Positions 1 to 64,000 of a stretch of DNA of 64,000 nt are shown piece after piece. The stretch is from an uncultured delta proteobacterium (GTDB lineage: Bacteria; Myxococcota_A; Polyangia; Polyangiales; Polyangiaceae). The DNA lies in the NCBI GenBank assembly GCA_963782055.1, contig CAWAIF010000003.1, positions 1,696,001-1,760,000 of the forward strand, given 5' to 3'. Position 1 is the stretch's first letter, and each line of letters begins with the position of its first letter. The notes beneath the pieces are model-generated. The model did no database searches. It was not told where the DNA came from and saw only the letters and a program-made list of their open reading frames with translations. The position numbers were made by a program, and so were the translations under genes.

Positions 1-1
1 G

Positions 2-100
2 CTGGTCCCCGGCAGGACGACGGTCCAGGTGTACACAGCGGTGAACTCCCTCGCGCGCGTCATCTTCCCGAAGGTCGACTGCGTGCTCGCGTCGAAGTGA
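2..100 (+). CDS. 3' end of a CDS running in from the left edge (product unknown)
   Basis: Open frame LVPGRTTVQVYTAVNSLARVIFPKVDCVLASK ending in TGA at 98-100, with GC3-rich codons. Confidence 0.5.
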   Translation: MVPGRTTVQVYTAVNSLARVIFPKVDCVLASK

Positions 101-176
101 GCGCCACCTTCACAACGTGTGCAGCGGCGTGCACGCTCCGCCCTCCCTCGGGTCGTGGGCGAGGGAATTGCTGCCA

Positions 177-192
177 TGGCACGGGGGCTGCT
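177..192 (+). promoter_or_regulatory. Putative sigma54 (-24/-12) promoter
   Basis: TGGCAC-GGGGG-CTGCT with exact GG-N10-GC spacing, ~50 nt upstream of the ATG at 245. Confidence 0.6.
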
Positions 193-244
193 TGAGTAGT
201 GTTCACCCTGGACGCGAAGCCTCGCGGCGGCGCGCACCCTTCGA

Positions 245-862
245 ATGAACCGACGCCTACTCTTCGCGCTCCTCACCGCCATCGTCCTCTTGCGCGTCGC
301 TCCCGCGCGCGCGCAGGACACCACCGCGCCGCGCCCCACGCGACCATCGCCGCACACGCTCGGGCTGCTCGGCGGACTGGGGTACCTGGAGAGTCCGAGC
401 CTCGGCGGCTCGGCCTTCATGCTCGGCGTCCGCTACCGGCCGATCACCCATTTCGCGCTGAGCTTCGACGCCGGCTACGGCCTGCTGAACGGCGACGCGC
501 AGGTGCAGGACCGCTGGTGGCTGATGCCGAGCGTCGCGCTGGTCGTCCCCGTGCGGCGTCTCCAGCTCGAGCTCGGCGCGGGGCTCGGCTTCGGGGCGAC
601 CTCGGGGTACCGGTCGTGGGACGCGTACTTCGCCGGGCCCTTCGACCCGACGTGGGCGCTGCAGCTCGTCCCCACCTTCCGCGCTCACGCGATGGCGATC
701 GCCCCCGTCACGCGGACGCTCGACGTCTTCGTCCGCGCCGACACGGCCGTGCTGCTCCTCGGCGGCAACTCCATTGGATCGCGCGTCAACGATCCGGACC
801 CGCCCGCCGCCGACACCCTCTGGCTGGACCTCACCGTCGGCGTGCACTTCCGCGTGCTCTGA
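245..862 (+). CDS. Secreted outer-membrane beta-barrel protein (OmpA/OmpW-like small barrel)
   Basis: Signal peptide (ARA|QD), alternating amphipathic beta strands, aromatic-rich C-terminal strand TVGVHFRVL. Confidence 0.65.
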   Translation: MNRRLLFALLTAIVLLRVAPARAQDTTAPRPTRPSPHTLGLLGGLGYLESPSLGGSAFMLGVRYRPITHFALSFDAGYGLLNGDAQVQDRWWLMPSVALVVPVRRLQLELGAGLGFGATSGYRSWDAYFAGPFDPTWALQLVPTFRAHAMAIAPVTRTLDVFVRADTAVLLLGGNSIGSRVNDPDPPAADTLWLDLTVGVHFRVL

Positions 863-948
863 GCCGCCTCCACCGGCGCCACTGGGGTCGAACGCCGCCC
901 CGGCCGGTACGCGCCACGACGACTGATCGAGTCGGGTAGGCTGGGGCC

Positions 949-1833
949 ATGTCGCCATCCCGGAAGCGAGTCCTCGTCACCGGCGCGAGCGCCGGTATCG
1001 GCCGTCACGCGGCGCTTCGCCTCGCCGAGCGCGGGTGGGAGGTGTTCGCCGCGGCGCGCCGGACCGCCCGGCTGGAGACGCTGAAGGCGGAGGCCGGCGA
1101 GCTCCTCCACACCGTCGCGCTGGACGTGAACGACGCCGCGTCGATCGAGCGCGCCGCCGCCGAGATCCACGAGCGCACCTCCGGCTACGGCGTGGACGGT
1201 GTGGTGAACAACGCGGGCATCGCCATCGCCGGCGCGCTCGCCGAGGTCAGCGACGCCGACATGCGCGCCCAGTTCGAGACCAACGTGTTCGGGCTGCTCA
1301 GCGTGACACGCAAGTTCCTGCCGGGGATGATGGAGCGGGGGTCGGGCCGCATCGTCAACCTCTCCAGCTCCGGCGGCCTCGTCAGCCTGCCCTTCGTCGG
1401 CGTCTATCACGCGACCAAGTTCGCCGTCGAAGCGCTCTCCGACGCCCTGCGCTGGGAGCTCGCGCCCTTCGGCGTCCGCGTCTCGCTCATCGAGCCGGGG
1501 CCCATCCGGACCGAGTTCGGCGACAAGCTCGTCGCCACGGCCGACCGGCTCGGCCCCGGCTCGACGTACGCGCCGCTCTTCCGGGACGTCGACCGGCTCA
1601 AGGAGCTCGCAGAGCGCGGCATGAGCGACCCGCGGATCGTCACGCGCGACATCGTGCACGCCCTGACGGCCCGGCGCCCGCGCGCGCGCTACCTGGAGCC
1701 GCGCTATCTCTGGCTCGCCATCAAGCTCTACCAGCTCACGCCCACGTGGCTGAGCGACTGGGTGATCACGCGCGCGACGGGCCTCACGTCGAAGCGCCTG
1801 CGTCCGCCGGCAGATGCACGCGAGGCTCGCTGA
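949..1833 (+). CDS. Short-chain dehydrogenase/reductase (SDR)
   Basis: TGASAGIG Rossmann motif, NNAG, catalytic YHATK. Confidence 0.92.
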   Translation: MSPSRKRVLVTGASAGIGRHAALRLAERGWEVFAAARRTARLETLKAEAGELLHTVALDVNDAASIERAAAEIHERTSGYGVDGVVNNAGIAIAGALAEVSDADMRAQFETNVFGLLSVTRKFLPGMMERGSGRIVNLSSSGGLVSLPFVGVYHATKFAVEALSDALRWELAPFGVRVSLIEPGPIRTEFGDKLVATADRLGPGSTYAPLFRDVDRLKELAERGMSDPRIVTRDIVHALTARRPRARYLEPRYLWLAIKLYQLTPTWLSDWVITRATGLTSKRLRPPADAREAR

Positions 1834-1861
1834 CGCGCGCGCGGCGGAGTAGCATGACCGG

Positions 1862-2104
1862 ATGACGGAGACGGCGAAGGGCGTGGTGGTCGGGTTCCAG
1901 AAGGAGCAGGGCTTCGGTCGCGTGACGGTGGAAGGGCAGGGGGAGATGTCCTTCGACGCCGTCGTCACCCTCGCCAAACCGGAGGACCTCGTCGCCGGCG
2001 CCAAGGTGAACGTCGAGCTGGCACCCTCACGCATCCCGGGCAGGATGAAGGTGGCGAAGCTCTGGCTGGAGGGAGCCTCCGGCGAGCCGCTGAAGCAGAG
2101 CTGA
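1862..2104 (+). CDS. Cold-shock-domain-like (OB-fold) small protein
   Basis: KGVVVGFQKEQGFGRV resembles the CSD N-terminus/RNP1; size 80 aa. Confidence 0.55.
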   Translation: MTETAKGVVVGFQKEQGFGRVTVEGQGEMSFDAVVTLAKPEDLVAGAKVNVELAPSRIPGRMKVAKLWLEGASGEPLKQS

Positions 2105-2127
2105 CGTTTGCGGCGGGCGCCGCGGGA

Positions 2128-2568
2128 TCACTGCACGACGAGCATCGTCACCGGTACCGCTCGCCCCTCGCGCCGGATGGCCTGCGTGAAGTCCACGGTC
2201 ACCTGCGGGACTGTGTCCCAGTCGAACCCTTGCTCCGCGAACTCCACATACACCGCGTGCGATCCGTTCGGCGGGATGACGTAGTTGTTGTGCTGCGTCA
2301 TCGCGCCGCTGGCGCGGCCCACCGTCTGCCCACCCGGCAGCCGCGCGGTGACGAGGTCGCGCGTCACCACGATGGGCTCGGCGCCGTCGTTGATGACGGT
2401 GACGCGCACCCAGAGCTTGTGGCCGCCGACCCAGACCTGCATCGGCTGCACGGTGATGCCCCCCGCGTGGGCCGAGCGGGCCTGGAGGTAGTGCTTGCTG
2501 CACGCGAGGAGCGCGAGCATCGCAACCAGAAGGAGCATGCCGAACAGGAAGTGGTGTCGCCGGGTCAT
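2128..2568 (-). CDS. Hypothetical lipoprotein
   Basis: MTRRHHFLFGMLLLVAMLALLAC lipobox; beta-rich mature domain. Confidence 0.7.
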   Translation of the reverse strand: MTRRHHFLFGMLLLVAMLALLACSKHYLQARSAHAGGITVQPMQVWVGGHKLWVRVTVINDGAEPIVVTRDLVTARLPGGQTVGRASGAMTQHNNYVIPPNGSHAVYVEFAEQGFDWDTVPQVTVDFTQAIRREGRAVPVTMLVVQ

Positions 2569-2756
2569 GGGGGGCCTCCGCGCCGGAGACACTAGCAACG
2601 AACACGCCACTGCTTGGATGCGATTTACACGTGCCGCGCGGCCTCGTCCAACCGCGCAAAGTCGGCAAGCATGCAGCCGGTGCCCCCGGACGGCACGCCT
2701 TGCGTGGTCCCGAGCGTGCGCGCGCCTCCGGTCCGTGCGACGCTGCGGCGGGCGCG

Positions 2757-3221
2757 ATGCCACTCTCGACCGACGCGATCCATGCCTTCATGCGCGAGGC
2801 CCTCGGCGAGGGCCGCAAGGCGCTGCCGCTCTGCCTGCCCAACCCGCCCGTCGGGTGCGTGCTCGTGCGCGGGGACGTGGTCGTCGCGCGTGGCTTCACG
2901 CAGCCGCCGTATCAGCCGCACGCGGAGCCGATGGCCCTGGGGCAGCTCCAGGGAGATCTCGGCGACGTGACGGCCTTCGTGACGCTGGAGCCGTGCGCGT
3001 TCCACCAGCGCACGCCGTCGTGCGCGAAGGAGCTCGTCGCGCGGAAGGTGGGCGCGGTGTACGTCGCGATGATCGACCCGCACCCACGAAACCGCGGCGC
3101 GGGCATCGAGATGCTGCGAGCGGCGGGGATCCCAGTCGTCGTCGGCATCCTGGAAGCGGAGGCGCAGGCGGAGATGGGCCCGTACCTGCACGACGCGGCG
3201 AAGCCTCCGGTGGGCTGGTAG
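2757..3221 (+). CDS. Stand-alone RibD-type (cytidine-deaminase fold) deaminase domain
   Basis: PNPPVGCVLV, HAE, TLEPC..TPSC zinc motifs, DPHP..G.G; no reductase domain. Confidence 0.85.
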   Translation: MPLSTDAIHAFMREALGEGRKALPLCLPNPPVGCVLVRGDVVVARGFTQPPYQPHAEPMALGQLQGDLGDVTAFVTLEPCAFHQRTPSCAKELVARKVGAVYVAMIDPHPRNRGAGIEMLRAAGIPVVVGILEAEAQAEMGPYLHDAAKPPVGW

Positions 3222-3399
3222 AGCAGCGCGACGCGCCTTCTCTTACGGCAGTACGACACAATTACGATCGCCGCGGACGGTCGGGGCTCCGCGCCTCGAT
3301 ATTCGTGTCGGAATTTGCAATCTGGGCACTCCCACTTCGTGCGCGATGGACGTAGGGTCCGCGCCTGCCAGATGCCTGCCAGATGGATGAGGTGATGCC

Positions 3400-4605
3400 A
3401 TGCGATGGATGATGTTGACCGCGATCGCGCTCACGGCGGCGTGCAGCTCCAATCAGGGTAGCGGGTTCGGCCCCGGCAGCGACGGCGGCGCGGACGGCGC
3501 GAACACCTTCCCCTCCGACGACGGAGGGTGCGCGCTCTGCAACGGCGACGCTGCGCTCAACCCCGGCGACGGCGCCGCGCCGTGCGTGCCCGACCCCAAC
3601 AACTACGACATCCCGGGCAACAACTGCGACGACGACGGCGACGGCACCGTCGACAACGCGCCGGCCTGCGACGGCAACCTGCCCGCCAGCGGCACCGCGG
3701 CGCAGCTCGCGCAGGCGATGGGCCTCTGCAAGACCTCCACGAACGGGAGCTGGGGCGTCGTCTCGGCGAAGCTGACGCAGGGCTACGGCAACAACTCCGC
3801 GCCGGACGCCCACCAGACGAGCATCCTCAAGACCTTCGGGAACAAGCTCACCCCGCGCGAGGGCAAGGCCTTCTCGGTCCTCAGCTCCGGCTACGCGCAG
3901 GCGATGGACTCGTGCCCCACCAGCAAGCGCTTCTCCAGCCTGGCGGGCACGTCCTTCAAGTTCGGCTGCGCGATGACGGGGCAGGGCGCGGCACCCGCGG
4001 GGTTCCCGAAGAGCGCGAACGGCTGCCCCTCGCAGCAGGGCTCCGCGGTCAACGACGTGGTCGACCTGCAGCTCGTCATCAAGGTCCCCAACAACGCCAA
4101 CGGCTTCTCCTTCGACTTCGACTTCGGGTCGGGCGAGTGGCCGGAGTACGTGTGCAGCCCCTTCAACGACTCCTTCATCGCGTACCTGAAGTCGGCCGCC
4201 TTCAACGGCGGCGCGCCGGACAACATCTCCTTCGACTCCAAGAACAACCCGGTCAGCGTGAACAACGCCTTCTTCAGCGAGTGCTCACCGACGGGCGCCA
4301 AGACCGGCTGCGCGCCGCAGGGCACCGCCGGCACCGCGCAGTGCTCCAACGGTACCGCCGACCTGATGGGCACGGGCTTCTACGACCTCAACGACTCCAA
4401 CAACCCCTACGCCTGCAACAACAGCGAGACGGGTGGAGGCATGACGGGCTGGCTCACCACGCAGGCGCCCGCCCAGCCGGGGGAGACGCTGACCATCGAC
4501 TTCCTCATCTGGGACACCGGCGATCAGTACTACGACTCGTCGGTCGTCATGGACAACTGGACCTGGAAGCCGGATCCCGTCACAGTCAGCACCGTGCCGA
4601 AGTGA
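3400..4605 (+). CDS. Cys-rich lipoprotein with choice-of-anchor-L-like domain
   Basis: Lipobox TAAC, NCDDDGDG Ca-binding-type motif, EWPEYVCSPFNDSF and IWDTGDQYYDSSV motifs. Confidence 0.7.
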   Translation: MRWMMLTAIALTAACSSNQGSGFGPGSDGGADGANTFPSDDGGCALCNGDAALNPGDGAAPCVPDPNNYDIPGNNCDDDGDGTVDNAPACDGNLPASGTAAQLAQAMGLCKTSTNGSWGVVSAKLTQGYGNNSAPDAHQTSILKTFGNKLTPREGKAFSVLSSGYAQAMDSCPTSKRFSSLAGTSFKFGCAMTGQGAAPAGFPKSANGCPSQQGSAVNDVVDLQLVIKVPNNANGFSFDFDFGSGEWPEYVCSPFNDSFIAYLKSAAFNGGAPDNISFDSKNNPVSVNNAFFSECSPTGAKTGCAPQGTAGTAQCSNGTADLMGTGFYDLNDSNNPYACNNSETGGGMTGWLTTQAPAQPGETLTIDFLIWDTGDQYYDSSVVMDNWTWKPDPVTVSTVPK

Positions 4606-4651
4606 GCGCGGTCCCCCGGACCGTGCGCGCCCTCGGGCCGGGTGATCCACC

Positions 4652-5050
4652 ATGGCGTATGTGCTCAGCGTCGTCCTCGCGACGGCTGTCGGGGTCCTGC
4701 CGGGCCTCTACCTCGGCGGCGCGCTCGGGTGGCTCGCGTCGATGGTGCGCCGCAAGCGTGCCGGAGTCGAGAGCGCGGACGCGGACCACCTCACCTTCAC
4801 GGAGGCCATGCTCTGGGGTTGCGGGATGGCGCTGGGCGTCGGGGCCACCGTCGCCTCCCTCTTCTGGATGGTGGACGTCTCCTGGCGGGCGCTCGCCTGG
4901 CCGGTGACCGCCGGAGCGCTCGTCGCGGGCGCGTCGTGGGCGCGCGTGGCGCGGATCGGCATGCCGGGGATGCGCGGGGGGTCTCTCCTCCTCGCGTGCG
5001 CCGGGCTGAGCGCGCTGGTGGCCGGGCTCGCGGCGGCGGCGACTCGCTAG
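4652..5050 (+). CDS. Hypothetical integral membrane protein
   Basis: 4-5 hydrophobic segments. Confidence 0.55.
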   Translation: MAYVLSVVLATAVGVLPGLYLGGALGWLASMVRRKRAGVESADADHLTFTEAMLWGCGMALGVGATVASLFWMVDVSWRALAWPVTAGALVAGASWARVARIGMPGMRGGSLLLACAGLSALVAGLAAAATR

Positions 5051-5848
5051 TTGCGCCCGCACGCGTGCACGGTCTTCCCTGTCGGCACGCCGAGCGAATC
5101 GTCCAGCTCGATCGCGATGCACTTCGCGCCGCCGGTGCAATCGGTGTCGACGCGGCACCGGCGTGTGCACCACTTCTTGCTGAAGCCGCCCTTGCCGAGG
5201 ATGAACCCGGTCGACTCGGCGCAGAGCCCCGAGCGGCAGTCGTGCCCCTTCTTGCACGACTCGCCGTACGCGCTCCTGCGGAAGTAGCCGACGAAGGTCA
5301 GCCCGCCCATGCCGAGGATCATGACCGCGAACATGATCAGCACGCGTCGTCGTACCCGGCGCCTGCGGACACGCGCCGCCGCCCGCAGGTCGAGGTACAG
5401 GCGCTGCCGCCTTCGCCGCCGGCGGTTGGCGTTCTCGATGGCGTGGACGACCTTCTTCTTGGTCCCGACGCGCACCAGAAGGTTCCCGCGGCCTGCGGGC
5501 ACCGCCCGCCGCACGACGTCGCGACGGAGCCCGGGCGCGTCGCCGAGCCCCTCGAGCGACACCGCGTCGCCGTCCTTCATCCCCGCGTCCCAGCGGGCCA
5601 CCACCTTGCTCTTCTGGAGGCCGGCGCCGCACTCCCCGCACACCGAGCAGCCCACGCCCTCGCAGACCTCGCACCGGACGAGCGCCTGGTGCTCGAGCGT
5701 CCGCTCCCCTCCGCTCGCGAGAATCCTCCGCGTCGACGAGGATCGCCCGCACCCTGTGCCCGTCCGGCGTGGTGATCTCTGGATCGAGGTCCGGCGCTCG
5801 CCCGGGCGGCGCCTCCGGGACCTGCGGCTCGCGGTAGGGATCGGCCAC
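5047..5848 (-). pseudogene. DnaJ central/C-terminal-like membrane protein with extracellular Cys-rich domain; +1 frameshift near 5722
   Basis: GTG start at 5848 gives MADPYREP..VDAED. The other frame continues LASGGERTLEH..CEVCEGVG..GMKDGDAVSLEGLGD..GNLLVRV, then a TM helix and a Cys-rich tail. One extra base (GAG GAT t CTC GCG) joins the frames. Confidence 0.65.
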
Positions 5849-5851
5849 GAC

Positions 5852-6760
5852 TCAGTCCAAGAACTCGGCGATGATGCGCTTGAGCACCTCATCGTCGGCG
5901 AACACCTCGGCGATGCCGGCGTCCTCCTCGAGCAGGGCGATGACGCTCGCGATGGCGCGCTTCTCCGGCTTGAGGGCAAGGAGCGGCGTCACGCGCACGG
6001 CGACCTCCGGGATGGAGCTGCCCTCCTCGATCTCCACCAGCTCGCGGTCGGCGAGGAAGTGAAGGAGAAGCTCCGCCGGCGGCCGCGTCTTCGCCTGGGT
6101 CGCGGGCGCACGCTTCGCCGCCTCCGCCCCGACGACAATCTCGCCCTTCTCCAGCTTCCGCACCCGCGGCGCGAGCCACGCCGCGAAGCTCATCGCCTCC
6201 TCCATGACGCCCTCCAGCCCCTCGTCGGCGATCTCGAAGAGGAAGACCCCCCCGTGGAGCGTGTCGATGGCGAACAGCCAGTCGTCGTCGACGGGTGCGC
6301 GGACGCCGTCGTCCTCGTCGTCGCGCGGGGCGTCCTTGCCGCGCATCCAGAGCAAGGGGACCAGCGTCGTGCGCGCGACGCCCTCCTCCGCGTCCGCCTC
6401 GCCGCGCATGCACGCGCCGGTGTCGTCGTCGAACCAGGCCTCGAACGGGCCCGCGGCGACCACCTCGGCGAGAGACATCCACCGCAGCTCCGGCTCGGAG
6501 GTGTTGTACGTCTCCCACGCCTCGGTGTGCTCGTCGGCGCGCAGGGCGTCGAGGAGTCCCGCGCCCTCCGTCTCGCCGTCGTGCCACTCGTACAGTGCAC
6601 GTAACGTGGCGGGGAGCTTGGTCCCGAGGGACTTCTCCGCCTTCGCGATGGCGGCGTCCGTGGCCGGTGGGGCGAGCAGACGGGCGCGGGCGGGGGAGGC
6701 TGCGATCCAGGCGTCGAGCCGGGAGAGGACGTCCTTGAGCGAGGGTTGCTTGACGGGCAC
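5852..6760 (-). CDS. SMI1/KNR4 family protein
   Basis: LAPPATDAAIAKAEKSLGTKLPATLRALYEWHDG signature. Confidence 0.85.
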   Translation of the reverse strand: MPVKQPSLKDVLSRLDAWIAASPARARLLAPPATDAAIAKAEKSLGTKLPATLRALYEWHDGETEGAGLLDALRADEHTEAWETYNTSEPELRWMSLAEVVAAGPFEAWFDDDTGACMRGEADAEEGVARTTLVPLLWMRGKDAPRDDEDDGVRAPVDDDWLFAIDTLHGGVFLFEIADEGLEGVMEEAMSFAAWLAPRVRKLEKGEIVVGAEAAKRAPATQAKTRPPAELLLHFLADRELVEIEEGSSIPEVAVRVTPLLALKPEKRAIASVIALLEEDAGIAEVFADDEVLKRIIAEFLD

Positions 6761-6840
6761 GCCGGCAGACTACGTCATCTCGGGGTCCGGCCCCAGTCCG
6801 CTGCAAACCCCCCCCGCGAGCGCCTGAGCCGGCGCGTGTC

Positions 6841-7218
6841 TTACACCAGGACGAGGCGCACCCTCGGGTCCAGGCGGCGCAGGTCGTCCGGATCCGAGGT
6901 GGCCACAGCCAGCTCGTGCTCGCGCGCCGACAGCACCACAGAGGCATCGACCACATCGCGCGTGCCCGCGAGGCCGCACAGCTGTCCGGCGGCCCGGGCG
7001 CGATGATCGTCGAGCGGTTCGACGACGACGACGGGCGACCCCAGCAGCCGGGCCAGCCGCGCCTGGCGGGCGCCGTCGCGCCACACCCGCCCCACCACGC
7101 CGGCGGGCACGACGAGCTTCCCGCGGAGCATGACGAGCCTCTTGACGAGCATGACCACCTCGCGATCGCTACGCTCGAACGCGATGAGCGCGCCGGCGTC
7201 GAAGACCAGGCCGCTCAC
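6841..7218 (-). CDS. vapC: PIN-domain (VapC-like) toxin
   Basis: VFDAGALIA, DVVDASVV, TSDPDDL acidic PIN motifs; overlaps the antitoxin stop. Confidence 0.85.
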   Translation of the reverse strand: MSGLVFDAGALIAFERSDREVVMLVKRLVMLRGKLVVPAGVVGRVWRDGARQARLARLLGSPVVVVEPLDDHRARAAGQLCGLAGTRDVVDASVVLSAREHELAVATSDPDDLRRLDPRVRLVLV

Positions 7219-7499
7219 GCCTTCTTCTTCGTGCGGCCCGACGCGAGGCGCGTGGTACGCCGGCGCCCCGGGCCGAGGACGAGGCGGTCGACGCGCGTCT
7301 GCTCCGCCCGGGTCATCGGTCCGCCAATCTCCTCGAGCATCTGGTTCAGGAGATCGTCCAGCTCGTCGAGCGTCGCCTTCTGCTCGAGCGCGGCCGCCAC
7401 GTAGGCGCTGAGGGACGCGGCGCGCCCGCGCCGGACGGCGCGCTTCGCCCGCCGGAAGGTCTCCTCGGGAAGACTGACGGCGAGCTTCACGGTGGTCAT
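7215..7499 (-). CDS. vapB: Ribbon-helix-helix antitoxin (VapB-like)
   Basis: KLAVSLPEE..SLSAYVAAAL RHH pattern, directly upstream of the PIN toxin with a 4-nt overlap. Confidence 0.8.
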   Translation of the reverse strand: MTTVKLAVSLPEETFRRAKRAVRRGRAASLSAYVAAALEQKATLDELDDLLNQMLEEIGGPMTRAEQTRVDRLVLGPGRRRTTRLASGRTKKKA

Positions 7500-7501
7500 A
7501 C

Positions 7502-7518
7502 CCGTGATACTACCACGG
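7502..7518 (-). promoter_or_regulatory. Palindromic operator/-10 region of the TA operon
   Basis: CCGTG-ATACTAC-CACGG inverted repeat containing TAGTAT on the minus strand, immediately before the ATG at 7499. Confidence 0.5.
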
Positions 7519-7616
7519 CAAGCTCGAGCGGGTGGCTCGCCGGGTGGGCGCGCGCGAACACGCGCTTGACGCGCCGCCGGGGGCGCGGGATATCCTGCCG
7601 CCCGCGAGGTTCACCC

Positions 7617-8240
7617 ATGGCGATCGTGCTCTACCACCACCCCTTCTCCCGCGCTGCCGGCGTCCTCTGGATGCTCGAGGAGGTGGGCGTCCCCTACGAA
7701 CTGCGCTTCGTCGACCTCATGAAGGGCGAGCAGAAGAGCCCGGCGATCGTCGCGCTCAACCGGATGGGCAAGCTGCCCATCCTCACCGACGGCGACGCGG
7801 TGGTCACGGAGGGCGCGGCGATCGGCCTCTACCTCGCCGACCGCTACGCGCCCGGGCGCCTCGCGCCGGCGGTCGACGACCCCGCGCGCGCGACGTATCT
7901 CCGCTGGTCGCTCTTCGCGCCCTCGGTCGTCGAGCCGGGCGCGATGGCGAAGGCCGGAGGGTGGACCTTCAAGGCGAGCCAGGCCGGGTGGGGCGACTAC
8001 GACGCCATGCTCGGGGCCATGGAGGGTGCGCTCGCGGATGGCGAGTACCTGCTCGGCGAGCGCTTCTCGATGGCGGACGTCATCTTCGGCGGCACGGTGC
8101 GCTACATGCTCCGCTTCAAGATGATCGAGGCGAGGCCGGTGTTCACCGCGTACGCCGAGCGCCTCGACGCGCGCCCGGCGCTCCAGCGCGCCGACGCGAA
8201 GAACGCCGAGGTGATCGCGGCGCACGGCTTGAATCACTGA
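7617..8240 (+). CDS. Glutathione S-transferase family protein
   Basis: LYHHPFSRA, LNRMGKLPIL..TEGAAI, YLLGERFSMADV. Confidence 0.92.
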   Translation: MAIVLYHHPFSRAAGVLWMLEEVGVPYELRFVDLMKGEQKSPAIVALNRMGKLPILTDGDAVVTEGAAIGLYLADRYAPGRLAPAVDDPARATYLRWSLFAPSVVEPGAMAKAGGWTFKASQAGWGDYDAMLGAMEGALADGEYLLGERFSMADVIFGGTVRYMLRFKMIEARPVFTAYAERLDARPALQRADAKNAEVIAAHGLNH

Positions 8241-8344
8241 GCAGCAGTGCAGTCTCTCGACAGGTGGCATACGCACTGTCGCCCGTAGTGCGGATAGTCG
8301 TCGCCAGTCGTGTAGGCGGCTAGTCGGCGCAACGGCCTTGTGCG

Positions 8345-9007
8345 ATGATGGCCGGCGTGACGATTGCCTCCCCGGCCGCGATTCCCCCGCTCGGTCTTCT
8401 GCTCGCGTCCGCCGCGCTCACCGTCTCACTCGCGCGCTCCGCCCTCGCCTCGCCGGACGTCCGCCCTCGGTACGCCGGCGCCACGTTCGCCGCCCAGGCC
8501 GGCGCCGGGCTGGGTGGCTACGAGCTCATCACCGTCGGCGGGGACGTCTTCACCGGCTACCGCCTCTCCCGGTGGGTCTCGCTCGAGGGCTTCTTCGGCT
8601 ACCGCTTCGCGACGGCCCCGTCTGCCTCGCAAGAAGCTGTTGGCGCGGCGTGCGCCGGGGCGACGGACCACTGGCGGACCGAGGTCCTCGGCGCGCGCCT
8701 CTGGATCCACCTGCTTCACCGGCGGACCGTGGACGTCTCGATCGCGCCCTCCGTTGCCGCTGGCGTCTCCTTCAACCGCGGCGAGTTCGAGGCCTTCCGT
8801 CCCGGCGTCGGGTGCGGCCAGGTGCTCCTCACCAAGGCGGGCTGGGCCTTCGACGGCGGGCTGGACTTCGGTGTGGAGGTCCGCCCAGCGCGCTGGCTCG
8901 GGCTGCGTGCGATGATGGAGACGTCGATCGACCTTGGGCACGCCGGCGGTGAGGCCTACGACGTGCTCTCGGTGAGCGGCTGGGTCGGCCCCGTCCTTCG
9001 GTTCTGA
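8345..9007 (+). CDS. Hypothetical outer-membrane beta-barrel protein
   Basis: Signal peptide, amphipathic strands, C-terminal Phe (GPVLRF). Confidence 0.6.
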   Translation: MMAGVTIASPAAIPPLGLLLASAALTVSLARSALASPDVRPRYAGATFAAQAGAGLGGYELITVGGDVFTGYRLSRWVSLEGFFGYRFATAPSASQEAVGAACAGATDHWRTEVLGARLWIHLLHRRTVDVSIAPSVAAGVSFNRGEFEAFRPGVGCGQVLLTKAGWAFDGGLDFGVEVRPARWLGLRAMMETSIDLGHAGGEAYDVLSVSGWVGPVLRF

Positions 9008-9054
9008 GCATGCTCGTCCATCCGCGCCCGCAGCGGCGCGTCCGGCCCGCACGC

Positions 9055-9605
9055 TCACGGCTTCTGCGCGGCCGGGTCCAGCACGCGACCGGCGAACAGC
9101 ACCTGTCCCGTCTTCCGGCTGCGCACGAAGAACAGGAACGGACGGTCCACCCCCGTCGCCGCGGCCGCGGTCGTGCCGGTCTCGTCCACCTGGATGAACG
9201 CGCGGTGAAAGACGTCGCTCACCGACAGCCGGTCCTGCGGGCGGGAGGGCTTCGTGATGCCGGAGAAGTCCGCCGCGACGCGGAAGGCGGTCCGCACGCC
9301 ATCGCCTCGAGCTCCGGCTTGATCGACCGACCCCACGCGCCACTCGAAGCGCGGAAGCGACGGCACCACCTTCGTCTTCGCGAGGCCCTTGCTCCACGCG
9401 TCGATCACCCCGCCGCTCAGCCCGGCGAGCACGCCGTCGATCGGGGTGGTGCTCGGCGGCAGCGCCACGAGCAGCGCCCGGTCGCTCTTGTCGTAGGGTA
9501 GCTCGACGATCTGCACGCCCCCCGCTCTCCGCGTGGAGCATGTCTGCCGACCACCGTGAGAAGAGCGAGAGCGATCGATGCGCGCGCGAGCTTCATGCGC
9601 GCCAT
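9055..9605 (-). pseudogene. Serpin remnant (signal peptide plus C-terminal third only, reactive-centre loop deleted)
   Basis: QIVELPY, VSDVFHRAFIQVDETGTTAAAATG directly fused to DRPFLFFVR..LFAGRVLDP; the signal-peptide ORF at 9605 is in another frame. Confidence 0.8.
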
Positions 9606-9636
9606 GGTAGACGAAGCCGATGCGCCACGCGTGGCC

Positions 9637-10674
9637 TCACCGCGTCGCCCAGCTGGCTGCCTCGTAGTACCTCGCCTGCGGATCGCCCAGGTACCGCCAC
9701 GGGTACTCGGTGTAAGCGTACGACCCGATGCGCATGAACGCCTGCGCCGCGCGCTCCCGGTCGCCCGCGCGCCAGAACCAGAACGCCGCCTCGTTCAGCA
9801 GGTAGATGGTGCTCGCGCGCGGCACGTGCCCCGGCGCGGCGAGGGACGCGTGGTACGCCGAGGCGCACTCCGCGCGGTTCGCCTCGGAGTGGACGTACGC
9901 GTCGGCCGCGGTCTTGTCGCCGTCGAAGTGCTGCTTGTACGCCCACACCTCCACGTGCGCCCGGATGACGAGCGCGACGAGGTCGGAGCCGGGGCGCGCG
10001 CTGGTCGCCACCCCCCGCGCGAAGGCGAGCTGGTCCTCGTGCGAGCCGTGCCACTTGGCGGCGAGGAAGGAGAGCATGTTGTTGTGGGCGAAGAAGTTGT
10101 CGGGATCGCGCCGCACGGCCTCGTCCAGGTAGCGCTGCGCGGCCGGCTTGCCGAGATCACGCGCGCGGGCGATGGTCACCAGCAACGCCCACGGCGTGGG
10201 GTCGGCGGGGTCCATCTGCGCGGCGCGCTCCAGGTCCTGCTGCGCGAGCGCGAGCCGCTCCTCGAAGAGCTGCCGGCCCGCCTGGCTGACGGAAGACGCC
10301 TTGCCGCTGCCGCGCGCCTCCCACGCCCAGAAGATGCCGTGGCGGCCGCGCATCAGGAAGGGCTCCGGCGCGTTCGGCTGGGTCGCGCACCACGTGTCGA
10401 TGGCCGCCCGGCCCATCCCCTCGCTCACCACCTCGACGGCCATCCCGCGCTCGTCCCAGCGGCCTTCGCGGCAGGCGGCGAGGTAAGCGAACAGTCCGCT
10501 GAAGTCGTTCTTCTGGACGCTGGCGACGAGCGCCTGGATGTCGGGGCCGCCGATGGCGCCTGCGCCGCGCGCCTGCGCACCGCCGCCCTCGCCGCTCTTG
10601 CGGCGGGCGAGGAGGTATGCGAGCGCGACGATGGTGAGGCCGACGACCGGCGTCAGGATCTGGCTGAGCGACAT
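9637..10674 (-). CDS. Membrane-anchored DUF4034/TPR-like protein
   Basis: N-terminal TM; WAWEARGSG, AAQMDPADPTPW, KWHGSHE motifs. Confidence 0.7.
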   Translation of the reverse strand: MSLSQILTPVVGLTIVALAYLLARRKSGEGGGAQARGAGAIGGPDIQALVASVQKNDFSGLFAYLAACREGRWDERGMAVEVVSEGMGRAAIDTWCATQPNAPEPFLMRGRHGIFWAWEARGSGKASSVSQAGRQLFEERLALAQQDLERAAQMDPADPTPWALLVTIARARDLGKPAAQRYLDEAVRRDPDNFFAHNNMLSFLAAKWHGSHEDQLAFARGVATSARPGSDLVALVIRAHVEVWAYKQHFDGDKTAADAYVHSEANRAECASAYHASLAAPGHVPRASTIYLLNEAAFWFWRAGDRERAAQAFMRIGSYAYTEYPWRYLGDPQARYYEAASWATR

Positions 10675-10863
10675 GACGGTGACCTCCCCTGATCGGACCC
10701 GGCGATGCGCGAGCGGCGTCGCGTGGCGGAGCCCCGCACCTCCCCGGTGCCGCAGAGACGATAGCTCAGGTGGGCGGGGCCCGGCGAGGAGGCCCTCACC
10801 GACCGACTCGTCGAACGGGCCGGCCGTCTTGCGACGGACCCGGGTGCCCTGTACTGCGAGCGC

Positions 10864-11247
10864 ATGACAGAGCCGGAAGCACGCGGCGGCATGACTCCCC
10901 AGACCTCCGACGTCGAGGCCGAGTGGGCGCGCGCCAACAAGGGCGCGTGGAAGCGGCGCCTGCCGTTCGTCGTGGGGCTGGTGGTGGGGCTGCTGGGGGC
11001 GGGCCTCGGCCTGGGGATCGCGGCGGCGCTCGGCGGCGGGGCCCAGGCGCACCAGAAGGAGCTGGACGATCAGGGTCTGCGGGAGGTCTGCATCAAGGCC
11101 GGCTGCCACGAGCGCGAAGCGATGGGCTCGGGGATCATCCTGATCGCTCTCCCCGCCGTGCTCGCGCTCGGCGGGTTCGCCGGCGGGTTCCTGGTCTCGG
11201 GCGGCAAGCTGTCGGGGGCGTACGCGGCCGGCTTGCGGCGGCTGTGA
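10864..11247 (+). CDS. Hypothetical two-TM membrane protein (start may be 10891)
   Basis: Two hydrophobic helices; GC3-biased codons. Confidence 0.55.
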   Translation: MTEPEARGGMTPQTSDVEAEWARANKGAWKRRLPFVVGLVVGLLGAGLGLGIAAALGGGAQAHQKELDDQGLREVCIKAGCHEREAMGSGIILIALPAVLALGGFAGGFLVSGGKLSGAYAAGLRRL

Positions 11248-11269
11248 TCGCGGCAAACGACGGGGTGAC

Positions 11270-12064
11270 CTACCCGGCCGGCTTCTCCATGATCACCGCC
11301 GCGATCCGCACGATCAGCCGCCGTGGCACGAAGCGCAGAAGCCACATCCCGATCGAGTTCGTCACGCCGGCGACGACGTTCCGCCGCCCCGCGAAGAGGG
11401 CGCGCAGGCCGATGCGCGCGCAGCGCTCGGCGGACATGAGCGCCGCCTTCACCAGGGCGGTCTCCTTCTGCCCGGAGACCTGGAGGAACTCGGTCGCGGT
11501 GCCGCCCGGGCACAGGCAGCACACGCGAACGGGCGTGCGGCGCAGCTCGAAGGCGAGCGCCTCGGTGAAGTTGCGCACGTAGGCCTTGCCGGCCGCGTAG
11601 GCCGCGTAGTCCGGCACGGGCATGTACGCGCCGATCGAGGCCACGTTGAGGATCCAGCCCTGCCCGCGCGACAGCATCGCCTTCGCGAAGCGGTGCGTGA
11701 GCTCGGTGAGCGAGACGACGTTGAGCTGGAGCTGCTCGCGCTGCCTGTCCCACGGGATGTCGACGAAGTGCTCCTGCGTGCCGAAGCCCGCGTTGTTGAT
11801 CAGGACGTCGACGCGCTTGCCGGCGGCCTCCACCTTCTCGAACAGCTCGGACGGCGCGCCCGGCTGGCCGAGGTCGAGCGGCACCACCTCGACCTCGACC
11901 GAGTGCCTGGCGCGCAGCTCCCCGGCGAGCGCCTCCAGCCTGTCGGCGCGGCGCGCCGTGATGACGAGGTTCATGCCGCGCGCGGCGAGCTGGCGCGCGA
12001 AGTGCTCGCCGATGCCGCTCGACGCGCCGGTCACCAGCGCGGTTCGCCCCTTCAGTGGTTCCAT
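11270..12064 (-). CDS. Short-chain dehydrogenase/reductase (DltE-like)
   Basis: TGASSGIG, NNAG, YAAGK. Confidence 0.92.
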   Translation of the reverse strand: MEPLKGRTALVTGASSGIGEHFARQLAARGMNLVITARRADRLEALAGELRARHSVEVEVVPLDLGQPGAPSELFEKVEAAGKRVDVLINNAGFGTQEHFVDIPWDRQREQLQLNVVSLTELTHRFAKAMLSRGQGWILNVASIGAYMPVPDYAAYAAGKAYVRNFTEALAFELRRTPVRVCCLCPGGTATEFLQVSGQKETALVKAALMSAERCARIGLRALFAGRRNVVAGVTNSIGMWLLRFVPRRLIVRIAAVIMEKPAG

Positions 12065-12089
12065 GGGGCGGCACTCTACTTCGTGCGCG

Positions 12090-14063
12090 TCAGGCCCGCG
12101 ACGGGGCGCGCGACGCCACGCGGTACAGGCCCCACACCACCAGGCACACCAGCGCGAGCCCCGGCAGCGCGGAGTGATGCACCCCGAACACCGCGAGCAC
12201 GTCGGAGCGCCCGGAGAGCACGATCGGGATCGCCATCAGGATGCCGACCAGCGCCTCGCCCGTGATGAGCCCGGAGGACAGCAGCAGGCCGCGCTGCTCC
12301 AGGTCCTTCTTCGCGTCCTCCGACAGTCCGGCCTCGCGGCGCGCGACCGCGCGCTTCACGAAGTGCGCGATCAGCCCGCCGACGATGATCGGCGTCGAGA
12401 GCTCCAGCGGCAGGTAGATGCCCACCGCGACGGCGAGCACCGGCGCGCGGAAGGCGGACCCGCGCTTCTCCAGCACTAGGTCCACCACGATGATGACCAC
12501 CGCCAGCCCCATGCCGATGAACACCATCGGCCACGGCAGCCCGCCCTCGAACACGCCGCGCGCGACCGAAGCCATCAGCGTCGCCTGCGGCGCGGTGAGC
12601 GACTGCGGGTGCGCGGCGGTGTGCGGGCCGATGCCGTACGCCGCGAGCAGGAGGTTCAGGATGGGCGCCATCACGAACGCGGAGACGCCCGTGCCGACGA
12701 TCAGCATCACCTGCTGCTTCCAGGGCGTCGCGCCGACCAGGTAGCCCGTCTTGAGATCGTGCAGGTTGTCCCCGGCGATCGCCGACGCGCACGCGACCAC
12801 CGCGCCGATCAGGATCGCCGCGGCCGCCCCGCTCGCGCCCGTCGCCCCGAAGACGAAGAGCAACAGAAGCGACGCGAAGAGGATGGTCGCGATCGTCACG
12901 CCGGAGACGGGGTTGTTGGACGACCCGACGAGGCCCGTCATGTACCCGGACACCGCGGAGAAGAGGAAGCCGGCGAGCACCATGATCACGGCCATGCCCA
13001 GGCTCATGCCGACGTGACCGACGAGGAAGTGATACAGAAAATAGAGCGGCAGGATCGACAGCACGATCACCACCAGCACCCACTGCATCGGCATGTCCCG
13101 CTCGGTGCGCGGCGTCTCCGCGCTGCCCTTGTCCTTGAGTCTCCTGTAGGCATCGAGCCCGGAGCGGATGCCGGTGAGCACGCTGCCGCGCATGCGCACC
13201 AGCGCCCACAGGCCACCCACCACCATCGCGCCCACACCGAGGTAGCGTGTCTGCGCGGACCAGACGTCCAGCGCGTGATCCGCCGCGCTCTGTCCGGCGG
13301 GCACCCCGCCGTGGAGCCAGGTCAGGATGGGGATCGCGATCCAGAAGTTCAGGACGCCGCCGGCGAAGACGAGCACCGCGATGTTCAGGCCGACGATGTA
13401 GCCGACCGCGATGAGCGCGGGCGACAGATCCGAGCCGATGTAGAAGAGGGTCCGCTTGCCCGCGAGGGGGGTCGCCCACTCCGCCGTCTCCTTCCACAGC
13501 CGGAGCCCCGTCTGGCCGAGCTTGAAGAGCGCCGACACGATCGCCGCGCCGGTGACGAGCCGCACGCCGGCCCCGCCGCGCTCGCCGGTCTCCAGCACCT
13601 CCGCGCAGGCGACGCCCTCCGGGAACTGCAGCGGATCCTCGACGATCAGCGCGCGGCGGAGCGGCACGGTGAAGAGCACGCCGAGGATGCCCCCGAAGCC
13701 CGCGATCAAGGTGGTCTGCAGGAAGTCGAAGTGACGCCAGGTGCCGAGCAGCACCAGCGCGGGCACCGTGAAGATGACGCCCGCGGCGAGCGACTCCCCC
13801 GCGCTCGCGCACGTCTGCACGATGTTGTTCTCCAGGATGTTGGAGCGCTTGAAGAAGCGGAGCACCCCCATCGAGATGACCGCCGCGGGGATGGACGCGG
13901 AGACCGTCATCCCCGCGAAGAGGCCGAGGTAGGCGTTCGCGCCGGCGAGCACCACCGCCAGCACCACGCCGAGGATCACCGCCTTGACGGTGATCTCCGG
14001 AAGCGAGGTGGAGCTCGGGATGAAGGGCCCGGAGGAGCCGTCGCGCTGCGGTGCGGGTGTCAC
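12090..14063 (-). CDS. OPT family oligopeptide transporter
   Basis: ANAYLGLFAGMTVSASIPAAVIS, ENNIVQT, LQFPEGVAC, GLVGSSNNPVSG, DLKTGYLVGATPWKQQ, APQATLM. Confidence 0.95.
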   Translation of the reverse strand: MTPAPQRDGSSGPFIPSSTSLPEITVKAVILGVVLAVVLAGANAYLGLFAGMTVSASIPAAVISMGVLRFFKRSNILENNIVQTCASAGESLAAGVIFTVPALVLLGTWRHFDFLQTTLIAGFGGILGVLFTVPLRRALIVEDPLQFPEGVACAEVLETGERGGAGVRLVTGAAIVSALFKLGQTGLRLWKETAEWATPLAGKRTLFYIGSDLSPALIAVGYIVGLNIAVLVFAGGVLNFWIAIPILTWLHGGVPAGQSAADHALDVWSAQTRYLGVGAMVVGGLWALVRMRGSVLTGIRSGLDAYRRLKDKGSAETPRTERDMPMQWVLVVIVLSILPLYFLYHFLVGHVGMSLGMAVIMVLAGFLFSAVSGYMTGLVGSSNNPVSGVTIATILFASLLLLFVFGATGASGAAAAILIGAVVACASAIAGDNLHDLKTGYLVGATPWKQQVMLIVGTGVSAFVMAPILNLLLAAYGIGPHTAAHPQSLTAPQATLMASVARGVFEGGLPWPMVFIGMGLAVVIIVVDLVLEKRGSAFRAPVLAVAVGIYLPLELSTPIIVGGLIAHFVKRAVARREAGLSEDAKKDLEQRGLLLSSGLITGEALVGILMAIPIVLSGRSDVLAVFGVHHSALPGLALVCLVVWGLYRVASRAPSRA

Positions 14064-14135
14064 GGCGAAGCGGACGGTACCACGCCGGGGCGCCGGCCTT
14101 GTATGACTGGGCCATGCCCCGCGTGCTGCGCGGTC

Positions 14136-14444
14136 TTAGTTCGTCGAGCAGCGCGTGAAGTCCGCGTCGACGTGGGTCGTGCCGCCACCGGGCCTCGGGC
14201 ACGCGACGTGCAGGTGTCCGGTCACCGCATGCACGCCGTTCACCCGCGCGTTCGCCCACTCCACGTGTACGTTCCAGGTGGAGCAGGACTGGTCGGTCAC
14301 GTGGAACGACCTTTCGTCGTCGTCCGGCGCGTACACGACGAGCGAGGACTTCGGGCCGGAGCCGATGACGCGCACGCGATGACCGTCGCGGCCCTTCAGT
14401 CCGGGTGCCCGGCGATGAGCACCGCCGAGCGAGCGGGACGTCAA
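14136..14444 (-). CDS. Hypothetical protein, probably 5'-truncated
   Basis: Protein-like C-terminal part with three Cys; N-terminal part looks non-coding. Confidence 0.35.
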   Translation of the reverse strand: MTSRSLGGAHRRAPGLKGRDGHRVRVIGSGPKSSLVVYAPDDDERSFHVTDQSCSTWNVHVEWANARVNGVHAVTGHLHVACPRPGGGTTHVDADFTRCSTN

Positions 14445-14471
14445 CCCGCGGGCCGGACGCCCGCAGCTGCG

Positions 14472-15626
14472 TCACTCCGCGGCGTGCATCGTCTTGAACG
14501 TGGGAGCTTCCGGTGGCCAGCCGACTTCCACGACGGAGCCATCATAACGAAGCGCGTAGAGCTGACCGACGAGTCCGGCAATCTCCTTCACGTTCGACAG
14601 CCCGGCGACCACGGTCGGCACGAGCGCGCACGTGTCGCCGATTCCGCAGTTACCCGTCGAGCCGGGCGAGTAGGGATAGACCGCGCCCCAGCACACGACG
14701 CTCCGGTCGGCCCGGATGGCGCACGTCGCGTTCACACGGGTGACGACGTGCTGGTAGCCCGAGCCGATCAGCACGGGGGTCTCCCTCGGCGTCGTAGTGC
14801 CGTCGCCCAACTGACCGTCGTCGTTCGCGCCCCAGCAGTAGAGACTGGTGTCGTCCGTGATCGCGCAGGACGTGCCGCCAAAATAGTCGTCGGTCGTCGC
14901 CTGGACCACGTGCGTGAGGATCGGATGCGAGCCGCCCGTCATCGGGTACAGGTCACCGCTCTCCAGGATGGCAAAGTCGCCGGCGAGCCTGCGGACGGGA
15001 CCAGGAAATGACGCCGCGTGGCCATGACCCCAGCACACCACCTTGCCCGCGAAATCCACCCCGCACGCGTGGTGCACCTGGCGGAGACCCATGACGCCGG
15101 GGAGCTGCGACCAGTCGGCGACGCATGGGTAGCAGCCAGGGCCGAAGAGTTGGACGCAGTTGGACTCGTTGCACCCCGTCCGGCTCTCGGGCGGATGATC
15201 GCAGCCGTTGTAGCAGCTATCGGTAGGGATCGAGCCGAGCTCCCCATCGACGTTCGAGCCCGTGCACAGCACCTCGCCCGTAGGGAGCGACGCGCACTCC
15301 CAGGCCGTCGGTGGGCTACCCATGATCGAGATCGACGGAAAGCCCCCTGCCGAGATGCTCGTCGCGCGGTCCAGCGCGGGCTCGGGCTCGTCGAGCCGGG
15401 CGCCGCCGAGCACCTCGCCGTCGAGCGCCCGGGCGTAGATGAGGGTGCCGTAGTCGTCATCGAAGAGGTGCACGAGCGGCACGTCGAGCGTCCGCCCGGC
15501 GTCGGGCGCGCCGGGCGCCGTCGTCGTCTCGCACCCCAGCGCGGAGATCGCGATCGCCGGCAGCGGGAGAAGGAGGGGCAGCGGACGCACGAAATGACTG
15601 TGTCGGTCTGGAGGGCTCGCTGCCAT
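14472..15626 (-). CDS. RCC1/BLIP-II repeat lipoprotein
   Basis: Lipobox ALGC; CTGSNVDGELG, CWGANDDGQLGDG, TCAIRADRSVVCWG repeats. Confidence 0.8.
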   Translation of the reverse strand: MAASPPDRHSHFVRPLPLLLPLPAIAISALGCETTTAPGAPDAGRTLDVPLVHLFDDDYGTLIYARALDGEVLGGARLDEPEPALDRATSISAGGFPSISIMGSPPTAWECASLPTGEVLCTGSNVDGELGSIPTDSCYNGCDHPPESRTGCNESNCVQLFGPGCYPCVADWSQLPGVMGLRQVHHACGVDFAGKVVCWGHGHAASFPGPVRRLAGDFAILESGDLYPMTGGSHPILTHVVQATTDDYFGGTSCAITDDTSLYCWGANDDGQLGDGTTTPRETPVLIGSGYQHVVTRVNATCAIRADRSVVCWGAVYPYSPGSTGNCGIGDTCALVPTVVAGLSNVKEIAGLVGQLYALRYDGSVVEVGWPPEAPTFKTMHAAE

Positions 15627-15915
15627 GGGCAATTCGCCGTGAGTATCGACTCCGATGAGTACCGATCAGCCCGCGCAGCTGCGTCGAGTCGTTCCCGAGA
15701 CGAGGCGCATGGAGTCCGGCGAGGTGGGCGTCCCGTTGCGTGTCGGACCGCGCCACGATTCGTGCCCGGGCGGGTGTCCAGGGACGGCCTCCGCGGACAG
15801 GGGTGACAGCGCACCGCTCCGCGATCGCACGGCAAACCCGCCTCGAGCGCGCTGGCACGGCCCCTGCTCAGGCTCCTCCCATGCACGGCCGACGCGGCGG
15901 TGAAGGCGAGCTACC

Positions 15916-16656
15916 ATGAGCGTGATGATCACCTCGCGGGCCTCCTCCCTGCGCCACCTGCGCCCCGTGCAGCCGCTGGACTTCCCGGCGTCGCGAGAGG
16001 AGTGGGAGCTGGGTCAGTCGCTGCGTCACCTTCACCTGTGCGAGCTGCTGCACCAGATCCTGCTCGCCGCGGTCACGCCGCAGGACAGCGTGGGCGCGGA
16101 TCAGTTCGTCTACTTCGACGCGGGCGATCCGGGCCGGTGCCTCGCGCCGGATGGCTTCGTCAAGCGCGGCCACTCGCAGGACTTCTTCTCCTCCTGGAAG
16201 GTGTGGGAGCGCGGCACGCCGGAGCTCTGCGTGGAGATCCTCAGCCCGAGCGACACCCGCGAGCCGCTCACCCTGGAGAAGAAGCTCGCCCTCTACCGGG
16301 CACTCGGCACCCTGGAGGTCGTGTGCTTCGACGCGGACGAGGGGCGCGTGCGCGCGTGGGATCGGATCGAGGGCGATCTGGTGGAGCGGGACGTCCCCGC
16401 CGGTGGCGGCACCCCTTGCCTCACGCTGGACGCCGAGTGGGTGATCGCTCCCGGCGGCGTCGTGGGCGCGGCCCTGCGACTGGCGCGGGAGGGCGCGCTG
16501 GTGCTCACGCCGGAGGAGCGCGCCGTCGCCGGCGAGCAGGCCGAGCGCGCGGCGAAGGAGCAGGAGCGCGCGGCGAAGGAGCAGGAGCGCGCCGCGAAGG
16601 AGGAGGCGCTCGCGGAGGTCGCCCGGCTGCGCGCGCTGCTGGATGACCGCGGCTGA
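15916..16656 (+). CDS. Uma2 family (PD-(D/E)XK) endonuclease with C-terminal ERAAKEQ coiled-coil repeats
   Basis: LAPDGFV, PELCVEILSPSD, KLALYRALGTLE; heptad repeats near the end. Confidence 0.88.
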   Translation: MSVMITSRASSLRHLRPVQPLDFPASREEWELGQSLRHLHLCELLHQILLAAVTPQDSVGADQFVYFDAGDPGRCLAPDGFVKRGHSQDFFSSWKVWERGTPELCVEILSPSDTREPLTLEKKLALYRALGTLEVVCFDADEGRVRAWDRIEGDLVERDVPAGGGTPCLTLDAEWVIAPGGVVGAALRLAREGALVLTPEERAVAGEQAERAAKEQERAAKEQERAAKEEALAEVARLRALLDDRG

Positions 16657-16672
16657 CGCGGTGCGCGTGGCG

Positions 16673-16698
16673 CGTGCTCCCGCTCATGCTCGCGTGCT
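16673..16698 (+). repeat. 26-bp dispersed repeat, copy 1
   Basis: CGTGCTCCCGCTCATGCTCGCGTGCT; 25/26 identical to the reverse complement of 54042-54067. Confidence 0.75.
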
Positions 16699-16764
16699 CG
16701 GCCGCGACGGGAGTGCACGATGGCGACGAGCTCGCGGCCTGCGCGCGCTGCGCGTGAGCGGTCC

Positions 16765-16841
16765 GCGCGCGCCTCCTCCCCCGGCCCATCGCTCGCTCGC
16801 GCTCGCTCGGGCGGGGAGGATGGTCTGGGCGCTGGTGGCGG
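16765..16841 (+). repeat. ~85-bp REP-like hairpin element, copy A
   Basis: TCCTCCCCCGGCCCATCGCTCGCTCGCGCTCGCTCGGGCGGGGAGGATGGTC..GCGCTGGTGGCGG matches 24989-25075 and the reverse complement of 29407-29491. Confidence 0.9.
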
Positions 16842-16922
16842 TCGCCCCGAAGTGCGCGAGCGGGATGCCGCCGAGGCGCCGTCGGTGCTACCGGCGGAGA
16901 CGGGGTGCGCCGGCCGCGCGGG

Positions 16923-17618
16923 TCAAGCGCCCGAGCCCCCGGAGCGCGTGGCGCGCACGACCTTCGCGGGGCGGCCCGCGAAGGTGGTCCGTGAGCCCTC
17001 GGCGCCGGCGAAGCCCGCCTCGACGAGCGACGCGGCCAGCGCCTCGACGTCCACGTCGTCGAAGTGGTGGTGGTGTCGCGCCCGGCGAGCTCGCACGCGG
17101 TCGTGCGAGGGATGAGCGGGGTCGTCGAAGTCCTCGTCCACCAGCAACACGCGCCCCCCGGACCGCATGACCCTGGCCAGCTCGCGGCACGCCGCGGCGC
17201 GGTCGGTCCAGTGGTGCATCGTGTTGACGGTCCACAGCGCGTCGACGCTGGCGTCGGCCAGGGGGATGGACTCCGCGGACCCGCTCACGACCGTGATGGC
17301 GGCCCGGTCGCGCTGCCACCCCCGCCGCAGGCCCAGGATCCTTCGCATGTACGAGGTGGGGTCGACGGCGACCACCGCGGCGCCGGTCCGCGCCGCGGCC
17401 ACCGTGGCGGGGCCCATGCCCGCGCCGAGATCGACCACGCGCTCTCCGGCTCTCGGGGCCACCCGACGCACGACCTCGTCGCTCACCTCGGAGCGCCACA
17501 TCCGCGGTAACAGGGTCAGGTAGCGCAACAGACCCCGTGCTCCGCGATCGTGCGCGTGCCCGTGATCCGCAGTGTGCGCGTGCCGCGGATCGTGGTGATG
17601 GTCGCCGTGGTTGGTCAT
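16923..17618 (-). CDS. Class I SAM-dependent methyltransferase with His-rich N-terminus
   Basis: VVDLGAGMG, GSAESIPLADASVD, NTMHHW; N-terminus HGDHHHDPRHAHTADHGHAH. Confidence 0.88.
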   Translation of the reverse strand: MTNHGDHHHDPRHAHTADHGHAHDRGARGLLRYLTLLPRMWRSEVSDEVVRRVAPRAGERVVDLGAGMGPATVAAARTGAAVVAVDPTSYMRRILGLRRGWQRDRAAITVVSGSAESIPLADASVDALWTVNTMHHWTDRAAACRELARVMRSGGRVLLVDEDFDDPAHPSHDRVRARRARHHHHFDDVDVEALAASLVEAGFAGAEGSRTTFAGRPAKVVRATRSGGSGA

Positions 17619-18862
17619 GGTCCTGCCGTGGTGGAGAGGTGGTTGGCGGCGCCGTGGCTGGCCTCGAGTCGCCTCGCTGCGATCATGGCGCCGTCCGAGC
17701 CAACGCGCCCGGCGAGCGAGCGCGCGCGAGCCGCGACGCCCGGATCGAGCGCCGTCCGCAGCGCCGCGCTCAGCGACTCCTCCGACATCGTCGCGTACGG
17801 GGTCGTGCTCCCGATCCCGAGCGCCACCACGCGGCTGGCCCAGTAGAACTGATCGCCGAACATCGGCACGACGACCTGAGGGGCGCCGGCGCGCGCCGCG
17901 GTGGCGACGGTGCCGGCGCCGCCATGGTGGACGACCGCCGCGACCCGCGGGAAGAGGACGTCGTAGCTCACGTCGCCGAGGGCCATGCAGTCGTGCGCAT
18001 CGTCGACGAGGTCGAGGTCCGCCCAGCCTCTCGAGACGAGGATCCGGCGACGCGCCGCGCGGACCGCGCCGATCAGCCGGTGGCTCGCCTCGCGGGCGAG
18101 GGGCATGCTGCCGAAGCCCACGAGGACGGGCGGCTCCCCTCGCGCCAGGAACGCCTCCAGATCGGCCGGGAGCGGCGCGCCGCCGGCGAGCAGCCACGCG
18201 CCTGTCTGGAAGACTTGCCGACCGGGCGTGGTGGGCACCGGCGCGAGCGCGGCGTCCGCGGCGAGCCACGTGGGGTCGGTGAGGACGTAGTCGAGGACGT
18301 CATCGATCGGCTGCATGCCGAGTCGGCCACGGTTGTGGTTGATGCGCTCGAGCGCGCGCTCGCTCCACGCCCTGGCGGCGTCGCGCCAGCGCTCCTCGAT
18401 GCTCGCGGCCTCGCTCGCGGTCTCGCCCGGCGTCGGCGGTGGCGGGACGTCCGTCGACGGCAGCGCGACCGGCGCGTAGACGGCCGTCACGCACCCGATG
18501 CCTGCGTACTCGGCGATCGACGGCGCCGCGTACTGATGCGCGTTGGCGCCGACGATGACGTCGCACCCTTCCACGGCGGCGCCGACGGTCTCGAACTGGT
18601 CCGTGATCAGGTCGGGCATGGACTCCCGCAGCCGGCGCAGCTCCTCCGGAGTGAGCTGCGGCGCCAGACCCGAGCTGCGCGCGGGCATCCGCATCTCGAC
18701 GCCCATGGGCACCGCCTCCAGCCCCAGGCCCCGGGCCCACGCGACGAAGTTCGGCTAGGTGCACAATCGCACCCCGTGTCCAAGCCTTCGTAGCTCCAGC
18801 GCCAGGGCGAGCGCGGGCTGCACGTCACCCCGGGTTCCCACCGCCGTCAACAGTACGCGCAT
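17615..18862 (-). pseudogene. GT1 glycosyltransferase (Gtf/sterol-glucosyltransferase-like) interrupted by in-frame TAG at codon 36
   Basis: GGAGG RBS, then MRVLLTAVGTRGDVQP..RLCT*PNFVAW continuing in frame to VHHGGAGT..PMFGDQFYW; stop at 18755-18757. Confidence 0.85.
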
Positions 18863-19161
18863 GATCCTCCTCGCCCCCATGGACACTCTACGCGCTGGAG
18901 CATCCGCGGAGATGCTGCGCTCCGGCTCGCCGGAGCATGGGAAGGCGTAGCGCGATCGGGCGGGGAAACCGTGACGGCTCGCATCTCATGCGAAGTGGCG
19001 GTCCGCTCTCACTGGAAGCACCGACCCGGTGGGTCGGCTGCGCGTGGGGGCGGCACCCCGACTCCGGAGCGCGAGACACCTCCTTCCCGTAGATGCGGCT
19101 GAATCGGTACGCGTCGCGTCCGTCCAACGTTCGGGCGCCGTGTATCGACAAGGAGTGCCTC

Positions 19162-19896
19162 ATGTTCGGGAAATCCGTGGTGGTCGGCTCGCTCGCCGTG
19201 GTGTTCACCGTCAGCCTCGCGGCGACGAGCAGCAGCGCCGTGTCCGCGTGCAAGGCGGGGGAGGAGGACCTCGGCGGAGGCAAGTGCGCGCCCGCCTGTC
19301 CGGCGGGGACGGTGCGGCAGAAGCAGCCGCCGTTCCGGTGCCTGGGGCCCGCCAGCCGGTGCAAGGCGGGGGAGGAGGACCTCGGTGGCGGCAAGTGCGC
19401 GCCCGCCTGTCCTGCGGGGACGGTGCGGCAGAAGCAGCCGCCGTTCCGGTGCCTGGGGCCCGCCAGCCGGTGCAAGGCGGGGGAGGAGGACCTCGGCGGC
19501 GGCAAGTGCGCGCCCGCCTGTCCGGCGGGGACGGTGCGGCAGAAGCAGCCGCCGTTCCGGTGCCTGGGGCCCGCCAGCCGGTGCAAGGTGGGGGAGGAGG
19601 ACCTCGGCGGCGGCAAGTGCGCGCCCGCCTGTCCTGCGGGGACGGTGCGGCAGAAGCAGCCGCCGTTCCGGTGCCTGGGGCCCGCCAGCCGGTGCAAGGT
19701 GGGGGAGGAGGACCTCGGCGGCGGCAAGTGCGCGCCCGCCTGTCCTGCGGGGACGGTGCGGCAGAAGCAGCCGCCGTTCCGGTGCCTGGCGCCCGTCAAC
19801 CGGTGCAGGGCGGGCGAGGAGCCTGTCGGCGACAGGTGCATGCCCCGCTGCCCCAAGGGCCAGACGCGCAAGCAAGACGGCGGCTGCGGGCCGTAG
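19162..19896 (+). CDS. Secreted Cys-rich tandem-repeat protein
   Basis: AAGGAG RBS, signal peptide, five near-identical 37-aa units CKAGEEDLGGGKCAPACPAGTVRQKQPPFRCLGPASR plus a degenerate sixth. Confidence 0.8.
   Translation: MFGKSVVVGSLAVVFTVSLAATSSSAVSACKAGEEDLGGGKCAPACPAGTVRQKQPPFRCLGPASRCKAGEEDLGGGKCAPACPAGTVRQKQPPFRCLGPASRCKAGEEDLGGGKCAPACPAGTVRQKQPPFRCLGPASRCKVGEEDLGGGKCAPACPAGTVRQKQPPFRCLGPASRCKVGEEDLGGGKCAPACPAGTVRQKQPPFRCLAPVNRCRAGEEPVGDRCMPRCPKGQTRKQDGGCGP
19249..19803 (+). repeat. Coding tandem repeat, 5 x 111 bp
   Basis: Units start at 19249, 19360, 19471, 19582, 19693 and are nearly identical at DNA level. Confidence 0.95.
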
Positions 19897-20010
19897 TCCC
19901 ACGCGTGAGCGCCACCAGCACCTGGGCCTGGTCGCGCGGGACATCGCCGGGGCCCACCAGCACGGCGACCTCCACGACGTGGAGCCAGCCGTCCTGGCCG
20001 GGAGGCGCCG

Positions 20011-20583
20011 TCAGGTCTTTCGTGGCCGCTCCAGGAACCCACGCCCCGCATAGATCGCCGGCATCGCCTTCTCGATCCTCGTCGCGCGCGTCGCCGCCTG
20101 CTTCGCCTGGGCGAAGTGAAACAGATATCCCCGCTGCCGTCCCGGCGTCAGCGCCTCGAAGGCCTTCCTGAACCGAGGCTCTCGCCGAAACTTCTCCTTC
20201 AACTCCTCCGGAACTGGAAACTCCGAGGTCCTCTTCTTCTCCACCCGCGCCCCGGCCTTCCGCACCGCCATCGCCTCGCGTACGTACGCCTTGATCGTCG
20301 CCGCCTGCGCGGCGATCTCGCGCGCGCTGGTGAACTTCATGACGCGTCCAGCCTGCGTCTGTCCCAGCTGCCGCAGCAGCCGCTTCGGGTCCTTCAGCAG
20401 CGCACCCTGAAAGAACCCCAGCGCGAAGTACTCCTTGAACCCCTGCAGGATGACGATGTTCTTTCCGCCTGCCGTGTAGGTCGGCTTCCCCCACTTGCAC
20501 TCCTCCACCATCCCGAAGGGGGCGAGGATCCGCTGCATCTCGACGATCTCCGCCTCCCACCGCTTTCGGTACGCCATCTCCAT
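20011..20583 (-). CDS. YdeI/OmpD-associated family protein (DUF1801 + OmdA domain)
   Basis: EECKWGKPTY, FFQGALLKDP, AFEALTPGRQRGY..AKQAATRATRIEK. Confidence 0.9.
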   Translation of the reverse strand: MEMAYRKRWEAEIVEMQRILAPFGMVEECKWGKPTYTAGGKNIVILQGFKEYFALGFFQGALLKDPKRLLRQLGQTQAGRVMKFTSAREIAAQAATIKAYVREAMAVRKAGARVEKKRTSEFPVPEELKEKFRREPRFRKAFEALTPGRQRGYLFHFAQAKQAATRATRIEKAMPAIYAGRGFLERPRKT

Positions 20584-20760
20584 CGCGACACCATTAGAGC
20601 ATACGCTCGGCGGGAAGAGTCGTCGGCTACGACATCCTGGCACGGGCTGCGTCGGGTTCGACGCTGCGGCCTATAGGTGCTGTGGACGAGCATCCGCTCC
20701 GGAGAGGCCCACGAGCGTCAGGGCTGCGCGGGCAGCTCGCGATCGCGGTAGCATCGAAGC

Positions 20761-21678
20761 ATGAAGGCGCTCGTACGCTCCACGACGCTCGGCGCGGTGG
20801 TCGCGGCCGCGGTGACCGCGGTCGCCGTCGCGTGCGGCGGCGGCGACGACAGCGGCGCCGCGAACGACGCGTCGGCGCCCGACGGCTCACGCGACGCCAC
20901 GACATTCGACGCGCCGCAGGGTGACGTCGCGGACGCGGGTCGAGCGCCCGACGCCGCACCCCCGACGCTCGCGAACGCCGTGCTGTGGCTCGTCGCGAGC
21001 GAGGGCACGACGCTCGACGGCGGCGCGGTCACCGCGTGGGCCGATCAGTCCGGCCAGCACAACGACGGCGTCGCCGGCAAGTTCGCCCCCACGATGTCCG
21101 CCGCGGACATCGGCGGCCGGCCGGCGATTCACTTCGTCGCCGGCCAGCGGAACATGTTCGTCATCGCCGACTCGACCAGCCTCCAGTGGGGCGCGGGCCC
21201 GTACCTCGTCGAGGCCGTCGGCCGCTTCGACAACGATCCCACCCAGGGCATCTCCATCGGCGCGGGCCCGTTCTACGTCAAGCTCGGCCCGAACAGCCTG
21301 GTCGCGCTCTACGCGAACTACCAGACGATCACCGACGCGGGCGGCTACGGGCCGGTCGTCGCCGGGCTCTGGTCACAGGAGAGCTACGACACGTACGTCG
21401 GGGTCGAGGCGGCGTACAACGACTCGATGCCTCGCCTCTACGCCGTGCAATACGACGCCGGCGTGTTGACCCTGCGCGTGAACGGATCGGTCGTCGCGAC
21501 GTCCACCGGCGGCGTCGACGTGTCCGAGCCCGGGCAGAAGGCGAGCGTCGGCGGGTCGTACTACGGCAGCGGCAACCTTGACGGCGACATCGCGGAGCTC
21601 GTCGCCGTCAAGGGCGCGATCAGCTCGAGCGATCTCGCGGACCTCGAGGGCTACCTCATGGCCAAGTACGGGCTCTGA
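20761..21678 (+). CDS. Lipoprotein with LamG/concanavalin-like domain
   Basis: Lipobox AVAC, LWLVAS..VTAWADQSG, LDGDIAELVAV..LEGYLMAKYGL. Confidence 0.75.
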   Translation: MKALVRSTTLGAVVAAAVTAVAVACGGGDDSGAANDASAPDGSRDATTFDAPQGDVADAGRAPDAAPPTLANAVLWLVASEGTTLDGGAVTAWADQSGQHNDGVAGKFAPTMSAADIGGRPAIHFVAGQRNMFVIADSTSLQWGAGPYLVEAVGRFDNDPTQGISIGAGPFYVKLGPNSLVALYANYQTITDAGGYGPVVAGLWSQESYDTYVGVEAAYNDSMPRLYAVQYDAGVLTLRVNGSVVATSTGGVDVSEPGQKASVGGSYYGSGNLDGDIAELVAVKGAISSSDLADLEGYLMAKYGL

Positions 21679-22076
21679 CGCGCCCCCTCACGGCCGCCGG
21701 GGCGTCGGCTCGCTCCAGTCACCGCCTCGCAACGGCGAACAGTACGGTCTATGCAGCTCCGCTGCGACGACTACCCCGTCGGGCACTGCGGGGGGACGTC
21801 CGGCTTGGTAAACTGGAAGACCAGCGCCTTCAACGAGGGCGGCTTCCAGCTATTCCAGCCGGATATCGCCGCACATGACGGAGCGCGCGCCCGCCGCATG
21901 CGGCGACGCTCTCGGGGACGCTGCCCAACTGAAACGGGGAGGCTAGGCTCGCGAGCCTCGCGGTCGGGCTGGCCTCCCGAGCATTCTGCACCGTAACGTC
22001 TCGCCCTGCCGCGTCCTGACGCAGGCGCCGGCGCGTTCCAAGGCTACCTGATGGCCAAGTACGGGCTCTGACACGC
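21649..22076 (+). repeat. Direct repeat (~35 bp) of the LamG gene 3' end, at 21649-21683 and 22042-22076
   Basis: GGCTACCT(C/G)ATGGCCAAGTACGGGCTCTGAC(G/A)CGC in both places. Confidence 0.9.
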
Positions 22077-22116
22077 GCTCCGGCGGAGGTCGGGGGAAGT
22101 CCCGCACGGACGATCA

Positions 22117-24144
22117 TCACGCGCGCTCCAGGTACCGATCGATCGCGTCGAGGATCGCCGTGTCGGCGTCCAGCTCCTCCGAGAGCGTCATCGTGGCGTT
22201 GCCGGGGCCGTAGAGCCGGTAAGCGCGCCACACGTCGCGCGGGTGGTAGAGGATGGCGGAGAGCTGGACCTCGTCCCCGGCGGCGAACGGCCCGAACGGG
22301 GCCAGGACGCGGAAGCGGTCGTGCGGGTGCATGCGCTCCGGCCGCAGGCGCCGGATGTCGATCCGCACCGCCTCCACGATCGCAGGCAGCACCGCGCGGA
22401 GCTGGTCGACGGAGCGCACCTTCCAGGCGTCGTCTCGACCGACCCGCACCGTGCACTCCCCCGGCGCCTCCTCCTCGGCGGTCACGACGGAGACGAGCTC
22501 AGCGCCCTGCGGCAACGACGCGCGGGCGGTGGGGAAGCTCTCGTGGAACTCCGGCGGCCGCCAGCCCTTCTTGCGGATGGACGCGACGGCCTTCGCGATC
22601 ACGGGCATGACCTGCCGGACGCCGAAGGGACGCTCCGGGAACGCGTCGCGCGCCGCCAGGGCGCGCCGCGTCGCCTCCACCATCTCCGGCAGCAGCGCGG
22701 TCGCGCGCGCGGCCGTCTCGACGTCGAGCACCCGGCGTGGTGCCCCGACCGCCTCCGGGGAGAGCGTGACGCGCGCGCCGCCGCCCGCGCGCGCCTCGAC
22801 CCGGATCGAGACGCCGCCGTTGAGCTCGTAGAGGCTGAGCGCCGCCGGCTGCGGCGACGCGATCGTCCAGGACCACCCCGACGCGCCGGGGCCCTCCGCC
22901 GCGAGGCGGTCGAGCAGGGTGAGCCCGAGGTCGAGGGGGGTGACCGCGGCGGCGTCCGCGCCGCCCGCGTCCAGCCAGGCGAGCAGATGCGCGGCCGCCC
23001 CGTCGACGTCGCCCGGCGCCACGGCCGTCTCGCGGAACCGGATCGCGCCGTCGCCGCGCGCGAGGACCGCCGCCCGGAGCGCCTTGCCGGTGCCGCTCAC
23101 GATCGCGTGCCCCAGCGCCCGCCCGTCCACGATGGTGCCGATGACCGCGCGCGGATCCCGCGCCCGCTGCGTGGGGCGGATCATGAAGGCGCGCGGCCGG
23201 TCCAGCACGCCCACCACCGCGCGGACGATGGCGAAGGCGACGGAGTCGGCGGCCGCGGAGTCGGGCGGGGGCGGCGGCGACTCGCCGAGCCCGAGGAGGT
23301 GCATCTCGAGCTGCAGGCGGCGGTCGCGGGCGTAGGCCTCGTCGTGGGCGTCGCCGCACGCGATGGCCTCGCCGTACGCGGCGCAGGCAGCCGCCATGTC
23401 CGCCGCCATGTCCAGCGCCTTGGCGCGGTTGAGCCACACCACACCCCAGCGGGGTCGAAGACGGTCGGCCTCCGCCAGGTGCGCCAGCGCGCGCCGCAGA
23501 TCGCAGTCCTTCGCGGTGAAGTACCAGCCCAGCCAGTTGTGCGCCGTGGCGGCGAGCCGCCCGTCGCCGGCGGCCACGCGCTCCAGCTCCTCGACGGCGT
23601 CGCCCGGGCGCCCGAGCCTCAGCAGCGCGACGCCCAGGTTGTTCGCCGCCTCCGGCGTACCCGGATCGCGCGCGATGCTCCGGCGGAAGCACGCGACCGC
23701 CTCCTGTAGCTCCGCGGGTGTGGCCCCCGGCCTGGAGAGGATCGCCCAGCCCGCGCGGTTGTCGGAGGGCGGCTGCGCGACATCGGAGGGCGGCTGCGCG
23801 TCATCCTCCTGGTCGTCCTCCTCGTCGTCCTCCGAGAAGAGGGCGTCGAACGCCGCCAGGGACGGCACCAGCGCGGCCACCACGGCATCGGTGTCTCCCT
23901 CCCGCGCCGCCATCACGCCCACCGCGCTCCCGTCGGGCCACGGCCCGCCCTCGCCGAGCAGCCGCTCCACGTTCGGGACGAAGACCCAGCGGAGCCACTG
24001 CACGAACGCCATGGTGCGCGAGCCGAACGCGCCCATGTCCTCGAACGCCTCCTCGGGTGGGCGCTCCGCGTCCCACGCTCCCTCGCGCTTCATCGCCGCG
24101 ACGACCTCGTCCAGCCGCGCGCGCACCGCCGCCGGGTCGATCAC
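22117..24144 (-). CDS. YqcC(DUF446)-like N-terminal domain + TPR repeats + uncharacterised C-terminal domains
   Basis: AFGSRTMAFVQWLRWVFVP..GGPWPDGSAVG (YqcC); EAANNLGVALLRLGR TPRs. Confidence 0.75.
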   Translation of the reverse strand: MIDPAAVRARLDEVVAAMKREGAWDAERPPEEAFEDMGAFGSRTMAFVQWLRWVFVPNVERLLGEGGPWPDGSAVGVMAAREGDTDAVVAALVPSLAAFDALFSEDDEEDDQEDDAQPPSDVAQPPSDNRAGWAILSRPGATPAELQEAVACFRRSIARDPGTPEAANNLGVALLRLGRPGDAVEELERVAAGDGRLAATAHNWLGWYFTAKDCDLRRALAHLAEADRLRPRWGVVWLNRAKALDMAADMAAACAAYGEAIACGDAHDEAYARDRRLQLEMHLLGLGESPPPPPDSAAADSVAFAIVRAVVGVLDRPRAFMIRPTQRARDPRAVIGTIVDGRALGHAIVSGTGKALRAAVLARGDGAIRFRETAVAPGDVDGAAAHLLAWLDAGGADAAAVTPLDLGLTLLDRLAAEGPGASGWSWTIASPQPAALSLYELNGGVSIRVEARAGGGARVTLSPEAVGAPRRVLDVETAARATALLPEMVEATRRALAARDAFPERPFGVRQVMPVIAKAVASIRKKGWRPPEFHESFPTARASLPQGAELVSVVTAEEEAPGECTVRVGRDDAWKVRSVDQLRAVLPAIVEAVRIDIRRLRPERMHPHDRFRVLAPFGPFAAGDEVQLSAILYHPRDVWRAYRLYGPGNATMTLSEELDADTAILDAIDRYLERA

Positions 24145-24207
24145 GCCTGGGCCCTCGTGCGGTCACGGCGCTGCATCACGCACCCCACTCTAGCGCCGGC
24201 GCGCGGA

Positions 24208-24912
24208 TCACTTCCCGATCATCGCGCTCAGCCGCTCGTGCACCACGCGCGCCTCCGGCCCCAGCAGGATCCCCATCGGTGGCGCGGTGACCCCTCCAGG
24301 CGCCAGCGACTTCTCGCGGACAAGGCAGGGGTAGCGGAAGGCGATGAAGCTCGCGTCCTCGTCCTGGCTGATGATGACGAGCGTCTCGACCCGCTGGCCC
24401 CCGGGGACGACGGCCTCGCGGAGGCGGAGGTTGCGGTCGAGCGCGATGGCGACCCGCTCGCCCGGCATCTCGAGGACGAGCTCCTGGGCGTCGAGCACCA
24501 GCTGCCCGACGCGCGCCAGCCGCTGCACCAGCGGGATGGAGGCCATGATGGCGACGGACGACAGCACGATGACGCCGACCACGACCGCGAGCGCGTGCTC
24601 TCGCGTCTGGTCGAGCAGGATCGCGGGCACCACAATCAGCGCGGGCGGCAGCAGCACCAGGGGCAGCGCGATGCCCACGCCCCGCAGCACCGAGACGACA
24701 GGGATCTCCACCCGTTCCGCCTGCCGCAGGGCCTCCCGCCGCCGCAGCACCTGGCGCCTCAGGTGGACGCTCCACCCCATCATGCCGGCCGTGACGGCGA
24801 GCACCGCCACGACGATCCACACCGCCGGGTCCACCCTGGGCGTGTACTCCACCGGCACCGGCCGGGCAAGCGGGGGGGGAGGGGGCCCCGCCTGCCGCGG
24901 GCTCGGGCCCAT
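24208..24912 (-). CDS. Hypothetical membrane protein (start uncertain)
   Basis: Three TM segments followed by a soluble domain. Confidence 0.6.
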   Translation of the reverse strand: MGPSPRQAGPPPPPLARPVPVEYTPRVDPAVWIVVAVLAVTAGMMGWSVHLRRQVLRRREALRQAERVEIPVVSVLRGVGIALPLVLLPPALIVVPAILLDQTREHALAVVVGVIVLSSVAIMASIPLVQRLARVGQLVLDAQELVLEMPGERVAIALDRNLRLREAVVPGGQRVETLVIISQDEDASFIAFRYPCLVREKSLAPGGVTAPPMGILLGPEARVVHERLSAMIGK

Positions 24913-24988
24913 GCTCCCTCGCGCGGGTGCCGACGTGGTGCACGAGAGGTCGGACGTCGGCCCCCACGCGAGGTTGCGCGTGGGCCCT

Positions 24989-25075
24989 GCGCGCGCGGCT
25001 CCTCCCCCGGCCCATCGCTCGCTTCGCTCGCTCGGGCGGGGAGGATGGTCGCGGCGCTGGTGGCGGGCTGTGGAC
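24989..25075 (+). repeat. ~85-bp REP-like hairpin element, copy B
   Basis: GCGCGCGGCTCCTCCCCCGGCCCATCGCTCGCTTCGCTCGCTCGGGCGGGGAGGATGGTCGCGGCGCTGGTGGCGGGCTGTGGAC. Confidence 0.92.
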
Positions 25076-25104
25076 GCCACATGGTCGTGATATCTCTCGA
25101 CGAG

Positions 25105-25290
25105 ATGCGCCACATCGTGTTCGCGCTCGTCGTCGCCGCAGCAGCCGTGGTCACGCTGGCCCCCTCCGCTCCCGGGGTGCGCGCGCCCGGGCGCCGCGGG
25201 TGCTGCTCGCACCATCACGGCGTTTGCGGGTGCTCGTCGGGGCGCGCTGTCTGCTGCGACAAGACCCTCAGCCCGACGTGCGGATGCTGA
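25105..25290 (+). CDS. Small secreted Cys/His-rich peptide
   Basis: Signal peptide + RRGCCSHHHGVCGCSSGRAVCCDKTLSPTCGC (8 Cys in 30 aa). Confidence 0.75.
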   Translation: MRHIVFALVVAAAAVVTLAPSAPGVRAPGRRGCCSHHHGVCGCSSGRAVCCDKTLSPTCGC

Positions 25291-25430
25291 GGACGCTCGC
25301 CGACCGCGCGCTCTCCCCGCCCCGTGCCTCCTTTACTCCGCGCCAGGTGTCCGGGGATCGCCCGCGGGTCGGTGGTGGGCACGCATGCGCCGACAGAGCC
25401 CACGGGTAGCTCCGCCCGGAGGGGGTCACG

Positions 25431-25589
25431 TCACCGCTTGCGCAGCGCCGCGCGGAGCATCCGGACCGCCGCGGTCTGCGTCCGGACCTCTATGCACCTG
25501 GCGATCAGATCCGGATCCAGTTTGGGCACGAGCTTGCTGCGCCGGGCCGCGTATCGGTCGCGGTGGAGCACGTGAAACCCGTATAGCAT
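25431..25589 (-). CDS. Small hypothetical protein
   Basis: 52-aa ORF MLYGFHVLHRDRY..; weak support. Confidence 0.25.
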   Translation of the reverse strand: MLYGFHVLHRDRYAARRSKLVPKLDPDLIARCIEVRTQTAAVRMLRAALRKR

Positions 25590-25797
25590 GATCTTGCGGT
25601 GGCCACGTCGGCGCCGGGGTGCGGCTCCGGGCGGGACACCAGCCACAAAAGCCCTCCCGCCTCCTTCTTTTGGTGCCGCCGGTTTTAATGCGGCTGGGGG
25701 CACAACCGACTGAAGCGCGCGGGAGCCCGTTTAGACCGCCAGAAGTGCCGAGCCGGCCACCGCGTTGGACGAGGCCACCGCGGAGGATCGGATACGC

Positions 25798-26877
25798 TCA
25801 CTTGTCCTTGCCGCCGAGCGACTTCAGCACCTCGATGATGCGCGTCGGGCTGCCCTCGTCCTCTCCGGAGCCAGCGTAGCCACTCGGCGGGGGCGTGAAG
25901 ATGCAGCGCGCCGACTCCAGCAGGATCGCCTGCTTCGCGGCTGCGTCATCCGTCGACGCGGCAAAGGTCTCGTAGGTGTGCAGGGCGTTCGCCCGGTGCT
26001 CGTTCATCACCGCGATGTGGCGGTGCGATCGGTGGTTCCGGGTGCACCACACGAGGAAGTAGAACAGGACGAGGATCGACCCCAGGCGCACGAGCACGTA
26101 GTGGGCGATGTCGCCATTCTTCGCGCTGGGATCCAACGGGTAGATGATGATGGCGACGGTCAGGAAGACGGCGATGGCCACACCGACGAAGATCGACGCG
26201 GCCAACCACTTCCCCGCCGCCTTATTGCTGTCCGTGACGGCCGTCCGAAAGTCCCCCTCGTGCGCCGCAACGCCGGTCTTGGCTGCTCCAGCGCGCGCCG
26301 CGACCGCGATCCCCTCGATCTCCCTGAGCTTCTCCTCTGCGGACTTGTTGACCGCCTCGGCGCCATCGTTCGCGTTCTTCTCCGCGGCCTTCATGACTTC
26401 GTCGACCGCCCTCGCCGCCTCTTCTGCGCGCCTCTTGGCGTCCTCCGCTGCAGTGGCTGCCTCCTGCGCACGTTCGTCCGGGGGCAGCAGCGCGAGGATG
26501 TTCGCAAGCGCCGGGCCGACACTCCCCAGCGCGGCGTCCAGGTTGATCATGTACTGCGGGCGGCCGGCCAGCTGCTGTGGCGTGGCTGGGTTGAACGTCG
26601 TCAGCTGCCCGAGTGTATTCTCAAGTGTGGATGTGGAGTTGATCAGCGGAGTCAGAATCTGCATCGGGACGAAGCCGGGGTGCGTTCCGATGCGGTCTAC
26701 GATGCTCTGGAGCCGCGTGCCGAGTACCTTTACCGCGGAGAGCGTGGGGAGTGCATCAGTGAAGCCCAGGTCGCCGAGGCTCTCCTTCCGGGTGGCCACG
26801 ACCGGGTCGAGCCTGGCCCACGCGTCCGCGCGAGACTCGATCTTCTTGAGCGCCGCGTTCCACTCTTCGTTGGCCAT
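25798..26877 (-). CDS. Hypothetical coiled-coil protein with two C-terminal TM helices
   Basis: 359-aa ORF, Ala/Glu/Lys heptads, 2 TM, RNHRSHRHIAVMNEHRANALHTY segment; atypical codon usage. Confidence 0.8.
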   Translation of the reverse strand: MANEEWNAALKKIESRADAWARLDPVVATRKESLGDLGFTDALPTLSAVKVLGTRLQSIVDRIGTHPGFVPMQILTPLINSTSTLENTLGQLTTFNPATPQQLAGRPQYMINLDAALGSVGPALANILALLPPDERAQEAATAAEDAKRRAEEAARAVDEVMKAAEKNANDGAEAVNKSAEEKLREIEGIAVAARAGAAKTGVAAHEGDFRTAVTDSNKAAGKWLAASIFVGVAIAVFLTVAIIIYPLDPSAKNGDIAHYVLVRLGSILVLFYFLVWCTRNHRSHRHIAVMNEHRANALHTYETFAASTDDAAAKQAILLESARCIFTPPPSGYAGSGEDEGSPTRIIEVLKSLGGKDK

Positions 26878-27256
26878 CCCCCAGATCTAGCCGATCAAAT
26901 AACTAATCCACAAGTGATCACTTCTCCACCAGCGGTCGGAGGAACGGAGGAACGCGTAGACCGATTGGAGGGCGGAGTGGCTTGCCGCGCGGTCGGCGTG
27001 GAGCGTCGCTATCGCGACAAGATGAGTTGACGGTGCTTCGGCGAACGACGCCGCGAGTGCTACGACGTGCGCCATGTGGCTTCCGCCCGGCACGTCGTGC
27101 CGCCGAAGGAATACCCAACGCCGGCCCCCAACTCCGCCTGAGCTCCTTCACGGCGGCCAAGGCGGAAGAATCCGCAACACGTCTCGCTCAACTTTCTTAC
27201 GGAAGCACGGCGCTCGACAAGACGAGCTTCGCGTGTGAACCTTGGAACTGCCGACG

Positions 27257-28045
27257 ATGCCGACAAAGATCGAATGGACCGACGAAACGTGGAACCCTGT
27301 GACGGGTTGCGTAAAGATCTCGCCAGGCTGCAAGCACTGCTACGCCGAGAAGTTCGCCGAGCGTTGGCGCGGCGTCGTGCTCCCGAATCGGAGGCTTCAC
27401 GTCTTCCACGACGGCTTCGATCCGACATTGCGACCTGACCGGGTGAAGCAGCCGCTCACGTGGAAGGCGCCGCGGATGGTCTTCGTCAACAGCATGAGTG
27501 ACCTGTTCGGCGAGTTCGTGCCGGACGCCTTCCTCACATCGGTCTTCGACGTCATGCGGCGCACGCCGCAGCACACGTACCAGATCCTCACGAAGCGGGC
27601 GGAGCGCCTGGAGGAGTGGACGCGTCGAGCACCATGGTTGTCGCTCATGCCTCACATCTGGCTCGGCGTCTCCGTGGAAGACCGGAAGTACGGCGTTCCA
27701 CGGATCGAGCACCTCCGGCGAGCGGTCGCCGGAACGCGCTTCCTGTCCATTGAGCCGCTGCTCGCCGATGTCGGGATGCTCGATCTCCGGCAGATCGACT
27801 GGGTCATCGTCGGGGGAGAGAGCGGCCCCCGCGCGCGGCCGATGCAACAGGCCTGGGTGCAGAGCGTCCGCGACCAGTGCGTTACGGCGGGCGTTGCGTT
27901 CTTCTTCAAGCAATGGGGCGGCGTGCAGAAACACCGGACCGGCCGCGTGCTCGAAGGCCGCACGTGGGACGAGTTCCCGACGCGGGGGCGGGCTGATGGC
28001 GGAATGCAGAAACAGGACCACCGGCAACTGCACGCTCGCGCGTGA
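27257..28045 (+). CDS. DUF5131 / phage Gp37-Gp68 family protein (three-Cys, radical-SAM-like)
   Basis: TKIEWTDETWNPVTGCVKISPGCKHCYAE, FVNSMSDLF, HTYQILTKR, FLSIEPLL, IDWVIVGGESG, FFFKQWGG. Confidence 0.95.
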   Translation: MPTKIEWTDETWNPVTGCVKISPGCKHCYAEKFAERWRGVVLPNRRLHVFHDGFDPTLRPDRVKQPLTWKAPRMVFVNSMSDLFGEFVPDAFLTSVFDVMRRTPQHTYQILTKRAERLEEWTRRAPWLSLMPHIWLGVSVEDRKYGVPRIEHLRRAVAGTRFLSIEPLLADVGMLDLRQIDWVIVGGESGPRARPMQQAWVQSVRDQCVTAGVAFFFKQWGGVQKHRTGRVLEGRTWDEFPTRGRADGGMQKQDHRQLHARA

Positions 28046-28835
28046 GGGCAACCTGCCCGTTCAGTGTGTCGGGGAGTGGGCGAAGGAGAAGCACGACTTC
28101 ATCCGCCGCTACATCGCCGCAACCGGAGGCCCACGTAAGAAGTACGCGTCCAAGGGCACGGGCGGGCTCTGCTACGTCGACCTCTTCGCTGGTCCCGGCC
28201 GCGCATACATTCCGAAGACCAAGGAGTTCATCGATGGCAGTCCCCTCATTGCGGCAGCCGCGCCCATCGAGCGATACACGTCGCTCGTGCTTTGCGATCT
28301 CGTCGACGAGAATATTGAGGCGCTCCGCATGCGCATGGCTGGCACCACAGGAATCCACTTCGTGCCAGGTGACTGCAACGAGATGATTGAGGCCGTCACG
28401 ACCCACATCCCGAAGCATGCCTTGAGCCTTGCCGTGGTCGATCCATTCGGCGCGAGCGCCCTCGATTTCGCGACGGTCCGGCGCCTCGCTCAGTTCGACC
28501 GCATGGACCTCATCGTCCACTTCCCGACGATGGGCATGAAACGCAACTTCGCCAAGCCCGACTACGACAAGAAGATCGATCGCTTCCTCGGAACGACGTT
28601 GTGGCGGGCTGACGTCCGCGAGCCGGAACACGTCGTGAAGCTGATCCCTTACATGAAGAGGCAGCTCGTGCAGCTCGGCTACACCGAGGACGACGAGGTC
28701 CGGGAGATAGAAGTGAAGAACGACCAGCGCGGAGTCCTCTACCATCTGTTCTTCGCGTCGAAGAGCCCTCTCGGGAACAGGATCTGGAAGTCGATCACGA
28801 AGACAACCGCGACCGGGCAGCGGGAGATGTTCTAG
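27996..28835 (+). CDS. tcmP: Three-Cys-motif partner protein (TcmP; methyltransferase-like fold)
   Basis: VGEWAKEKH, YVDLFAGPG, GSPLIA, GDCNE, VVDPFG, LYHLFFASKSPLG..IW; directly downstream of DUF5131. Confidence 0.88.
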   Translation: MAECRNRTTGNCTLAREGNLPVQCVGEWAKEKHDFIRRYIAATGGPRKKYASKGTGGLCYVDLFAGPGRAYIPKTKEFIDGSPLIAAAAPIERYTSLVLCDLVDENIEALRMRMAGTTGIHFVPGDCNEMIEAVTTHIPKHALSLAVVDPFGASALDFATVRRLAQFDRMDLIVHFPTMGMKRNFAKPDYDKKIDRFLGTTLWRADVREPEHVVKLIPYMKRQLVQLGYTEDDEVREIEVKNDQRGVLYHLFFASKSPLGNRIWKSITKTTATGQREMF

Positions 28836-28867
28836 CCCCCACCCATCGTCGAGGGTCCGTCGCTCGC

Positions 28868-29245
28868 TCACCTCCCACCCCGCAGCGCCGCCCTCACCAT
28901 CGCCAGCGCCCGCTTCACGTTCCCCTCCACCACCCCCGCCTCGATCCTGAGCACCCGAAACCCCAGCCCCTCGATCACCGCCTGCCGCGCCGCATCCGCC
29001 TCCGCGTGCCCCGCCGCCCCGTGGATCCCCCCATCCACCTCCACCACCAGCCGCTCGCTCAGCGCCACGAAGTCCACGATGTACGTCCCAGCCAGCACGT
29101 GCTGCCGGCGAAACTTGACCCCCGCCACCCGCCGCCCCCGAAGCTCCCGCCACAGCAATGCCTCCGACGGCGTCGCGTCCTCCCGTCGCATCCGCCGCGC
29201 GTGATGGTGAAGGAAGAACAGAGAGGGAGCTTCGTGCGGTGCCAT
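28868..29245 (-). CDS. DUF559 / Vsr-like endonuclease domain protein
   Basis: ARRMRR..TPSEALLWRELR..GVKFRRQH..YIVDF..LVVEVDGGIH..DAARQ..GFRVLRI; GGGGAGGG RBS before ATG 29245. Confidence 0.92.
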   Translation of the reverse strand: MAPHEAPSLFFLHHHARRMRREDATPSEALLWRELRGRRVAGVKFRRQHVLAGTYIVDFVALSERLVVEVDGGIHGAAGHAEADAARQAVIEGLGFRVLRIEAGVVEGNVKRALAMVRAALRGGR

Positions 29246-29357
29246 GCCCTCCCCACAGCGACAGAAGCGTGACAGCCGCAGTGACGCCACCCACGCCCCA
29301 AGGAAGGCTGGCGCGCTTCTTTCGCCCTCAGGGCGTGGCACCGCACGAAGCTCCCTC
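29223..29357. repeat. 28-bp inverted repeat (27/28 match) with 79-bp spacer overlapping the DUF559 start
   Basis: GAGGGAGCTTCGTGCGGTGCCATGCCCT (29223-29250) vs AGGGCGTGGCACCGCACGAAGCTCCCTC (29330-29357). Confidence 0.92.
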
Positions 29358-29406
29358 GCACGTTCCCGCGCACCCTCGAGGGGAGCGCCATTGGGGGGAG
29401 GGCCTT

Positions 29407-29491
29407 GTTCACAGCCCGCCACCAGCGCGCCGAACATCCTCCCCGCCCGAGCGAGCGAAGCGAGCGATGGGCAAGGGGAGGAGCCGCGCGC
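29407..29491 (-). repeat. ~85-bp REP-like hairpin element, copy C (inverted relative to A and B)
   Basis: Minus strand GCGCGCGGCTCCTCCCCTTGCCCATCGCTCGCTTCGCTCGCTCGGGCGGGGAGGATGTTCGGCGCGCTGGTGGCGGGCTGTGAAC, immediately after the glgB stop. Confidence 0.92.
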
Positions 29492-29492
29492 G

Positions 29493-31411
29493 TCAGCGCG
29501 CGGCAGGAGGGGCCCCCCTCTTCCTCAAAAACACAGCCCCCAGCGGCGGCACCACCAGACTCACCGACATCGCCCTCCCGTGCGCCGGCACCGGCGCCGC
29601 CTCCACCGACCCCAGGTTCCCGTGCCCGCTCCCGCCCAGCTCCTTCCCGTCCGTGTTCAAGATCTCGTCCCAGCTCCCCCCGCGCGCCGCCCCGACCCGG
29701 TAGTTTTGCAGCGGCACCGGCGTGAAGTTGAGCACCACGATCAACCTGGCGCCGTCCCGCGCCACCCGCTCGTACGCGAGCACGCTGCGCTCGGTGTCGT
29801 TGGGCTCGATCCAGCGAAACCCCGCCGGATCGCAGTCCAGATCGTGGAGGCAGGGCTCCGTCTTGTAGAGCCTGTTCAGCTCCCCGACCAATAGCTGGAG
29901 CTGCCGGTGGCGCTCGTCCGCGAGCAGGTGCCAGTCCAGGCTGGCGTCGTGGTTCCACTCCCGCTCCTGGCCGAATTCGTCCCCCATGAAGAGGAGCTTC
30001 TTGCCCGGCTGCGAGAACATGTAGGCGAAGAGCAGGCGCAGGTTGGCGCGCTTCTGCCAGTCGTCGCCCGCCATCTTGCCGTACAGCGACCCCTTGCCGT
30101 GCACGACCTCGTCGTGGGAAAGCGGGAGCACGTACGCCTCGCTGAAGGCGTACAGGCCGCGCATGGTGAGGTCTCCTTGGTGGTGCTTGCGGTGGATGGG
30201 ATCGCGCCCCAGGTAGCGCAGGGTGTCGTGCATCCAGCCGAGGTCCCACTTGAAGTCGAAGCCCAGGCCCCCGTCCTCGGTGCGGCCGGTGACGCGCGGC
30301 CACGCGGTGGACTCCTCCGCGATCGTCACCACGCCCGGGCGCTCGCGGTGCACGGCGTCGTTGAGCTGCTGCAGGAACTGGACGGCGCCCAGGTTCTCGT
30401 GGCCGCCGTGGATGTTGGGGACCCACTCCCCGCCTCGCCGGCCGTAATCGAGGTAGAGCATGGAGGCGACGCCATCGACGCGCAGGCCGTCGGCGTGGAA
30501 GCGGTCGACCCAGTACATGGCGCTGGAGAGCAGGAAGCTGCGCACCTCCCCGCGGTCGTAGTTGAAGATGGCGGTCTGCCACTCGGGGTGGAAGCCCTGC
30601 CGCGGGTCGGCGTGCTCGTAGAGGTGGCTGCCGTCGAAGAAGACCAGGCCGTGCTCGTCGGTCGGGAAGTGGCCGGGGACCCAGTCCAGGATCACGCCGA
30701 TGCCCGCCTGGTGCAGGGCGTCGACGAGCGCCATGAGCTCCGCCGGATCGCCGTAGCGCGAGGTCGGGGCGAAGTAGCCTGTCGTCTCGTAGCCCCACGA
30801 TCCGTAGAAGGGATGCTCCATCACCGGCAGCAGCTCCACGTGGGTGAAGCCCAGTCGCTCGACGTACTCCACCAGCTTCGGCGCCAGCTCGGAGTAGCGC
30901 ATGAAGCGATTGCCCTCTTCGGGTACGCGCATCCAGGAGCCGAGGTGGACCTCGTAGACGCTCATGGGCGCCCCTCGGCCGGAGCGAGCGGCGCGGTCGC
31001 GCATCCACGCCTCGTCCTTCCAGGCGTACTCGGTGGCGTCGATCACCGACGCCGTCCGGGGCGAGATCTCCGCGCGGCGGGCGAAGGGATCCGCCTTGTC
31101 CACGCGATAGCCGTTCAGCCGCGAGGCGATGCGGAACTTGTAGCAGGCCCCGGGTGAGGCGCCGGGCGCGAAGCCTTCCCACACGCCGCTCGCGCCGTGC
31201 GGGACGAGGCGGGTGGCCTCGCCGTTCCAGCCGTTGAAGTCGCCCACCACGTTCACCGACTCCGCCGTGGGCGCCCAGACGGCGAACCAGGTGCCGTCCT
31301 TGCCGTCCACCGTGGCGCGGTGCGCGCCCAGCGTGTCGTAGAGGCGGGGGTGGGTGCCCTCCGCGAAGAGGTACAGGTCCACCTCCCCGAGCACCGGCGG
31401 CGCCGGCGGCA

Positions 31412-31412
<1 letters not shown>
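29493..31412 (-). CDS. glgB: 1,4-alpha-glucan branching enzyme
   Basis: FAVWAP, YEVHLGSW, ELLPVMEHPFYGSWGY, DWVPGHFP, DGLRVDGVASMLY, AEESTAWP, PLSHDEVVHGKGSL. Confidence 0.97.
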
Positions 31413-34726
<3,314 letters not shown>

Positions 34727-34752
34727 GTCTCTCGCTTGTTCGACGTTCGGGT

Positions 34753-36756
34753 TCACATGAAGTATTCGAACTGGTTCTCGGTGCGCACGAAGCGGCGGAG
34801 GGCGAAGACGTGGGCGGGCATCGCCCTCGGGTCGAGCTCCACGTAGTTGCGGGCGCCGCGCCACGCGAAGTGCGCGCCGCCGAGCTCGTCGTCGACCTGG
34901 AAGCTCTCGTCGGCGGCGAGGCCGAGCGCGTCGAGGTCGAGGTCCAGCCACGCGGAGTGGGTGTGGTGCGGGTCCAGGTTGACGACGACCAGCACGGTGT
35001 CGTCGCGACCGCCCGGGGCGCGGGCCTTCTCCCGCTTGCTGTAGCAGAGCACCAGCTCGTTGCTCGTCGGGTGGAAGTGCAGGGAGCGGTTGTCCTGCAG
35101 GGCGGGGTGCGCGCGGCGGATGGCGTTGAGGCGGGTGACGACCGGCGCGAGGGAGTCCTCCCGCGTCAGGTCCCAGCGGCGCACCTGGTACTTCTCGCAG
35201 TGCAGCAGCTCCTCGGCGCCCGGACGCGGGGTGCTCTCCATCAGCTCGTAGCTCGGTCCGTAGATGCCGTAGGCGCTCGAGAGGGTGCTCGCCAGCACCA
35301 GGCGGGAGAGGAAGGCCCCGCGGCCGCCGTGCACCAGGTGCTCGGGGAAGATGTCCGGCGTGGTGGGCCACAGGTTGGGGCGGAAGAACTCCCCCACCTC
35401 GGTGCGCGTCAGCTCGGTCATGTACGCGGTGAGCTCCTCCTTCGTCGTGCGCCACGTGAAGTACGTGTACGACTGCGAGAAGCCCGCCTTGGCGAGGGCG
35501 TACATCACCTTCGGCCGGGTGAAGGCCTCGGCGAGGAAGACGGTCTCCGGGTGGCGCTCGCGGACGGTGCGGATGCACCAGTCCCAGAAGGGGATGGCCT
35601 TGGTGTGCGGGTTGTCCACGCGGAAGACGCGCACGCCGTGGCCCACCCAGAAGAGGACGACGTCGCGCAGGGCGCTCCAGAGCGCGCGCCAGTCCTCGCA
35701 CTCGAAGTCGAAGGGGTACACGTCCTGGTACTTCTTGGGCGGGTTCTCCGCGTACTGGATGGAGCCATCGGGGCGGGCGCGGAACCAGCCGGCGTGCTCC
35801 TTCACCCACGGATGATCCGGCGAGGCCTGGAAGGCGACGTCCAGCGCGATCTCCATCCCGAGCTCGCGCGCGCGGGCGACGAGGCGATCGAAGTCGGCGA
35901 GGGTGCCGAGATCGGGGTGCACGCTGGTGTGGCCGCCCTCCTTCGCGCCGATGGCCCAGGGGCTGCCGGGATCGCCGGGCTTCGCCTCCGGGGTGTTGTC
36001 CGGTCCCTTGCGGAAGGTGCGGCCGATGGGGTGGATGGGCGGGAGGTAGACGATGTCGAAGCCCATGCCGGCGACGTAGTCCAGGCGCTTCGCGGCGTCG
36101 GCGAAGGTGCCGTGGCCATCGGCGTCGGCGGTGGAGCGTGGGAACATCTCGTACCAGGCGGAGCAGCGCGCGATCTTCGGCTCGACGACGGCGACGAGCT
36201 CCGCCGAGCGCGTGGCGCGGGAGCGATCGGGGAAGCGGGAGACCTCCTCGCGCAGCGTGGCGCTGGTGGCCTGGGCGACGCGCTCGGCTATCGGCCCGCT
36301 GTCCAGCGCGCGGGCGGCGTCCTTCAGCCACGCGCCCCGGTCGCCGGCGCGCGCGGCGGCGGCGCGCACCAGGGCGGCGCCCTCCTGCAGCTCGAGGGAG
36401 ACGTCGGCGCCGGCGGCGAGCTTGCGGTCGAGCGCCCAGCGCCAGCTCGCGAAGGCGTCCACCCAGCCCTCCACGGCGTAGCGCCAGCCACCGAGCAGGG
36501 GCAGGTCGAAGGCGCCGTGGAAGACGTCGTTGGGGGCGGCGACGAGCGGGGACTCGGTCCACTCGGTCACCGACTCGTGGCGGTGGCGGACGACGCCGGC
36601 GAGCAGATCGTGGCCGTCGACGACCAGATCCGCCTCGACGTCCAGGCGGTCGCCCACGACGCGCTTGACCGGGTGGCGCCCGGCGTCGACGCGCGGGCGG
36701 ACGTCGGCGACGACGACGCGACGGCGGGCGGATTCGGGGAGGGAGCGATCGTCCAT
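34753..36756 (-). CDS. glgE: Alpha-1,4-glucan:maltose-1-phosphate maltosyltransferase
   Basis: WYEMFPRS, YLPPIHPIG, GSPWAIG, YAENPPKKYQD, FRVDNPHTK, FLAEAFTRP, GFSQSYTYFTWR. Confidence 0.97.
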   Translation of the reverse strand: MDDRSLPESARRRVVVADVRPRVDAGRHPVKRVVGDRLDVEADLVVDGHDLLAGVVRHRHESVTEWTESPLVAAPNDVFHGAFDLPLLGGWRYAVEGWVDAFASWRWALDRKLAAGADVSLELQEGAALVRAAAARAGDRGAWLKDAARALDSGPIAERVAQATSATLREEVSRFPDRSRATRSAELVAVVEPKIARCSAWYEMFPRSTADADGHGTFADAAKRLDYVAGMGFDIVYLPPIHPIGRTFRKGPDNTPEAKPGDPGSPWAIGAKEGGHTSVHPDLGTLADFDRLVARARELGMEIALDVAFQASPDHPWVKEHAGWFRARPDGSIQYAENPPKKYQDVYPFDFECEDWRALWSALRDVVLFWVGHGVRVFRVDNPHTKAIPFWDWCIRTVRERHPETVFLAEAFTRPKVMYALAKAGFSQSYTYFTWRTTKEELTAYMTELTRTEVGEFFRPNLWPTTPDIFPEHLVHGGRGAFLSRLVLASTLSSAYGIYGPSYELMESTPRPGAEELLHCEKYQVRRWDLTREDSLAPVVTRLNAIRRAHPALQDNRSLHFHPTSNELVLCYSKREKARAPGGRDDTVLVVVNLDPHHTHSAWLDLDLDALGLAADESFQVDDELGGAHFAWRGARNYVELDPRAMPAHVFALRRFVRTENQFEYFM

Positions 36757-36959
36757 GGACGATCAGGGATACCGCCGTGAGCCGTCATGGCAAGCCCCGG
36801 TCCGCTCTCGGGATCCCGCCCTTCGTCGTCGCCGGGCGCGGCCTGCCCTCCTCGCCGTGCCGATGGTCGTCTCGTCACTCGTTCGCGCGCGCCCGTCGCA
36901 TCCCGCGGCGCGTCGCGTGACAAGCTGCCCTTGTGCTCCTTTGGCGTCGCTGAGCTTGG

Positions 36960-37205
36960 TCGGCGAGAGCCGCGACGCCGTCGACGTACTGGTTTGGCGC
37001 GGTTGTTCCAGATCTGGGTCGGCGACGGCAGGCACGTGTCCATGTCGCAGTGGTCGATGGTCCAGTTGGAGGAGTAGAAGAGGCCGCTCGAGTCCACCGC
37101 GATGTGAACGGCGCCGGGCAAGCCGGCCCGGAGCGTCTCGACGGGCACTTTCCCCCGACGCACGCGGCCGTTGCTGCACGAATGCCCGCACTTGCCGCAG
37201 TCGGT
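36960..37205 (-). pseudogene. Remnant of a myxobacterial Cys-rich/beta-propeller secreted protein
   Basis: DCGKCGHSCSNG then frameshifted ACVGGKC, followed by HIAVDSSGLFYS; no start or signal peptide. Confidence 0.5.
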
Positions 37206-37244
37206 GGACGCCGTTCGGCGGTCGCGCGAGCGGCGTGTGCCGGT

Positions 37245-38687
37245 CTACGGCGCGCACGGTGGCGTGTAGAGCGCCCCGCTGTTCGGAAAGGCGAAGGCGC
37301 CGGCGTCGGCGTTCCACTCGCCACCCCAGACGAACATCTGCTTTCCGTTCCACACGTCGTGGTACCCGACGTACATGTTGGTGGCGAAGGACGGCGCGCC
37401 GTCGAGCGTGACGGGGCCGTCCCACGCGTTGGCCTCGGGGTCGAAGATGGCGCCGCTCGCCGACACCGTGCCGCCATCGAGGCTCGGGATGTTGCCCCAC
37501 ACGATCATGCGCTTCCCGGTCCACACCAGCGTGTGGGGGAACAGCCCGGGCGCCGGCGCCCCCACCATCGACGTCGCGGTCCACGTGTCCGTCTTCGGGT
37601 CGTAGATGCCGCCGGTCCCGTACTGGAACGACTTGTTCGCGCCGACGCCGCCGTAGACCACGAACTTGGACCCCGTCCACACCGCGGCGGCGAACATGCG
37701 CGCGTCGGGGGCGTTGACCTTGGAGATGAGCTTCCAGGAGTTCGTCGCGTAGTTGTAGAGGGCACCCGCGTTGGTGACGTTGCTCACGACGCTGTTCCAG
37801 GGGTGCGGGTCGGTCGTGCCGCCCCACACGAAGAAGTCGGTGTCGGAGGTGGCGGTGGCGTAATACGCCGTCCCCGCGAACCCCGTGCTCGGCTGCGTCG
37901 GGTACCAGGCGTCCTTCTGCGGATCGTAGTACGCGCCGCTCGTGAGCGGATTGCCGTTCGGAACGCTCGCGTCGGCGGCGGTGTCCAGGCTCTCGCCGCC
38001 CCAGAGGAAGAAGCGCCCGTTGACGTAGTAGCTCGCGTGATTCGCCCGCGGGGTCGGCGCGTTCGTCGCGGTCACCTGCTTCCAGGTGTCGCTCGCGAGA
38101 TCGTAGAGCCAGCCGCCGATCTGGATGCCGAAGCCGCTGTAGGTGAAGAGCTGTCCGCCGCCGAACGCCCACGACATGTCCCACCGGTACGCCGGCGGCG
38201 AGCCCACGTTGGAGATGCGCGTCCAGGTGTTGGTCTTCGGGTCGTAGCGCGCGCCGTCGGAGCAGGTGTTGGATGGGTACGGCAGGCCGCAGCCGAGCGG
38301 GAGGCCTCCCTCCGGGACCGGCGGGGCCGCGCCGTCGGGCTCGACCTCGGCCGTCGAGGCGCTGCTCCACTCCGTGCCGCCGAAGACGAGGTAGTCGGTG
38401 CCCGTCCAGAAGATGGCGGCCTCGTCGCGGCCGGGGAGCGGACCGGGCGCGACCGGCGTCCACGCCTGCGGCGCCGCGTCGACGCACGACACGGGCGACG
38501 CATCCGGAAGTCCGGCGTCGGGCACGTTCATGTCGCCCTGCGCGTCCGTCCCTCCCGCGTCGCCGGCGTCTGGACCGGTGAGTCCGTCGAGGCCCGTGAG
38601 GAGGCTGCACGCCACCAGCGAGGCGCCGGCCAGCGCGCCCAGGAGCACTCGCAGCGTGAGCATTCTCTTGATGGGGACGGACGGCAT
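37245..38687 (-). CDS. Kelch-repeat beta-propeller lipoprotein
   Basis: Lipobox LVAC; repeated WTG..VWGG / GARYDPKTNTW blades. Confidence 0.85.
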   Translation of the reverse strand: MPSVPIKRMLTLRVLLGALAGASLVACSLLTGLDGLTGPDAGDAGGTDAQGDMNVPDAGLPDASPVSCVDAAPQAWTPVAPGPLPGRDEAAIFWTGTDYLVFGGTEWSSASTAEVEPDGAAPPVPEGGLPLGCGLPYPSNTCSDGARYDPKTNTWTRISNVGSPPAYRWDMSWAFGGGQLFTYSGFGIQIGGWLYDLASDTWKQVTATNAPTPRANHASYYVNGRFFLWGGESLDTAADASVPNGNPLTSGAYYDPQKDAWYPTQPSTGFAGTAYYATATSDTDFFVWGGTTDPHPWNSVVSNVTNAGALYNYATNSWKLISKVNAPDARMFAAAVWTGSKFVVYGGVGANKSFQYGTGGIYDPKTDTWTATSMVGAPAPGLFPHTLVWTGKRMIVWGNIPSLDGGTVSASGAIFDPEANAWDGPVTLDGAPSFATNMYVGYHDVWNGKQMFVWGGEWNADAGAFAFPNSGALYTPPCAP

Positions 38688-38798
38688 GTCGGCCAGGCGA
38701 GCACGAGGTGCTTCGCTTTACCGTACCACGCCGGCACGGCCACGGCGCACTCCTCACTTCGCCACGGCCCTACCGCCGCGAGAATGCCGGCCGAGCGC

Positions 38799-39023
38799 TC
38801 AACGCTTCTCTTCTCTTTTGGCCGGAGTGGAGCGACGCAGCCGCGCACAGACCCAGAGCCACGACGCATACGCGGACAGCAGCCAGACGAGCGCCACCGG
38901 AACCCACCACCACGTGAAGCGAAGCGCCCAGCCGCTGCTCGCCCACCATGAGATGCCCAGCGCGGTGAGCACGCCGAAGATGGCCACGACCGTGATGTCC
39001 GGCTCGGCGACCTTCATCCCCAC
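38799..39023 (-). CDS. Small hypothetical membrane protein
   Basis: Two Trp-rich TM segments. Confidence 0.4.
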   Translation of the reverse strand: MGMKVAEPDITVVAIFGVLTALGISWWASSGWALRFTWWWVPVALVWLLSAYASWLWVCARLRRSTPAKREEKR

Positions 39024-39101
39024 GATGGTACCACCGCTCGCTGATCCTCCCCTTCAGGGCACCGGAGGGAGCATCAGGCGCTCGAAGCGCACGTCCTCCC
39101 G

Positions 39102-39536
39102 TCACCCCGGCAAGAGCTTCGGCGCGTAGACCGCCAGGAAGGCGACGACCGCCGCGTTCCACCCGATGCTCAGCGCCATGGGCAACGCGACGCGCCGGTG
39201 CGGGACGTTGGAGTAGCGCATCACCGCCATCACCAGCCAAGGACCGAGGAATGTCCCGAAGGCCAGGATCATCCAGAACATGTAGGGCGACGATGCCATG
39301 CGCTCGAGTCGAGGTGTACGCTTGCGCTCGATGAGACGCCCCCACCACGGGATGCGGTGGAGGGTCCTCCAGAGCACGTCGACGACGAGCACCTGCACGT
39401 ACGCGAGGGGCCAGCCGACGAGCGCCGCGACCCACGGCGAGACGCCGAGCACGGCCTTGGCGTACGGGATGGCGAAGAGCAACCCGCCGAAGGGGTTGAT
39501 CGCCAGCGCCACGAACCCGCCGTACGTGAGCCACAT
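39102..39536 (-). CDS. Putative small multi-drug export-type membrane protein
   Basis: Four TM segments, NPFGGLLFAIPY and FLGPW motifs. Confidence 0.55.
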   Translation of the reverse strand: MWLTYGGFVALAINPFGGLLFAIPYAKAVLGVSPWVAALVGWPLAYVQVLVVDVLWRTLHRIPWWGRLIERKRTPRLERMASSPYMFWMILAFGTFLGPWLVMAVMRYSNVPHRRVALPMALSIGWNAAVVAFLAVYAPKLLPG

Positions 39537-39572
39537 CGCCTGTACTTCACAGATGACCGCGCGGCGCCCCTG

Positions 39573-40850
39573 ATGCAAGCCCGGGCGGGACGCTTTCTCT
39601 TCGCGATGTGGGAAGGCGGCGGGACCGTGCCGCCGGAGCTGGCGGTGGCCTCGCGGCTCCGGGCGCGCGGGCACGAGGTGACGGTCATCGGCGATCCTTC
39701 GCTCGAGGCGGACGTGAAGGCGGCGGGCGCGCAGTTCGTGCCGTGGAGGGAGGCGCCACACCGCACGACGCGCACCCCCGAGAGCGAGATCGTACGCGAC
39801 TGGGCCGCGCGGACGCCGCTCGGCGCCTTCGCGCGGGCGCGCGATCGGCACGCCTTCGCGCCGGCGTGGCTCTTCGCGCGCGAGGTCGTCGCCGCCTTCG
39901 AGCGGCGCCCGGCCGACGTCGTCGTCGTCGACGCGATGCTCTTCGGCGCGCTGGTGGGCGCGGAGGCGACGGGCGCGCGGGTGGCGGCGCTCCTGCCGAT
40001 GACGTCCTTTCTCCCCGCGCCGGGCCGCCCGCCGGCTTCCCTCGGGCTGCGTCCCGCACGCGGGCTGCTCGGGCGGGCGCGCGACCGCGCGCTGTACGCC
40101 ATGGGCGACGCGCTCCTGTGGCGGTCGTGCTTGCCGCTGCTGAACCGCGCGCGCCGCGAGGTCGGGCTCGCGCTGCTGGCGCACCCGCTCGACCAGCTTC
40201 GCCGCGCGGATCGCGTGCTCGTGCAGACGAGCGCGTGGTTCGATCTGGACGCGCCGGCGGCCGAAGGCAACGTGCGATACGTCGGCCCCGAGCTCGCGGA
40301 CCCGGCGTGGGCGGCGTCGAGCCCGCCGCCGCCGCCGGCAGAGCCGCTCGTGCTGGTCGCCTTCAGCACCACCTTCATGGGGCAGACGGGGCTCCTCGAG
40401 CGCGTGGCGCGCGCGCTCGGCGAGCTGCCGGTGCGCGGGCTCCTCACGACCGGGCCGTCGCTCGACCCCCGCGCGGTGCGCGCGCCCCCGAACGTGACCG
40501 TCGTCCGGTCGGCGTCCCACGCCGCCGCGCTCGAGGAGGCCGCGCTCGTCGTCACGCACGGCGGGCACGGCACGGTCATCCGCGCGCTCGCGCATGGCGT
40601 GCCGCTGGTGATCCTGCCGATGGGACGCGATCAGGGCGACAACGCGGTGCGCGCGGCGCGGGTCGGCGCGGCCGTCGCGCTGTCGCGTCACGCGAGCGCG
40701 CGGCGCCTGCGTCGGGTGATCGGTGCAGCCGTCCGCGACGAGGCGCTGCACGCCGCGGCGCGTCGCGCGCGCGACCGGCTCGCGCGGGAGCGGCGAGGCG
40801 ATCCCGCGATCGCCGAGCTCGAGGCGCTCCTGGAGGTGCCCGGTGGGTGA
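39573..40850 (+). CDS. GT1 (MGT/UDP-glucuronosyl-like) glycosyltransferase
   Basis: WEGGGTVPPEL..RGHEV, VTHGGHGT..GVPLVILPMGRDQ. Confidence 0.9.
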   Translation: MQARAGRFLFAMWEGGGTVPPELAVASRLRARGHEVTVIGDPSLEADVKAAGAQFVPWREAPHRTTRTPESEIVRDWAARTPLGAFARARDRHAFAPAWLFAREVVAAFERRPADVVVVDAMLFGALVGAEATGARVAALLPMTSFLPAPGRPPASLGLRPARGLLGRARDRALYAMGDALLWRSCLPLLNRARREVGLALLAHPLDQLRRADRVLVQTSAWFDLDAPAAEGNVRYVGPELADPAWAASSPPPPPAEPLVLVAFSTTFMGQTGLLERVARALGELPVRGLLTTGPSLDPRAVRAPPNVTVVRSASHAAALEEAALVVTHGGHGTVIRALAHGVPLVILPMGRDQGDNAVRAARVGAAVALSRHASARRLRRVIGAAVRDEALHAAARRARDRLARERRGDPAIAELEALLEVPGG

Positions 40851-41718
40851 GTCGCCCGTCGCCCGGCTGCCGCGCATGGGCCTCGCGTCGAGCTACGGCG
40901 TCGGCGAGCGCGAGGTCGACGAGGCGTTCGAGCGCGGCGTCCGGTTCTTCTTCTGGGGGGCGCTCCGCCGCAGGAGCTTCGGCGCCGGGCTCCGGCGGCT
41001 CGCGCGGACCCGCCGCGGCGAGATGGTCGTGGCGATCCAGACGTTCACCCGCCGGGCGCGGCTCGTCCGCCCGTCGGTCGAGATCGCGCGCGCGCGGCTC
41101 GGCGTCGACGCGGTGGACGTGCTCTGCCTCGCGTACCGCAACGCCGGCGTCGAGCCGGGCGTGCTCGAGGCGGCGCACGCGCTCGTCGATCGAGGCCTGG
41201 TGCGATCCGTCATCGTCTCGTCCCACGACCGGCCGACGCTGATCGCGCTCGCCGGGGAGGACCGCGTCGGTGGGCTCATGGTCCGCTACAACGCCGCTCA
41301 CCGGGGCGCGGAGGCGGCCGTGTTCCCCGCGGCGCTGGCGCGCGGCCGCGCGGCGGTGGCCTACACCGCGACGCGCTGGGGGAGCCTGCTCGACCCCGCC
41401 GCGCTCCCGCCGGGCGAGCCCCCTCCGCGCGGCTCCGATTGCTATAGGTTCGTGCTCTCGCACCCGGCGGTCACCTCGTGCCTGTTCGGTCCCGCCGACC
41501 GTGACGAGATGATCGAGGCGCTCGCGGCGATCGAGCGCGGGCCGATGAGCGAAGAGGAGCTCGCGTGGATGAGGCGCGTCGGTGACGCCGTCCGCGCGCA
41601 CCTCCGGAGCGCGCCGCCGCTGGGCGCGCGCGGCTGGGCGCGTCACGCTGTCGGGATGGCGCGCTCGATCCGGCGGCACGGGATCACCGAAGATCTCCTC
41701 AGTCGCTTCAATCGGTAG
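40843..41718 (+). CDS. Aldo/keto-reductase-like protein (divergent)
   Basis: RLGVDAVDVL, GLVRSVIVSSH, MVRYNAAHRGAE, CYRFVLSHPAVT. Confidence 0.75.
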   Translation: MGESPVARLPRMGLASSYGVGEREVDEAFERGVRFFFWGALRRRSFGAGLRRLARTRRGEMVVAIQTFTRRARLVRPSVEIARARLGVDAVDVLCLAYRNAGVEPGVLEAAHALVDRGLVRSVIVSSHDRPTLIALAGEDRVGGLMVRYNAAHRGAEAAVFPAALARGRAAVAYTATRWGSLLDPAALPPGEPPPRGSDCYRFVLSHPAVTSCLFGPADRDEMIEALAAIERGPMSEEELAWMRRVGDAVRAHLRSAPPLGARGWARHAVGMARSIRRHGITEDLLSRFNR

Positions 41719-41732
41719 ATAGTAGGCACGTC

Positions 41733-42905
41733 GTGCTGCGCGCTCTCGCCTACGTGCTCGGGGCAACCCTCGTGACCGCGGTGGTCCACGCCTACCTGCA
41801 CCGGCGGCTCGTTCGCGACACGGAGCTGCCCGCGCCGTGGCGTGGGCGCGCGCGCGCGGCGACGTGGGGGCTCGCTGCCTTGCTCCCCGCGGGCATGGTG
41901 GGCCTCCTGACGATGCGCGAGGCGCCGCGCGCGCTGCAGGCCCCGCTGATGTGGTGCGCCTTCGTGTGGGTCGGCGTGCTCGGGTTCCTCTTGCCGCTGG
42001 TGCTCGCGGGGGAGGCGGTGCGCGTCTGGGCGGGCCGCGAGGCTCCGGCGGACCCGTCGCGCCGCCGCGCGATGGCGCGCCTCGTCGGCGTCGCGAGCGG
42101 GCTCGCCACGGTCCTGCTCGGAGGTGCGGCGGTCGCGACCGCCGAGATGCCCCTGGCGGTTCGCCGCCTCCGCGTGCGCCTGGCGGGCCTGGGGATACGG
42201 AAGAGCGGCTACAGGATCGTGCAGGTGTCGGACGTTCACGTCAGCGCCACCATCGGCGCGGCGCTCGTCGAGGCCATCGTCGCGCGCGTGAACGCGCTCC
42301 AGCCCGACCTCGTCGCGATCACCGGCGATCTGGTCGACGGCGGCGTGGCGGAGCTCGGCCCCCTGCTCGCGCCGCTCGCGCGGCTCCGCGCGCGCGACGG
42401 CGTCTTCTTCGTCACCGGCAATCACGAGTATCTGTCGGGCGCCGAGGAGTGGCTCGCGTTCCTCCCGTCGCTCGGCATCCACGCGCTCCGCAACGCGCGC
42501 GTCGCGATCGGCGGGGAGGACGGCTTCGACCTGATCGGGGTCGACGACCAGTCCGGCGGTGACTGGCTTCCGGGGCACGGCACCGACCTCCCGCGCGCGA
42601 CGGGCGGACGCGATCGGCGACGCGCGTCGGTCCTGCTCGCGCACCGCCCCGACGACGTGCGCGACGCCGCGGCGCGCGGCATCGGGCTACAGATCTCCGG
42701 GCACACGCACGGCGGCCAGGTCGTGCCAATCGGCTGGGCGCTCGAGCGCATGCACCAGCCGTACGTCTACGGCCGCTACGAGGTCGGCGGCACGGTCCTG
42801 TACGTCACGTCGGGCGCGGGCTACTGGGGGCCGCCGATGCGGCTCGCGACGCGCGCGGAGATCGCCTGCTTCGAGCTCGATGGCGGTCCGGTCACGCACG
42901 CTTGA
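41733..42905 (+). CDS. Membrane-anchored metallophosphoesterase (YkuE-like)
   Basis: SDVH, TGDLVD, GNHE, LAHRP, SGHTHGGQ. Confidence 0.92.
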   Translation: MLRALAYVLGATLVTAVVHAYLHRRLVRDTELPAPWRGRARAATWGLAALLPAGMVGLLTMREAPRALQAPLMWCAFVWVGVLGFLLPLVLAGEAVRVWAGREAPADPSRRRAMARLVGVASGLATVLLGGAAVATAEMPLAVRRLRVRLAGLGIRKSGYRIVQVSDVHVSATIGAALVEAIVARVNALQPDLVAITGDLVDGGVAELGPLLAPLARLRARDGVFFVTGNHEYLSGAEEWLAFLPSLGIHALRNARVAIGGEDGFDLIGVDDQSGGDWLPGHGTDLPRATGGRDRRRASVLLAHRPDDVRDAAARGIGLQISGHTHGGQVVPIGWALERMHQPYVYGRYEVGGTVLYVTSGAGYWGPPMRLATRAEIACFELDGGPVTHA

Positions 42906-42975
42906 CGCTCGCCCGCCCGCGAGAAGATCGGGGGCTCCCATTGCTGCACGGTGCCATTTTCGGTATGTGCTGCCG

Positions 42976-44616
42976 ATGAGATGGCTCGTCTGCGGGATGA
43001 TTGCGACGACGCTCGCGTGCAGCTCGACCGGGCAGGGCACGCCCGACGCCGGCGGCGGTGACGCGGGCGACGTCGATGGCGCGCCGCCCCCCGCCTACGT
43101 GTGCACCGTCGCCAGCACGGGGACGAGCGGCGTCGTCCTGACGGGGCGCGTGCTGCTCCCGTCCGGGCCGATCGACGGTGAGGTGTTCGTCGACGGCAAC
43201 GGCGTCATCGCGTGCGCGGGCGCCTCGTGCGCGAGCTCCGCGGGGTACGACGCCGCCACGCACCTGGCGTGCCCGGGCGGCGTCATCTCCCCCTCGCTCA
43301 TCAACCCCCACGACCACATCAACTTCGCGACCTCCGGGCCCGTCGGGCACGGCACGACGCGCTACCAGCACCGGCACGACTGGCGCACCGGCGCCGAGGG
43401 CGCGAAGGCGCTCCCCACGCCCAAGAGCACGACCGACACCAAGATCATCGCCGCGGCGGAGCTGCGCTTCGTCCTGGGCGGGGCCACCGCCGTCGTGTCC
43501 TCGGGCGGCGTGCGCGGCCTGATGCGTGACCTCGCCAACTACAGCGACACCTCCCAGCTCGAGGGGCTGACCGGCAAGACCGCCTACTACGACACCTTCC
43601 CCCTCGGCGACGCCAACGGCACGCTGCTCTCCTCGGGCTGCGGATACCCGAACATCCGCAAGGCCAGCTCGGCCTTCCAGGACGGCCAGTACGTGCCGCA
43701 CGTCGGCGAGGGCATCAACCTCGCCGCGGAGAACGAGCTCACCTGCGAGTCGCAGCAGAGCAACGACATCATCACCGCGCGGACCTCCATCATCCACGGC
43801 GTCGGCTTCAACGCGAAGGACGTGGACGTGGTGCGACAGGCCGGCGCCAAGGTGATCTGGTCGCCCCGCTCCAACATCAGCCTCTACGGCGACACCGCGC
43901 CGGTCACCGAGTACAAGGCGGCGGGCGTCACCATCGCCCTCGGCACCGACTGGCTGGCGAGCGGCTCGATGAACATGCTGCGCGAGCTGGCCTGCGCCGA
44001 CTCGCTCGACCAGAAGTACTTCCACCAGGCCTTCTCCGATCAACAGCTGTGGGCCATGGTCACCATCAACGCCGCGGTCGCCGCGGGCTTCGACTCGCAG
44101 ATCGGCAGCTTGGAGGTCGGCAAGGTCGCCGACGTGGCGGTGTTCGACGGGCGGGTCCACGCGGATTATCGGGCGGTCATCGCCGCCGGCGCGGAGGACG
44201 TGCACCTGGTCCTGCGCGGGGGCAAGCCGCTCTACGGCGACGCGGATCTGGTCGACGCGCTGCAGACCGGCTGCGCGGCGATGGACGTGTGCGGCAACGC
44301 GCGCGCGGTGTGCCTCGACGTGCCGAGCGTGACGCTCGCCGACGTCCAGGCGGCCGCGTCGAGCATCTACCCGCTCTTCTTCTGCCGCGACGCCGACGTC
44401 ACCGACGAGCCCTCGTGCGTGCCGTACCGGGACAGCTACCCGGACGGCACGTCGGCCACCGATGGCGATGGCGACGGCGTACCCGACGCCACCGACGACT
44501 GCCCGACCGTCTTCAACCCCCCGCGGCCGATGGATGGCGCCGCGCAGGCGGACGTCGACAGCGACGGCTTCGGTGACGCGTGCGACGCCAAGCCGCTGGA
44601 CCCCGGCGCGCACTGA
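42976..44616 (+). CDS. Amidohydrolase-family lipoprotein with C-terminal thrombospondin type-3 repeats
   Basis: Lipobox LAC, INPHDH, HVGEG, IIHG, ALGTDW; DGDGDGVPDATDDCP..DSDGFGDACD. Confidence 0.85.
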   Translation: MRWLVCGMIATTLACSSTGQGTPDAGGGDAGDVDGAPPPAYVCTVASTGTSGVVLTGRVLLPSGPIDGEVFVDGNGVIACAGASCASSAGYDAATHLACPGGVISPSLINPHDHINFATSGPVGHGTTRYQHRHDWRTGAEGAKALPTPKSTTDTKIIAAAELRFVLGGATAVVSSGGVRGLMRDLANYSDTSQLEGLTGKTAYYDTFPLGDANGTLLSSGCGYPNIRKASSAFQDGQYVPHVGEGINLAAENELTCESQQSNDIITARTSIIHGVGFNAKDVDVVRQAGAKVIWSPRSNISLYGDTAPVTEYKAAGVTIALGTDWLASGSMNMLRELACADSLDQKYFHQAFSDQQLWAMVTINAAVAAGFDSQIGSLEVGKVADVAVFDGRVHADYRAVIAAGAEDVHLVLRGGKPLYGDADLVDALQTGCAAMDVCGNARAVCLDVPSVTLADVQAAASSIYPLFFCRDADVTDEPSCVPYRDSYPDGTSATDGDGDGVPDATDDCPTVFNPPRPMDGAAQADVDSDGFGDACDAKPLDPGAH

Positions 44617-44653
44617 TCGCGGACTGATCCGCCGCGTCGCGTCGACGCGCGGG

Positions 44654-46801
44654 CTACAGGGTGACCCGGCGGCGTCGCACGGCGACGAGGGCGAGGCCGA
44701 GTCCGAGGAAGAGCGCCGCGCCGTCGGTGCCGCCGCCGCCCGCCGCGGAGCAGCCGCCGCCCTGGCCCGGCTGCGCCGAGCCGCCCGGCGGGTTGTTCCC
44801 GTTGCCGCCGCCACCCGGGCCGCCAGGAGGCGGCGGGTTCGCCGGGTCGACGTGCTTGACGCCCGCGTAGCGGAGCGACGCGTAGTACTTCTCCGCGCCC
44901 CAGCCCTTGGCGTCGGACCACGCCGCGCCGGGCTGCGGATCGGCGAAGCCGGTGCCGGTGGAGAGCGCGCAGGTCAGCCCGGAGGCCGCGCGGGCGCACA
45001 CGTCGTCCATGCCGTCGCCGTTGATGTCGCCGAAGCCGATGGTGGAGTCGTACTTGGGCGCGTCCCACCCGCTGGCGGTGCTCCACGCCGGCCCGTCGAA
45101 GGCGCCCGCGAAGCTGGTCCCCTTCGAGACCGCGCAGACGACGCCCTTCGACGCGCGCGCGCAGAGGTCGGCCATGCCGTCGCCGTTGACGTCGGCGGTC
45201 TGGATGGTCGTGAAGTACTGCTCGGCCGCCCAGCCGTTGCTGTCCGCCCAGGTCGGGCCCTTCACCTCGGTGACGAAGCCGGTGCCGTCGGACAGCTCGC
45301 AGAGCATGCCGGTCTTGGAGCGGCCGCACACGTCGGTCTTGCCGTCGCCGTTGACGTCGGCGTAGCGGATCGTCGTCACGTACTGCGGCGCGGCCCAGCC
45401 GCTGGCGTCGCTCCACGCCGGGCCGGTGAAGGCGCCGGGGAAGCCGTTGCCGTCGGCGAGCTTGCAGAGCACGCCGGACTTGGAGCGGCCGCAGATGTCC
45501 GCCTTGCCGTCGCCGTCCACGTCGACGAGGCGAATCGTCGAGTAGAACTGCGGCAGGTTCCAGCCGTTGGCGTCGCTCCACGTGGGGCCCGTGACGGCCG
45601 TCGGGAAGCCGTTGCCGTCGGAGAGGGCGCAGGTGATCCCCGCGGCCGCGCGGGCGCAGACGTCCGCCTTGCCGTCGCCGTTGATGTCGCCGAACTGGAT
45701 GGTCGAGTAGTACTGCTCCTTCGTCCAACCCTTGGCGTCACTCCAGTCGGGGCCGCGCACCTCCGCGCCGAAGCCCCCGCCCGTCGAGAGCTCGCACACG
45801 ATGCCCTGCTTGTCGCGGCCGCAGAGATCGCCCTTGCCGTCGCCGTTCACGTCGGCGAACTGGATGGTGTCGTAGTAGGAGGCGGCGTCCCAGCCGGCGG
45901 CGTCGCTCCACGCCGGGCCCTTGACCTCCGTCGCCGCCGCGCCGCCCTGCGAGAGCTCGCAGACGACGCCGCTCGAGCTGCGGCCGCACACGTCGCTCAC
46001 GCCGTCGCCGTCGATGTCCGCCGCCTCGCGGTGCAGCACCGTCGGGTAGACGGGGGCGGCGGTGCCGGCGAGCTTCTGCAGCGTGGCGAGCGAGCCGTTG
46101 AAGACGTCGTGATCGAGGGAGCCGCCGCCGTCGCTGTACTGCCACATGGTCCACTTGGACCAGCCGTTGGGCACCAGCGGACACGACGGGCCGTAGTCGG
46201 CGATCCAGAGCGGGTAGGCGCCGAAGCTGGTGGAGCCGACGTTGTCCTGCCAGAAATAGGGACCGGTGTAGATGATGGGGCGCTTGCCGGTACCCTTCTC
46301 CACCAGGGTGAGCCAGGTCTTCACCTTGGACGCGATGGTGGAGCCGGACTGGCCGCCTGTCGTCTCCACGTCGATCATGCAGGGCAGGTCGCCGTCGCCC
46401 AGCATGCCGCCGACCGCCTTGATCATCAGGTTGGCCTGGGTGGTGGCGTTCTGGCCGGGCTCGAAGAACTGGTAGGCGCCGCGGAGCACGCCGGCCTTCT
46501 TCATCTTGGACCAGTTGCTGGCGAACTGGCTGTCGGTGTAGTTGACGCCGTCGCCGATGCGCGCGTAGCCGAAGTCGACGCCCGCCTTCTTCTGCGCGGC
46601 CCAGTCGAAGTTGCCCTGGTAGACCGAGACGTCGCGCCCCTGGACGGCCCCGCTCGACTTGGCCCCGCAGACGGTGGACAGAGCCTCGGCGCCGGTGCCT
46701 ACATCCTCCCCGGGGGCGGAGCTGCACGCCGCGGCGAGGAGCGCGACGAGCGCGGCGAAGAGGGCGAGGCCCCGTGAGCGGGAAGGTCGGCGGCTGGGCA
46801 T
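44654..46801 (-). CDS. GH25 muramidase with FG-GAP/VCBS-like repeats and MYXO-CTERM-type tail
   Basis: DVSVYQG, GAYQFF, IDVE, LWIADY, MWQYS; repeated ADVNGDGKADVCAR; GGCSA..TM..RRRR. Confidence 0.9.
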   Translation of the reverse strand: MPSRRPSRSRGLALFAALVALLAAACSSAPGEDVGTGAEALSTVCGAKSSGAVQGRDVSVYQGNFDWAAQKKAGVDFGYARIGDGVNYTDSQFASNWSKMKKAGVLRGAYQFFEPGQNATTQANLMIKAVGGMLGDGDLPCMIDVETTGGQSGSTIASKVKTWLTLVEKGTGKRPIIYTGPYFWQDNVGSTSFGAYPLWIADYGPSCPLVPNGWSKWTMWQYSDGGGSLDHDVFNGSLATLQKLAGTAAPVYPTVLHREAADIDGDGVSDVCGRSSSGVVCELSQGGAAATEVKGPAWSDAAGWDAASYYDTIQFADVNGDGKGDLCGRDKQGIVCELSTGGGFGAEVRGPDWSDAKGWTKEQYYSTIQFGDINGDGKADVCARAAAGITCALSDGNGFPTAVTGPTWSDANGWNLPQFYSTIRLVDVDGDGKADICGRSKSGVLCKLADGNGFPGAFTGPAWSDASGWAAPQYVTTIRYADVNGDGKTDVCGRSKTGMLCELSDGTGFVTEVKGPTWADSNGWAAEQYFTTIQTADVNGDGMADLCARASKGVVCAVSKGTSFAGAFDGPAWSTASGWDAPKYDSTIGFGDINGDGMDDVCARAASGLTCALSTGTGFADPQPGAAWSDAKGWGAEKYYASLRYAGVKHVDPANPPPPGGPGGGGNGNNPPGGSAQPGQGGGCSAAGGGGTDGAALFLGLGLALVAVRRRRVTL

Positions 46802-46812
46802 GGCCCGGGTAG

Positions 46813-46828
46813 AGCAAGACCGGGGCCA
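46813..46828 (-). promoter_or_regulatory. Putative sigma54 promoter of the GH25 gene
   Basis: TGGCCC-CGGTC-TTGCT, GG-N10-GC, 12 nt before the ATG. Confidence 0.55.
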
Positions 46829-47018
46829 GCGCGTGGCCCGCGGGAAAAGCCCGGGATTCGTGCCTCCTCGCGCCGCCTGCAGGCCGGATTCGCGACCGGT
46901 CGCTAGGGCTCGCGAGCAGGCGCTGGGGTCCATGCGATCCGGGTGGTCCGCGCGGGGGATGGGGGAGCAGAACCCACTAGGGGCGCCGGCTGAAGCAAGA
47001 TACTCTGATGGCACGCAC

Positions 47019-48167
47019 ATGCAGGCGCTGAAGGTCCACGTGGGGGAGGTGGCCGACCGACTCGTCCCGGTGCTGTTCGCCCTCCTCGCGCTGCTCGTCA
47101 CGCGCGCCGCCTTCGCGGCCGGGTACGTGCCGCCGCCCATCGCGGGGCACGTGACCGATCCAGGCAAGCAGCTGACCCCCGATCAGGTCGGCGCGCTGGA
47201 CGCGAAGCTCGCCGACTACCGAAGGTGCTCCGGCAACCACGTGGCGGTGTTCATCGCCCCGTCGCTGAAGGGCTACCCGATCGAGGACGTGGCGTACGCG
47301 ACCTTCAACACGTGGAAGATCGGCGAGGCGAAGAAGGACAACGGCGTGCTCCTCGTCATCGCCCCCACCGAGCGCAAGGTGCGCATCGAGGTGGGGCGCG
47401 GCGTCGAGGGGGAGCTGACGGACCTGCAGTCGAACGACATCCTGCGCCGGCACGTCTCGCCGCACCTGAAGGCGGGGGACATGGCCGCCGCCATCGACGA
47501 CGGGACGAGCGCGATCGGCGTCGCGCTCGGCGGGTGCGCCATGAGCCCGGCGTTCGCCGCCGTTCATGACGCCGGCGCGTTCGCGCCATCCGATCCGGCC
47601 GGCGCGGCGGACGGGCGGGCGGCCGCTCCGCCGACCCACCTCGCGGCGACGAAGCCGCCCGACAGCCACGCGGGCGAGCGCGCGGTGACGACGCTCGTCA
47701 TCAGTCTACTGGTCATGTCGATCGCGCTCGCGTTCGCCAAGAAGGGGTCGCGTGCGATGGCCACGCTCCTCGCCGGGGCCTTCGCCGCGTTCTTCTTCGG
47801 TATCGTCGAGACACTCTCCGGCAGCAAGCTGGGCGGAGGCTTCGACATGGACGCCGCGTACGGTGCCTTCGGGGTCCTGGCGTTCATCCTGGTGTGCGTG
47901 AACCTGTTCGCCTGGATCGCGAGGGGCCGGGGGTACTTGCTCGCGGGCGCGGGCGGGTCGTCGGGCAGCGGCGGGGGCGGGAGCGCCGACCCTTTCGGGT
48001 CGTCGAGCTCCTTCGACACGTCGAGCTCCTTCGACACGTCGAGCTCCTCCGACTCCTCCTTCTCTTCGAGCAGCTCCGACTCCTCCTTCTCTTCGAGCAG
48101 CTCCGACTCCAGCTACTCCGGCGGCGGCGGAAGCTCCGGCGGCGGCGGCTCCAGCGACAGCTACTGA
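47019..48167 (+). CDS. TPM-domain (YgcG/DUF477) membrane protein with Ser/Gly-rich tail
   Basis: FNTWKIG..KDNGVLLVIAPTERKVRIEVGRGVEGELTD; GGGGSSGGGGSS end. Confidence 0.9.
   Translation: MQALKVHVGEVADRLVPVLFALLALLVTRAAFAAGYVPPPIAGHVTDPGKQLTPDQVGALDAKLADYRRCSGNHVAVFIAPSLKGYPIEDVAYATFNTWKIGEAKKDNGVLLVIAPTERKVRIEVGRGVEGELTDLQSNDILRRHVSPHLKAGDMAAAIDDGTSAIGVALGGCAMSPAFAAVHDAGAFAPSDPAGAADGRAAAPPTHLAATKPPDSHAGERAVTTLVISLLVMSIALAFAKKGSRAMATLLAGAFAAFFFGIVETLSGSKLGGGFDMDAAYGAFGVLAFILVCVNLFAWIARGRGYLLAGAGGSSGSGGGGSADPFGSSSSFDTSSSFDTSSSSDSSFSSSSSDSSFSSSSSDSSYSGGGGSSGGGGSSDSY
48003..48115 (+). repeat. Coding tandem repeats (18-bp and 27-bp units) in the Ser-rich tail
   Basis: SSSFDT x2, SDSSFSSSS x2. 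Confidence 0.8.
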
Positions 48168-48183
48168 GGTCGCGCGCGGCGTC

Positions 48184-48555
48184 TCATCGCAGCTCGAGCG
48201 CGCGCAGCTCCATCGCGTACACCTTGCGCGCGAGATGCTTCGGTCCGCTCCCGTTCGCGGCGAGGAAGGGGAGGTTCATCTCGGTCTCGTCGGAGGTGCG
48301 GAGCTCTGCCCGCGCCTTCACCCACGCCTCGCCGACGCGCCGCACTCCCATCGCGTCGAGCGTCACGTCGTACTGCGCCTCGAACTCGGTCACCAGCCGG
48401 GTGATGGCCCCCGCGACGCCCGCGGCCTCCGCGCCGAGGCACATGAGGGCGGCCTGCGTCGCCCGGTCGACGGCGAGCCAGAGCGGGATCTCCGGGGTGC
48501 GCGCGCCGAACTCGTCCTGGAAGCGCTGGAAGTCTTCACGGGTCGGGTCGGGCAT
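48184..48555 (-). CDS. Small protein resembling DnaK/Hsp70 nucleotide-binding subdomain IIB
   Basis: DAMGVRRVGEAWVKARAELRTSDETEMNLPFLAANGSGPKHL matches the DnaK pattern D.MA.QRL.EAAEKAK.ELS...T.INLPFI.A...GPKHL. Confidence 0.7.
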   Translation of the reverse strand: MPDPTREDFQRFQDEFGARTPEIPLWLAVDRATQAALMCLGAEAAGVAGAITRLVTEFEAQYDVTLDAMGVRRVGEAWVKARAELRTSDETEMNLPFLAANGSGPKHLARKVYAMELRALELR

Positions 48556-48597
48556 GGCCCGACGATACCGCGAAGCCCCACCGGTGGGATCGCCGCG

Positions 48598-49692
48598 TCA
48601 CGGCGCGGCGACGTACAGCACCTTTCCGTGGACCGGGTCCGCCACGTAGGCGGCGCCCGTCTTGTCCGCCACGACGACGCGCGCGCCGAGCGACGTGGGC
48701 GCGGTCGCCACGATCGACAGCACGCCGTGATCGTCCACGTGCGCCACGGTGAGCTGCCCGGACTTCGCCGAGGCCACGTACACCAGCCGCCGCGCGGGCA
48801 GGAAGTCGATGTTGTCGACCCCCGCGCCGACGTTGATCTTGTCGATCCACTTGCCGCCGTGCCCCGCGTCCAGCACCGCCAGGCCGTCGGCGCAGGCGAC
48901 CATCAGCAGGCCCTTGTCCGGGTCGTAGGCGAGGCCCTTGGGCTCGACGTCGTGGCAGCGCGGCTCCCACGTGGCGGTGACCTTGCGCGTGTGTACGTCG
49001 ATGGCGACCGTCTGGTTGCGGTCTTCCAGGTTGGTGAAGAACAGGCCGTGCGCCCCGTCCACCGCGTAGCCCTCCGGCCGGCCACCAAGCGTGATGTGCG
49101 ACTTCACGGTGAGCCTGGCCGGCGTCGCGGCGTCCAGGATGGTGATGCCGTTCTGGCGCGGCACGGTCACCCACACCTCCTTCGTCGCCGCCACGTACGC
49201 CACGCCGTCGGGCGTCGACTTCAGCGTGACGCACGCGCCGCGCGCGAGCTTGGCGGTGTCCACGGCGCACACCTGCGCGTTGGCGCGGTCGCCCACGTAG
49301 AGGAAGCCGTCGCCGAGGGCGGCAGAGCTGGGGCCGAGCATGTGGTGCGCGCCGTGCCCCTCGCGCGCGGCGGTCGGGAAGCCGCCCACGGCGGAGACCT
49401 TGCGCGTCGCGACGTCGATGACCGCGACGTTGCCGGTGGACCCGGCGGGCACGTAGACGCGCCCGCCGGCGCGGTCGCTCGCCATGTAGTCCATCGACAC
49501 CGCGCCCTTGGCGCCCGGTAGGTCGAGCGCCGTCACCACGAGCGAGGGCGGCGCGGGCTCCGCGTCCGGCGTCGCGGCGACCGAGGCGGCCGCCGAAGCC
49601 GAGGCCGACGAGGCCGAGGTCGCGTGCGGCGTCTGATTGCGCGAGCACGCGCCGAGCAACACCACGAGAGGAAGGAGATGCAAGGCGCGCAT
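48598..49692 (-). CDS. YncE/YVTN-type beta-propeller lipoprotein
   Basis: Lipobox LGAC; DYMASD...RVYV, PDGVAY, PEGYAVD, PKGLAYD blades. Confidence 0.8.
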   Translation of the reverse strand: MRALHLLPLVVLLGACSRNQTPHATSASSASASAAASVAATPDAEPAPPSLVVTALDLPGAKGAVSMDYMASDRAGGRVYVPAGSTGNVAVIDVATRKVSAVGGFPTAAREGHGAHHMLGPSSAALGDGFLYVGDRANAQVCAVDTAKLARGACVTLKSTPDGVAYVAATKEVWVTVPRQNGITILDAATPARLTVKSHITLGGRPEGYAVDGAHGLFFTNLEDRNQTVAIDVHTRKVTATWEPRCHDVEPKGLAYDPDKGLLMVACADGLAVLDAGHGGKWIDKINVGAGVDNIDFLPARRLVYVASAKSGQLTVAHVDDHGVLSIVATAPTSLGARVVVADKTGAAYVADPVHGKVLYVAAP

Positions 49693-49760
49693 GCCGCCGG
49701 CGTAGCACACGCCACCAGCGTGCGCGACCGGGACCGAGCGCCCTGCCGTGGCGCGAACCG

Positions 49761-51983
49761 TCACCGCGTGGCGCGGACGGCGGCGGCCTTCTCCTCGAGC
49801 GCGACGAGCACGTCGAAGGCGCGCGCGTGAACCGCGCGGCGCGCGGTCTCGAAGTGCACCGACCCGCGATACGGGTCGAACAGCGGGCAGGCGTCCATCC
49901 ACGAGGCGTCGAAGAGCCCGGCGGCGACGGCCTCGTCGAGCGCGCGCAGGGCGCGGTCGTCCTCGTGCGCCCAGGCGGAGAGCTCGGCGGCGAGCTGGAA
50001 GACGAAGGCACGCCGGCGCAGGGAGGCGCCCGCGACGAAGGGCTCGAAGCTCGCGGGGGGCCGGCCGCTTTCGAGCACGGTGTGGGACACCGTCCTGAGG
50101 AGCGGGAAGCCGAGGCGGTCGAGCTTCCTGGTGTCGATGCGGTCGATGAACTCGTGCAGCGCCGCGCGGTCGCGGTTCCAGACGGCGACGCGCGACGCGT
50201 GCACCTGCAGCCGGGTCCAGCCGGCTTGCTGCCGATCGGCGCGGCGCGCCACGTCCAGGGCGTCCGCGTAGCGGCCGCGCAGCGCCGCGACGCGCATCTC
50301 GACCTCGGCGCCGGTGATGTAGGACGCATCCAGCGTGGTGACCGAGCGCGCCAGGCCCAACGCCGGCTCGATCGCGCCTGCCTCGAGCAGCACGTGCGCC
50401 AGCGCGTCGCGCGCGTCCACCGTGCCGGGCGCGAGGCGCAGGGCGTCGACGAAGTGCGACGCCCCCTCGACGGCGCTCATCTCCTGCAGGCACGCCCAGC
50501 CGAGCGCGACGTGCGGCTCCGGGTCGTCCCCGCCCGTGGCGAGCGCCTGCTCGCAGAGCGCGCGGGGGTCCTCGGCGGTGCGCTTCCAGAACCCCTGGCG
50601 TGCCAGGGCGAGCGCCTTCCACCCCAGCGCCGACGAGCAACCGAGCTCCTCGAGGCGGGTGAACATCTGCAGCGCGCGCGCGAGGTGGTCGGGGTAGAGC
50701 TGCCTGTACTCGGCGCGCGCCTGGAGAAAGAGCGTGGCCGCCTCCTCGCTGCCGAAGGCCGCCGCGGCGGTCGGCGGTCGCGTCTCGGTGGCGAGGGCGC
50801 GCGCGGCGAGGGAAGCCGCGCTCTCGGCGAGGTGGGTGAGCTCGGCCGCCGGGCCGCGGAGCTCGGTCCGCCAGAAGGTGTCCCCGCCGCGGCTGTGCAG
50901 CGAGACGGCCAGAGTGCACGCGCCCTCGCGCAGGGTGACGTCGCCCTCGAGGACGGCGACGGCGGCCTCGCGGTCCGTCCCGACGCGGACCTCGCCCGAC
51001 TCGCCGAGGCGCGCCGCGAGGTGGCTCGCCACCGCGTCGCGGAGCAAGGGGCTCGCCCCGTGGTACGCCAGGTCGAGCACGATGGATCGCGCCGGGCGGC
51101 AGAGCTCGTGCACCAGGGCGAACAGTTCGCTCTCCGCGCGGCTTTCGTACTGCGCGAGGACGGCGAGCGCGGTGCGCACCTCGCTCGCCGATGCGAAGCG
51201 GGCGGTGGGGTCGAGCGCCATCGCGCGCACCACGATCGCGCCGAGTGCCTCCGGGATGCTCGGGTCCACCGCGCGCGGGTCGGGCGGCGGCTCGCCTCCG
51301 GTGCGCTTGGTGGAGAAGGGGCGCTGCGCGGTGGCGGCCGTGAAGAGCAGCGCCCCGAGCGCGAACACGTCCGCCCGCGCCCCGACCGCTTCTCCGGCGA
51401 GCTGCTCCGGCGCCGCGTAGCTGGGCGTGCCGTAGCCGTCGGTGTGCGCGCTGGACGCGCGCAGGGCGATGCCGAAGTCGGTGATGACCGCGTGCCCGTC
51501 CGGAGCGAGCAGGACGTTGCCCGGCTTGAGGTCGCGGTGCACCACGCCGGCCGCGTGGATGGCCTCGAGGCCGGCGCAGACGTCGCCGGCCATCCGCGCG
51601 AGCTCGTGCACGGCGAGCGGCCCGCGCTTCAGGCGCGCGGCGAGGGACTGCCCCTCCACGTACTGCATCGTCAGGAAGAGGCGGCCGTCCTGCTCACCCA
51701 GGTCGTGGGTGCGGGCGACGTGCGGGCTGGAGACCCGCCGCGCGAGCCGGACCTCTTCCCGGAACCGCGCCAGCATGTCCGGCCGCAGGTCGAAGCTGGG
51801 GTCCACCACCTTCAGGGCGACCATCTCGTCGAGCTCGGAGTCGTATGCGAGATACACGCTTCCCATCCCGCCCGCGCCGAGCAGCGACACCACGCGCCAC
51901 CGCCCGCTGAACACCACCGGCGCCTCCGCTTCGTGCGGAGGCACCCTGCGCTCGATCAGCGTCGCCTCCGCGTCGGCGGGCAT
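49761..51983 (-). CDS. Ser/Thr protein kinase with C-terminal TPR-like region
   Basis: LGAGGMGSVY, VALK, HRDLKPGN, DFG, GTPSYAAPE, DVFALG. Confidence 0.95.
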   Translation of the reverse strand: MPADAEATLIERRVPPHEAEAPVVFSGRWRVVSLLGAGGMGSVYLAYDSELDEMVALKVVDPSFDLRPDMLARFREEVRLARRVSSPHVARTHDLGEQDGRLFLTMQYVEGQSLAARLKRGPLAVHELARMAGDVCAGLEAIHAAGVVHRDLKPGNVLLAPDGHAVITDFGIALRASSAHTDGYGTPSYAAPEQLAGEAVGARADVFALGALLFTAATAQRPFSTKRTGGEPPPDPRAVDPSIPEALGAIVVRAMALDPTARFASASEVRTALAVLAQYESRAESELFALVHELCRPARSIVLDLAYHGASPLLRDAVASHLAARLGESGEVRVGTDREAAVAVLEGDVTLREGACTLAVSLHSRGGDTFWRTELRGPAAELTHLAESAASLAARALATETRPPTAAAAFGSEEAATLFLQARAEYRQLYPDHLARALQMFTRLEELGCSSALGWKALALARQGFWKRTAEDPRALCEQALATGGDDPEPHVALGWACLQEMSAVEGASHFVDALRLAPGTVDARDALAHVLLEAGAIEPALGLARSVTTLDASYITGAEVEMRVAALRGRYADALDVARRADRQQAGWTRLQVHASRVAVWNRDRAALHEFIDRIDTRKLDRLGFPLLRTVSHTVLESGRPPASFEPFVAGASLRRRAFVFQLAAELSAWAHEDDRALRALDEAVAAGLFDASWMDACPLFDPYRGSVHFETARRAVHARAFDVLVALEEKAAAVRATR

Positions 51984-52028
51984 CGGTCCAGCATAGCGCA
52001 AGGGGGAAGCAAGGAGGGGAGGGGAGCC

Positions 52029-53882
52029 TCAGGGCCAGCTCGTGCCGTCGCGGCGGTGCACGGTCCATCCGGAGGGGACCAGATCCGGCGGGACCGAGGC
52101 GTCGATCGGGATGCGTGTGCCCGCCTCGATCTGCGCCTTGTGCTTCACGATGAACAGCTTCCACCGGCGCGCCAGCGCCGCCGCGGCGCCAGGAGAGGGA
52201 GCCCCCGACGATCCGTAGCCGTGCTCGTCCAGCAGGGAGACCAGCTCCCCCAGCACCTCGTTGGACATCGCCGGCTCCGGGATACGACCCGCGAGCACGA
52301 GCGCGCAGTCGTAGCGCGCGCCCAGGTCGCCGGCGGCGTTGATCGCGGCGTTGAGGCGCATGTCGTCCTTCGCGTGGGCGACGATGGCGAGCACCGGCTT
52401 GACCAGCGCGACGAGCTTGCCGCGCTGCGCGAGCTGTGCGGCGGCGACCTGCACATCCGGGTCCGGGTGAGCGAGATCCGCGGCGACGGCGGGCACCATG
52501 CGCGCGGGCACCGGGGCCGGCGTGCGCTGCAGCGCGAGCTGCCGCACGTACGCGATGCGGTGCGCCAGCGCGCGCCCGAGCTCGGCCTCCCAGCCCGCGG
52601 GACGCGCGCCCTGGCCGAGCGCGACGAGCCAGACGGCGGTCTCGCCTGCGTCGTGGGGCGACGCCGCCGGCGAGGCGCCACGCCCGAGGAGGATGAGCGC
52701 CGCGCGCAGCAGCTCCTGGCAGGCCCCGCGCGGCGTCGGGTAGACGTCCGTCTCCGGGGGGACGGTGCGCGTGCGATCGATGGCGGTCGTCAACGCGGAC
52801 GTCACGCCGGCGAGGTCCGGCGGGGTGCCGACCGCCTCCATCATGAAGGCGCCGCTCTGGACGTCGCCGACGTCGGTCGAGAGCAGGAGCTTGTGCGCGG
52901 CGGCGCGCACGTCGCCCGTGAAGGCGGCGCGCCACGCGTGCGACGAGAGGTACTTGCGCTGGTCGGTCATCTCGTTCGCAAAGACGTTGCGCGGGGGGAG
53001 CCCTCCGGCCAGCGCCGGGTCGGGGAGTCGCATCGCGAGCCCGCCGGCGGCGGCGCGCCGGACCTTCACGTCGCCGGCGCCGAGCAGCGACACCAGCGCG
53101 CGCGTCGCGTCGGACGTGGGGATCTCGGCGAGGCCGGAGACGGCGTCGACGGACCCGGCGCGAGCGCGCGCGCGCAGCGGCGCGACGTAGACCTCGTAGC
53201 GCAGGGCGGAGAAGTCGGCGTAGGGGATGGAGACCTTGCCCGCCTCGCGGTTCGGATCGCGGGGCAGGGCGTCCATCCGCGCGACGACGGCGGCCGCCTC
53301 CGCGGCGTCGGGCGTGACCAGCTCCACGCTGCCGGTGCCGGCCGGGGCGGTGCCCTTCGGCCACCCGAGATCGTGGGTCACGCGGATCGCGTACGTCCCC
53401 GCCGCGTCGATGCGCGCGTAGCGGGCGAGCGGCAGCGACTGACACCACTTGGTGCCCGGCGCGATGCTCGGCGAGTACGACATCCCACCCAGGTTGTACG
53501 GGTGGGGATCGGGGTCGGCCATGAGCGTGCCGTGCGCGTCGCGCACCTGCACCTTGAAGCGCAGGCTGCGCGACGAGCCGCGGTAGTCTCCTCCGACGTC
53601 GATGGTGAACGGCGCGGCCCCTGTGTTCGTCACGCAGTAGTCGACCAGGACGTTCTCGCCGAGGAAGTGCTTGCCGCGGGCGTCGAGGGTGACGCGCGCC
53701 CCGGTCGCCGGCGCCGGGGTCGCGGGCGCCGCGTCCGCAGCGGAGCCCGCAGACGCCGCGGTCGTCGCGGCCGCCGCAGACGCCACCGTGCCGGGGGGCG
53801 CCGGGCTCGGCCCGGGGGACGGCACCGCGGCCGATCTCCCGCACGCCACCACCAGGACCAGCACGCCCAGGCGCCTCCGCAT
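52029..53882 (-). CDS. Lipoprotein with Ig-like domain and HEAT-like repeats
   Basis: Lipobox VVAC; Ala-rich helical repeats (DVKVRRAAA, DPDVQVAAA). Confidence 0.7.
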   Translation of the reverse strand: MRRRLGVLVLVVACGRSAAVPSPGPSPAPPGTVASAAAATTAASAGSAADAAPATPAPATGARVTLDARGKHFLGENVLVDYCVTNTGAAPFTIDVGGDYRGSSRSLRFKVQVRDAHGTLMADPDPHPYNLGGMSYSPSIAPGTKWCQSLPLARYARIDAAGTYAIRVTHDLGWPKGTAPAGTGSVELVTPDAAEAAAVVARMDALPRDPNREAGKVSIPYADFSALRYEVYVAPLRARARAGSVDAVSGLAEIPTSDATRALVSLLGAGDVKVRRAAAGGLAMRLPDPALAGGLPPRNVFANEMTDQRKYLSSHAWRAAFTGDVRAAAHKLLLSTDVGDVQSGAFMMEAVGTPPDLAGVTSALTTAIDRTRTVPPETDVYPTPRGACQELLRAALILLGRGASPAASPHDAGETAVWLVALGQGARPAGWEAELGRALAHRIAYVRQLALQRTPAPVPARMVPAVAADLAHPDPDVQVAAAQLAQRGKLVALVKPVLAIVAHAKDDMRLNAAINAAGDLGARYDCALVLAGRIPEPAMSNEVLGELVSLLDEHGYGSSGAPSPGAAAALARRWKLFIVKHKAQIEAGTRIPIDASVPPDLVPSGWTVHRRDGTSWP

Positions 53883-54041
53883 GGACCTTGGTACGTCCCA
53901 GGCTGCCGTTTGTTCCGTCGCCCCGCATTTCAGCGCGGCCGCGCGGCCCGCACCATCGCGCCCGCGGCGTGGGCAACATGCTCCGCGGTCAACGTCCACG
54001 CCCACGTCGACGGTTCACCTCCGGCGCGCCGCGGCCGGCGC

Positions 54042-54067
54042 AGCACGCGAGCATGAGCCGGAGCACG
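54042..54067 (-). repeat. 26-bp dispersed repeat, copy 2
   Basis: Minus strand CGTGCTCCGGCTCATGCTCGCGTGCT, ~40 nt after the RND permease stop. Confidence 0.75.
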
Positions 54068-54106
54068 GCCGCGAGGAGGGGCCACCCCCCCTCTCGCTCT
54101 TCTCTC

Positions 54107-57100
54107 TCACTCTCCCGCAGCCGGCTGGGCAGCGGGGGCCGCGCCCGGCTCCTCCGCCTTCATCCCGAACAGCCTCCGGAGTCCCACCGAGAGATCGTCG
54201 AACAGCGAGTACGCCACCGGTGTGGCCAGGAGGGTGAGCAGCAAGGACAGCACCTGCCCGCCCACGACCACGCCCGCCGTCGCCCGGTTGAAGCCCGCGC
54301 CGACGCCCTTGGAGAGCAGCAGCGGGATCATGCCCGCCACGAAGGCCGCGGTCGTCATCAGGATGGGCCGCAACCGATCGCGGTTGGCGAGCAGGATCGC
54401 CTCCAGCCGCGGCATCCCGCTCTCGCGGAGCTTGTTGGTGTGGTCCACCTGCAAGATGGCGTTCTTCTTCACCACGCCGAAGAGCACGAGGATGCCGAGC
54501 ACCGAGTAGATGTCGATCGCCTGGTGAAACAGCACGATGGACATGAAGGCGAAGGGGAGCGTCAGCGGCAGCGAGAGCAGGATGGTGATGGGGTGCAGCC
54601 ACGACTCGAACTGCGCGGCGAGCACCAGGTACATGAAGACGAAGGACAGGACGAGCGAGAGGATGAAGGCGACGAAGACGCGCCCCATCTCGCGCGTCTG
54701 CCCGGTGGGCGCGGCCTGGTAGCCCGGGGGCAGGTGCTCCTCGTTCAGGATCTTCTGCAGCGCGGCGGCGATGGCGCCGTCGCCCACGCCCGGCGCCGCG
54801 TTGGCCATCAGCGTCACCTGCCGCTGCCGGTTGAGGCGGTCGATGCGTGACGGCCCGGTGCCCCGCTTGAGGTGGACCACGTCGCTCAGCGGCACGAAGC
54901 CGAGCTTCGCCGACGGCACCGTCAACAGCTCCAGCCCCGCGGCGTCGGTGCGGTAGGCGTGCTCCGCGCGCACGTGCACCTCGTATTGCTCGCCGTTCTC
55001 CTCGTACGTGGAGACGTCTAGGCCCTCCACGAGCAGCCGCAGCGCGTTGGCCACGTCCTGCACCTGCACGCCCAGGTCCGCCGCGCGCTCGCGGTCGATG
55101 TACACGCCGATCTCCGGCTTGCCGACGATGAGCGACGAGTCCACGTCCACCGCGCCGGGCACCTTCCTCAGCTTGGCGGTCACGTCCTTGGCGATGGCCT
55201 CCAGCTTCTTCAGGTCCGGCCCCCGCACGGTGAACTGGGTGCGCGCCGTCGAGAAGCCGCCGCCGAACATGCCGACCTCGCCGACCGTGATGCGCAGGTC
55301 CTTCGGCTGGTGGGCGATGACGCTGGTGCGTACCCACTCCATCATGTCGTTCTGCGAGACCAGGCGGGTCTTCGGGTCGGTGAGCAGCACGTAGATGGTG
55401 GAGAGGTTCTTCGTCTCCGCGGCGTCGTCTCCCGCGGTGACGACGGTGAGCTTGACGTTGGGGTTGGTGCGGAGCTCGCGCGCGATGCGCTCGCCGATGA
55501 GCTCCGTCTGCTCCAGGCTGGTGCCCTCCGGCGCGCGGATCTGCACGTTGAAGCGCGCCTCGTCGTTGACCGGGAGGAAGCCCTTGTTGGCGTGCTTCGC
55601 CAGCGGGATGCACGAGCCGAGGGTGAGGCATGCGGCGACGACGACGAGCCAGCGGTGTCGCATCACGTACTTGAGCAGGGCGGAGTACGCGCGCTCGATG
55701 GGGCGGTAGAAGAAGTCCACCGTGCGCTCCCCGAGGGGCTTCTCCACCGCGTTGCCGGGTTCGCGCGGCTTGAGCCAGCGGGAGGCGAGCATCGGCGTGA
55801 GGGAGAAGCTCACGACCATGGAGACGGCGATGGCGCACGCCATGGTCACGCCGAAGCTCGCGAGGAAGCGGCCCGGGATGCCGCCCATGAAGGCCACCGG
55901 GAGGAACACCGCGATGAGGGAGAGGGTGGTGGCGACGACCGCCATGCCGATCTCCTTGGTGGCGGTGACGGCGGCCACGCGCGGCGCCTCTCCCTTCTCG
56001 TCGACGTGGCGGAAGATGTTCTCCAGCACGACGATGGCGTCGTCGATGACGATGCCGACGGCCAGGGCGAGCGCCAGCAGGGTGATGGTGTTGAGCGTGT
56101 AGTGGAAAAACCACATCGTGGCGAAGGTGCCGACGATGCTGGTGGGGATGGCCAGCGCCGCGATGACGGTGCTGCGCAGGCTCCCGAGGAAGAGGAGCAC
56201 CACCACCGCGGCGAAGAGCGCGCCGACGACAAGGTGCTCCTTCACCGAGTCGACGCTCGTCTGGATGGTGGCCGAGTCGTCGCGGACCAGGTCGATGGAG
56301 TAGCCCGCCGGCAGCTCCTTCTTCAGGTCGGAGACGCGCTCCTTGACCCGGCTGGCCACCTCCACGGTGTTGGTGCCCGACTGCTTGCGCAGGGCGAGGA
56401 GCACGGTGGGCGCGCCGTCGAGCTCGGCGGCCGAGGAGGCCTCCTGCTGGCCGTCGTCCACGCGCGCCACGTCGGCGACACGTACGGAATGCCCGGAGAC
56501 TTGCTTGACCACCAGGTCGCCGATCTCCTTCGGGTCGACGACGCGGCCGTGGATGCGCACCGTCAGCTCCTGCGGGCCGGTGTCGACGCGGCCGCCGGGG
56601 ACGGTGAGGTTCTGCGCGGCGATCGCGCGCTGGACGTCGGTTGCTGTGATGCCGTAAGCGCGCAGGCGGATGGGATCCAGCCAGACGTTGATCTGCCGCT
56701 TGCGGCCGCCGATGAGCTGCACCTGCCCGACGCCGTTCACCGATTCCAGCGAGCGCCGCACCTTCTTGTCGGCGACCTCGGTCACGTCCTTGATGTCGCG
56801 GCCGGGCGCCTTCAGCGCGAAGTAGAGGATGGGCTGCGCGTCGGGGTCGAGCTTGGCGACCGTCGGCAGGTCGATGTCCTTGGGCAGGTCGGGGATGACC
56901 AGGTTGAGGCGGTCGCGGACCTCCTGCGCGGCGGCGTCGGTGTTCTTGTCCAGGACGAAGGTGATGTAGACCTGCGAGACGCCCTCGGTGGAGACGCTTC
57001 GCAGCTCGTCGATACCGCTGATGGTGTTGACCGCCTCCTCCACCTTGTCGGTGATCTCGGTCTCCACGTCCTCCGGCGCGGCGCCGGGCAGGACCGTGGT

Positions 57101-57244
57101 GATGGCGACGACGGGGAGGTCGACGTTGGGGAAACGGTCGACGCCGAGCTGCATGTAGCCGGCGAACCCGATGACGAGGATCACCAGGATGAGGACCGAC
57201 GCGAAGATCGGCCTACGGACGCAGATCGCCGCGAGCCACTGCAT
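54107..57244 (-). CDS. RND efflux permease (AcrB/MdtB family)
   Basis: 1045 aa, DRFPNVDLP, GIVIDDAIVVLEN, LAAQFES, GVVKKNAIL, RLRPILMT. Confidence 0.97.
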   Translation of the reverse strand: MQWLAAICVRRPIFASVLILVILVIGFAGYMQLGVDRFPNVDLPVVAITTVLPGAAPEDVETEITDKVEEAVNTISGIDELRSVSTEGVSQVYITFVLDKNTDAAAQEVRDRLNLVIPDLPKDIDLPTVAKLDPDAQPILYFALKAPGRDIKDVTEVADKKVRRSLESVNGVGQVQLIGGRKRQINVWLDPIRLRAYGITATDVQRAIAAQNLTVPGGRVDTGPQELTVRIHGRVVDPKEIGDLVVKQVSGHSVRVADVARVDDGQQEASSAAELDGAPTVLLALRKQSGTNTVEVASRVKERVSDLKKELPAGYSIDLVRDDSATIQTSVDSVKEHLVVGALFAAVVVLLFLGSLRSTVIAALAIPTSIVGTFATMWFFHYTLNTITLLALALAVGIVIDDAIVVLENIFRHVDEKGEAPRVAAVTATKEIGMAVVATTLSLIAVFLPVAFMGGIPGRFLASFGVTMACAIAVSMVVSFSLTPMLASRWLKPREPGNAVEKPLGERTVDFFYRPIERAYSALLKYVMRHRWLVVVAACLTLGSCIPLAKHANKGFLPVNDEARFNVQIRAPEGTSLEQTELIGERIARELRTNPNVKLTVVTAGDDAAETKNLSTIYVLLTDPKTRLVSQNDMMEWVRTSVIAHQPKDLRITVGEVGMFGGGFSTARTQFTVRGPDLKKLEAIAKDVTAKLRKVPGAVDVDSSLIVGKPEIGVYIDRERAADLGVQVQDVANALRLLVEGLDVSTYEENGEQYEVHVRAEHAYRTDAAGLELLTVPSAKLGFVPLSDVVHLKRGTGPSRIDRLNRQRQVTLMANAAPGVGDGAIAAALQKILNEEHLPPGYQAAPTGQTREMGRVFVAFILSLVLSFVFMYLVLAAQFESWLHPITILLSLPLTLPFAFMSIVLFHQAIDIYSVLGILVLFGVVKKNAILQVDHTNKLRESGMPRLEAILLANRDRLRPILMTTAAFVAGMIPLLLSKGVGAGFNRATAGVVVGGQVLSLLLTLLATPVAYSLFDDLSVGLRRLFGMKAEEPGAAPAAQPAAGE

Positions 57245-57247
57245 GCG

Positions 57248-58315
57248 TCACTCCACCGGCGCGCCGTCGCGCAGGTCCGCGCCGGGCGCGGTGACGACCA
57301 TGTCCCCCGGCTTGACGCCGTTGATGATGCCGATCTTGTCCCCGGACTCGCTGCCCGTCTGCACGATGCGCTCCACCACCAGCCGCTCGACGACGACGAA
57401 GACGTGCGCCTTGCCGTCCTCCATGCGAAGGGCAGTCTTCGGGACCACGGGCATGGTCTTGTCGGCGAGGCGCAGGCGCGCGACCGCGAACATGCCCGGG
57501 CGCAGCTTGCCGTCGGCGTTGGGGACGGTCGCCTCGATGACCAGATCGCGCGAGGCGGCGCGCACGTTGGGGCTGATGAACTTGACGGTGCCGGTGAACG
57601 CCTCGTCGCCGAAGGCCGCCACGGTGAAGCTGACCGCCATGTCCTGCTGGAGCGCCCCGATGTCCGCCTCGGGCACGGTGAGCTCGAGGCGCAGCGGGTC
57701 GGGCTCGTAGAGGGAGGCGACGCGGGTGGCGGGTGAGACGTACTGCCCGACGTTGACGAAGCGCTCGCCGATGGTGCCGTCGAAGGGCGCGCGGATGCGC
57801 GAGTCACCCACCAGCTTGGAGGCGGTCTGCACCTGCGCCTCGGCCGCGGCCGCCGACCACTGCTGCGAGCTGCACAGCGTGGTGGCGCGGTCGAACTCGG
57901 CCTGCGAGATGGCGCCGGTGTCGAAGAGGTGCTTGTCGCGCGCGCAGTCCTTCTGCGCCTGGTCGAGCTGCGTCTTGGCGAGGTTCGCCTGGGCCTGGGC
58001 GGCTGTGGCGGAGAGCGCCGCGCTGCGTGCGTCCAGCGTGATGAGGATCTCGCCCTTCTTGACGTGCTGGCCGCGCTCCGCGTTGGTCTTGAGCACCTTG
58101 CCCGAGGCGTCCGCGGCGATGTCCGACTCCTCGCTCGCCCGGAGGGTGCCGGTGAGGGTGAGGTACTCCGGCATGGGCTGCTCGGCGACCGGCGCCGTCT
58201 GCACATGGACGGGCTTGAGCGCCTCCTTGGCGGCGGCGGATGACGGCGGGTCGTCCCCGCGCTTGCAGGCGGCGAGGGCGAGGGCGGCGAGAAGGAGGAC
58301 GCTTCGAGCGCGCAT
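57248..58315 (-). CDS. RND periplasmic adaptor (membrane fusion protein), lipoprotein
   Basis: Lipobox LAAC, GQHVKKGEIL, IRAPFDG, LRPGMFA. Confidence 0.95.
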   Translation of the reverse strand: MRARSVLLLAALALAACKRGDDPPSSAAAKEALKPVHVQTAPVAEQPMPEYLTLTGTLRASEESDIAADASGKVLKTNAERGQHVKKGEILITLDARSAALSATAAQAQANLAKTQLDQAQKDCARDKHLFDTGAISQAEFDRATTLCSSQQWSAAAAEAQVQTASKLVGDSRIRAPFDGTIGERFVNVGQYVSPATRVASLYEPDPLRLELTVPEADIGALQQDMAVSFTVAAFGDEAFTGTVKFISPNVRAASRDLVIEATVPNADGKLRPGMFAVARLRLADKTMPVVPKTALRMEDGKAHVFVVVERLVVERIVQTGSESGDKIGIINGVKPGDMVVTAPGADLRDGAPVE

Positions 58316-58431
58316 CGGAGGGGGCGGCCATGCATAGCACGGCGCGCGACGAGTGTACCGATGCGCCGCCCGCGCCGCTCGTTGCGAGTCGCGTCACGCC
58401 TCGGCCGCGCTGTCCGAAGTCCGACAGGGCC

Positions 58432-59355
58432 TCACTCGACCCAGTCGGGGAAGTGCTTCGGGGCGTCGAGGAGCATCTCGGCGCACGAGACGTTGCCGTT
58501 GCCGTCGATGTCGTCGGAGGCGTCGGTGCGCTCGGCGCGGTACGGGCTGCCCGGGTGGATGTCGATCTTGATGGTCGCGGCGGTGGCGAGGCAGGGGTCG
58601 TCGTAGCCGAGGATGGACTCGTCCAGGTGGACGTTGAGCTTGCCCTCGATGACGTCCGGCGTGAGCACGGTGCCCGAGAGGATGCCTGAGGTGCGCAGCG
58701 CGACGAAGAGATCCTGCGGCTGGGTGCAGGTGAGCACGGTGGCGAGGAGCGAGACGCCGGGGTGGCCGTCGCTGTCCTCGTCGATGGCGCCGGTGAGATC
58801 GTCCTGCGTCGGGAGCGGATCGGTCGCCGGGTTCTTCAGCGCGGCGCCCACGAGCACGAGGAAGGGCGGCGGCTGGTAGCTCGCGCCCAGGATGCTGTCG
58901 CTGGAGAGGTAGTCGCCCGTCGACTCGCTGGTCTTGGTCTGGATGAGCGACTGGAGCGCGGGCGGGATCTCCAGCGTGGCCACGTCCTGCACGACGGGGA
59001 GCTTGAAGGCGCAGAGGGTGGTCTTCTGGTGGACGCTCTTGCCCTTCTGCACGATGCGCAGTCGCAAGAGCTGCCGGAGCTGCACCGGCACGACGACGGT
59101 CGCGTCGATCGTCGCCTCGACGATGAAGATGCCGGTGAGGGGGCCGGCGCCGGTGGTGTCCCAGTCCTCCAGCGGCTCGTCCGGGATGGTGGCCGGCCCG
59201 GTGTCCGGCCCGCTCCCGGCGTCCACGCACCCGCCGACGGGGCAGTGGTCGGTGCGCAGGTAGGCCACGGCGGAGGCGTCCGGGCCGCAGTGCGCCAGCG
59301 CGGCCGCGAGCACGGCGCCCGCCGCGAGGACTGCGAGGCTGCCGGACTTCACCAT
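58432..59355 (-). CDS. Hypothetical lipoprotein with Ca-binding-type Asp motifs
   Basis: AHC lipobox; DEDSDGHPGVS, DIDGNG motifs. Confidence 0.7.
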   Translation of the reverse strand: MVKSGSLAVLAAGAVLAAALAHCGPDASAVAYLRTDHCPVGGCVDAGSGPDTGPATIPDEPLEDWDTTGAGPLTGIFIVEATIDATVVVPVQLRQLLRLRIVQKGKSVHQKTTLCAFKLPVVQDVATLEIPPALQSLIQTKTSESTGDYLSSDSILGASYQPPPFLVLVGAALKNPATDPLPTQDDLTGAIDEDSDGHPGVSLLATVLTCTQPQDLFVALRTSGILSGTVLTPDVIEGKLNVHLDESILGYDDPCLATAATIKIDIHPGSPYRAERTDASDDIDGNGNVSCAEMLLDAPKHFPDWVE

Positions 59356-60680
59356 CGCGCCTCCACGCCCAGCGAGGTGGCGAGCACGTGCCCGCCGTAG
59401 ACGTAAGAAGGATAGCCCGGGTTCTTCATGAGCGCCGTGTCGCTGGGGAAGCGGCGGAAGTCCTTGGTCTCCGATTGCTCGACCAGGACGATGTCCATCA
59501 GCGCGGCGGTGACGCGGGCGTCGATGCTCGGCCAGTGGAAGGCCTTGCCCAGGTCGAGCTGGAAGCCGAGGGAGCCGACGTGGCGGTCGGCGTCGAGCAG
59601 GTTGCTCGGCCCGCCGAAGTTGTCGACGGGCGACCTCTGGAAGCGGTAGCCGGCCATCAGGGCGAAGGCGGGCGTGGCGCGCCAGCGCGCTCCGAAGGCG
59701 GGGGTGAGGGTGTTGCCCCAGTTGCCCTCGCCGAAGAAGTTGCGGTTGGTGCTGAGCGCCTCCGACCAGAGGCCGTAGGTGAGGTCGGCGGAGAGGTCGA
59801 CGCCCGCGCCGGCGTCCACGCCCACCGCGAGGGTCATCTCGCTGGGCTCGAAGTAGTGCGAGAAGTGGTGGGAGTAGCCCATCACGCCCAGGTCGGGCAC
59901 GCCGCTGATGCGGGTGTTGCCCCAGTCGTCGACGTGACTCGCCTGGCGGTAGACGAGGCCGATGCGCAGGCGGTCGACGGGGGTGATGGTGGCTCCGAAG
60001 AGGGGCTCGACGCGGCCGAACACCTGCGCGTCGGTGCCGAGCTGGGTGTGCGTGCGCACGACGTCCTTGCCCGTCTGCGGGTCCGGCTCGAGCGCGACGC
60101 TGGTGACGACGCCGCGGGTGAGCGTCTGCACGTCGAAGAGGACGCGCAGCCCGACGCCGAGGGAGAGCCAGCGGGTGAGGCGGTAGGCGATCCCGGCGTG
60201 CGCGGACAGGACCTGCGTGCGGTCGGTGAGCAGCGTCCACTGCACGTCGTCGTCGGGGCGGATGGACCACTGGAAGAGGTGGCTGGGCACGTAGACGGCG
60301 AGGCCCATGTCCAGGCCGTCGAGGTGGAAGGGCTGCCCGACGCTGAAGCGGGTGCCGACGACGACGCCGGCGGTGTCGGGTGTCTCGGGCGTGGCGATCT
60401 CGCGCCCGCCGGGGCCGCTGACGTGGAGGGTGGGGTGCGCGTAGACGAGGGAGGCGGCGCCCTCGAAGAAGCCGCCCTTCTCGACGACGCCGCCGCCCGG
60501 CGCGAGGCCCGCGGGGTTGTAGTAGGTGGAGGCGTAGGTGCCGGGGCGCGCGGCGCAGGACCCGGCGAGCGCCATCGCCCCGGGGCCGAGGGCGAGGGTG
60601 TCCTCCACGCCGGCGCGCGCCGGGAGGGCGGCGAGCGTGACGACCGCGCATGCGGCGGTGGCGAGGAGGCGCGCGTTCAT
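59349..60680 (-). CDS. FadL/OmpP1/TodX-like outer-membrane transporter
   Basis: Signal peptide, MALAGS..STYYNPAGL hatch motif, C-terminal Trp. Confidence 0.85.
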   Translation of the reverse strand: MNARLLATAACAVVTLAALPARAGVEDTLALGPGAMALAGSCAARPGTYASTYYNPAGLAPGGGVVEKGGFFEGAASLVYAHPTLHVSGPGGREIATPETPDTAGVVVGTRFSVGQPFHLDGLDMGLAVYVPSHLFQWSIRPDDDVQWTLLTDRTQVLSAHAGIAYRLTRWLSLGVGLRVLFDVQTLTRGVVTSVALEPDPQTGKDVVRTHTQLGTDAQVFGRVEPLFGATITPVDRLRIGLVYRQASHVDDWGNTRISGVPDLGVMGYSHHFSHYFEPSEMTLAVGVDAGAGVDLSADLTYGLWSEALSTNRNFFGEGNWGNTLTPAFGARWRATPAFALMAGYRFQRSPVDNFGGPSNLLDADRHVGSLGFQLDLGKAFHWPSIDARVTAALMDIVLVEQSETKDFRRFPSDTALMKNPGYPSYVYGGHVLATSLGVEARW

Positions 60681-61975
60681 CGGGCGTCCTTCCCGACGAA
60701 GACGGTGAGGGTGAGGCCCGCCTGGTAGAGGTTGGCTCGCGAGGCGAAGCCGGGGTAGCCCAGGTTGGTGATCTGCTGGCCGGGCGTGTTCGGGTCGGCG
60801 TCGGCGATCTTGCCGGGGTCCTTCATCGCGCTCTGCAGTCCGCCGAGGCGCGTGCGCACGTGGGCGTCGATGGCGACGGGCCAGTGGAGCAGCGGGCGGA
60901 AGTCGACGCCGCCGCCCAGGCCGAGCACCAGGCTGCTGCCACCGAGGTAGTTGGTGCCGCCCACCTGCTCGGGGATGGGCGAGGGCTCGACCGCCCAGCC
61001 CGCGCGCAGGGCGAAGATGTGACGGCGGCAGCGCCACTCCAGCCCCTGCCGCACGCTCACGGTGTCGCCGAAGGGCTGGTCGAGGGGGCGGCCGAAGCCG
61101 TCGCGGAAGTCAGACCAGCGGTGGACGGTGACGTCGGTGGAGACGGTGAGGCCGGCGAGGGGGCCGACGGCTGCGCCGAAGACGAGCTCGGCGGGATCCC
61201 AGAAGGCGAGGAAGTCGATGGGGTCGTCGGCGAGGATGCCGCCGGCGACCGTTCGCTGGCTGCCGCTGGCGCGGGAGATCGACCTGTCGCGATAGACGAC
61301 TGCGAGGGAGAGCTTCTGGAGCGGCCGGCCGCGCACGCCGAAGAAGGGGGACGCCTCGAAGGTGAGGTTGCGGTCGAGCCGGACGACGACGTCGCGGCTG
61401 ATGTCCTTGTCGCGGCTGGCGTCGTAGGTGACGACCGTCGGGGTGTCGAGCGAGGGCGTGACCGCGAGGCCGGCGCCGAGCTGGAGGCGGTCGAAGAGCT
61501 GCACCGCGAGGGTGCCGATGGTGCTGAGGCGATCGGGGCGGCTGCTGTACAGAGGCGAGGTGGGGGTGTCGAGGCGCTCCTGGACGGTGACCTGAAGGAC
61601 GTGCTCGGCGGGCACATCCATGGCGAAGCCAACGCGGAAGCGGCGGAGCCACGCGGGGCCGGGGAGCGGAGTGGCGGCGGCGAAGCCGAAGCCGCCGAAC
61701 CAGCGGCTCATGTCCTGGTGTGGCTCGCCGGAGCGCGCGAACCACTGGTCGAGGCGGTCGGCGTGGCCGGTGAAGAGGACGGCTGGGCCTTGCAGGTCGG
61801 CGAGGCCCGCGGGGTTGAGGAGCATCGTGCCGAGGCTGCCGGGCATGGCGCTGACGGCGTTCGCCATCGCGGCCGGCCGGGAGGTCTCGCCGAACGCGGT
61901 GCCCGCCGTGGCGTGTGCGTCGCCCGCGGCCGCGAGCGTGGCGAGCGTCACGAGCAGCCCGGCGACGTGGCGCAT
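60677..61975 (-). CDS. Second FadL/OmpP1-like outer-membrane transporter
   Basis: AAMANA..MLLNPAGL, LRAGWAVEPSPIPEQ. Confidence 0.82.
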   Translation of the reverse strand: MRHVAGLLVTLATLAAAGDAHATAGTAFGETSRPAAMANAVSAMPGSLGTMLLNPAGLADLQGPAVLFTGHADRLDQWFARSGEPHQDMSRWFGGFGFAAATPLPGPAWLRRFRVGFAMDVPAEHVLQVTVQERLDTPTSPLYSSRPDRLSTIGTLAVQLFDRLQLGAGLAVTPSLDTPTVVTYDASRDKDISRDVVVRLDRNLTFEASPFFGVRGRPLQKLSLAVVYRDRSISRASGSQRTVAGGILADDPIDFLAFWDPAELVFGAAVGPLAGLTVSTDVTVHRWSDFRDGFGRPLDQPFGDTVSVRQGLEWRCRRHIFALRAGWAVEPSPIPEQVGGTNYLGGSSLVLGLGGGVDFRPLLHWPVAIDAHVRTRLGGLQSAMKDPGKIADADPNTPGQQITNLGYPGFASRANLYQAGLTLTVFVGKDAR

Positions 61976-62412
61976 CACTTCACCGGGAGCGGGCACGCGC
62001 CGCTGGCGTCCGGAGGCGTGACGGCGATGGTGCTCCGGGCGATGCCGACACCCCCCGCGGCGTTCTCCACGCGCAGGGTCACGTGGAGGGGCCGGTCGGC
62101 GGCCATCGTCACGCTGAGCGCTTCACCGATGAGGTCGTCGCCATCGCCGAGCTGGTAGTCCGAGCCGGAGAAGGACCAGAGGTACTTCAGCGGCGGGGCG
62201 CCGGGGTCCGGCCGGACGTAGACGAGGGTGAGGTTGGGGGCCGACTGCTTGGCGTCCAGGTGGATGGTGGTGTGGTACCCGTCCCCCAGACAGACGGCAG
62301 TGGGGTCGGCGTTGATGACGGCGGAGGGCTCCGGCGGGGGAGGGGAGCCGCACGCCGCCAGCACGCCGGCGACCACCCCCCACGCCACGATGCCCCCGAG
62401 CCCCAGCCTCAT
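61975..62412 (-). CDS. Small lipoprotein with PKD/Ig-like domain
   Basis: Lipobox LAAC, IHLDAKQS..LKYLWSF..VTLRVEN. Confidence 0.7.
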   Translation of the reverse strand: MRLGLGGIVAWGVVAGVLAACGSPPPPEPSAVINADPTAVCLGDGYHTTIHLDAKQSAPNLTLVYVRPDPGAPPLKYLWSFSGSDYQLGDGDDLIGEALSVTMAADRPLHVTLRVENAAGGVGIARSTIAVTPPDASGACPLPVK

Positions 62413-62809
62413 CCGGACGCCATCTTTGCGCCCGTCGAATGGGGAGCGCAAGGCGGCCGTACCGCGGAATCCCCCCCGGACGTCCGACTGCAAGCGTCCT
62501 TGCAATGGTGCGCCCGGGCCCGGCCGTGGGCTGGAGCCCCCAGACGGAGGGCCCCAGGAAGAGAGGACCTTTCAGCGGCGGCCCTTGCGAAACGCACGGG
62601 AATCGCTAAAGTGCTCGCACTCACGAGAACGTTATCCGCACCTTCACGCTCTCCGATTCGGGATCGTTACGCTGCGCTGCGTTGTCACGTGAGGACGCGA
62701 GAAAACCAAGCAACATTCTCCTTCTCGCGCGCCTCCCACCGATCCCGACGGCCCATTGGATGGCAGGCAGCATGGTCACGACTGGGCTGTCTCGAGACGA
62801 GACAAAGCA

Positions 62810-63160
62810 ATGGGTAACCGACTCTACGTAGGCAATCTCTCCTTCAACTCCACCACCGACACCCTCCGCCAGCATTTTTCGGCGTTCGGTGAGGTCACCG
62901 ACGTGCACGTGGTGACCGACCGCGAGACCGGCCGCTCCCGCGGCTTCGGTTTCGTAACCATGGGCTCGGCCGACGAGGCGGCGAAGGCGATCGCCGAGAT
63001 GAACGGCGCCGTCATCGACGGTCGTCCCCTCCGCGTCAACGAGGCTGAGGAGCGTCAGAACCGCGGCGGCGGCGGTGGCGGCGGCTTCGGCGGTGGCGGC
63101 GGCGGCGGTTACGGCGGCGGCGGCGGCGGTGGCCGCGGCGGCAAGCGCGACCGCTGGTGA
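62810..63160 (+). CDS. RRM RNA-binding protein with Gly-rich tail
   Basis: RNP2 LYVGNL, RNP1 RGFGFV. Confidence 0.96.
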   Translation: MGNRLYVGNLSFNSTTDTLRQHFSAFGEVTDVHVVTDRETGRSRGFGFVTMGSADEAAKAIAEMNGAVIDGRPLRVNEAEERQNRGGGGGGGFGGGGGGGYGGGGGGGRGGKRDRW

Positions 63161-63274
63161 TTCGCCGTCGCGCGGGCGCCCTCTCTGTCATGGAGAGGGC
63201 GCCCGTCGCGACGCTTCTCCCCGCGGCAGGCCGCGAGCGGTCTGGCTCCGCGCTCCCTCGCACAGGAGGTGACG

Positions 63275-63466
63275 ATGGGCAACCCCAGCATCAGCAAGCG
63301 TCAGAAAGAAAAAAACCGCCAGGACAAGCGACGCGACAAGCTCGCGAGGCGGCAGGAGCGAAAGACCACCCGCGATGACGCGCCGGCCGCTCCGCCGGGC
63401 GTAGACCCTGACATCGCCGGCATCATTCCTGGTCCCCAGCCGATCCCGGAAGAGATGCTGGACTAG
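63275..63466 (+). CDS. Small basic conserved hypothetical protein
   Basis: AGGAGG RBS; KRQKEKNRQDK..DPDIAGIIPGPQP. Confidence 0.7.
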   Translation: MGNPSISKRQKEKNRQDKRRDKLARRQERKTTRDDAPAAPPGVDPDIAGIIPGPQPIPEEMLD

Positions 63467-63471
63467 CCGTC

Positions 63472-64000
63472 GTGACGGACGGCACGCACGCTCACGCCTA
63501 CGCGCAGCTCGCGGGCGTTCGGCTGCATTACATCGAGGCGGGGCAAGGTCCACTGGTCGTGCTGTTGCACGGCTTCCCGGAGTACTGCGGCGCGTGGCGC
63601 GCGCAGCTCGTCGCGCTCACGGGCGCGGGATTCCGGGTGGTCGCGCCGGACATGAGGGGCTACGGCCTGTCGGACAAGCCGGCGGGGGTGCGCTCCTATG
63701 GCGCGCGCGCTCTCGCGGAGGACGTGGCCGGGCTCATCCGCGCGTGCGGCGCGGAGCGCGCCACGGTCGTCGGGCACGACTGGGGCGGCGGCGTGGCGTG
63801 GGCGTTCGCGATGGCGCACCCCGAGCTGCTGGAGCGTCTGGTGATCCTGGACAGTCCGCACCCGGCGCGGTTCGTCCGCGCGCTGCGCACGGCGCGGCAG
63901 CTCAAGAAGAGCTGGTACATGTTCGCGATGCTCCCGCCGCGCCTACCGGAGGCGATGCTGCGCCGGGATGACTTCGCGATGCTGAAGGCGCCGCTGCTCC
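63472..64000 (+). CDS. Alpha/beta hydrolase (epoxide-hydrolase-like), runs off the right edge
   Basis: LHYIEAGQGPLVVLLHGFPE, APDMRGYGLSDKP, VGHDWGG. Confidence 0.9.
   Translation, partial: MTDGTHAHAYAQLAGVRLHYIEAGQGPLVVLLHGFPEYCGAWRAQLVALTGAGFRVVAPDMRGYGLSDKPAGVRSYGARALAEDVAGLIRACGAERATVVGHDWGGGVAWAFAMAHPELLERLVILDSPHPARFVRALRTARQLKKSWYMFAMLPPRLPEAMLRRDDFAMLKAPLL

Follow-up and report, generated by a model that had tools for sequence, protein, structure and literature searches.

Inward-facing ends of a hairpin-bearing DUF559 element family bracket a gene island in a Polyangiaceae genome

Introduction

In an uncultured delta proteobacterium of the Polyangiaceae, two inverted repeats face each other across an island that lies beside glgB and holds a DUF5131-TcmP gene pair and a small DUF559 gene. 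What are these repeats, which enzyme serves them, and how did the genes between them get there? To our knowledge, DUF559 is a very large family with no assigned role. A sequence-only reading of the 64-kb stretch analyzed here (the window) had proposed a repeat-bounded cargo unit or gene-capture site, in which the DUF559 nuclease rather than a classical transposase is the partner of the repeat. We followed this proposal in the source genome (G000, 97% complete) and in its relatives, among them the same-genus genomes G002, G004, and G006.

Results

Ends and contents of the island

The longest inverted pair of the window has arms at 24990–25075 and 29407–29492, which are 86 nt long and 93% complementary. 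The inward-facing pair reported earlier therefore stands, while its length (about 85 bp) and boundaries had to be revised: the arms form the inner portion of a longer structured end that occurs about 60 times in the genome and, taking the shared-end start at both boundaries, the island with its full ends runs from 24885 to 29513 (4.63 kb). The features are as follows.

16668–16850, + strand: copy A, a truncated end following a Uma2 gene at a distance of 11 nt (third repeat copy at about 16764–16850)
24208–24858, − strand: left host-like gene, without a Pfam family and unscarred on the element strand (z −3.5)
24872–24884, + strand: G-rich tract adjoining end B on the outside and complementary to the first bases of the element
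24885–25090, + strand: copy B, a truncated element end with the fixed start, a long 5′ hairpin and the 24990–25075 hairpin, and no DUF559 gene behind it
25081–25290, + strand: 69-aa Cys/His peptide, whose closest Atlas cluster (0.92) is a 61-aa family without a name
25798–26877, − strand: 359-aa protein with an alanine-rich middle and hydrophobic C-terminal segments
27257–28045, + strand: DUF5131 gene (PF07505, E 5e-98; PADLOC PDC-M41B / PDC-M30B)
27996–28835, + strand: TcmP gene (TIGR04474, 159.5 bits, cut-off 53; PADLOC PDC-M41A / PDC-M30A)
28868–29245, − strand: DUF559 gene, intact, 125 aa (PF04480, E 6e-27), a predicted Vsr-like nuclease
29223–29357, − strand: proximal long stem, covarying; its outer arm base-pairs with the opening codons of DUF559, start codon included
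29246–29513, − strand: copy C, a complete DUF559 leader (fixed end 29513; hairpin 29407–29492)
29514–29800, − strand: scar at the glgB 3′ end, seen in four-fold-site G:C counts

The five enclosed genes listed in the sequence-only reading (Cys/His peptide, 359-aa gene, DUF5131, TcmP, and DUF559) were all found. Its description of the interior as richer in A/T also held (GC 0.647 at 25600–28850 versus 0.746 and 0.708 in the flanks), as did the absence of any transposase or recombinase family, for which we examined the interior ORFs and 12 alternative-frame ORFs. The Cys/His peptide has weak YdcA/DUF3761 leads (Atlas score <0.9); the 359-aa protein is DUF6161-like by Atlas features (0.94), with one weak homologue in a word search. 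The ATG of the left gene at 24912 falls inside the repeat, the gene caller's start being 24858, and copy C supplies the last 6–7 codons and the stop of glgB. Compared with shuffled sequences, the longer units (whole B end, z −4.0; C leader, z −9.8) fold better, whereas 100-nt windows taken alone do not: z lies between −1.2 and −1.9 for copies B and C and is +1.4 in the third copy.

No target-site duplication had been seen, and we agree. The word GGGGCCCC is present at both junctions (24882 and 29509) but belongs to the ends: it consists of the G-tract and the first bases of the element, and many copies have this 8-mer, which rules it out as a duplication. Filled/empty comparisons likewise yielded no duplication; their junctions are altered and G-rich. 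Terminal inverted repeats, as in a composite transposon or MITE of the DDE family, are present. A cognate transposase linked to the ends was not found among the island ORFs; at 20 other loci, where 111 of 173 predicted genes were profiled, there were two DDE-type matches, each in a separate insertion sequence.

The repeats are leaders of DUF559 genes

To define the family, 70 nhmmer matches were collected and 10 removed (proximal-stem self-matches or E>1e-5); the boundary set comprises 59 copies, one contig-end copy being left out. Sixteen extra blastn fragments, some of them spurious, stayed outside the main counts, and one of them, C3:4674608, was added in the rank/divergence, pair-subtype, and cargo-sharing/pair-chance analyses. 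The 5′ start of the roughly 60 copies is fixed, and at catalogued boundaries it begins with GCCCC after a purine tract; their 3′ ends are scattered through leader and ORF. The ends are 170–410 nt long and carry several hairpins.

Among the 14 testable DUF559 loci, 13 are preceded by a like-oriented end at a distance of no more than 650 nt (the chance expectation for a single locus being 0.0025), which supports the proposed partnership. A fifteenth locus has the end at a contig end, so that 14 of 15 DUF559 loci carry the leader. Since copy C is its leader, the DUF559 gene of the island is not cargo. Of the enrichments expected genome-wide, those next to DUF559 genes and at synteny breaks at other loci were found, and the one next to Uma2 genes was not; with a catalogued end adjoining only 1 of 14 Uma2 matches, Uma2 is ruled out as the partner.

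The proximal stem carries an invariant internal mismatch. Both partners have changed in 20 of its 29 pairs, without G-U intermediates, and one-sided changes were absent (0/29). An Rfam search of the ends returned nothing above threshold, only a 25-nt sub-threshold match; this and the lack of G-U-tolerant covariation speak against a known structured RNA. On visual inspection, the stem keeps a TGACA-like word, while neither a fixed −10 word nor the correct sigma-54 spacing for a single-strand promoter was seen. Folding energy gave no strand preference (34/59 ends).

The Vsr-like fold and catalytic residues are retained in all 11 intact DUF559 copies (conserved: E28, Q48, D58, E69, D71, H75, D84, and R87), and Foldseek matches of the protein include 3hrl (E 2e-7), 3r3p (E 2e-4), and 1vsr (E 0.015). 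With third positions saturated by G, the dN/dS among paralogues (0.66) is uninformative.

Paired ends and polar gene capture

In same-genus genomes, the family occurs as two-ended cassettes of about 0.8–1.4 kb with one or two DUF559 genes each. At 5 of the 6 loci fetched from G006, two different inward-facing ends lie 0.8–1.3 kb apart around the DUF559 gene(s). The sites filled by inserts L070 and L073 of G004 correspond to gaps of 1 and 3 nt in the source genome. Conversely, a bamA-linked pair in the source genome brackets an 11-kb island that separates bamA from an Mpo1-like gene, and these two genes are adjacent in G002 and G004, which lack the island.

That the island's pair arose by chance from an abundant repeat is refuted: seven inward-facing pairs lie within 5 kb versus 0.6 expected, and none of 20,000 simulations reached seven. 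Within 15 kb, inward pairs number 10 and outward pairs 1 (p 0.006), and of the nine inward pairs with typed ends, eight have matching subtypes (p 0.027). The idea of gene-capture sites was borne out too, in that inner-side DNA is foreign-like and ends match synteny breaks at other loci. Inner DNA falls below the 10th percentile of controls at 33 of 59 ends and outer DNA is normal, by a codon-model score that drops also where the simple gene caller misses genes; plain GC content gave no genome-wide inner/outer polarity (29/59, p 0.98), so that the polarity is one of the codon-model score only. One cargo gene has four copies at three sites, each behind a type-A end. On the outer side, 41 of 47 adjacent genes are co-oriented with the end, and for all 41 ends that have a co-oriented gene within 60 nt, the stop of that gene is at most 28 nt away (median 13).

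Two independent single-ended insertions might instead flank a tolerant intergenic gap, with foreign genes arriving by other routes, so that the island is a pile-up that was never one cassette. Copies B and C fit this picture in their different 5′ modules and scars and in their similarity ranks (16 and 5 of 59, not mutual closest). More widely, inward partners are usually not nearest copies (rank mostly 10 or worse), whereas direct neighbours often are (best rank ≤3 in 7/12); many copies are single, several paralogue comparisons show one-ended junctions without inner-side continuation, and relatives of the cargo occur without the repeat. However, relatives repeatedly pair two unlike ends at clean filled sites, and unlike partners are therefore expected in the island as well. 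The subtype concordance and the cargo shared behind four copies also speak against a pile-up, which we judge unlikely.

Highly improbable, in our estimate, is a composite element moving as one 4.5-kb unit with defense cargo, even though the subtype A ends match and face inward, the interior is low in GC, and PADLOC candidate models match. Those candidate models are the sole basis for calling the cargo defense-like, and a literature search for DUF5131/TcmP function returned nothing relevant. The nearest DUF5131-TcmP relatives (81–82% nucleotide identity) sit in other contexts and share only 27214–28834, without the other genes, the ends, or DUF559. Across genomes, 0 of 80 DUF5131 loci have the repeat or DUF559 nearby, and no second interior copy was found in the source genome. 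Movement of the five-gene block as one unit is thus not supported; the cargo is a mosaic that is elsewhere not tied to the repeat. Moreover, the scar in glgB marks end C as an old resident, while the flank of copy B has none.

IS91/ISCR elements have one fixed end and one variable end and capture adjacent DNA. The genome's IS91/ISCR-type HUH (Y2) transposases could have mobilized the ends in trans, with DUF559 as a passenger. Fixed-start, variable-end copies with captured DNA do resemble one-ended rolling-circle transposition, two element copies are followed by a fragment that we take to be IS91-like, and the genome has 20 Y2_Tnp matches; that these IS91-type transposases could act in trans counts against our own explanation as well. 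All 20, however, are more than 2 kb from any catalogued end, and none is inside the element, in the place of a Y2 transposase between oriIS and terIS. The leader-DUF559 link is held across the genus, covarying stems include the DUF559 start, and relatives of the element, unlike IS91/ISCR, have two-ended cassettes. We consider mobilization in trans improbable.

A one-sided G-for-C gradient outside the fixed end

Just outside the fixed end, G occupies 80% of synonymous sites, a share that declines to 43% within about 300 nt (G 0.80 and C 0.18 at 30–60 nt, background by 300 nt); the profile over all gene ends is flat. In glgB, four-fold sites have G:C counts of 17:0, 17:2, and 14:6 in successive steps of about 100 nt, and 89:148 beyond 600 nt. 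The flank of copy B leans the opposite way (z −3.5). This gradient is a new observation. Our literature search found neither DUF559-hairpin cassettes nor an end-linked G-for-C gradient.

In orthologue comparisons in both directions, the gradient tracks the element rather than the gene. A different cause, which we regard as rather unlikely, would be that the element favours gene ends in which G was abundant beforehand, or that its hairpins stall polymerases or hold R-loops and so expose one strand to mutation. Hundreds of similar patches do occur without an element, more often on the sense strand (on C3, 27 of 429 G-skew peaks are at elements), and z exceeds 3 at 155 of 4,821 other gene ends. 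The predominance of co-oriented neighbours fits a nuclease-independent gradient too, as does the block to polymerase in vitro by E. coli BoxC/TM repeats described in the accessible part of PMC4666352. Against it, element-free orthologues are unskewed, with the exception of one glgB homologue at 13:1, and the skew is one-sided. Where the gene is oriented opposite to the element, the skew keeps to the element strand in 9 of 11 cases (pooled z 4.2). It is stronger next to copies that have diverged further (rho −0.46, p 0.003) and tends to be stronger beside full-leader copies (mean z 4.3 vs 2.9, p 0.054). Three antisense cases in relatives showed no shift. Among further exceptions, ubiB has no scar, FTHFS a weak one, and locus L007 of G004 has the end without the skew. 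Like the ranks of B and C, the unscarred copy B and the commonness of skew patches without an element count against our explanation.

At the locus itself, none of the 6 same-genus genomes yielded glgB; among all 40 relatives, 21 had glgB and 0 the left gene. In 13 fetched glgB relatives, the repeat was absent from the 130 nt inspected behind the gene. One soil read run contained 9% of the words, at sparse cover, and no joint across the island.

Discussion

We lean towards an explanation in which copies B and C, as ends of the hairpin-ended DUF559 family, mark a two-ended cassette whose middle was replaced stepwise, and in which predicted DUF559 nicking drives both spread and the C-to-G scar. 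The island would descend from a single cassette with an unstable middle, swapped step by step for foreign genes. By prediction, DUF559 nicks the ends in their folded, single-stranded form, probably on the strand opposite its own sense strand and near the fixed end. That strand would then be resynthesized repeatedly, outward over about 300 nt, and the other, as exposed template, would lose cytosines. The outer flank would be trimmed up to the host stop codon, and DNA would be taken up at the inner, variable end by break-started recombination.

Tentatively, and with less confidence than in the account of this island, we suggest a wider reading: a transposase-free mobile element served by a 125-aa Vsr-like predicted nickase working on its folded, single-stranded ends, whose insertions would act as polar gates for foreign DNA, trim the host flank as far as the stop codon, and, as element-directed local mutators in a bacterial chromosome, change C to G in a strand-specific way in the adjoining host gene over about 300 nt, and which may also cause BoxC-linked instability in E. 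coli. DUF559 here gains a defined candidate substrate, namely covarying ends with an invariant mismatch, and the element offers clean filled/empty sites. The measurable footprint in host DNA predicts the cut strand and the direction of repair. If the nuclease makes the scar, a neighbouring selfish element shapes synonymous codon use and the C-terminal residues of ordinary genes such as glgB and bamA, and island borders in this group could be read from the scar.

Several known systems resemble parts of this one. Vsr nicks DNA where T is mispaired with G (PMC3239194). EDxHD homing endonucleases (I-Bth0305I) and Vsr match DUF559 in fold and in acidic/His residues (E, D, H, D). DUF559 differs in lacking the N-terminal NUMOD DNA-binding region, being a 125-aa single-domain ORF, and its gene is intergenic rather than in an intron or intein and is multicopy at unrelated sites.

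Ssn nucleases and their SRM/NTS repeats, according to the accessible text of PMC11893778, also link a small single-domain nuclease gene to its own adjacent hairpin repeat, scattered through the genome near variable genes, and the authors suggest a mobile-element origin; the main text mentions neither DUF559 nor Vsr. On the same source, Ssn is GIY-YIG with repeats of 20–50 nt, whereas the enzyme here is a Vsr-like DUF559 and its ends are 170–410 nt long with several hairpins; one stem spans the start codon, the two ends differ from each other, cargo lies on the inner side, and a scar on the outer side. The sole GIY-YIG (PF01541) match in the source genome (C3:5462643) lies >100 kb from any catalogued end.

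REP/REPIN elements with RAYT, REPtrons, and TIRtrons are intergenic palindromic repeats with an enzyme gene between them (PMC3733652, accessible part); they share inverted palindrome pairs, often after coding regions, and a dedicated enzyme gene, of another class than DUF559. RAYT (Y1 HUH, PF01797) has 0 matches in the source genome, the control being positive in 6 of 14 genomes. The GTAG/CGTC tag of the 20–40-bp REP palindrome is absent from the fixed end, and the ends here are at least 170 nt.

BoxC/TM-ECO repeats of E. coli are G/C-tract palindromes that, in the accessible part of PMC4666352, always pair type A with type B and are linked to variable regions, as here; their 37-nt motif lacks a long leader, unlike the ends described here. 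The name ycjD does not occur in the main text of that paper, and the island DUF559 gene showed no DNA similarity to E. coli genomes. When we searched the surroundings of ycjD, a DUF559 gene of E. coli K-12, a TM-ECO consensus match was present 167 nt past its 3′ end; this ycjD-BoxC neighbourhood makes the proposed role of the nuclease testable in a laboratory strain.

The island repeats belong to a family that heads DUF559 genes

The inverted repeats that the sequence-only reading had placed around the island are real, with arms of 86 nt (93%), and the genes between them are as it described. The interior is A/T-richer, as proposed (GC 0.647 vs 0.746 and 0.708 in the flanks), and the interior frames scanned contain no transposase or recombinase family. 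The two bounding ends are:

24885: copy B, a truncated end
29513: copy C, a DUF559 leader that provides the glgB stop codon

The same reading had raised the objection that such a pair could be fortuitous. Genome-wide, 7 inward-facing pairs lie within 5 kb where 0.6 are expected, so the inverted arrangement is not due to chance. Within the island, a 150-nt stretch (25431-25577) has one paralogue (81%) at C3:920086, adjoining a Uma2 match. In-frame coding tandem repeats of 111 nt and 165 nt at 19137-19942 and 44941-46065 are unrelated to the island.

In the source genome (G000; 7.58 Mb, GC 71.6%), of which the window is the stretch C3:1696001-1760000, blastn with the 87-nt repeat gave 31 matches, and DUF559 gave 16 matches at 15 loci. 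DUF559 genes share an upstream leader of about 280-410 nt, which contains the repeat hairpin or a sister form. Its fixed end was found ≤650 nt upstream at 13 of 14 testable loci (chance 0.0025 each); the one exception is a fragment broken on its 5' side, and at the 15th locus the contig stops within the leader. A profile built from 11 leaders detected 70 matches, 60 of which were kept after filtering. The element nearly always starts at the same boundary, GCCCC(T/G)CC preceded by a purine tract, while its 3' stops are scattered over leader and ORF. No Y1 transposase was found in the genome, and movement of the ends in trans by a Y2 transposase appears improbable to us. The nearest named homologues of the DUF559 protein carry the label Polyangiaceae. 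Small hairpin insertions that belong to a different repeat type interrupt two DUF559 genes (C3:1912285-1912700 and C2:552184-552600), and one such insertion occupies the identical position in both.

The proximal stem of the leader pairs over the DUF559 start codon and first codons. Among 30 sequences from G000 and five same-genus genomes, whose relatedness inflates the shuffle control, 20 of 29 pairs show two-sided change and none one-sided change; slid controls collapse. A C-T opposition is invariant (30/30), and 18/30 have a C-A opposition, which the complementary strand shows as T-G. Strictly Watson-Crick compensation would suit a stem acting as DNA better than one acting as RNA. The protein fold resembles 3hrl, I-Bth0305I and Vsr, and its acidic and His residues are kept in all 11 intact copies.

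Two-ended cassettes in related genomes

All six same-genus genomes have DUF559 matches (7-22 each); 20 loci, drawn from four of these genomes, were retrieved. At 5 of 6 loci in G006, two different inward ends 0.8-1.3 kb apart enclose one or two DUF559 genes. G004 has cassettes laid out in this way at L070, L071 (both recognised by motif), L073 (recognised by self-alignment) and L069, where two DUF559 genes lie tail to tail, and G001 has one at L068; with the search pattern used, a single end or no end was seen at the remaining loci. The inserts of L070 and L073 correspond to gaps of 1 and 3 nt in G000. In G000, bamA and an Mpo1-like gene are separated by 11 kb enclosed in an inward pair; in G002 the two are neighbours, 2 nt apart, as they are in G004 at a distance of about 150 nt.

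Inward pairs outnumber outward pairs in G000 by 10 to 1, with concordant subtypes in 8 of 9 typed cases. Inward partners are rarely nearest copies (those in the window rank 16 and 5 of 59), whereas direct neighbours often are, and paralogue comparisons reveal one-ended junctions, all of which disfavours one-step insertion. For the window island itself, a pile-up of independent insertions is doubtful in our judgement.

In G003, an element end directly follows a tRNA-like sequence recognised by eye (L003:1-1546). The convergent neighbour of ubiB in four relatives (L090-L093) lies 65 kb off in G000 (C3:6684359); an element end marks the break, where a rearrangement may have taken place.

A one-sided scar outside the fixed end

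A co-oriented gene lies ≤60 nt ahead of the end at 41/59 boundaries, always with its stop ≤28 nt away (median 13); among random intergenic bases, 13% are as close. At four-fold sites of these genes, G/C frequencies are 0.80/0.18 at 30-60 nt from the end, 0.73/0.23 at 60-100 nt, 0.65/0.33 at 100-150 nt and 0.55/0.42 at 200-250 nt, and the genome value (0.43/0.53) is regained by about 300 nt. Pooled gene ends genome-wide are flat, and on the inner side hardly any shift, or none, is seen. Over the final 60 nt, two-fold codons show a smaller C-to-T rise (0.24 vs 0.10), and it is mainly in this stretch that codon positions 1 and 2 shift, a pattern to be expected if selection filters slow mutation. 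Where gene and element are oppositely oriented, the shift follows the element strand in 9/11 (pooled z 4.2). The more diverged a copy is, the stronger the skew next to it tends to be (rho -0.46). Counter to the general trend, the flank of copy B is reversed (z -3.5).

Comparison with orthologues gave G:C of 122:46 within 150 nt in the relatives' end-adjacent genes vs 69:103 in element-free G000 orthologues; farther off, the ratios were 385:474 and 371:558. This set has 13 rows for 12 genes, one entered twice, and 11 of the 12 follow this direction, two of them marginally, as counted from the orthologue output. Reciprocally, G000 bamA has 19-24:1 vs balance in five orthologues, and the window glgB 10-19:0-2 vs mostly balanced values in 13 homologues; the pooled p-value of this comparison, in which one G000 gene recurs, is too strong. 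Exceptions are ubiB (none) and FTHFS (weak), and three oppositely oriented genes of relatives were flat. One gene has an end behind it in two species, with 20:0 in G000 (C3:2216546-2218065) and 9:10 in G004 (L007); either an old shared insertion or a reused site would account for this. The two-ended cassette L073 has come between two genes that run in the same direction; the downstream one departs from its G000 orthologue in its first codons, where its own strand is richer in C, a mirror image of the scar.

Skew exceeds z>3 at 24/38 element-adjacent gene ends vs 155/4,821 others. C3 carries 429 strand-specific synonymous G-skew patches (abs z≥4), often at gene 3' ends, with 27 at elements, and one glgB homologue without an element is skewed 13:1. 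Beyond the strongest element-free skewed ends, downstream DNA is foreign-like in 27% vs about 6%, which may reflect lost ends or other elements. For the gradient alone, we consider an origin without the nuclease rather unlikely. The DUF559 ORFs of G000 are themselves G-saturated at third positions (596 G, 51 C in 10 copies); those listed from relatives are mostly not G-skewed.

The interior is a mosaic

The codon-model score, which also falls where genes are missed, is 0.186 in the 2 kb inside ends vs 0.305 outside and 0.309 at control gene ends; inner DNA lies under the control 10th percentile at 33/59 ends. Plain GC shows no inner versus outer difference. One cargo gene has four copies at three sites, every copy behind a type-A end, an end subtype. 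The window cargo is unique within the genome. Its DUF5131-TcmP pair matches the PADLOC candidate systems PDC-M41 and PDC-M30. The idea of a single cargo unit was not borne out: the two nearest DUF5131-TcmP copies (81-82% identity) have only these two genes in common, and 0/80 DUF5131 loci (best 80 of 562) carry DUF559 or the leader within fetched flanks of ≤5 kb. The island interior is therefore a mosaic, and a strict mobile defence unit seems very improbable.

One host site (C3:5999000-6013000) has its two alleles in tandem (87% identity), each with its own DUF559 element; they differ partly in cargo, and 150 nt of outer flank are duplicated together with the end. Ends often have small repeated modules beside them, 23S-rRNA-IVP (PF05635) cassettes among these (C3:2266388-2266693, 2575000-2576700), which suggests common landing sites.

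A possible mechanism and its relation to known systems

We lean slightly towards the following mechanism. A two-ended cassette would insert behind a host stop codon; its long internal inverted halves would erode and incoming DNA take their place. Resident DUF559 may nick the folded end, and repair could then resynthesise the antisense strand outward, losing template-strand cytosines through miscopying or damage bypass and trimming the outer flank back to the stop codon.

As far as the accessible parts of the sources go, the element works most like Ssn/SRM (PMC11893778) and REPtrons (PMC3733652), yet its enzyme is that of neither; nor is it a homing gene of the EDxHD type (PMC3239194). The main-text literature covered, mostly outside subscription papers, gave no description of a DUF559-repeat element or such a gradient; supplements could list DUF559 neighbours. 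The E. coli BoxC/TM-ECO motif (PMC4666352) also occurs near a DUF559 gene, ycjD: in our search of K-12, a consensus match lies between fabI and ycjD (L188:1706-1740), 167 nt off ycjD, and a related hairpin covers the ycjD stop.
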